From the IMG/VR virus record IMGVR_UViG_3300042691_010651: a stretch of 24,059 nt of DNA; one strand, given 5' to 3'. Position numbers and translations under genes: made by a program. This DNA comes from a virus. Lineage: Duplodnaviria > Heunggongvirae > Uroviricota > Caudoviricetes. Below the pieces are notes generated by a model. The model had not been told where the DNA came from, did no database searches, and saw only the letters and a list, made by a program, of their open reading frames with translations. Of this stretch, positions 1 through 24,059 are shown piece by piece; position 1 is the first letter of the stretch; every line of letters begins with the position of its first letter.

Positions 1-658
1 TTAAATTGAAATACTTATTTGCTAATTCATTAGCTCTTAATGATGCAATAACTTTTTCAATTACTTCTTGAGTAGATTTAGTAAGAGGTATTTTACCTTG
101 TAATTGATCTAATTCGTTAATATATAAAATACAATCAGATATAAATTTATTTATAAGAGTTTCTTCTTTATAGCTCTTATAAACTTCTGTTCTAATTCTG
201 GATAATCTAAATAATCTAATTGTATCTTCTACAGGTTTATCAACAAGTGATGCTAGTTTTTCAAATGCTGCAAGAGTTAATTTATTTTCAGATTCTCTAC
301 CTTTTTCTGTCTTTAGATCACTAACAATAGTTATTCCAACATTATTCAAATCTTCAATAGATGATAAGTTGTTTTTAAGTTTATAAAACTCATCAGCCAT
401 ACTTGCTATCATTCCATCTGGTCTAGGAACATTAGCTACTGCAAACTCTTGAGGTTTTTCAGCATATAAATGAACAAGTTTACCATTCTCTAAAGATTTG
501 TTTTCTTCAATTTCAACTTGTTTATCAAAGAATGATAGAAACTTTTGTATAGAACCTCCTTGTTCTGGTTGTAGATAAGATAAAGATGAGTTACTTACAA
601 CTATATCTTCTCTTGATCCTACGCTATAATAGTCTTTTTTAATTAATTCTTTCTCCAT
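1..658 (-). CDS. RecE/exonuclease VIII-like PD-(D/E)XK nuclease, N-terminal part (runs off the window)
   Basis: Not in the ORF track. Hand translation from ATG 658 is open to position 1: MEKELIKKDYYSVGSREDIVVSNSSLSYL...LENGKLVHLYAE. The YY...SNSSL and G..VH pattern resembles DUF3799/RecE-like N-termini. The catalytic half is outside the window. Confidence 0.5.
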   Translation of the reverse strand, partial: MEKELIKKDYYSVGSREDIVVSNSSLSYLQPEQGGSIQKFLSFFDKQVEIEENKSLENGKLVHLYAEKPQEFAVANVPRPDGMIASMADEFYKLKNNLSSIEDLNNVGITIVSDLKTEKGRESENKLTLAAFEKLASLVDKPVEDTIRLFRLSRIRTEVYKSYKEETLINKFISDCILYINELDQLQGKIPLTKSTQEVIEKVIASLRANELANKYFNL

Positions 659-1334
659 GATGTTTTTTATATAAATAATTATTTACAATACAAGGTCTAT
701 TATCTTTGTATATTTTAACTACTAACTTTCTATCTTCTATATCTGGTACAGGTACAAATATTGCATGAGGAGGTTCTGTAATATAATATCTATTATCTTC
801 TGGAATTTTATGTTGTTTTTTTAGTTCATCAGCAAAAGATTTACCATAAGGAAAAAATCTATTATCTAAATCCCAATCTTGTCCATTAGAAAAATGATCA
901 TCAATTATAGTATCAAAGAGATATACATCTATTCTAATAGGAAATCTTGTAATAGGTGATAAAGATTGAATTTCTTTACGAAAACTATCTTTAATTTGAC
1001 CTATCATGTTATTTCTATCTTGTCTTTGTATATTTCCATTATAGATACCTTGACCATTAATGTTTATTCTTTTTTCAGTTCCAACTAGATGAGGATTGGA
1101 TATGATCTTATTTCCAGAAGCCTTATCCACTAGAAAATCTACATTAACTTTTTTACCATCCTCTATTACAGAAAATGCTCTCCATGCATATAAGTCTTGT
1201 TGTTTAGAAAATTTAGTAGGTATAACATCTCCTTTTCGATAATATTTAGCACGTATACTCTTACTCTTTACATATTCTCGAATATATAAAGGAATTGTTA
1301 GTTCAACTATTAATTCTTTAGTCTCATTGTTCAT
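639..1334 (-). CDS. RusA-like Holliday junction resolvase
   Basis: DWDLDN...GKSFADEL...IPEDNRYY matches the RusA D-x-D-N, K..D and DD-like acidic motifs; lies in a recombination context. Confidence 0.7.
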   Translation of the reverse strand: MNNETKELIVELTIPLYIREYVKSKSIRAKYYRKGDVIPTKFSKQQDLYAWRAFSVIEDGKKVNVDFLVDKASGNKIISNPHLVGTEKRININGQGIYNGNIQRQDRNNMIGQIKDSFRKEIQSLSPITRFPIRIDVYLFDTIIDDHFSNGQDWDLDNRFFPYGKSFADELKKQHKIPEDNRYYITEPPHAIFVPVPDIEDRKLVVKIYKDNRPCIVNNYLYKKHHGERIN

Positions 1335-1528
1335 TAGACATAAATTATTTCAATGTTTTCACCATAAGTTTTTTTAAATCTATTAATAACTTTGTCTTTA
1401 TCTTCATCATTAGGATGTTGTAACCAAGTTAAAGAATTAACAAAACTATCTTTTGTTCTTTTCTCTTTTAACTTAATTGTATCTTTACTTATTTCAATAT
1501 AAGTTCTATCTATTAGATCTTGTGTCAT
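1334..1528 (-). CDS. hypothetical protein (64 aa)
   Basis: ORF track; TAATG-type coupling to the RusA-like gene. Confidence 0.6.
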   Translation of the reverse strand: MTQDLIDRTYIEISKDTIKLKEKRTKDSFVNSLTWLQHPNDEDKDKVINRFKKTYGENIEIIYV

Positions 1529-1904
1529 TTATATTTGGTTTATTATCATACTCTGACATATCTAAAAATATCATTCTAGAATTTTCTAAAAAATCGTAAT
1601 TTGGAGGTATTAAATATTGATCATCTGTTTTTAACTTACCATCAAATATTTCATTATGTTGCATTGATAGTGTTAATAAACCTCTAATACTTTTTAATGG
1701 AACTTTTTGAGGATTTTCTATAGTTCCAGAACATTTATATAATAAAATACTTCCTCTTCTAGCAACTAATAATTGTCCTGCATTACCTTGATTAAGTGCA
1801 TAGTATACAAATTTTCTAAGATCAGAAAATTTATAATGAAAGTAAGTAGTTCCATTTAACTTAGCAGTAGAATCCCACTTAATACTATATCTTACTGGTG
1901 TCAT
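1506..1904 (-). CDS. hypothetical protein (132 aa)
   Basis: ORF track; tiles between neighbours with short overlaps. Confidence 0.65.
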   Translation of the reverse strand: MTPVRYSIKWDSTAKLNGTTYFHYKFSDLRKFVYYALNQGNAGQLLVARRGSILLYKCSGTIENPQKVPLKSIRGLLTLSMQHNEIFDGKLKTDDQYLIPPNYDFLENSRMIFLDMSEYDNKPNINDTRSNR

Positions 1905-2091
1905 AAGGCTTTACTAAATATTCATATGGAGCATGATAAAATCCAATAGTTATTATCTGTAATAATAATTTGTACCACTTTCTTTTTGGATCAGTTAATA
2001 CTATAAGTTCTTGACTACCTGTATATAATATCCAATCTTTTTTCATCCAATTTTCTTTAAGTGTAATTTTAAAAGATGTTCCTCCCATCAT
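1885..2091 (-). CDS. hypothetical protein (68 aa) with a hydrophobic C-terminal segment
   Basis: ORF track; WYKLLLQIITIGFY is hydrophobic; fills the gap in the operon. Confidence 0.55.
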   Translation of the reverse strand: MMGGTSFKITLKENWMKKDWILYTGSQELIVLTDPKRKWYKLLLQIITIGFYHAPYEYLVKPYDTSKI

Positions 2092-3109
2092 ATTCTTTTT
2101 TACTTATAAATCTTTCAATTAATCTCTTTGTTTCATCTACTCCTTTAATTTTTAAGTGATCTGCAAAATCTTTAATTGGTTCTTTACCAAATAACCTACT
2201 TCTAAATTCCATACCAAACATATATGGTTGTAATTTATATGCTTCTTTATATCTTTGCATCAATCTTATTCCTGCACGATCAAAATCAAATAAAGTACCT
2301 TGATTGTCAAATCTATTATATAAGTCAGTAAATACATCTTTATTTACAACTACTGTTTCACTCATTGGTGCAACTGAATATAAATCAAATTCTTGTGAGA
2401 AATTATCTATACACATAACGTCCTTAAAACTCTTAGTGTAAAGAAGATTATCTCCTGTCTGTGGCAATTGAGAATAACCTTGTATAATAGTACTATTAGC
2501 ATGTAGAAATTTACCTATTGTTCTTAATGGAAAATATAATTTATATTCATAACCTCCAAAATGATAAGCATAACAAGGATCAGATTCCTTATAGAAATAA
2601 GATGGAACTAATATATTATCTTCTCTAGCTATCCAAGATTGTTGTACTGGAGATACAGAGAAAAATTCTAGTCTTTCTGGAGAAATATGATAATCTCTCC
2701 AGAAAGCGTAATCTTTTTTAGTCCAACTTCTTCTTTTAATTCTTAATTGAGCAGCTTTTCTTTTAACTTTTTGTTTAGAACTTATGTATAAAGTAGATTG
2801 ATTACCTTCTATTATACCAAAGTCAATAGCTATTCTAATTAATGCTTCTTTAAATCCTAAGTTATAGTTATACTCAACAACATTAAAACAATCCCAATTA
2901 TATTTAGCAGCTACATCATGAAATTTCCAATAACCTCTAGCATCTATATAAAAGCTACAACCAGGATTTGAATCAGTAGTCCGTAATGGATTTACAAATT
3001 GACCTCTATCTGTTGGTTCAAACCCTAGATATTTTAGAAAGATTTGTTCTTGAGAAACTTTTGAAAGTATATATTCTTTTGTAATAATTGTTGTAACATT
3101 ATTAAACAT
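2069..3109 (-). CDS. dnaG: DNA primase (DnaG/TOPRIM type, crAss-like)
   Basis: The N-terminal NPLR..D.NP.CSF...D.F..V...Y...F.EA..I region resembles a degenerate CHC2 domain. TOPRIM motifs YTKSFKDVM and LFDFDRAG; C-terminal KDFADH. Confidence 0.85.
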   Translation of the reverse strand: MFNNVTTIITKEYILSKVSQEQIFLKYLGFEPTDRGQFVNPLRTTDSNPGCSFYIDARGYWKFHDVAAKYNWDCFNVVEYNYNLGFKEALIRIAIDFGIIEGNQSTLYISSKQKVKRKAAQLRIKRRSWTKKDYAFWRDYHISPERLEFFSVSPVQQSWIAREDNILVPSYFYKESDPCYAYHFGGYEYKLYFPLRTIGKFLHANSTIIQGYSQLPQTGDNLLYTKSFKDVMCIDNFSQEFDLYSVAPMSETVVVNKDVFTDLYNRFDNQGTLFDFDRAGIRLMQRYKEAYKLQPYMFGMEFRSRLFGKEPIKDFADHLKIKGVDETKRLIERFISKKEYDGRNIF

Positions 3110-3112
3110 TTA

Positions 3113-3310
3113 TTAAGTATATCTTTTATATTTTTCTTTTCCTGTTAATTTTAATTGCTGTCTAAAAGTAGGATGAATTTTAATAGCTTTTCGATAAAAT
3201 GCTATAATCAGATTATCTATTCTTGTAAAATCACCTCTTTTATAAATATAGATATTATCAAATACATATCTATGTAACTTTTCTAGTATAATAGCTATGA
3301 TTAGCTTCAT
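3113..3310 (-). CDS. hypothetical protein (65 aa)
   Basis: ORF track; ends 3 nt before the primase start. Confidence 0.55.
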   Translation of the reverse strand: MKLIIAIILEKLHRYVFDNIYIYKRGDFTRIDNLIIAFYRKAIKIHPTFRQQLKLTGKEKYKRYT

Positions 3311-3337
3311 AAATAAAAGAGGAGGTTTCCCTCCTCT
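3311..3337 (-). terminator. intrinsic terminator after the SSB-like gene
   Basis: Minus strand AGAGGAGG-GAAA-CCTCCTCT (8 bp, GNRA loop) followed by TTTATTT. Confidence 0.8.
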
Positions 3338-3343
3338 ATTTAA

Positions 3344-4027
3344 TTAAAATCCACTAGCATGTTCTGCTGGTGCAGAACTAAAGTCTCCTGTTGGAGCTTG
3401 TGCTCCAAATCCGTTAGTTCCAGTTCCTGCTGTAAATCCACCTCCAGCAGGTGCTTCTGCATCTGGTTGAATAGCAGATAATACATACTTATCATATTGA
3501 GGATTAGTACTGAATTGCTTAGGATGATTTGCTGTACTGATAAATGGTGCAACTTTAGGAAGTGCAGAATATTTACCATTATATACAACTTTCAATGCAC
3601 ATTCAATACCTTTAGCTTTTTGAGGTACACCTGTAGCATCTACTTGAAGTGCTGCACCTGTCATTGCAATATAATCATCCCACATCTTGTCAATATTTGC
3701 AAGACCTGAATCTGCAATTTTAATCTTCTCAAATGTAGCTTCATCAAGAAAAGCTCTAGTAATATGAGCAACTCTTGAATGTGCTAACGTAATGTTTTTC
3801 TTAAAATTATCATCATCTAATGTCTTTCCTGCAATTACTCTATTAGGAGCAAACTCTCTATGAGCTAATTCTGCTCCTGTAGATTTTTGCTTAAAAGAGA
3901 ATGTTACAGAACGATAAGATTTAGAATTTGGATCTTTATCTCTGCTTAGTTTCACTAATTCACAACCTTCTACTCTTTCAGCAGGTTTAATTACAGAAAT
4001 ATCAGATACTTTACTATTATCAAACAT
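3344..4027 (-). CDS. putative single-stranded DNA-binding protein
   Basis: 227 aa with a beta-rich N-terminal region and a flexible G/A/P-rich acidic tail ending in an aromatic residue (EHASGF); sits between primase and the AAA ATPase; has its own terminator. Function is inferred. Confidence 0.5.
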   Translation of the reverse strand: MFDNSKVSDISVIKPAERVEGCELVKLSRDKDPNSKSYRSVTFSFKQKSTGAELAHREFAPNRVIAGKTLDDDNFKKNITLAHSRVAHITRAFLDEATFEKIKIADSGLANIDKMWDDYIAMTGAALQVDATGVPQKAKGIECALKVVYNGKYSALPKVAPFISTANHPKQFSTNPQYDKYVLSAIQPDAEAPAGGGFTAGTGTNGFGAQAPTGDFSSAPAEHASGF

Positions 4028-4046
4028 ATATTATTATTTTAAAGTT

Positions 4047-4090
4047 AAAAAAGATAGGGTAGAATAGTATTCTTACCTACTATCTACCCT
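4047..4090 (-). terminator. intrinsic terminator after the 195-aa gene
   Basis: Minus strand AGGGTAG/CTACCCT plus a 6-bp inner stem with one bulge, then ATCTTTTTT. Confidence 0.7.
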
Positions 4091-4118
4091 TGTAAAGTCC
4101 ACAAACTTTACTTAAATA

Positions 4119-4706
4119 TTAGCTCCAATCATCAGCAGCAACTACAGGAGCAGCAACTTTAGGTTGTTCAGCTACAGGAGCAGCTTCAATTTTTTCAACT
4201 GGAGTAACTGCTTTAGGTTTTGCAGCACCAACTGAAAGTTTAAATGCTTCAATTACAGGAACACCTTTGATTGTTACATTAGTTCCTACTGATTCAAGAT
4301 CAAGAAATTGATTCTCTCCTACTTTTTTAGTATCAATAAGACCTAGAGCTTCAATTGCAAGCTCAAATTTAGGAGATTTGAAGTTCTTAACTTTCTTACC
4401 ATCTTTGCTTTTCTTAGATAGTTTAAGAATAGATGCATTTTCATCAGATACAAGTGCAAGAATAGTAGTTCCATCTGGTGCTGTAAATTGACGTAAGCCA
4501 TTTACATCAAGATTCATAGTGTTCCAACGAGAATTGGAGATATAGAAACGTCCTTCAATCGTTTCACTTACTGTTCCATCTTCCATCTTTTGCTTCTTAA
4601 CTGCCCTACGGTATTTAAGATTGTCAAATGATTGCTCTCTTAGAAGAGTGTACCCACCTTTTCTTTCGTGAGAATTGTCTACTGATTCAAATTGTGAAAA
4701 ATCCAT
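4119..4706 (-). CDS. hypothetical protein (195 aa) with an acidic-aromatic tail
   Basis: ORF track; A/P/V-rich linker ending ADDWS; flanked by a promoter-like site and a terminator. Confidence 0.8.
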   Translation of the reverse strand: MDFSQFESVDNSHERKGGYTLLREQSFDNLKYRRAVKKQKMEDGTVSETIEGRFYISNSRWNTMNLDVNGLRQFTAPDGTTILALVSDENASILKLSKKSKDGKKVKNFKSPKFELAIEALGLIDTKKVGENQFLDLESVGTNVTIKGVPVIEAFKLSVGAAKPKAVTPVEKIEAAPVAEQPKVAAPVVAADDWS

Positions 4707-4751
4707 AATTGTTTAGTTTAGATTGTTTAAAATTTTTAGTTGATTATTCCA

Positions 4752-4783
4752 TAAAGATAAGCCTTGTTCAGAACTTTTCCAAA
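4752..4783 (-). promoter_or_regulatory. Bacteroidota-type promoter (-33/-7)
   Basis: Minus strand TTTG-N20-TATCTTTA; one mismatch to the TTTG-N19-21-TAnnTTTG consensus. Confidence 0.55.
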
Positions 4784-4784
4784 A

Positions 4785-5435
4785 TTACTTACTAAATTCT
4801 GTAATTTTTTCTAAAACTAAATTGCAATCATTATCAATTACACTTACGTTTTGTCCAAAAATATCAGGAGGAGTCTTAGCTGAATTTATGCCATCGGCTT
4901 GTAAAGTGAAAAAATGTTTGGCTTTTGTCTCACCAAATTCAACTTTAGATTCTGCATAGATAACAATAGTATAGTCTTTTTCTATAAAACCTGACCACTC
5001 ATTACCTTTTACTTTAGCACGTTTCTTCTTCATTCCTCCAACTTCATCAGTTAGAACTTCATAATGAGCAACTACAAATACAGGTTTTTGTACTTTCTTA
5101 ATATAATCATTAAGTTTTCCTATTTGCTCATTATAATAACTCCAAATTTCAAAACCAGTTTTAGTAGCTCTAGCTTGTAATAGAAGTAAATCTATATAAG
5201 CTGAGAAACTATCTAATATGATACAATCTATGTTTGGATTACTACTTCCTTTTTGTAAAAATGTAAGTACATCTTGAGGTGTACTAGGAATAGCTGTATT
5301 TTCAAAAGAACCTTTAAATGGAAGTGGTTTATTTTCTACATTTATAAATAATGTAGTCTTTCTATTCATGTTTCTAAATGAATAAGTTTTACCTCCACCA
5401 GATTCTCCTATTAATAATATTTTATAATGATACAT
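4785..5435 (-). CDS. AAA-family ATPase (AAA_24/Sak4-like recombination protein)
   Basis: N-terminal Walker A LLIGESGGGKT, Walker B IILDSFS, C-terminal AKTP; adjacent to the SSB-like gene. Confidence 0.8.
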   Translation of the reverse strand: MYHYKILLIGESGGGKTYSFRNMNRKTTLFINVENKPLPFKGSFENTAIPSTPQDVLTFLQKGSSNPNIDCIILDSFSAYIDLLLLQARATKTGFEIWSYYNEQIGKLNDYIKKVQKPVFVVAHYEVLTDEVGGMKKKRAKVKGNEWSGFIEKDYTIVIYAESKVEFGETKAKHFFTLQADGINSAKTPPDIFGQNVSVIDNDCNLVLEKITEFSK

Positions 5436-5437
5436 AT

Positions 5438-6478
5438 TTACCAGTTATTTTCAAGTGTATTTGATTCATTAATTTGCTTATTTACTGCTTCATTCATAGG
5501 TGTTAGACCAGTTGGTTTGTTTTGATTAAAATCATAATCATATATTCTATTATGAGCAAGATTATGTTTCATAGCAATATTACCTGTCCAACCATCTCTA
5601 TTCTTTATAATACATTCAAGTAACAAATCATCAGGTTTAGATGGGTTATTTTTATCTATACCAGTTGGAATTTTTTCAAATGTTTCTAATCCATACATTC
5701 CAGGTCTATGAAGTGCCATAACTATGTCACTACATTGACCTATAGAATCTGAACCAAATAAGTCAGATAAAACCGGAGTAGATGTACCTAGTTGATTTCT
5801 AGAAACTCCAGTTTCAATTGATCTGTTCATTTGTGATAAGAATATATTGATCATATCAAATCTATTCTTTATTCTAATTCCTGCCAACATAAGACCACTT
5901 ATTAATTCTTCTTCTTTAGATTCATTTTCTTTTAAAACTAATCTAACATGGTCAAATATATTAACTATAGTATATCCAGGATATTGACCTTGAATTTGTT
6001 CTTTTTTAGCTTCCCAATTTTTAACAGTTGTTGGTCTTGTATTAATAAAAATAGGTAATCCTTTAAATGTATCAGCAATAGCTTTTAATTGATTAACTCG
6101 TTCTTCTGAAAGTTTTCTTTTATAATCTAGTATATTCTTAACTTCAATTTCTCCTTGTCTACTTATAAATCTAAGCATATTAGAAGTTTCAGTCATTTCC
6201 CAACTATCATATAAGATAATTATCTTATTTACATAATGAGAATTTAAACTAGGATTACAAAAGTCATACATATCAGAGATTATTTTTGCAGTTTTACCTA
6301 CACCTAATCTTGCAGCTATTGTAATTTGGTTAGATGGAAAATACCCCATCAGATGTTCTTGTTCTTTCTTAGAAGAAGTAATTAAAGGTTTTAACTCTCC
6401 ACTTCTGTATTGATCTATTTTTCTCTTAGTATCTTCAACTACAGTAGATATATGTTTATAATCTTCGATTTTTATCAT
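5438..6478 (-). CDS. dnaB: replicative DnaB-like helicase (C-terminal ATPase domain only)
   Basis: AARLGVGKT, IFDHVRL, LSQMNRSIE, LSDLFGSDSIGQCSDIVMALHRP, IIKNRDG. Confidence 0.92.
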   Translation of the reverse strand: MIKIEDYKHISTVVEDTKRKIDQYRSGELKPLITSSKKEQEHLMGYFPSNQITIAARLGVGKTAKIISDMYDFCNPSLNSHYVNKIIILYDSWEMTETSNMLRFISRQGEIEVKNILDYKRKLSEERVNQLKAIADTFKGLPIFINTRPTTVKNWEAKKEQIQGQYPGYTIVNIFDHVRLVLKENESKEEELISGLMLAGIRIKNRFDMINIFLSQMNRSIETGVSRNQLGTSTPVLSDLFGSDSIGQCSDIVMALHRPGMYGLETFEKIPTGIDKNNPSKPDDLLLECIIKNRDGWTGNIAMKHNLAHNRIYDYDFNQNKPTGLTPMNEAVNKQINESNTLENNW

Positions 6479-7065
6479 ACTAATTTAGATACTTTAACAT
6501 CTTCTACATTTTCCCATTGTCTAGAACCAATATACTTTTCAATACCCATAAAAGCATATCTATTAACAGACTTATGTATTTCTAATTTACTAAGTACTTC
6601 TTTATGTCTCCTTTTACTGTTCTTGATTAGACGAATATACTTTTCTTTTAATTCTTCATAATCTCCAGTTTTAGATGGATATTCTATACCATTAATATAC
6701 ATCATCTTAGGATATGCTTGCCACAACTCTTCAAACATATCTCCTTCTTCATCTAAAAATCCTTCTTTAAACTTGTCATTAACAATGTAGTTATCTAAAG
6801 AATATTCATCTCTCTTGTCTACAAAAACATGAGTTATAAATCCTCTATCAATAAGATCGTCAAGTTCAGTTTTAAATAACTTTTTACCTACTGAATTAAC
6901 ACCTTTATGGATTAAATAGTTTCCTATTACACCTATTTCTTCATTAATTCTGATAATAGTAGCAGTATCTTTCTTATATATAAGAAGACAAATAGCGAAC
7001 TGATTAAATGTTATCTTGTGCTTGCATAAAAAGTCTATTGTTTCTTTGTCTATTTCGTATAACAT
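6475..7065 (-). CDS. putative replication initiator/replisome organiser
   Basis: Winged-helix-like N-terminus and FEELWQAYPK motif; ATGA overlap with dnaB. Confidence 0.5.
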   Translation of the reverse strand: MLYEIDKETIDFLCKHKITFNQFAICLLIYKKDTATIIRINEEIGVIGNYLIHKGVNSVGKKLFKTELDDLIDRGFITHVFVDKRDEYSLDNYIVNDKFKEGFLDEEGDMFEELWQAYPKMMYINGIEYPSKTGDYEELKEKYIRLIKNSKRRHKEVLSKLEIHKSVNRYAFMGIEKYIGSRQWENVEDVKVSKLV

Positions 7066-7239
7066 TTATATTCCATTTATGTGATCATCGGGATATACCA
7101 ATAATTCTTCTTGAACTTGTTGACCTAGCAACAACTCCAAACTATTTTGTATCTCTATTTTTTCATAATCATGATTAAAGGTTTCTTTTAATTGTTGTTT
7201 ATAAAAATCTATATCACTAAAATCTGGAATTAAATCCAT
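7066..7239 (-). CDS. hypothetical protein (57 aa)
   Basis: The track starts this ORF at 7311, but ATG 7239 lies 1 nt after the helicase stop and is the likelier start (MDLIPDFS...). Confidence 0.55.
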   Translation of the reverse strand: MDLIPDFSDIDFYKQQLKETFNHDYEKIEIQNSLELLLGQQVQEELLVYPDDHINGI

Positions 7240-7240
7240 A

Positions 7241-8794
7241 CTAACTATCAATCCTGCTAACTCCAGATTCAATGTTTGATTGTTCAATAATAATCTCTTC
7301 GTCTGGCTCATAATTTGTTTTGAGTTGTATTGTTTGATTTATATTTATATCATTTATTGATGATACATTTATAACTGTCTTACCTTCTTGACTAGATCGT
7401 AACCACTTCTCTTCTTGAGTACCTTCCATATATAAACATATATTTAAAGCTCTCTTATTTGGATTCTCATAATCTAATCTTCCACTTCTTCCATTTCTTT
7501 GAGTACCTTGTCTAGCTTTAGAACTATATGCACATTGTAAAGTCATAGATACATTTGGTATATCTACTCCTTCATCCATAGCTCTTACAGTTGATATTGC
7601 TCTTGTAGGATCATTAGGATCAATAAATCGTTTTAATGCTAAATTTTTACGTTTAGCAGTACCTAGTATAGTATATCCATCTGCTACTAATTTCTTTTTA
7701 TGAACAGCATCAGTAACTTCAATCTCTTGTCCATCTTTAATACCTATAGTTTTTAAATTAGTATGGTAAGATACACAAATTTCTGGAATTAAACTAGTTA
7801 ATTTGTCTGCAAATGCAGAAGTTTCTGAGAAAACAATGGTTTGTAACGGAAACTTTTTAATAATATCTACAGCATATTTCAACTTAGAAGGAAAATTCTG
7901 CCACATGTTCTTACGTTCATGTATAACAGCCATACATTGAGCAGCATTTCTAGCTATATTAGTTGGAGAATATGGATGCTTAGGATTTCCATCATAATTA
8001 TTTACTCTTGCTAATTCAGCTATCCATTCAGTAGAAGTTTTCTTACCAAGATAAGTACCATTTCTAAGTTTAACAGACATTTTAACACCTTTTCCAGCAT
8101 TACATGCTTTAACTAGATCAAATTCATGTTGAAATCTACCAAAATAATACTTAAACTTCTCATTTATCTTAGTATTAAATTCTTGATCTTCAACTGATAA
8201 AGGAATGGCTAAGTTATAAATAGAACTAGGAGCTACATAACCATTAACTTGAGCATCTCTTTCTGTAACTGTATAAACAATAGGTATATTAAGTGATGCT
8301 AGGAAGTCCTTCTCCTTTTTCGATAAGGTAGCAGAACAGCCCATGAAAAACTTAAATTTAGTTATAGACAATACAGTAGAAAAAAATTGAGAATCTGTAT
8401 TGCAAATTCTGTGCAATTCATCTACACATAATAAATCACATTCCCAATTTTTATGTTTTACAAATGTATTAATTACAAATACTCTAAGATTTTTTAGATT
8501 ATGTTTCTGAATATGACCTTCAATAAATATTTTATTACCATTATCATCTTCATGGTAATATCCTATCCAATCTTGTAATAATTTTGTTGTTGGAACTATA
8601 ACAATTGCATGTCTGTCATTATATCTACTATTCATGAATTTAATAGCAAGTATAATAACGTATGTTTTACCCCATCCAGTTACACATTCAAGAGCACCTA
8701 TAGCAGGTCTAAGTATTCCATTTATTTCCTTACCTTTTCTCCAAGCTTCAAATGCAGATTGTTGACTTGCAAGTCTTATAGGATCAAGTTTCAT
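7241..8794 (-). CDS. superfamily 2 (DExH) helicase
   Basis: VTGWGKT, CVDELH, SAT, DEGVDIP, QRNGRSGR motifs. Confidence 0.92.
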   Translation of the reverse strand: MKLDPIRLASQQSAFEAWRKGKEINGILRPAIGALECVTGWGKTYVIILAIKFMNSRYNDRHAIVIVPTTKLLQDWIGYYHEDDNGNKIFIEGHIQKHNLKNLRVFVINTFVKHKNWECDLLCVDELHRICNTDSQFFSTVLSITKFKFFMGCSATLSKKEKDFLASLNIPIVYTVTERDAQVNGYVAPSSIYNLAIPLSVEDQEFNTKINEKFKYYFGRFQHEFDLVKACNAGKGVKMSVKLRNGTYLGKKTSTEWIAELARVNNYDGNPKHPYSPTNIARNAAQCMAVIHERKNMWQNFPSKLKYAVDIIKKFPLQTIVFSETSAFADKLTSLIPEICVSYHTNLKTIGIKDGQEIEVTDAVHKKKLVADGYTILGTAKRKNLALKRFIDPNDPTRAISTVRAMDEGVDIPNVSMTLQCAYSSKARQGTQRNGRSGRLDYENPNKRALNICLYMEGTQEEKWLRSSQEGKTVINVSSINDININQTIQLKTNYEPDEEIIIEQSNIESGVSRIDS

Positions 8795-9243
8795 TTTTTA
8801 TAATTAACAATTGTAGTATTATATTTACCTAAATGCTTTTCTATAACTTTATAAATATCATCCCAATTACCTCCTCCTATACCAGCACCAATATAAGGTA
8901 AACCAATTCTATGAGTAGTAAGTTGATTGTTATGTACAAATTTTCTAAGACTTAAATCTAAAGCAGATAATTCAAAATTATTTCCAGGAGCATGTTGAGT
9001 ATATAAATTAATAATAGTTGTACAAGATTCTTTGTTAAAAGCAAAAGTATAACTTCCAAGTTTCATTATACTACCTAATACTGTCTTTTTATCAACTATA
9101 TAAGCTTCTGGAAATTTATTTTTAATTTGTAAAGCTATACCTGCACCCATAGTACAAAAACAATTACAACCATGCATTATATAATCAAAGTAACCCTCTG
9201 AAGTAAGCTTCAGAAGGTCACCATTAATTGTTTTTAAACTCAT
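8791..9243 (-). CDS. macrodomain protein (Poa1/TARG1/DarG-like ADP-ribose hydrolase class)
   Basis: NGDL...HGCNCFCTMGAGIALQIK...INLYTQ...IGLPYIGAGIGGGNW. Confidence 0.9.
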   Translation of the reverse strand: MSLKTINGDLLKLTSEGYFDYIMHGCNCFCTMGAGIALQIKNKFPEAYIVDKKTVLGSIMKLGSYTFAFNKESCTTIINLYTQHAPGNNFELSALDLSLRKFVHNNQLTTHRIGLPYIGAGIGGGNWDDIYKVIEKHLGKYNTTIVNYKK

Positions 9244-10064
9244 ATAAATTTCTTTACTCGTGATTTAATTGTAATAGTAGCAGTAGAATAGTCAGTAGAA
9301 ACAACATCAAAAGCTTTTAGATTTTTCTCTAGTTCTTTTACTGCACTTCTCATAGTTTCTATTTTAGTTTCTAATTGAGTTAAATTAGATATTTTAAGAT
9401 GTAATAGAATTTTAGAAGTGTCAATAGGTTGAAAATGATCTTTTAGATGTTCAGTTACAAAACTTTCTCCTAATTCTATTTGTTTTAATTTTTTTACTAT
9501 TCTATTACCATCTAATATGCGTTTAATTATAGTTGAATAATCAAAAGTCATTTCACCTATTCTTATTTCAATAGTATAAAATTCAGTTGAAAAATGACAC
9601 CAACATCTAATTAAATCGCATTTAGCATCATTAGATGTAGTATCTTTTGCAGTTTCCCAACGAGCTAAATCATCTATTATCCAATTATTATTCCTATTAA
9701 TTACTTGTTTAGTATGTAATTTCTTTGAAGTTTCTGTACAGTCAATATGATAGTGTATTCCGCTTCCAAGATTTAAACTACAATATTTAGGTAATTCTTG
9801 ACAAATATTATATAAACAAATAATTCCTCTTAGTCCATTAGGTATTCTAAATCTTTTTTCACAAGAATCACAATTAACTGCCATAATATCAGGAATCTTT
9901 TCAAATATACTTTCATCAAAATTATCTAATGAATTGCATTCTATTTCTATTCCTGTTGAATATGGCAGTTGATTGTTTATAAAGTCTATAGAATTTTTAT
10001 CTTTAATAGCTAATAGTACTATTGGATTATTATTTATTAAATCTAATAAAAATTCTTTATCCAT
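9240..10064 (-). CDS. putative amidoligase (Amidoligase_2-like, glutamine-synthetase-type fold)
   Basis: STGIEIE, GSGIHYHI and TIEIR...TFD follow the GxExE / GxHxH / TxExR pattern. Confidence 0.65.
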   Translation of the reverse strand: MDKEFLLDLINNNPIVLLAIKDKNSIDFINNQLPYSTGIEIECNSLDNFDESIFEKIPDIMAVNCDSCEKRFRIPNGLRGIICLYNICQELPKYCSLNLGSGIHYHIDCTETSKKLHTKQVINRNNNWIIDDLARWETAKDTTSNDAKCDLIRCWCHFSTEFYTIEIRIGEMTFDYSTIIKRILDGNRIVKKLKQIELGESFVTEHLKDHFQPIDTSKILLHLKISNLTQLETKIETMRSAVKELEKNLKAFDVVSTDYSTATITIKSRVKKFI

Positions 10065-10501
10065 TAATTGTATTTTTCACCATTCCAAACTTTTCCAGTT
10101 ACAGGATGAACATACCCTACATATCTTGAATATCTGGTAAGTTCTTGTACTTGGACTAATTGCTCTTGTTTAACTTCTTCTTTCTGTTCAACAATTTTCT
10201 CAACAGCCTGAACTACATTAGTAATTGCTTCACTTTTTTCTGTAATTTCTTTTTTAGCATTTTTTTCTTTATTCTTTAACTGCTTTTTAACAACAAGTAA
10301 TTCTTGTTTAGCTTTTTCTTCTTTAGGTTTAAGTAAAGAAAGAATTTTCTTCAATCTATTTTGAGAATTTTTTAAATTGTAAGCAGATATTTCCTTTTTG
10401 ATTAGGGTTCTAGCCTCTGAATCCGGTTTAATAGTGTACTTTTTCTTATCTACTATTGCAGTAAAATAAGCACCTGCTGATTGTGATTTAATTTGCGACA
10501 T
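10064..10501 (-). CDS. hypothetical K/E-rich coiled-coil protein (145 aa)
   Basis: ORF track; directly downstream of rIIA. Confidence 0.7.
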   Translation of the reverse strand: MSQIKSQSAGAYFTAIVDKKKYTIKPDSEARTLIKKEISAYNLKNSQNRLKKILSLLKPKEEKAKQELLVVKKQLKNKEKNAKKEITEKSEAITNVVQAVEKIVEQKEEVKQEQLVQVQELTRYSRYVGYVHPVTGKVWNGEKYN

Positions 10502-12965
10502 ATTGTTTATAATTTAGTAATCCTTGAAATTGTTTAGTTATTTTTGTAATTTGAGAAAGATGTTTAACTTTAATATCATTAGTTTTTGAATTTTTAGAAG
10601 TTCTTCTATTACTTTTGTGATCATAAAAAGAATCTCCTTTACCTAAGAATCTTTTATCTTCATATACACTACAAAGATATATCATCTTTTCTAATGATTC
10701 TTTAATTAGATCAAGTTCGTATTGTTCTTGTGAATTCCAAATAGAATCTACTTTTTTGCCTTTCAGCTTTAAATATTCTACAAGATAAGGAATTACTTCT
10801 TCTTTACAAACTATATAATTAATTAAATCTAAACCTTTAACGTACCTCTCTAACTTTAGATGAGCATCATACATCTCTTTATCATAAAGATTATATTCTT
10901 TAGCAACATTTACCATATCTTTAAAGAACTCTTTTGATAACTTATTATCTACAGAAGTGTAAGCTGTTTTTCCATAATCATCACAAGCAGCTTCTAAATC
11001 TTTTAAAGTTTGAGATACTGGAGGGAATATGTTTTCCATAACTGTTACAAAATCTCCTTCTTGAGAAGTTCTATAACCTTTTAAAGAAAGAGCTTTACTT
11101 TCTTCTTGAATCCATGCTGTTGTTGCAAATCTTTTAAATATTCTATTATTTCCCATAAATGTTTCTATATGTGATGCGTTCTTTATTACACCTATAAAGT
11201 ATTTCTGATTACGTTCAGCTATTTTATAAAGTCTACACATCTTTGAATTTATTGTATTTGTAGAACTACCATATTTACTATTTATAAGTAAATTACGAAA
11301 ATTTCTTATTAAATCTTCGTTTTCTTCAAATCCATATATAATAAATCCTGTAAACTTTTGAAGTTGATCAACTGTTATATATTCTTTTTCAGCTAAAGTA
11401 TGACCACCATAATTATAAACAAGAAAACTATTTTCTTCTTTGTTTACTTTTACTTTGTTAGCTAAGTTATACTTTTTTAACCAATCTTCATCTATATGAA
11501 TATCATCAGCATTATATGTAAGTCTTTTAATTTCTTTACTTACATAATCTCTAAATAGTTTTAATTGTTGAGTTGCATTAGTTTTAGAATAGTCATATTT
11601 ACTTGATTCAATAGGTATCTCTAGATAATTTAGTGTTTGTCTTAAATTTCTATTAGAACTATGATCAAACAAATAAAATGTATGAGCATCAGTAAGGTCA
11701 AAAGCTTTATCATATAAGTAAGCTAACTTCTTTGTATTAAATTTACCTGATTTAGGTGGACTTAATGTAAAAGAAGTTTCTAGATTATTATAGTTTAAAT
11801 TAGCATGACTATTTGCAACTTTTTTATTTCTTACATAACGTTGAGTATATGAATATTCATAAAATAAATTAGTTGGAATTTTACCAACAAAATCTTGTAA
11901 TGGACTAAATATTCCTTTTGGTTTTTTAATTAAAGAACTAACATCTAATCTAATATTTTCATCTAAAGTTACATAACATCTATTATCTTGTTCATATCTT
12001 AAATAATCAGGATAATAATCAAATATGTTATCTATATTCTTATCATGTAAAGATTCTATTTCTTCTTTAAAATCTTGTATCTTTTTAAGAATTATTTCTT
12101 TAGTAGATTCTGTAGTTCCATCTTCTTTAATAACATCTACATATCTAATACTCTCTCTTTCAGGTGTTACTTGTAAATCACCTATTTCAAATTTAAGTCC
12201 ACATGGTATATTTATTGGACTTAAACCTATTTCATCCCATGATATTGGATATGGAACTTTTCCAATAATTAAATGAAGTTGATTGCTATATTTTGTATCA
12301 TCTCTATATTTGAAAGTTTTATATTCTAAAATATTATACTCGTTATTAAATTTATAATAACTATTAAAATAAACATTATCAAAATATATCAATTCACTTT
12401 TGCAAGCAGATACAAATGAAGAAACGTCAGCAGTATTTTTAATATAAATTTTTACTTCTGTACCATTTCTTTCATCTGTATCATCTTCTATTAATAAATC
12501 TATTCTAGGTGTTTTCTTTCCATTATGAATTTGATATTCATATTTCTTACCATTATAATTAGTAGTTAAGTAGAATAAATCTGTGTATGATAAAGGACTT
12601 TTTGAACCCAAACCAAACATTCCAATTTGGTCATTACTTCCTCTTTTAGTTGAAGAAAAGTATTTAGAATAAGTTTTACTCATTCTTTCTGGACTCATAC
12701 CAACTCCTATATCTTTAAAACAGATATAATCACCACCTTCATCATGTTTCATTATAACTACTACTGGATCATCAATTTTTGCTTCTATATGACTATCAAA
12801 ACAATTTGATGTAATTTCACGAACAATAGAATTTATTGGTCGTCTATACATTTGTTTTGATACAATATCAAATAGAAACCCTAGATTACTTTCATCAATA
12901 CTTGCATCTACTCCTTCAAAATCATCACCATCTATTTCACTTTGTTTATAATTTTGAACTATCAT
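10488..12965 (-). CDS. rIIA: rIIA-like protein with an N-terminal GHKL (HSP90-like) ATPase
   Basis: MYRRPINSIVREITSNCFDSH, FKDIGVGMS, STKRGSNDQIGMFGLGSKSPLSY; 825 aa. Confidence 0.85.
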   Translation of the reverse strand: MIVQNYKQSEIDGDDFEGVDASIDESNLGFLFDIVSKQMYRRPINSIVREITSNCFDSHIEAKIDDPVVVIMKHDEGGDYICFKDIGVGMSPERMSKTYSKYFSSTKRGSNDQIGMFGLGSKSPLSYTDLFYLTTNYNGKKYEYQIHNGKKTPRIDLLIEDDTDERNGTEVKIYIKNTADVSSFVSACKSELIYFDNVYFNSYYKFNNEYNILEYKTFKYRDDTKYSNQLHLIIGKVPYPISWDEIGLSPINIPCGLKFEIGDLQVTPERESIRYVDVIKEDGTTESTKEIILKKIQDFKEEIESLHDKNIDNIFDYYPDYLRYEQDNRCYVTLDENIRLDVSSLIKKPKGIFSPLQDFVGKIPTNLFYEYSYTQRYVRNKKVANSHANLNYNNLETSFTLSPPKSGKFNTKKLAYLYDKAFDLTDAHTFYLFDHSSNRNLRQTLNYLEIPIESSKYDYSKTNATQQLKLFRDYVSKEIKRLTYNADDIHIDEDWLKKYNLANKVKVNKEENSFLVYNYGGHTLAEKEYITVDQLQKFTGFIIYGFEENEDLIRNFRNLLINSKYGSSTNTINSKMCRLYKIAERNQKYFIGVIKNASHIETFMGNNRIFKRFATTAWIQEESKALSLKGYRTSQEGDFVTVMENIFPPVSQTLKDLEAACDDYGKTAYTSVDNKLSKEFFKDMVNVAKEYNLYDKEMYDAHLKLERYVKGLDLINYIVCKEEVIPYLVEYLKLKGKKVDSIWNSQEQYELDLIKESLEKMIYLCSVYEDKRFLGKGDSFYDHKSNRRTSKNSKTNDIKVKHLSQITKITKQFQGLLNYKQYVAN

Positions 12966-12968
12966 AAT

Positions 12969-14189
12969 TTACTCATAATCTCGAATTGCTTCAATTAATA
13001 ATGGACTATCTTTATGTCTAACATGAGCTTGATGTGGTAAACCATCTTCTGTACGTTCTTGAAATCTGATAGTAGCTTTTTTACCAATATATTTATCAAT
13101 ATTTTGTCTCCAAATATCTTTTTCTTCAAGTGTACCAGTAGGTCTTGCTTTAAATCTTAAATTTATTCCTTCAACATCAGATATTAAATTATTTTTTAAG
13201 ATAAATACGAAACTTTCAATACCTTTATTTGGATCAATTTCACAACCTACAATTTCAAATTCTTCATCTTGAAATTCTTTTACTTTTAATAAACAAGAAT
13301 CTCTAAATCCAAATTGATAATATGCATTAGGATCACGAACAATAGCACCTTCGTATCCTTGTTCTACACAAGTATTATGAAGTGATTCAACGTCTTTTTC
13401 TGATAGTGTAGGTATTGTAACTAAAACTTTAATAGGATTAATATTACAAAGATTTGTAAAATTAGATAAGATTTTAAATCTTTCTTCTTGTTTTACTTTT
13501 TCGATAGCTAAATCATATATCCAATATTGAATAGGTAACTTTCTACTAAACTGAGCTTCATCTTCTAAAGTACATATACCTACAATTTTCTGTAATGGCA
13601 TACCATGATTATATAGTTCACCGTCAAGTTGAATGTTTGGATTGCTTATAAAGAAAGGGAGGAGTGCTGATTGAATATGTGGCATGATATAGTAACCTCC
13701 ACCTCTACTTAATAAAAGTACTTTACCATCTTTATATAAAGCAATACAACGTACTCCATTTAATTTAGGTTGTACAAGTACAGGATATTTAACTTTAGAT
13801 TTTTTATCTTTCCACTTATCAGCTAACATACATAATGGTAACCAATCTTTATTAGTATTGTAAGTTATACCTATTGCTTTATAAATATCTTCTATAAAGT
13901 GTTTACCTGCATTTGTAAAAGGTTCACCTAATTTAGCAAGAAGATGTTCTTCTGACTTATAACCCTCATTATACTTTTCATTCAATAAAGATGCAAACTC
14001 AAACTCTGCTTGTTCATGTATTGATCTTTTCTGTTTACCTTTAGTAATATTTAATTGTTTTTCAGTAAGTTGACCATCAATTAAACCTGTCCAAGTAGTT
14101 ACTACTGACAAAGTATTTGTAACTTTACCTACTTCACCTTTAAATACTCTAATCTTACCTTTTTTATCTAAACTATATAAAGTTGTCAT
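12969..14189 (-). CDS. lig: ATP-dependent DNA ligase
   Basis: Motif I QPKLNGVRC, III LDGELY, IIIa YWIYDL, IV EGAIVR, V LLKVKEF; C-terminal OB domain; N-terminal WGR-like extension. Confidence 0.95.
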   Translation of the reverse strand: MTTLYSLDKKGKIRVFKGEVGKVTNTLSVVTTWTGLIDGQLTEKQLNITKGKQKRSIHEQAEFEFASLLNEKYNEGYKSEEHLLAKLGEPFTNAGKHFIEDIYKAIGITYNTNKDWLPLCMLADKWKDKKSKVKYPVLVQPKLNGVRCIALYKDGKVLLLSRGGGYYIMPHIQSALLPFFISNPNIQLDGELYNHGMPLQKIVGICTLEDEAQFSRKLPIQYWIYDLAIEKVKQEERFKILSNFTNLCNINPIKVLVTIPTLSEKDVESLHNTCVEQGYEGAIVRDPNAYYQFGFRDSCLLKVKEFQDEEFEIVGCEIDPNKGIESFVFILKNNLISDVEGINLRFKARPTGTLEEKDIWRQNIDKYIGKKATIRFQERTEDGLPHQAHVRHKDSPLLIEAIRDYE

Positions 14190-14380
14190 TCTATATCTCC
14201 TAATTTAGTTAGTGCATCAAAATCATCATCATTTAAAAATTCTTTTTTAGATTTAGATACTACAGGAATTAATGCTTCAACATCTTTTATAAAATCATCA
14301 ATTTCTACAGTAAGTAGATAATCTTCAATTACTGTTTGAGGTTTATTAACTAGTTCTTTTAAATCTGTCATATCTTCCAA
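14186..14380 (-). CDS. acidic hypothetical protein (64 aa)
   Basis: ORF track; ATGA overlap with the ligase. Confidence 0.6.
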   Translation of the reverse strand: MEDMTDLKELVNKPQTVIEDYLLTVEIDDFIKDVEALIPVVSKSKKEFLNDDDFDALTKLGDIE

Positions 14381-14640
14381 AATGTTTTAATTTCTTTAAT
14401 TTTTTCTTCATCTGTTTGTTGATTTATCCAGTCTGCTACAAGTTGCCAAGATGATGATTCATATCGTGTATGTCTAAGAGTTTCTTCTCCACAACTACAA
14501 CCTGGGTCATGTTTAACTGTATGTTCATCAATAAATAGAAACTTAATAGGATAGTCACATGTAGCACAATGATCTGCTGTCCAACTTGTGATCTTATTTC
14601 GATAAGCATATTCTATTAGTTGCACTGCCGTTATCTTCAT
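14368..14640 (-). CDS. hypothetical protein, possibly Zn-binding (90 aa)
   Basis: CATC...HDPGCSC; ATGA overlap with the polB stop. Confidence 0.65.
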   Translation of the reverse strand: MKITAVQLIEYAYRNKITSWTADHCATCDYPIKFLFIDEHTVKHDPGCSCGEETLRHTRYESSSWQLVADWINQQTDEEKIKEIKTFWKI

Positions 14641-16610
14641 ATAAATTTTTCTTGTATGTTAAAATCCTTCATATTATTTATTATACTATATACTTTGCTT
14701 ATATAATAATCATAATTTATATTATAATTATCAGAATCAAAGTATCTATTAAATAGTGTAACATGATAACCTGCTTCTACTTGATGTTCTCTAACTCCTA
14801 TATCTAAGTTACCAAATATGTCGTATTGCATCTTTGGTTTCTTTTTAGGATTAGGTTTCATACGTTTTAATAGAATATCTTTACTATTAGATATATAGTA
14901 TCTACAAGTTTTCTGTTGTTTAGTATAATCTAATCCATTTAAAGTATATAAGCTCATTGTGCTATCAGCTCGAACTGCACAACAAAAGTCAAATATATCT
15001 TTATGGGCTCTTATATACTCCTCAGGTAGAATATTATCTACATAATAAGCTTTAAGAGCTAAAGGAACTATTCTTCTACTTTTGTTTTTATGTAATAGCT
15101 TATCTATCTCAAAATCACCTTTATATTTTAATGATCCATCTAACTTAACAGCTAAATAATCATTAACACTAGCTTGAATAAGAGATTTATAATCAGCAAA
15201 TTCTAATTTACCATAAACAGTAGAATTAGTCTTTACTTCCCATTCTTTACATATCTTATTATACAGTTCTTCTTTAGATTTATCAAATAAAGATACTATA
15301 CCATCAGTATTACTAGAAACAACAGATATTCCATTAAGCTCTAGATCTTCTATCAACATTAAGATTTCTAATTGACAACCAATAGTTACAGAATACATAA
15401 TTTCCATATCATATTGCCAATTAGTAACTTCTCCTAACTTACCATAACCGCCACCGTTATTAGCTAATTTATAAGCTTCACTCCAAGATGCAGCAGATTT
15501 ATTAGTTTTAGCTAATGGTTTTAGTTTTGATCTCTCATTAATATTATTCTTTATTTGCTCATTCCAGATAGGTGATAAGTGTTTAGGATATAATCCTCTT
15601 TTAACTATTGCAGATGGATATTGTCCACCTACATCTGCATCACGTAATATCTGATTTGGTTTAATTACTATTTTTCTAAAGCTTTCATTTGAATGTATAC
15701 CACCTAAACCCATATTATGAGTGCTATGTCCTATAGTTACTGATTCTTTAAAAGTATCATTACCTATATTAATAGAAGTAGCTTTAATACGATTCAGAAG
15801 ATTAGTTAATATCTCTGTTTTAAATGTAATATAAGGAGGAATAGTGTTTTTAAGATAGATTAATTGTTGATAAGCTTCTCGTTTATCATGATATAGTTCA
15901 TCTTTAGATTTACCTGTAGCTTTTGTATAATTTATAAAGTTAAATTGTTCACCTATCTTTACATCATTCCAATTTATTACTGATTTACCTATTAATTTAC
16001 CAATATCTTTCCTTAATTGTATCTGATCTTTACCTTTATATTCAGAGTTTTCAGTTAATCCTTTAGTTATATTATAAAAGTTTTCTGTAGAATCTACATC
16101 ATTATGACAATAATCTATTAGATTAGCCAATTCTTCTTGAGTAGATATACCTACATTATGATCTACATTCATTTCAACTAAATTCTTCCAATTCATACCA
16201 AATTGAAGCCATTTCAAAGAAGTTCTCTTTGCCTCATTATCGTAATGATTAATGAGAAAGGGATCGCATTGAGGTATATAAAGCTTCCACTCTGGAAAAT
16301 CTAAAAACTGCCTGTTATTTGACTTCTCTATAACTTGGGTGGCATACTGGTGTATTTCATAAGTAATTTGATCTGTGGGCAAAAGAATCAGTCTCTTAAC
16401 ATTATCTATAATCCATTGCTGAACCTGTGCGTCAAATTTTACGCAATTATAACCTATTTCACCTTTGACATTAGACAAGAAGTTGACATAGGCTAACAGG
16501 TCGTTTCTTTCTTTATAAATGACAAAATCATACCATTGATTTGTGTCTTTAACCTTAAAACTTGATAGAAAACAGTTTTTTAAAGTTTCTTTATCGTAAA
16601 AAACATACAT
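14637..16610 (-). CDS. polB: DNA polymerase family B with 3'-5' exonuclease
   Basis: ExoI YDKET, ExoII GYNCVKFD, ExoIII YCHNDV; Pol A DVGGQYPS, Pol B KLANNGGGYGKLG, Pol C NTDG. Confidence 0.95.
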   Translation of the reverse strand: MYVFYDKETLKNCFLSSFKVKDTNQWYDFVIYKERNDLLAYVNFLSNVKGEIGYNCVKFDAQVQQWIIDNVKRLILLPTDQITYEIHQYATQVIEKSNNRQFLDFPEWKLYIPQCDPFLINHYDNEAKRTSLKWLQFGMNWKNLVEMNVDHNVGISTQEELANLIDYCHNDVDSTENFYNITKGLTENSEYKGKDQIQLRKDIGKLIGKSVINWNDVKIGEQFNFINYTKATGKSKDELYHDKREAYQQLIYLKNTIPPYITFKTEILTNLLNRIKATSINIGNDTFKESVTIGHSTHNMGLGGIHSNESFRKIVIKPNQILRDADVGGQYPSAIVKRGLYPKHLSPIWNEQIKNNINERSKLKPLAKTNKSAASWSEAYKLANNGGGYGKLGEVTNWQYDMEIMYSVTIGCQLEILMLIEDLELNGISVVSSNTDGIVSLFDKSKEELYNKICKEWEVKTNSTVYGKLEFADYKSLIQASVNDYLAVKLDGSLKYKGDFEIDKLLHKNKSRRIVPLALKAYYVDNILPEEYIRAHKDIFDFCCAVRADSTMSLYTLNGLDYTKQQKTCRYYISNSKDILLKRMKPNPKKKPKMQYDIFGNLDIGVREHQVEAGYHVTLFNRYFDSDNYNINYDYYISKVYSIINNMKDFNIQEKFI

Positions 16611-16650
16611 ATATATTTTAGTTTAAACTTTTTTATTCCAATTTCGTTCG

Positions 16651-16658
16651 TATCTTTG
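16651..16658 (+). promoter_or_regulatory. Bacteroidota sigma-A -7 box on the plus strand
   Basis: TATCTTTG is a perfect TAnnTTTG, followed by GTG and an A-rich leader to ATG 16680. The -33 position has only TTTT. Confidence 0.6.
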
Positions 16659-16679
16659 TGTCAACAAAACAACAATAAT

Positions 16680-16835
16680 ATGAAAAACGGACAAACACCT
16701 ATCGAACAGCCAAAATTAGCTGTATTAGGCTCCGTAAATGAAACAAAGCCTAATAAAACTAAAGGTCTTGAGCAAATTCAAGATGCTTTGCAATTTATAT
16801 CTAAAGGATTAATCAAGAATATTTACTTGTTCTAA
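16680..16835 (+). CDS. small plus-strand ORF (51 aa)
   Basis: Hand translation MKNGQTPIEQPKLAVLGSVNETKPNKTKGLEQIQDALQFISKGLIKNIYLF; fills the otherwise empty gap; preceded by a -7 box and an A-rich leader. Confidence 0.55.
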   Translation: MKNGQTPIEQPKLAVLGSVNETKPNKTKGLEQIQDALQFISKGLIKNIYLF

Positions 16836-17156
16836 TCCTTTATAATTTTTCATAAGCGGTTGTCTGATTGCTAAAACTGGTACAACCGCTTTTGTTTTTC
16901 TAATGTTACAGAAATAATTTCCCCATTTCTTTGAAGGATGAGCTTCATCTGGAAAACTTAATTCAATCTTTCTTAATTTTGCTACTTCTTCTAGTTGATC
17001 ACGTTTATCTGAAAAGAATCCAGATAGTTCATGATATTTAAATTCTTTGATACAAGCATGAGTATGTGCATATTGCAGATGTTTTTCATCCATCTGCATC
17101 ATGTCTAATTCTACTCCATTTATATCTTTCCATATATAATTATTAGTTGGTGTCAT
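16809..17156 (-). CDS. hypothetical protein (115 aa)
   Basis: ORF track; YIWKD.NG......M...HL motif of a type seen in small phage proteins. Confidence 0.75.
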   Translation of the reverse strand: MTPTNNYIWKDINGVELDMMQMDEKHLQYAHTHACIKEFKYHELSGFFSDKRDQLEEVAKLRKIELSFPDEAHPSKKWGNYFCNIRKTKAVVPVLAIRQPLMKNYKGLEQVNILD

Positions 17157-17193
17157 AGATTATTTATTTAAAGTTTTATTATACTAAAAAATT

Positions 17194-17224
17194 AAAAAAG
17201 AGTAGCTATTTCTAGCTACTCTTT
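17194..17224 (-). terminator. intrinsic terminator
   Basis: AAAGAGTAGCTA-GAAA-TAGCTACTCTTT (12 bp) running into a U-tract. Confidence 0.85.
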
Positions 17225-17234
17225 AAGTTACATC

Positions 17235-17699
17235 TTACTTTGCAAAATCAATTACAGCTTCTGCATCTTTCTCAGTCAAGCGAGTTGCAAGAACAGCTTT
17301 TGGTTGCTTTTTACCAATAAGTTCACCTGTTTCTTCATCCAAAATTGGATGATTTGCAGCAGCAAATACTGCTTCAACTTTTTCATCAGCAAAAACAATA
17401 GCTGTATAGCTATCTACTTTAGTCTCACGAATCTCGTAAGATTCAACTTTGCGAGATACAATCTCAGCTTGTACTAATTCACCAGCTTTCATGGCATCCA
17501 TAAAATCTTTATGAGTACCACGTTTCCAAACTTTTTCATCTGTAGGAAAACCAGTTCCTGAATCACGTTTAAATTCTTCCCAAATTAAACGAGTTACTTC
17601 TTTCTGACCAATGCCAGCAGAAAAACCTACTTGAAAATACTGACGACCATCAGAAGCTGTCTTTACATTACCTACTGAACGAATTTTTAAATTTCCCAT
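17235..17699 (-). CDS. hypothetical protein, possibly an OB-fold nucleic-acid binder (154 aa)
   Basis: ORF track; beta-rich N-terminus (KIRSVGNVKTASDGRQYFQVGF); CGT/GCT-type codons; own terminator. Confidence 0.75.
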   Translation of the reverse strand: MGNLKIRSVGNVKTASDGRQYFQVGFSAGIGQKEVTRLIWEEFKRDSGTGFPTDEKVWKRGTHKDFMDAMKAGELVQAEIVSRKVESYEIRETKVDSYTAIVFADEKVEAVFAAANHPILDEETGELIGKKQPKAVLATRLTEKDAEAVIDFAK

Positions 17700-17802
17700 T
17701 TGATTTACTCTTTACGAGTGTTTAATTGTTTTTACTTTATTTTACGTTTCTACTCCCAAATCGGATTGGTTACCGTCTATTTATTAATTTAGCTAATTAA
17801 TT

Positions 17803-18000
17803 CTATTTTTTATCTGTAAGTACTGTCATGAAAAACAGAATACTTATTATATAATATACAGTTGCTCCTGTTGTACTCCATGATGCTGCTGCAAAGTTAG
17901 CTTCTGCAATAGAAGTAACTATATAGAAAGCACACATAAGAAGTACAATAAAAATTAACTTTATCATATATCTTTTTAATAAAACCTCATTGTCATTCAT
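17803..18000 (-). CDS. small membrane protein with two hydrophobic segments
   Basis: IKLIFIVLLMCAFYIVTSI and TVYYIISILFFMTVL. Confidence 0.65.
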   Translation of the reverse strand: MNDNEVLLKRYMIKLIFIVLLMCAFYIVTSIAEANFAAASWSTTGATVYYIISILFFMTVLTDKK

Positions 18001-18012
18001 ATTATTTTAAAT

Positions 18013-18043
18013 AAAAAGAACGAGATATTGCTATCCCGTTCTT
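18013..18043 (-). terminator. intrinsic terminator closing the Sm-like/Ser-X unit
   Basis: AAGAACGGGATA-GCAA-TATCTCGTTCTT (12 bp including one G.U, GNRA loop), then TTTATTT. Confidence 0.8.
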
Positions 18044-18084
18044 AACCCTAAACAAATTGTGCTATGACCTACAACTTATTGTCT

Positions 18085-18387
18085 TTAATCGCTTGTACTC
18101 CTACTCCCACTCCCACTCCAACTCCCACTCCTACTCCCACTTCTACTCCAACTCCTACTCCAACTCCAACTCCCACTCCTACTTCCACTTCTACTCCAAC
18201 TCCTACTTCCACTCCCACTCCTACTCCCACTCACACTCCCACTCCCACTCCCACTCCTACTCCCACTCACACTCCCACTCCCACTCCAACTCCTACTCCC
18301 ACTCCAACTCCTACTCCTACTCCAACTCCTACTCCTACTCCTACTCCTACTATTTTCGTATCCTAATCTTAATAATGCAGCATTCAT
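18085..18387 (-). CDS. Ser-X (X = R/G/W/V) dipeptide-repeat protein (100 aa)
   Basis: TAATG overlap with the upstream gene; unique leader MNAALLRLGYEN, then 42 S-X units; terminator about 40 nt after the stop. Confidence 0.75.
   Translation of the reverse strand: MNAALLRLGYENSRSRSRSRSWSRSRSWSGSRSWSGSGSVSGSRSGSGSGSVSGSRSGSGSRSWSRSGSRSGSWSWSRSWSRSGSRSGSWSGSGSRSTSD
18097..18351. repeat. hexamer tandem array (ACT-CCN on plus, NGG-AGT on minus), 42.5 units
   Basis: Every unit starts ACT; 36 of 42 second triplets are CCN; contains an exact 36-nt tandem duplication (18211-18246 = 18247-18282). Confidence 0.97.
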
Positions 18388-18749
18388 TATTTTCTAGTTT
18401 TAGGTAAATCAGTTAGCCATTCAGTTGCATCAATTATACCACCTCTACCTACAATAACATCTCTTTGAAACATTTCAACTTCATTAAGTTTTCCATCTTT
18501 AAGAGCATCTGTAAATAAACCTGTATCAGCAACCCAACAAGCATCTGATAATAATAATTCTTTATCAGTTACTTTTTTAAGTTTACCTAATTGAATCATT
18601 GTAACTGTTCTAATTAGATAATTTTTACCGATTTCCCATAATGATTCTTCTCCATTAAGTTCAATTACTTTTGATAATTGAGAGTCTTTTGGAACATAAA
18701 CTACTCCTTCAATTGTTAATTCTTCTACTTTTACTTTTTGTGTTGACAT
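18387..18749 (-). CDS. small beta-rich protein, possible Sm/SH3-like barrel (120 aa)
   Basis: IGKNYLIRTVTMIQLGKLKKVTDKELLLSDACWVADTG...VIVGRGGIIDATEW; the strand pattern resembles Sm/Hfq-like folds (inferred). Confidence 0.75.
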   Translation of the reverse strand: MSTQKVKVEELTIEGVVYVPKDSQLSKVIELNGEESLWEIGKNYLIRTVTMIQLGKLKKVTDKELLLSDACWVADTGLFTDALKDGKLNEVEMFQRDVIVGRGGIIDATEWLTDLPKTRK

Positions 18750-18759
18750 ATATTTTATT

Positions 18760-19224
18760 TTAAATTGTAATTAATTTTAATCCTTCTTGTAAACCTACTT
18801 CTAATGCTTCTTCATAAGTATTATAAATCCATTTATTTTCAATAAAATTTGATCTATAAGGATAAGGAAATCTACCTTCACTTCTAGGATTTCTTTTCTT
18901 TAACTCATTCCAATGATATTCATCATAACCATTAACTGAATATTTATTATGATCAACTGAATAAGAAACAGAAAGATGAAGTTTATGTTTTTCTCTTAAC
19001 CAACGTTGTAACAATGATTGAGTTGGTACTACAAAATCTATTTTATGATTATAATAATCATTTTCTTTACAAGTAGAATTTTGATCAAAACCTGTACCAT
19101 TGCCAGCATAATAACTAAAATCATCTAACTCTTTTTCTGTATCATAGTAATACTTACATTCTTCATCAAATCCTTTTTCTTTAGCTAATTTAGCTGTTTC
19201 ATAACTAATAAGTTCATCTTTCAT
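18760..19224 (-). CDS. hypothetical protein of a common Bacteroidota-phage type
   Basis: ISYETAKLAKEKGF...PTQSLLQRWLREKH...TYEEALEVGL. Confidence 0.8.
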   Translation of the reverse strand: MKDELISYETAKLAKEKGFDEECKYYYDTEKELDDFSYYAGNGTGFDQNSTCKENDYYNHKIDFVVPTQSLLQRWLREKHKLHLSVSYSVDHNKYSVNGYDEYHWNELKKRNPRSEGRFPYPYRSNFIENKWIYNTYEEALEVGLQEGLKLITI

Positions 19225-19346
19225 AAATTATCTGTATCTATATCATCATACCAAGAATTACTTATAAATCTTTTAGTACCACACAAATATATAATAAGTA
19301 CGCCATTTTCAAGTTGATACATATCTGGTAATTGTATTGTTTTCAT
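19221..19346 (-). CDS. small hypothetical protein (41 aa)
   Basis: Hand translation MKTIQLPDMYQLENGVLIIYLCGTKRFISNSWYDDIDTDNL; starts 1 nt after the upstream stop and has an ATGA overlap downstream. Confidence 0.6.
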   Translation of the reverse strand: MKTIQLPDMYQLENGVLIIYLCGTKRFISNSWYDDIDTDNL

Positions 19347-19347
19347 A

Positions 19348-19851
19348 TCATTTAAACCAATCAGGTTTACCTCTTTTAGTGAATTTTACAGGTTGTACTT
19401 TATCTGTTACTGTCCATTTATTGATCATAGTAGCTCTATATGCTTCAATAACTGGTAATTGCTTATACAAAGATGAGTTTTGAAAAGATTTAGGCTTACT
19501 ATCTGTTTCAATCATAAATGGAGTAATACTTGGTAAGTATCTCTTTACTGGATTAACATCATCAAATCTATACTCATATTCTTTAAATGTTTCAAGAAGA
19601 TGAATATATAACCACCAAGTATTAGCTCTATCTTTTCTTACCCATTTAGTTACAGGATGATTATATAGAAACAATGGTTCATTTCTATCTATATCACCCC
19701 ATAACGGAAATGGTACAACCCAATTATTTGTAACAGAATGGATATATGCTGTTAGACATTCAATATATTCTTTAGGCATATGCTTAATCCTTTTATCATC
19801 TAAGTTAATAGCTGATTGAATAGGAGAATTGTCTGTTACAAAAATATTCAT
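19348..19851 (-). CDS. pyrimidine-dimer DNA glycosylase (DenV-like) family protein
   Basis: MNIFVTD.SP..SA..LDDK...HM.KE; NHPVTKWVR...N..WL; EAYR...K...TKRGKPDW. Confidence 0.7.
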   Translation of the reverse strand: MNIFVTDNSPIQSAINLDDKRIKHMPKEYIECLTAYIHSVTNNWVVPFPLWGDIDRNEPLFLYNHPVTKWVRKDRANTWWLYIHLLETFKEYEYRFDDVNPVKRYLPSITPFMIETDSKPKSFQNSSLYKQLPVIEAYRATMINKWTVTDKVQPVKFTKRGKPDWFK

Positions 19852-19860
19852 AGAATTTTG

Positions 19861-20286
19861 TTAAGCTGCATATTGATCTTCATTACCTTGATCATCTCCT
19901 ATTGGATTATCAAAACCGTATTTTAAAGCTGTAGCTTTAAATAATGGTAATCCATATTGAGCATAACCATTATCTTGATCATAATTTTCTAATCCTTCTT
20001 CAAGAATCCAATTCCACATAGATACTACTGTAAACATAAAAGATGATGATATTCCTCTTTGATCAAGAGCTTTTGTAAATCCAAAAGCAACATCTTTTTG
20101 TAATTGTTTTAGAATATTTTCTTTTGTAAATTCTATATGTTGATGCTTACCAACAAATTCATCTTTCAAACTAATACCAAAATCTTTTAATTCTATTTCT
20201 GGTATGAATTGAACTAATCTATTAAAATCTCTACTATCTAAAGCTTGAGATTTATAATTTTCTTTAATAAATTGTAATGTTTTCAT
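19861..20286 (-). CDS. hypothetical protein (141 aa)
   Basis: ORF track; QRGISSS...MWNWIL...YAQYGLPLFKATA.KYG block. Confidence 0.8.
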   Translation of the reverse strand: MKTLQFIKENYKSQALDSRDFNRLVQFIPEIELKDFGISLKDEFVGKHQHIEFTKENILKQLQKDVAFGFTKALDQRGISSSFMFTVVSMWNWILEEGLENYDQDNGYAQYGLPLFKATALKYGFDNPIGDDQGNEDQYAA

Positions 20287-20756
20287 TTTACTCGATTAAT
20301 AGTTACATCAACTTTACGTTTACTATTTAAACCTTTGATATATGTATAATTATTAGATTTAATTAATTCGTTAGATACAATTGTTACACTATCTAATTGT
20401 AACATTTCATATCTACCTTTATCTAAATTATTATAATATAATATTATATCATTAAAAGGTTTATTAAATCTTTTTAATGGATAATATGTACTTTCATTAG
20501 ATAAAGTTTTAACTTTTACTTTATTAATAGATAAATCAACATTATGTGTATATAATTCACCTATCTTTATATCTCCATTAGTTGATGATAATTGAGTAGT
20601 AGCTTTTAATATATCAAATGATGCATCATATGTTGTACCAACATCCGATATTTCAAAGTTCCATCTTCCAGTTAAATCTTCATATTTTAATCTTGAAGAA
20701 CTAATTTCTTCTTTACTACAACTAAATAGTAAAATAAGTATTAATAATTTTTTCAT
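20283..20756 (-). CDS. lipoprotein, predicted surface-exposed
   Basis: Signal MKKLLILILLFS-C with lipobox LFSC, followed by SKEE. Confidence 0.7.
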   Translation of the reverse strand: MKKLLILILLFSCSKEEISSSRLKYEDLTGRWNFEISDVGTTYDASFDILKATTQLSSTNGDIKIGELYTHNVDLSINKVKVKTLSNESTYYPLKRFNKPFNDIILYYNNLDKGRYEMLQLDSVTIVSNELIKSNNYTYIKGLNSKRKVDVTINRVK

Positions 20757-20757
20757 A

Positions 20758-20983
20758 TTAATTAAAAATTAAATATAATGTATATATAAATAATACTAAT
20801 ACAATAGCAGCACCAGCTAGAATAAGTAATTCTTTATCATTCTTTTCCATAATCTTTTTTGTTTTGTCTGATGTAAAATCTAAATAAGTTAATTTCTCTG
20901 TTTCTTTTGATTTAAAGTTATTATATGTTCTAACAACATAATCTCTTCTTCCTAATACTTTATCTACCTGTTTTCTTTGTCAT
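20758..20983 (-). pseudogene. frameshifted small membrane-anchored gene (or an intact 30-aa ORF at 20758-20850)
   Basis: ATG 20983 in a good AT-rich context stops after MTKKTGR. Removing one A from AAGAAAAC gives a 74-aa ORF ending in a transmembrane segment LLILAGAAIVLVLFIYTLYLIF. Confidence 0.45.
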
Positions 20984-21004
20984 AATTTTATTTTTTAGTT
21001 TATT

Positions 21005-21280
21005 ACTTGCAAGTCTGTCTCTTGCAAATCGCACAATTACGTTAAAACCACCAAAAACGTATAAGATATAGTGTCACCACTATAAATGCATCTCTAGTTC
21101 ACTTAGATTAGTTATTTGGCATATGAACTGATCCAAATAACCTACTGCTGCCAACATATTCTATTTAATAGCTTTTTAATCTTGAGGTATTAATTCCAAA
21201 GTACACCCTCTGTACTACTATTAAATGTAACAAACGAACTTAAACCATCCCTCTAATTCAACAAGTTCAGAATATGTTAT
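21005..21280 (-). ncRNA. unclassified structured RNA candidate
   Basis: About 8 hand-identified helices of 6-10 bp, including nested long-range stems, a GUGA tetraloop and a possible pseudoknot; no credible ORF. Confidence 0.55.
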
Positions 21281-21309
21281 AAACTTATCTGATTGTTCAA
21301 GTCAGATAG

Positions 21310-21735
21310 TTATTTCATATGTTTTTTAAAATTATTATACTTCTCTATATACGATAAAGTAGATTTAGGTATTTTCTTTTTGTATATTACATAAGTAATA
21401 CCTGCGTTATAAGAAACAAGTTTATTATATGTTGTTACTTTATAACCATAATATCTTAAAAGTTGAGGAATACGAACCTCAAACATCCATCTAGCTATTT
21501 TTTCATTAATACTCTTTATGAATAAGCTATCTGGTTTTATTTTTGTATTATTTAGCTTATTGTAATCAGCTAAACATACTGGATGAATCTGATAAATACC
21601 TCTACTACCACCATCCTTTAGATTTATTGCTCTAACATTTCCACTTGATTCTATTTTAGCAATAATAGATAGATCAATTTGCTGAGATTTAAGTTGAAAT
21701 GAAATTAATGTAATTACAATCCATAAATTTTTCAT
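21310..21735 (-). CDS. lytic transglycosylase (SLT/lysozyme-like) with an N-terminal signal
   Basis: IAKIESSGN..A......SRGIYQI...YNAG motifs; hydrophobic N-terminus MKNLWIVITLISF. Confidence 0.85.
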   Translation of the reverse strand: MKNLWIVITLISFQLKSQQIDLSIIAKIESSGNVRAINLKDGGSRGIYQIHPVCLADYNKLNNTKIKPDSLFIKSINEKIARWMFEVRIPQLLRYYGYKVTTYNKLVSYNAGITYVIYKKKIPKSTLSYIEKYNNFKKHMK

Positions 21736-22017
21736 TTTGTTTAATTTGGTGAAACATATATTTAAGATATAAGATACGGTTCATGTATAACCTTTTGTTT
21801 TAACTTTAAGTTGATGTCAAGTTACGGAGACATTAAAGAACGTTTAAACATTTTTTATCTTACAATGATTTATAAATTAATATAAGTTCTTTTACCTTTA
21901 ATATTTCTTACTAATTGATAAGAAATATTTAATTTTTTAGATATATTAATTAGTTTTTAAATCTTTTCATAACATTTTCTTTTTGTAATATTTTTGCGTT
22001 ACCCGAGCTATACTACG

Positions 22018-22404
22018 TGGAGGTGGAGGGACTCGAACCCTCGTCTTACAATACTAACTACTACAATTTATTTATAAGCTTAGTCAATTGTGAACTGACA
22101 ACTATAGGCTGCATTTTTGCAACTCCACCATCTAATAATTTCAAGTATTAGAAACTTTTGGAGTAGATATTAAGTGTTAACTCCGTTCTCACTTTAAGCA
22201 GCTTCTGCAAGTTCTGCTTCCATTACTGGAACCATCTTACGAACTACTGCATCTTGACGATTTCCAAGTACCCCACCTAGTGAAGTAACAAGGGCTTTAT
22301 TTGCGTTGTCAATTGTTGTGCATGCATATTTTTAGTAGGTATAACATACTTCCCTACGCTTAATTGTAATAACTAATTACTGTAATCAATTCCAAGTCAC
22401 CCCC
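22018..22404 (-). ncRNA. ssrA: tmRNA (transfer-messenger RNA), 387 nt, CCA not encoded
   Basis: Acceptor GGGGGTG/CACCTCC-A with G3.U; T-arm GAGGG-TTCGAGT-CCCTC; long P2 helix; pk1 (GTAGG/CCTAC plus GTATGTT/AATATGC); tag frame ending GCT GCT TAA. Confidence 0.95.
22194..22310 (-). other. tmRNA tag reading frame (A)DNANKALVTSLGGVLGNRQDAVVRKMVPVMEAELAEAA*
   Basis: Resume codon GAC preceded by CAATT, 13 nt after pk1; 38 sense codons then TAA. Confidence 0.8.
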
Positions 22405-22413
22405 ATATTTTTG

Positions 22414-22444
22414 TAAAGTTAAAAATTATTTATTATAATGCAAA
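22414..22444 (-). promoter_or_regulatory. Bacteroidota-type promoter for the tmRNA
   Basis: TTTG-N19-TAACTTTA, ending 9 nt upstream of the tmRNA 5' end. Confidence 0.65.
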
Positions 22445-22480
22445 TAATATTTTACTTACAGAAAATTAAGTTCTAGAAAT

Positions 22481-22729
22481 TTAAATTAATTCTTTTAACA
22501 CGTAGTCAAACGCTGCTGAATAGGCTTCTTGTAGTGAAAAGTAGTCATATCTACAAACTTCTTTATATGGAGGTAGATCAGACACAGACTTTATACCTAA
22601 TATTACATCATCGTCAAGTTTACTTATAACTATAACTGTCTTATAAGTCCAATCAGATGTTACTGTTGATATAATGATAATCCAAATACTCTTTTCAACT
22701 CTTAACTATTCAACTACTTGCCATTGTTC
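22481..22729 (-). pseudogene. 5'-truncated remnant with an internal TAG; distant paralogue of 18760-19224
   Basis: Frame reads EQWQVVE*LRVEKSIWI...YFSLQEAYSAAFDYVLKELI*; TAG at 22706-22708 where Trp is expected; no start codon. Confidence 0.6.
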
Positions 22730-23397
22730 CGTTCTTTTAAAGATTCTCTTATTAACTCTCTATTCCAAATGTTTGTATTACCTTGTGCATATTGAGCTAT
22801 AAAATTCATACATTTTTCAACAACTTCTTCCTCACTATACATTCTTTCTTGTTGCCATTTAGCACCATCTTTGTAACCTGTTTCGTAGCATATTTTATCA
22901 TCATCAGATATATAATGCTTATGTGGGATACAGAATTTTGTAGGTATTTTCAATTGAGCTTCTTCAAGTGTTTCTTGTTTAGTTTCTTGTTGTAGAATGA
23001 GTTGAGCAATTAACTTAGAACAACCTTCTGGGCATGGATGATACTTGTGAGGACATTCTTCACAAACTATTGCTTCATACTCTATTTCAACTTCTTTACC
23101 ACTATCTAGTGATCCATCATCAATAACTTGTTGCCAATCTAAATGTTTTAGTGGAAGTTGTATGTGAATAACTTTAGCTAAAGAATATCCATAATTAACT
23201 TTTTTGTACTCAGCAACAATAGTTTTGAGTTTATTTAAATCATACCAAATACCATTTACTAATCCTTGTTTTTGATTCTCAGGTATATCTATAGCGTGAT
23301 AAAGTCTCTCTACTTTACCTATAGTATTAACTGGAGTCTTTACTTGCACACTTTCAGTTACTTTTGTAACTGGTATTGATTTGATTGTTGCTTTCAT
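22714..23397 (-). CDS. mosaic hypothetical protein (227 aa)
   Basis: ORF track; Cys cluster CEEC....PCPEGC and a KQETLEEA...GAKWQQERMYSEEEV module. Confidence 0.75.
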   Translation of the reverse strand: MKATIKSIPVTKVTESVQVKTPVNTIGKVERLYHAIDIPENQKQGLVNGIWYDLNKLKTIVAEYKKVNYGYSLAKVIHIQLPLKHLDWQQVIDDGSLDSGKEVEIEYEAIVCEECPHKYHPCPEGCSKLIAQLILQQETKQETLEEAQLKIPTKFCIPHKHYISDDDKICYETGYKDGAKWQQERMYSEEEVVEKCMNFIAQYAQGNTNIWNRELIRESLKERNNGK

Positions 23398-23663
23398 TTG
23401 ATCTGGTTTAAATTGTAAGCGTTTAAGATTGACTCACTATCTACAACAGTATCACAAAATTCAGAACCAGTATTTCCGTCCCATTTGTTTTTAGTTTTAG
23501 CTTTCTCACTTGCAGCTTTCAATGCTGCTTCTACATGAAGTTTAGCAAATTCAATCATCGCTTCTGTAACATCGTTTGTAATATCACTACTTTCTTTAAT
23601 ATCAAAACTATTGTTATTGTCTACAACAATTTTAGTTAAAAATTCTTCTGCTGTTGGTATCAT
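23394..23663 (-). CDS. hypothetical protein of a common Bacteroidota-phage type (89 aa)
   Basis: IPTAEEFL...AMIEFAKLHVEAALKAASEKA...ESILNAY; ATGA overlap. Confidence 0.8.
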   Translation of the reverse strand: MIPTAEEFLTKIVVDNNNSFDIKESSDITNDVTEAMIEFAKLHVEAALKAASEKAKTKNKWDGNTGSEFCDTVVDSESILNAYNLNQIK

Positions 23664-23926
23664 ATTATCCTGTGTTTTAGCTTTTGATAATCTAAAGCTT
23701 TAAATAAATTTGATTCATGATTGTCAATGAAATCTTTTGTTTGTTGAATTAATTTATCAACTTTCATAAAATTCCAACCTTTTTGTCTTAAATAAAGTCT
23801 TTTAATTCCATTAGGTGATTTAGGATTAGGTACATCTTTAAATATGTGTGACCATATACCATTATTAGTAACAGCTCTAATTCTAAAATCCCAATTCTTA
23901 TAGTTATGAAATGACTCTGTTATCAT
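23660..23926 (-). CDS. hypothetical protein (88 aa)
   Basis: ORF track; ATGA overlap with the next gene. Confidence 0.7.
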   Translation of the reverse strand: MITESFHNYKNWDFRIRAVTNNGIWSHIFKDVPNPKSPNGIKRLYLRQKGWNFMKVDKLIQQTKDFIDNHESNLFKALDYQKLKHRII

Positions 23927-23935
23927 ATTGTTGAT

Positions 23936-24059
23936 TTAAAGGTTTTGTTCAAACTTATTTATATCAAGTGGTTCTGTTGGTCTAGCATCACCTTGATAAT
24001 ATTCATTCCAATATAACCACTCTGCCCTATTAAATCCAGCAGCATAAGCATTTAACATA
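23936..24059 (-). CDS. probable 3' end of a gene entering from the right edge
   Basis: Open frame ...MLNAYAAGFNRAEWLYWNEYYQGDARPTEPLDINKFEQNL*. Confidence 0.45.
   Translation of the reverse strand, partial: MLNAYAAGFNRAEWLYWNEYYQGDARPTEPLDINKFEQNL

Follow-up and report, generated by a model that had tools for sequence, protein, structure and literature searches.

An apparently undescribed family of compact structured noncoding RNAs in environmental crAss-like phages

The window analyzed here, that is, the whole stretch of 24,059 nt of phage DNA, is an AT-rich segment (22-34% GC) that was found in freshwater samples and has nearly all of its genes on the minus strand. It encodes a family B DNA polymerase, rIIA, an ATP-dependent ligase, helicases, and a primase; the nearest relatives of the polymerase, at ~30%, are in a Maribacter phage and crAss-like phages. 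Read along the minus strand, a tmRNA gene is followed by the gene for an SLT-family lytic transglycosylase and then by the gap that holds the noncoding RNA (ncRNA) described below. The tmRNA gene (22015-22404, minus strand), 700 nt upstream of the ncRNA, was detected by an Rfam match of 75.6 bits, is represented in RNA contigs, and was missed by ARAGORN. Its 3' end lacks an encoded CCA, and the likely tag frame (22310-22194) is unusually long at 38 codons, ending AA; long tags also occur in related phages (22 aa in L012 and 29 aa in L123). The transglycosylase gene (PF01464; 21310-21735, minus strand) has a signal-peptide-like N terminus and lies away from any lysis or tail module. It also sits between the tmRNA and the ncRNA in the relatives L011, L012, L014, and L017, and it adjoins the ncRNA in this phage clade only.

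An initial annotation of the DNA had placed a structured RNA of ~275 nt at 21005-21280 on the minus strand. All of the helices and motifs that it named are present: the stems 21278-69/21162-53, 21226-18/21171-63, and 21268-63/21241-36; the hairpin 21216-21200; the stem 21141-33/21119-11 with its loop hexamer (21129-24) and both possible partners of that loop (21101-096 and 21269-64); the hairpin 21084-67; and the stems 21061-56/21043-38 and 21027-21/21012-06. The structured RNA stands, and its limits shift: the 5' start lies ~30 nt earlier, in a hairpin at 21311-21282, and the end at ~20998. From the limits of conservation among homologues, the RNA contigs, and the fold, we infer an ncRNA of ~314 nt (20998-21311, minus strand).

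The RNA opens with this 5' hairpin, P0 (21282-21311), which begins inside the stop codon of the transglycosylase gene, contains a conserved bulged A at 21285, and is the candidate receptor for a GNRA loop. A linker (21279-21281), invariant in nine close homologues, pairs with the 3' tail (21003-21001); the pairing can be extended to 6 bp, shows a compensatory extension in L012 and L015 (by eye), and would join both ends of the RNA. An alternative partner for the 3' tail, 21234-27, was considered and set aside: its pairing is disrupted in the L015 clade, and the linker is the better fit. Helix alignment then places a long outer stem, Pa (21278-69/21162-53), with a variable three-way domain (21153-21278 in all) that includes Pb (21268-36) and Pc (21226-21163; hairpins 21216-00 and 21193-76); in minimal homologues, the domain is reduced to a simple hairpin. 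An invariant GGCAGC and the following base, N7 (21146-21152), supply the 5' strands of two short helices, X (21151-49) and Pd (21148-46). After a variable, unconserved insert in Pd (21091-21145), covariation defines a segment (21062-21090) made up of the Pd 3' strand, a lone pair, a tandem U.U/U.C opposition, the hairpin Pe, and a UA linker. Pe (21084-67) is a fixed 7-bp stem with a GNRA loop (21077-74). The variable-length hairpin Pf (21038-21061; 12-57 nt among copies), a near-invariant AUUG-UGC-R stretch (21030-21037) whose UGC (21033-31) closes helix X, and the 3' hairpin Pg (21005-21029) follow in that order. In the window clade, the variable arms 21263-21200 and 21057-21044 carry repeated purine-rich loops (GAGGG, GAAGG, and GUGG types), with possible partners in the 21193-76 loop; minimal members are without these loops.

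The search for homologues combined gene synteny with pattern scans and covariance modeling. The first were reached through relatives of the upstream transglycosylase traced to their contigs, with the RNA motif unused: on seven such contigs, a gap of 245-400 nt with the same short invariant words follows the gene, and on an eighth, the element lies after an inserted gene and is cut by the contig end. Patterns built from this synteny set found more copies in viral and metagenome contigs, many without the transglycosylase gene. A covariance model of the core scored held-out copies (L013, L059, L063, L018, L154, L191, and L224) at 43-80 bits and all else at no more than 22. The total is 25 distinct core-bearing copies and one fragment, with lengths from ~150 nt (the L022 clade) to 330 nt. 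All copies are intergenic and co-oriented with the flanking genes, which are unrelated between lineages, and the insert lengths break any reading frame.

The copies share a four-way junction with ~22 invariant bases, a core that the initial annotation overlooked and whose short helices are hidden in the single-sequence minimum-free-energy (MFE) fold of 21005-21280. Its order on the minus strand is G21152, helix X (21151-49/21033-31), Pd (21148-46/21090-88), the insert, Pe, UA, Pf, and AUUG. Invariance in the pattern-found homologues is partly ascertainment; the synteny-derived homologues already show the invariant bases. Across 19 aligned cores (41-73% identity to the window copy, 12 clusters at 80% identity, median pairwise identity 0.53), 98.1% of the cells in core helices are paired, and 12 of 17 pairs change on both sides. 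The core covariation score is 0.65, compared with 0.17 for shuffles, none of 500 of which reaches it, and at most 0.10 for slid controls; RNAalifold recovers X, Pd, and Pe unaided. Helix alignment shows changes on both sides in all eight pairs of the third core helix, in the segment that contains the lone pair and the 7-bp Pe, as in seven of the eight pairs of Pg, which is 100% paired, and the N7-N' pair in Pd occurs as A-U, G-C, and U-A variants. The lone pair A21087-U21064, which is C-G in other lineages and was not forced by the search patterns, is Watson-Crick in 25 of 25 copies (15 C-G and 10 A-U) versus 49 of 103 chance pattern matches; the change between A-U and C-G may be a single event. 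The tree of the 19 aligned cores is poorly resolved, and compensatory events were therefore not counted on it. Because helix X never varies, it is a predicted helix only. Covariation among the homologues does confirm the outer stem, the GNRA hairpin, and the last hairpin that had been described initially. Together, the copies constitute a phage-borne family that is noncoding and has a common secondary structure, and the window element is almost certainly a real structured ncRNA.

The minus-strand assignment likewise held: the GNRA loop is present in 25 of 25 homologues, the G.U pairs favor this strand, the MFE of the sense strand is lower in 14 of 14 comparisons, and the flanking genes are all co-stranded. 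Folding energy (z of -2.2 for the minus strand and -3.95 for the plus strand) gives modest support for structure and none for the choice of strand, and MFE z-scores in the homologues do not separate the strands either. The earlier description of a novel phage ncRNA agrees with the absence of any Rfam match over 21005-21311 even at E<=10, with a covarying family in phages, and with RNA contigs that cover the element. At the gathering threshold and at E<=10, Rfam returned only the tmRNA over the window, and at E<=1-10, it returned nothing over the element in 12 homologue loci.

The centerpiece of the initial annotation was a pseudoknot or alternative fold in which the loop hexamer of the 9-bp hairpin 21141-21111 pairs downstream (the possible pseudoknot 21129-24/21101-096) or upstream, which could make the RNA a switchable leader. 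Both pairings are possible on paper, but the hairpin and pseudoknot sit in a 57-nt Pd insert that is 15-87 nt long and unrelated in homologues, with helices only 57-67% paired across the alignment (mostly gaps). The insert is 27 nt shorter in the DNA run X17. In L011, the upstream protein is 98% identical and the 5' domain identical, yet the insert is replaced by 30 nt and the switch is absent. The hexamer occurs in the window copy only (1 of 25), its upstream partner is locked in a conserved stem, and a 6-bp loop partner of this kind arises by chance in 5.9% of shuffles. Given this variability, the replacement in L011, and the chance rate, the switch falls, and we assign it almost no credence.

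Evidence of expression comes from ten RNA runs of seven studies (some perhaps one campaign). Of the words in a 401-nt query, these runs contain 41-62%; they were selected because the stretch occurs in them and say nothing of strand, start, or level. RNA contigs from three studies match the window with zero differences at 21021-21305, 21051-21301, and 21051-21298, without loose ends or joints. They stop at 21298-21305, a place past which a DNA contig continues. In the same runs, tmRNA contigs end 8-25 nt short of the true ends at best, a shortfall that would put the ncRNA ends near 21311 and 21000. The contigs hint weakly at a discrete RNA; the lack of RNA coverage over the flanking genes and the contig depths carry no weight in this reading.

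Of the 25 copies, 22 have GAAA as the Pe loop, two (the window copy and L011) have GUGA, and one has GUAA. Natural pairings join GAAA to the 11-nt receptor and GYRA to a helix (PMC7913685, PMC2275092). P0 carries the 11-nt receptor or a variant in the close GAAA relatives L012, L013, L043, and L059, and in the GUGA-bearing window, it has a plain CU:AG helix at the same position (the same C-G pair, then U-A). Together with the constant length of Pe, this swap of loop and receptor speaks for an intramolecular strut, and from this one swap we infer that the GNRA loop of Pe docks into P0. Receptors resembling the 11-nt motif also occur in L014, L017, and L125, and an IC3-like one in L154 (by eye); of the 18 GAAA homologues scanned, just 7 show a clear 11-nt receptor, and no CC:GG receptor is evident in L050, the GUAA copy.

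Every contig with a checkable terminase is crAss-like. They include a complete 97-kb crAss-like genome, G004, with a terminase, a portal, and a capsid protein 52% identical to that of cr108_1; G003, G005, L021, G161, and G162 share its terminase at 25-52%. Across the crAss-like lineages that bear the ncRNA, terminases are mostly only 24-35% identical. G004 also has 16 tRNA calls, some of them odd (a Tyr tRNA with an ATA anticodon; two with 8-base loops). It encodes no polymerase with a detectable relationship to the family B enzyme of the window.

Within what was searched, the family is limited to freshwater and other environmental crAss-like phages. A blastn search of 50,697 phage records with the element and its minimal form returned short chance matches only, as did exact 16-mer and early 3'-pattern scans of viral contigs. 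SLT-based locus scans of IMG/VR found none, a pattern scan of GTDB gave 47 matches of which none had the full signature, and the covariance model R1 found no copy in 151 genomes of the phylum of the Emticicia genome. The five named phages cr108_1, phi14:2, Panino, FpV21, and cr50_1 have no copies. Some 50 pattern matches in gut phages proved to be one chance coding match and were discarded. The literature searched, which leaves aside candidate lists outside Rfam (Fremin 2023, PMC10690425), does not describe the family, which is uncatalogued and apparently undescribed.

A cis-acting element, such as a 5' leader, mRNA stabilizer, or processing signal for the next gene, would agree with the position of start codons: in 14 of 21 copies, one is found 39-51 nt past the core, immediately behind Pg. 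We regard this reading as quite unlikely, and the leader role first suggested for the RNA is likewise unsupported: the downstream genes belong to many unrelated families, the window has only a 7-codon frame downstream of the ncRNA, and homologues show no conserved alternative fold or terminator. Furthermore, one copy (L224) is flanked by tRNA genes, tRNA-Met on one side and tRNA-Arg ~6 nt away on the other, and has no adjacent coding gene. The same features separate the family from riboswitches and attenuators. The L224 locus (470-990, minus strand) is itself a divergent, GC-richer copy inside a tRNA array (Lys, Met, the RNA, Arg); a tmRNA or tRNA gene is also nearby in the window, L011, L012, L014, L017, L043, and L059.

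No small partner gene is common to the lineages, in which only terminase, portal, capsid, and replication genes recur, suggesting a host partner or none. A Bacteroidota-type promoter motif is absent upstream in 20 of 21 copies, consistent with processing. Intergenic, co-oriented copies with differing flanks, the copy among tRNA genes, and the lack of a promoter, terminator, or partner point to a stable RNA gene that is processed from polycistronic transcripts and presumably accumulates.

We tentatively propose that the ncRNA of these crAss-like Bacteroidota phages is a stand-alone RNA, stable and compact, that acts in trans and binds a host factor, a reading that is quite possible if not yet probable. 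In this model, the RNA would be cut out of a long early or middle transcript, like the neighboring tmRNA and tRNAs, and would accumulate. Docking of the GNRA loop of Pe into P0, with the linker-tail helix tying the ends, would yield a compact, nuclease-resistant particle. The least certain step is that the ~22 invariant junction bases would form a rigid surface or pocket for a host-encoded macromolecule. The partner would most likely be a translation protein or an RNA-decay or defense protein, for which the RNA may serve as decoy or scaffold during infection. Binding of this kind is a guess from the conservation pattern and context, to which we give somewhat less than even weight; the dense invariant patch at the junction could just as well be a catalytic or small-ligand site.

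The first of these sites would belong to a ribozyme, either a miniature, rearranged group II-like RNA that branches or back-splices or one that cleaves its own ends, which we consider unlikely but deserving of serious weight. In the group II-like version, P0 would be a domain-6-like hairpin with the bulged A21285 seven bases before AU, and GUGCR (21034-30) would be a 5' splice site with an epsilon-like pairing beside the invariant AGC (21149-47). A script places the bulged A exactly 7 nt ahead of AU and the outer stem in 12 sequences, to which inspection by eye adds L012; the core GUGC and AGC are invariant, the predicted helix X would pair GUGC next to AGC, and large ribozymes typically contain a tetraloop-receptor strut (PMC2275092). 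Yet L224 and the L022 clade have a shorter spacing, the bulged A could be a mere packing contact, AU also pairs with the 3' tail, and the fifth base of GUGCR is A in 11 of 24 copies. Rfam finds no group II match in the window or at the homologue loci, and the expected joint 21035>21278 does not appear in three RNA assemblies, whose single contigs span the core unbroken over 21051-21298 and drop rare forms.

Circularly permuted group II RNAs are defined by D5 (AGC, five base pairs, and a 2-nt bulge), J2/3, and D1-D3 (PMC8637638). The ncRNA is reminiscent of these introns in the order of bulged-A hairpin, AY, and GUGYG-like word, in the predicted epsilon-like pairing, and in the proposed tetraloop-receptor contact (PMC8637638), but it is not a member. 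P0 starts in the upstream stop codon with no D5 before it, and the stem above AGC measures 1-8 bp and lacks a conserved bulge. Between GUGCR and the next gene there is a single hairpin, with no D1, D2, D3, or purine-rich J2/3. The RNA is also far smaller, and its conserved core would fall in the excised linker. A new ribozyme class of 150-330 nt with a non-circularly rearranged group II/spliceosome-like core, in which the strut would bring A21285 to the GUGCR junction (21034) paired beside the invariant AGC for self-branching, capping, or circularizing, is distinctly improbable.

Other catalytic RNAs offer partial likenesses. As in the P4-P6 junction of group I introns, there are two short stacked helices, conserved single-strand flanks, and a GNRA/receptor strut; the strand order differs, there is no P3/P7 or G-binding site and no Rfam match, the core alignment contains no P7 motif, and all copies are intergenic. 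Phage self-cleaving ribozymes (theta/HDV-like, pistol, twister-sister, hatchet, and hammerhead) share the phage origin, the invariant junction bases, and, for one copy, the tRNA array. Unlike them, the ncRNA has no match to those of these families that Rfam covers and no nested double pseudoknot, and most of its copies lie away from tRNA genes.

For a small-ligand site, phage sponge proteins suggest an analogy: the ncRNA might be a trans-acting sponge or aptamer for a small molecule, e.g., a nucleotide immune signal. The small size and invariance of the junction, the tolerance of the arms to change, and the absence of a linked regulated gene would suit this role, which is nevertheless a long shot, and no riboswitch family in Rfam matches.

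More distant still is a mimic of the h5/h13/h14 region of 16S rRNA that would titrate a ribosomal protein or factor. Positions 21152-41 share a 12-nt identity with Bacteroidales 16S rRNA, and the Pg loop is like the h13 loop in part of the family. However, the match is not significant (E = 0.29), conservation within the family extends over only its first 7 nt, the remaining core has no 16S counterpart, and the Pg loop differs in L022, L050, and L121. We hold this to be scarcely credible.

Among large phage RNAs, GOLLD and ROOL are the closest in kind: ornate phage or prophage ncRNAs of unknown function that combine a conserved core with variable parts and often lie close to tRNA islands (PMC12286853). 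They measure ~600-800+ nt as opposed to 150-330 nt here; the present family shares the phage-borne, near-tRNA context and not the length or consensus, has no Rfam match, and was found in no bacterial genome here. An RNA-only oligomer or cage of the GOLLD and ROOL type, held together by purine-rich loops and an intermolecular tetraloop-receptor contact, is very improbable. The same phage, near-tRNA context (PMC12286853) and three GAGGG/GUGG-type loops in the window clade would agree with it, but minimal members of ~150 nt do without those loops, and no covarying kissing pair was found. Likewise, the raiA motif RNA is an orphan of ~200 nt with a compact monomer structure and a conserved core (PMC12286853), but it is bacterial and chromosomal, its core sequence differs, and it has no Rfam match here. 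The ncRNA is therefore a new family within the loose kind of orphan ornate phage ncRNAs and a member of no known family.

New classes of natural RNAs with tertiary folds are rare, and several have proved to be ribozymes, riboswitches, or novel architectures. This family would be the first of structured ncRNAs tied to environmental crAss-like phages in the literature searched. Its 150-nt minimal form (about 1980-2132 of L122) is easy to transcribe, probe, and solve, and the family offers a natural tetraloop/receptor swap. Whether decoy, sponge, or catalyst, its role would add a new level to phage-host biology in Bacteroidota.

Finally, two minus-strand genes further along the window deserve mention. 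A pyrimidine-dimer glycosylase-like gene (19348-19851; PF03013 is weak in relatives) is a recurrent downstream neighbor in the clade. At 18085-18387, an open reading frame of 100 aa, rich in Arg, Ser, Gly, and Trp, runs over a 6-bp tandem array of 42.5 copies and overlaps the stop of a 120-aa gene with a 93% identical counterpart in L043; it possibly encodes an RS-repeat nucleic-acid-binding protein or is a variable repeat.

Follow-up and report, generated by a model that had tools for sequence, protein, structure and literature searches.

A family of phage one-piece tmRNAs with long tag frames and signs of constraint on both RNA and peptide

The window analysed here, a stretch of 24,059 nucleotides from a Caudoviricetes record (IMGVR_UViG_3300042691_010651), carries a phage replication module with genes for PolB, a primase, a DnaB-like helicase, Sak4, a ligase and rIIA. 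The best reference-phage matches of the primase are crAss-like phages and Bacteroides and Flavobacterium phages, and PolB is best matched by Maribacter phage Panino, at about 30% identity in both cases. The same PolB is found on an 88-kb contig, and contigs of 86–98 kb bear it or close relatives; the sequencing runs that contain this DNA are mostly freshwater or fungus-labelled metagenomes. We infer a Bacteroidota host and a crAss-like affinity. The module also includes a macrodomain protein (8791–9243, minus strand; weak match to PF01661) and a protein whose relatives match the pyrimidine-dimer excision family (19348–19851, minus strand; weak PF03013). In the window we also observed a hexamer repeat (18057–18407) that holds a Ser/Arg/Gly/Trp-rich ORF of 100 residues (18085–18387, minus strand); frames on the opposite strand are open and repetitive as well.

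Upstream of a gene for an SLT-like transglycosylase lies a complete one-piece tmRNA gene, which matches the full Rfam model RF00023 (model positions 1–374) with 75.6 bits and an E-value of 5.6e-28, the family threshold being 47 bits; its orthologs score 48.5–93.3 bits. The features of the locus are collected in Table 1. The first-pass annotation, made from the letters alone, had placed a phage tmRNA at 22018–22444 and had proposed ARAGORN and Infernal as a check. The tmRNA is real, although the RNA gene itself begins at 22404, and the Rfam model detects it whereas ARAGORN with default settings calls no tmRNA in the window. Since ARAGORN missed this RNA and gave wrong short tags on several viral homologs, we read the tags by a positional rule and by hand.

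Table 1. Features of the tmRNA locus, in window coordinates.
Feature	Positions	Strand	Remarks
One-piece tmRNA gene	22015–22404	-	RF00023; discriminator A at 22018; identical copy in two further assemblies
Acceptor stem, 5' strand	22398–22404	-	7 pairs with 22019–22025, including the alanine-identity G3-U
P2 connector helix, 5' strand	22358–22385	-	partner at about 22047–22084; long helix, from folding and Rfam alignment
Pseudoknot pk1	22324–22357	-	compensatory change in stem 1; stem 2 83% paired (four orthologs)
Putative resume codon GAC (Asp)	22308–22310	-	tmRNA position 95; 13 nt past pk1; A at -4
Tag frame	22194–22310	-	38 codons plus TAA (22196–22194); end LAEAA
Hairpin A	22270–22286	-	inside tag frame, codons 9–14; 7 pairs, three-base loop
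15-nt invariant block	22248–22262	-	DNA-identical in five orthologs; codons for NRQDA; resume-like site in +1 frame
Long H5-like stem (predicted)	22197–22250	-	mid-frame pairs with last codons; encloses the length-variable part
Candidate small H-type pseudoknot	22160–22194	-	directly 3' of the stop; two 5-pair stems without G-U; prediction
Post-stop hairpin	22102–22128	-	starts at the GGTGGA motif; from folding
T-arm	22026–22042	-	two-sided changes at two pairs
Bacteroidota-type promoter-like motif	22414–22444	-	TTTG, 19 nt, TAnnTTTA; 9 nt before the RNA
Cover by RNA-library contigs	22038–22396		contigs of 359, 357 and 287 nt, zero differences
SLT-like transglycosylase gene	21310–21735	-	PF01464; downstream of the tmRNA, outside the RNA; synteny anchor

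The elements expected of a tmRNA are present as had been described: an alanyl-tRNA-like domain (G3-U acceptor stem, T-arm and discriminator A), a P2 that folds as a long helix, and a pk1 that is supported by covariation. CCA is not encoded, the 3' end of the gene being A-C-G-T. Two-sided changes among four orthologs occur in P1, in stem 1 of pk1 and in the T-arm, and the acceptor stem is paired in all cells with one such change, in the ortholog L219. Past the stop codon, where pk2–pk4 usually follow, folding gives hairpins and at most one small pseudoknot candidate, of which a weaker version lies at the same place in the ortholog L224. In vitro, tmRNA can do without its last three pseudoknots (PMC3985003), and pseudoknot loss is known in other lineages. 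The GGTGGA motif follows the stop in 30 of 42 viral tmRNAs and in 12 of 74 bacterial ones. A protein gene overlapping the 5' domain, called in the relative L206, was rejected: three stops interrupt that frame in the window.

We placed the resume codon from its position and its conservation. The same context is found at tmRNA position 95 in four orthologs and at 93 in a fifth; in E. coli tmRNA the main determinant of the frame is A86 (PMC2481249). From this GAC (first base 22310) the frame is open to the TAA that ends at 22194, yields the same 38-codon peptide as the first reading and closes with Ala-Ala-stop. In dinucleotide shuffles, a frame of at least 37 codons from that start arises in 6%, and one that also ends in Ala-Ala in none of 3000.

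The RNA had also been credited with its own promoter. A motif with one mismatch to the TAnnTTTG -7 box of Bacteroidota (consensus in PMC9723704) is indeed placed just upstream, but such motifs are no commoner in the window than chance (3 found, 2.6 expected), so that what speaks for a promoter is its position. The motif as such is not conserved in the orthologs, and a sigma-70 promoter scan stayed at chance level. As for expression, one contig in each of three RNA libraries, from three freshwater studies, falls entirely inside the tmRNA gene, and a search for RNA-library contigs on the flanking genes gave no match; a contig from a DNA run, unlike these, extends beyond the 3' end of the tmRNA. 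This contig-level evidence, in which strand, ends and level are not readable and DNA carry-over is not formally excluded, hints that the tmRNA is transcribed as a stable, discrete RNA, and is a sign of its expression in nature.

Relatives were reached through PolB and the neighbouring SLT gene. In three of them, L206 (PolB 62% identical), L219 (64%) and L224, a tmRNA lies upstream of the SLT-like gene, with tags of 37, 44 and 38 codons that end in ELELAA. A further tmRNA with a 44-codon tag (L235/L237) was found by a loose pattern whose matches were mostly chance. The members read at the DNA level differ by in-frame length changes. A search of the 89.7-kb viral record that contains L235/L237 detected neither this PolB nor this primase, and the tmRNA family is therefore not confined to one phage clade. 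Just downstream of the tmRNA in L237 (9656–12984, plus strand) we noticed several genes that resemble those of glycosyltransferases and a sugar epimerase, as judged from ORF starts. A profile search added nine members that had been mis-called as small proteins; these are known from protein sequence and measure about 36–41 residues where the start is readable. The close relatives L209, L221, L225 and L226 have no tmRNA in the stretch examined around the site, and the gene thus looks accessory. In L221 a degenerate tRNA-like sequence without an Rfam call (2770–2850, plus strand) occupies the place of the tmRNA upstream of the SLT gene. We found no close relative in cultured phages. Exact DNA patterns had no matches in the metagenome collection, single-protein locus searches in viral contigs returned nothing, and viral scans with pk1 and core patterns gave no matches or chance matches. 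The tag frames of L206 (6405–6620, plus strand), L224 (737–871, plus strand) and P0143–P0154 are called as hypothetical proteins of 31–71 residues; gene callers thus report tags as proteins, and protein databases contain phage tmRNA tags. Standard annotation accordingly misses the gene, with no ARAGORN call and the tag given as a small protein.

The published range of tag length is 8–35 residues (PMC8012679), and the tag of this phage falls outside it. The built-in table of ARAGORN (1273 entries) has a maximum of 31, with 9 for Bacteroidota and 25 for mycobacteriophage Bxz1. The present family spans 36–44 codons, other viral one-piece tmRNAs that we sampled have tags of 16–34 residues (the one of 34 read by hand), and bacteria matched by the same pattern have 9–10. 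In all, 30 distinct viral tags of 16–44 residues stand against 17 bacterial tags of 9–10, in a survey that applied one 5'-end pattern to both collections and added viral loci by synteny and by related patterns. The pattern was itself built on this RNA, the reading rule accepts tags with a final Ala, and the sequences are not independent of one another. In two-piece phage tmRNAs the tags are shorter, at 10–16 residues. Long-tag tmRNAs also turned up in bins labelled Melainabacteria and Flavobacteriaceae (L099, L188), which are probably phage contigs: one of the two tags is identical to a viral one, and the other lies among phage-like genes. The length called exceptional in the first-pass annotation is thus beyond both the published range and the ARAGORN maximum, but it is the norm of its family, in which equally long tags are common. 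Tags of 38–44 exceed the published maximum of 35 and form, within phages, the upper end of a continuum. Since relatives keep the length, and most keep the degron end, the long tag looks like a phage-wide redesign rather than a single oddity. Phage tmRNAs are already known, in 402 of 18,146 phage genomes (PMC9004378; see also PMC4131195), and long tags have been described for Mollicutes and Bxz1. A literature search, mostly in journals readable without subscription, turned up no account of such tags in phages of Bacteroidota. What the family adds is an extension of known tag length and a systematic contrast between phage (16–44 residues) and host (9–10).

Compared with the chromosomal one-piece tmRNA of Bacteroidota (SsrA, RF00023; tags of 9 residues, e.g. 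GENNYALAA), the phage RNA has in common the G3-U tRNA-like domain, P2, pk1, a resume codon near position 95, an Ala-Ala end, a length of about 390 nt and a CCA that is often not encoded. It differs in being phage-borne, in a tag four times longer, in a coding region folded into hairpins, and in a post-stop region of 178 nt (median 272 in the chromosomal RNAs) with at most the small pseudoknot candidate described above. Mycobacteriophages of the Bxz1 group (an acidic tag of 25 residues) and Bacillus phage G (13 residues) likewise encode a complete tmRNA (PMC4131195), and the Bxz1 tag is also well above the typical 9–12 residues; it belongs, however, to another host phylum, is shorter, bears no likeness in tag sequence and ends in ALV rather than AA. 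The extended tags of Mollicutes, up to 31 residues in the ARAGORN table and read by Lon, are similarly long, contain an acidic stretch and close with small hydrophobic residues, but they have AFA-type ends and arose with the loss of ClpXP, whereas the tags of this family are viral and end in LAA or EAA, which is not the end of a Mollicutes-type extended Lon degron. In cultured or reference phages of the Bacteroidota type, tmRNAs occur as the two-piece RNAs of the crAss-like phages cr272_1 and cr10_1 and of Maribacter phage Panino; that of cr272_1 also has Glu at -3, but their genes are permuted, their tags have 14–16 residues, and they match this RNA at the tRNA-like ends only. A viral permuted and very compact tmRNA (L004, 4748–4903, minus strand) has a 10-residue tag and apparently lacks pk1.

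The Ala-Ala end with Glu at -3 was read correctly at the outset, and it had led to the idea that the tag might stabilise rescued products. Among 14 members, nine tags end in LAA (mostly as ELELAA), two in EAA, and one each in LVA, ELA and LVD; terminal Ala-Ala is thus present in 11, this phage included. The residue at -3 is Leu in most members and the non-hydrophobic Glu here and in P0144, as in 2 of the 598 distinct tags of the ARAGORN table. For recognition by ClpX the last two alanines matter most and the residue at -3 has a modest effect (PMC7652416), and a screen found Leu to be favoured upstream of Ala-Ala (10.1101/2024.01.29.576913). We would accordingly expect a degron that is retained, perhaps weaker, and not a stabiliser. 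That the tag stabilises rescued proteins or adds a functional peptide, so that the products of cleaved messages survive, could draw on the acidic C-terminal half of the tag, on the two Glu residues at -3, and on the predicted tag of P0147, which ends in Asp and would block ClpX recognition; this last is a protein-level reading in which an error is possible. Because nine of 14 members end in LAA and Glu at -3 is a minority state rather than a family trait, and with ClpX chiefly reading the terminal Ala-Ala, we consider such a role unlikely. The helices for which the tag had been judged long enough do not lend support either: amphipathicity is not above that of shuffles (p 0.45), the structure prediction has low confidence (pLDDT 62, pTM 0.19), and a search of solved structures with the tag gave nothing significant. 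Three other viral tags, of 28–30 residues (L003, L045 and L082), start with a basic amphipathic helix that does exceed shuffles (p 0.005–0.04, uncorrected) and resembles membrane-binding helices.

The tag frame itself stands, but the first reading had overlooked its own conserved RNA structure. In hairpin A all 28 cells are paired and four of the seven pairs show two-sided changes (four orthologs), although the structure was derived from these same sequences and all four changes set one sequence apart, and may reflect few events. In L237 the hairpin is kept with a register shift of one base while the peptide core is unchanged. The long H5-like stem is predicted in five of five orthologs, with differing registers. 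Across viral tmRNAs, the post-stop region is shorter where the tag is longer (rho -0.64, for sequences that are not independent), and the median total length is 389 nt in viral and 397 nt in bacterial tmRNAs. Predicted RNA pairing accounts for part of the conservation of the frame. On the peptide side, an alignment of 13 members shows no variation at G12, G16, R18, D20, A21 and L34, G12 and G16 being maintained through synonymous changes (G16 by three different codons). In three viral families the tag frame has the lowest dN/dS of the three frames (0.44–0.60; pN/pS about 0.6), a modest level of selection on the peptide. In the core, changes at the three codon positions number 7, 9 and 12, an excess that is not significant (p 0.19). 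A likeness of the GNRQD part of the core to the NKxD motif of GTPases is unsupported. The data support a dual constraint, on RNA and on peptide, and do not establish a specific function of the peptide.

How much the peptide matters is where the remaining explanations part. The GxxLGNRQDA core might be a specific signal that hands tagged products to a different protease or adaptor of the host, or else to a factor of the phage, which we regard as possible but doubtful. The invariant core residues (G, G, R, D and A), the codon usage at G16 and the low nonsynonymous/synonymous ratio speak for such a signal, as do the long tags in nearly all sampled viral one-piece tmRNAs and in the unrelated Bxz1 (25 aa), and there is a precedent in Mollicutes, where the extended Mycoplasma tag re-routes to Lon (PMC9382460). 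Against it, the excess in codon positions stays short of significance, substitutions in codons 9–14 track base pairing, the NRQDA codons are invariant as DNA and could equally be held by a constraint on the RNA, and tags of different phage families have no obvious motif in common. A search for SspB in a sample of five genomes behind Bacteroidota-labelled loci gave no match, and neither did the Bacteroides control; with no known adaptor, adaptor routing would need an unknown one. A fuller version, to which we give a similarly tentative place, is that Bacteroidota-type phages append a module of their own, of 36–44 residues, to stalled host and phage proteins, the core altering the protease or factor that handles them and the message doubling as an RNA scaffold.

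At the other extreme, the content of the tag would be incidental, the RNA serving as a divergent spare tmRNA beyond the reach of nucleases from host or phage, or else competing for SmpB, with the frame no more than an open passage to an in-frame Ala-Ala. RNA pairing does explain much of the frame conservation, the gene looks accessory in view of its absence from the stretch examined around this site in four close relatives, and an RNA consisting of the tRNA-like domain alone can inhibit tmRNA (PMC4131195). A stop after about nine codons would suffice for this, however, and is found in no member, and the weak purifying selection on the peptide in three families also disfavours it; we hold it to be rather improbable. 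The invariant block allows yet another reading, in which translation resumes, instead or in addition, at an internal site (tmRNA position 147, +1 frame) and gives a Val-Lys-Met-Gln tag without a degron. This is the sole other resume-like site common to the four orthologs scanned, it sits within the DNA-invariant block, and by inspection its short +1 frame persists in L237. Still, 65 nt separate it from pk1, and the host and phage tags that we read all begin at positions 83–99; the conserved in-frame ELELAA end would have no explanation, and the +1 stop is a simple consequence of GTA-G codon pairs. We judge an internal start highly improbable.

The reading that we prefer, and to which we give about an even chance, is that of a functional rescue RNA that works together with SmpB of the host and adds Ala plus 38 residues, the product still going to proteolysis and the length being in part a matter of RNA architecture. 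Reliance on host SmpB had been presumed from the lack of the gene in the window, and it is likely: SmpB is absent from seven of eight near-complete viral records with such tmRNAs, and from a 91%-complete record of this tmRNA family. On this preferred account, the phage tmRNA would be transcribed as a discrete RNA, to which the contigs point, and host enzymes would mature it, supply the CCA and load it with alanine. The charged RNA would enter stalled ribosomes of a Bacteroidota cell with host SmpB and EF-Tu, translation would resume at the GAC 13 nt past pk1, and Ala and 38 residues would be appended. The Ala-Ala end would most likely still send the product to ATP-dependent proteolysis, though probably with lower efficiency here, where Glu replaces Leu at -3. 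Two constraints may set the length: hairpins in the frame could replace part of the downstream pseudoknot ring while the total RNA length stays close to 390 nt, and the peptide core, which is loosely conserved, could serve as a linker or a secondary contact with the protease. The likely benefit would be more capacity for ribosome rescue during infection. Not everything fits this working rescue RNA equally well. The maintenance of G12 and G16 through synonymous changes and the register shift in L237 suggest a peptide role beyond that of a linker, tag ends vary (EAA twice; ELA, LVA and LVD once each), and Glu at -3 is rare among ARAGORN tags.

RNA pairing, peptide core and terminal degron are separable, and each can be altered alone. 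A tag with a different protease preference, if true, would be useful as an orthogonal degron in Bacteroidota genetics. Finally, in a jumbo phage (L009/L229, a 318-kb viral record that is 96% complete, and L014/L228) we came across a phage-encoded SmpB (PF01668, E about 1e-48), which together with a tmRNA bearing a 21-residue tag makes a complete phage-borne trans-translation pair.
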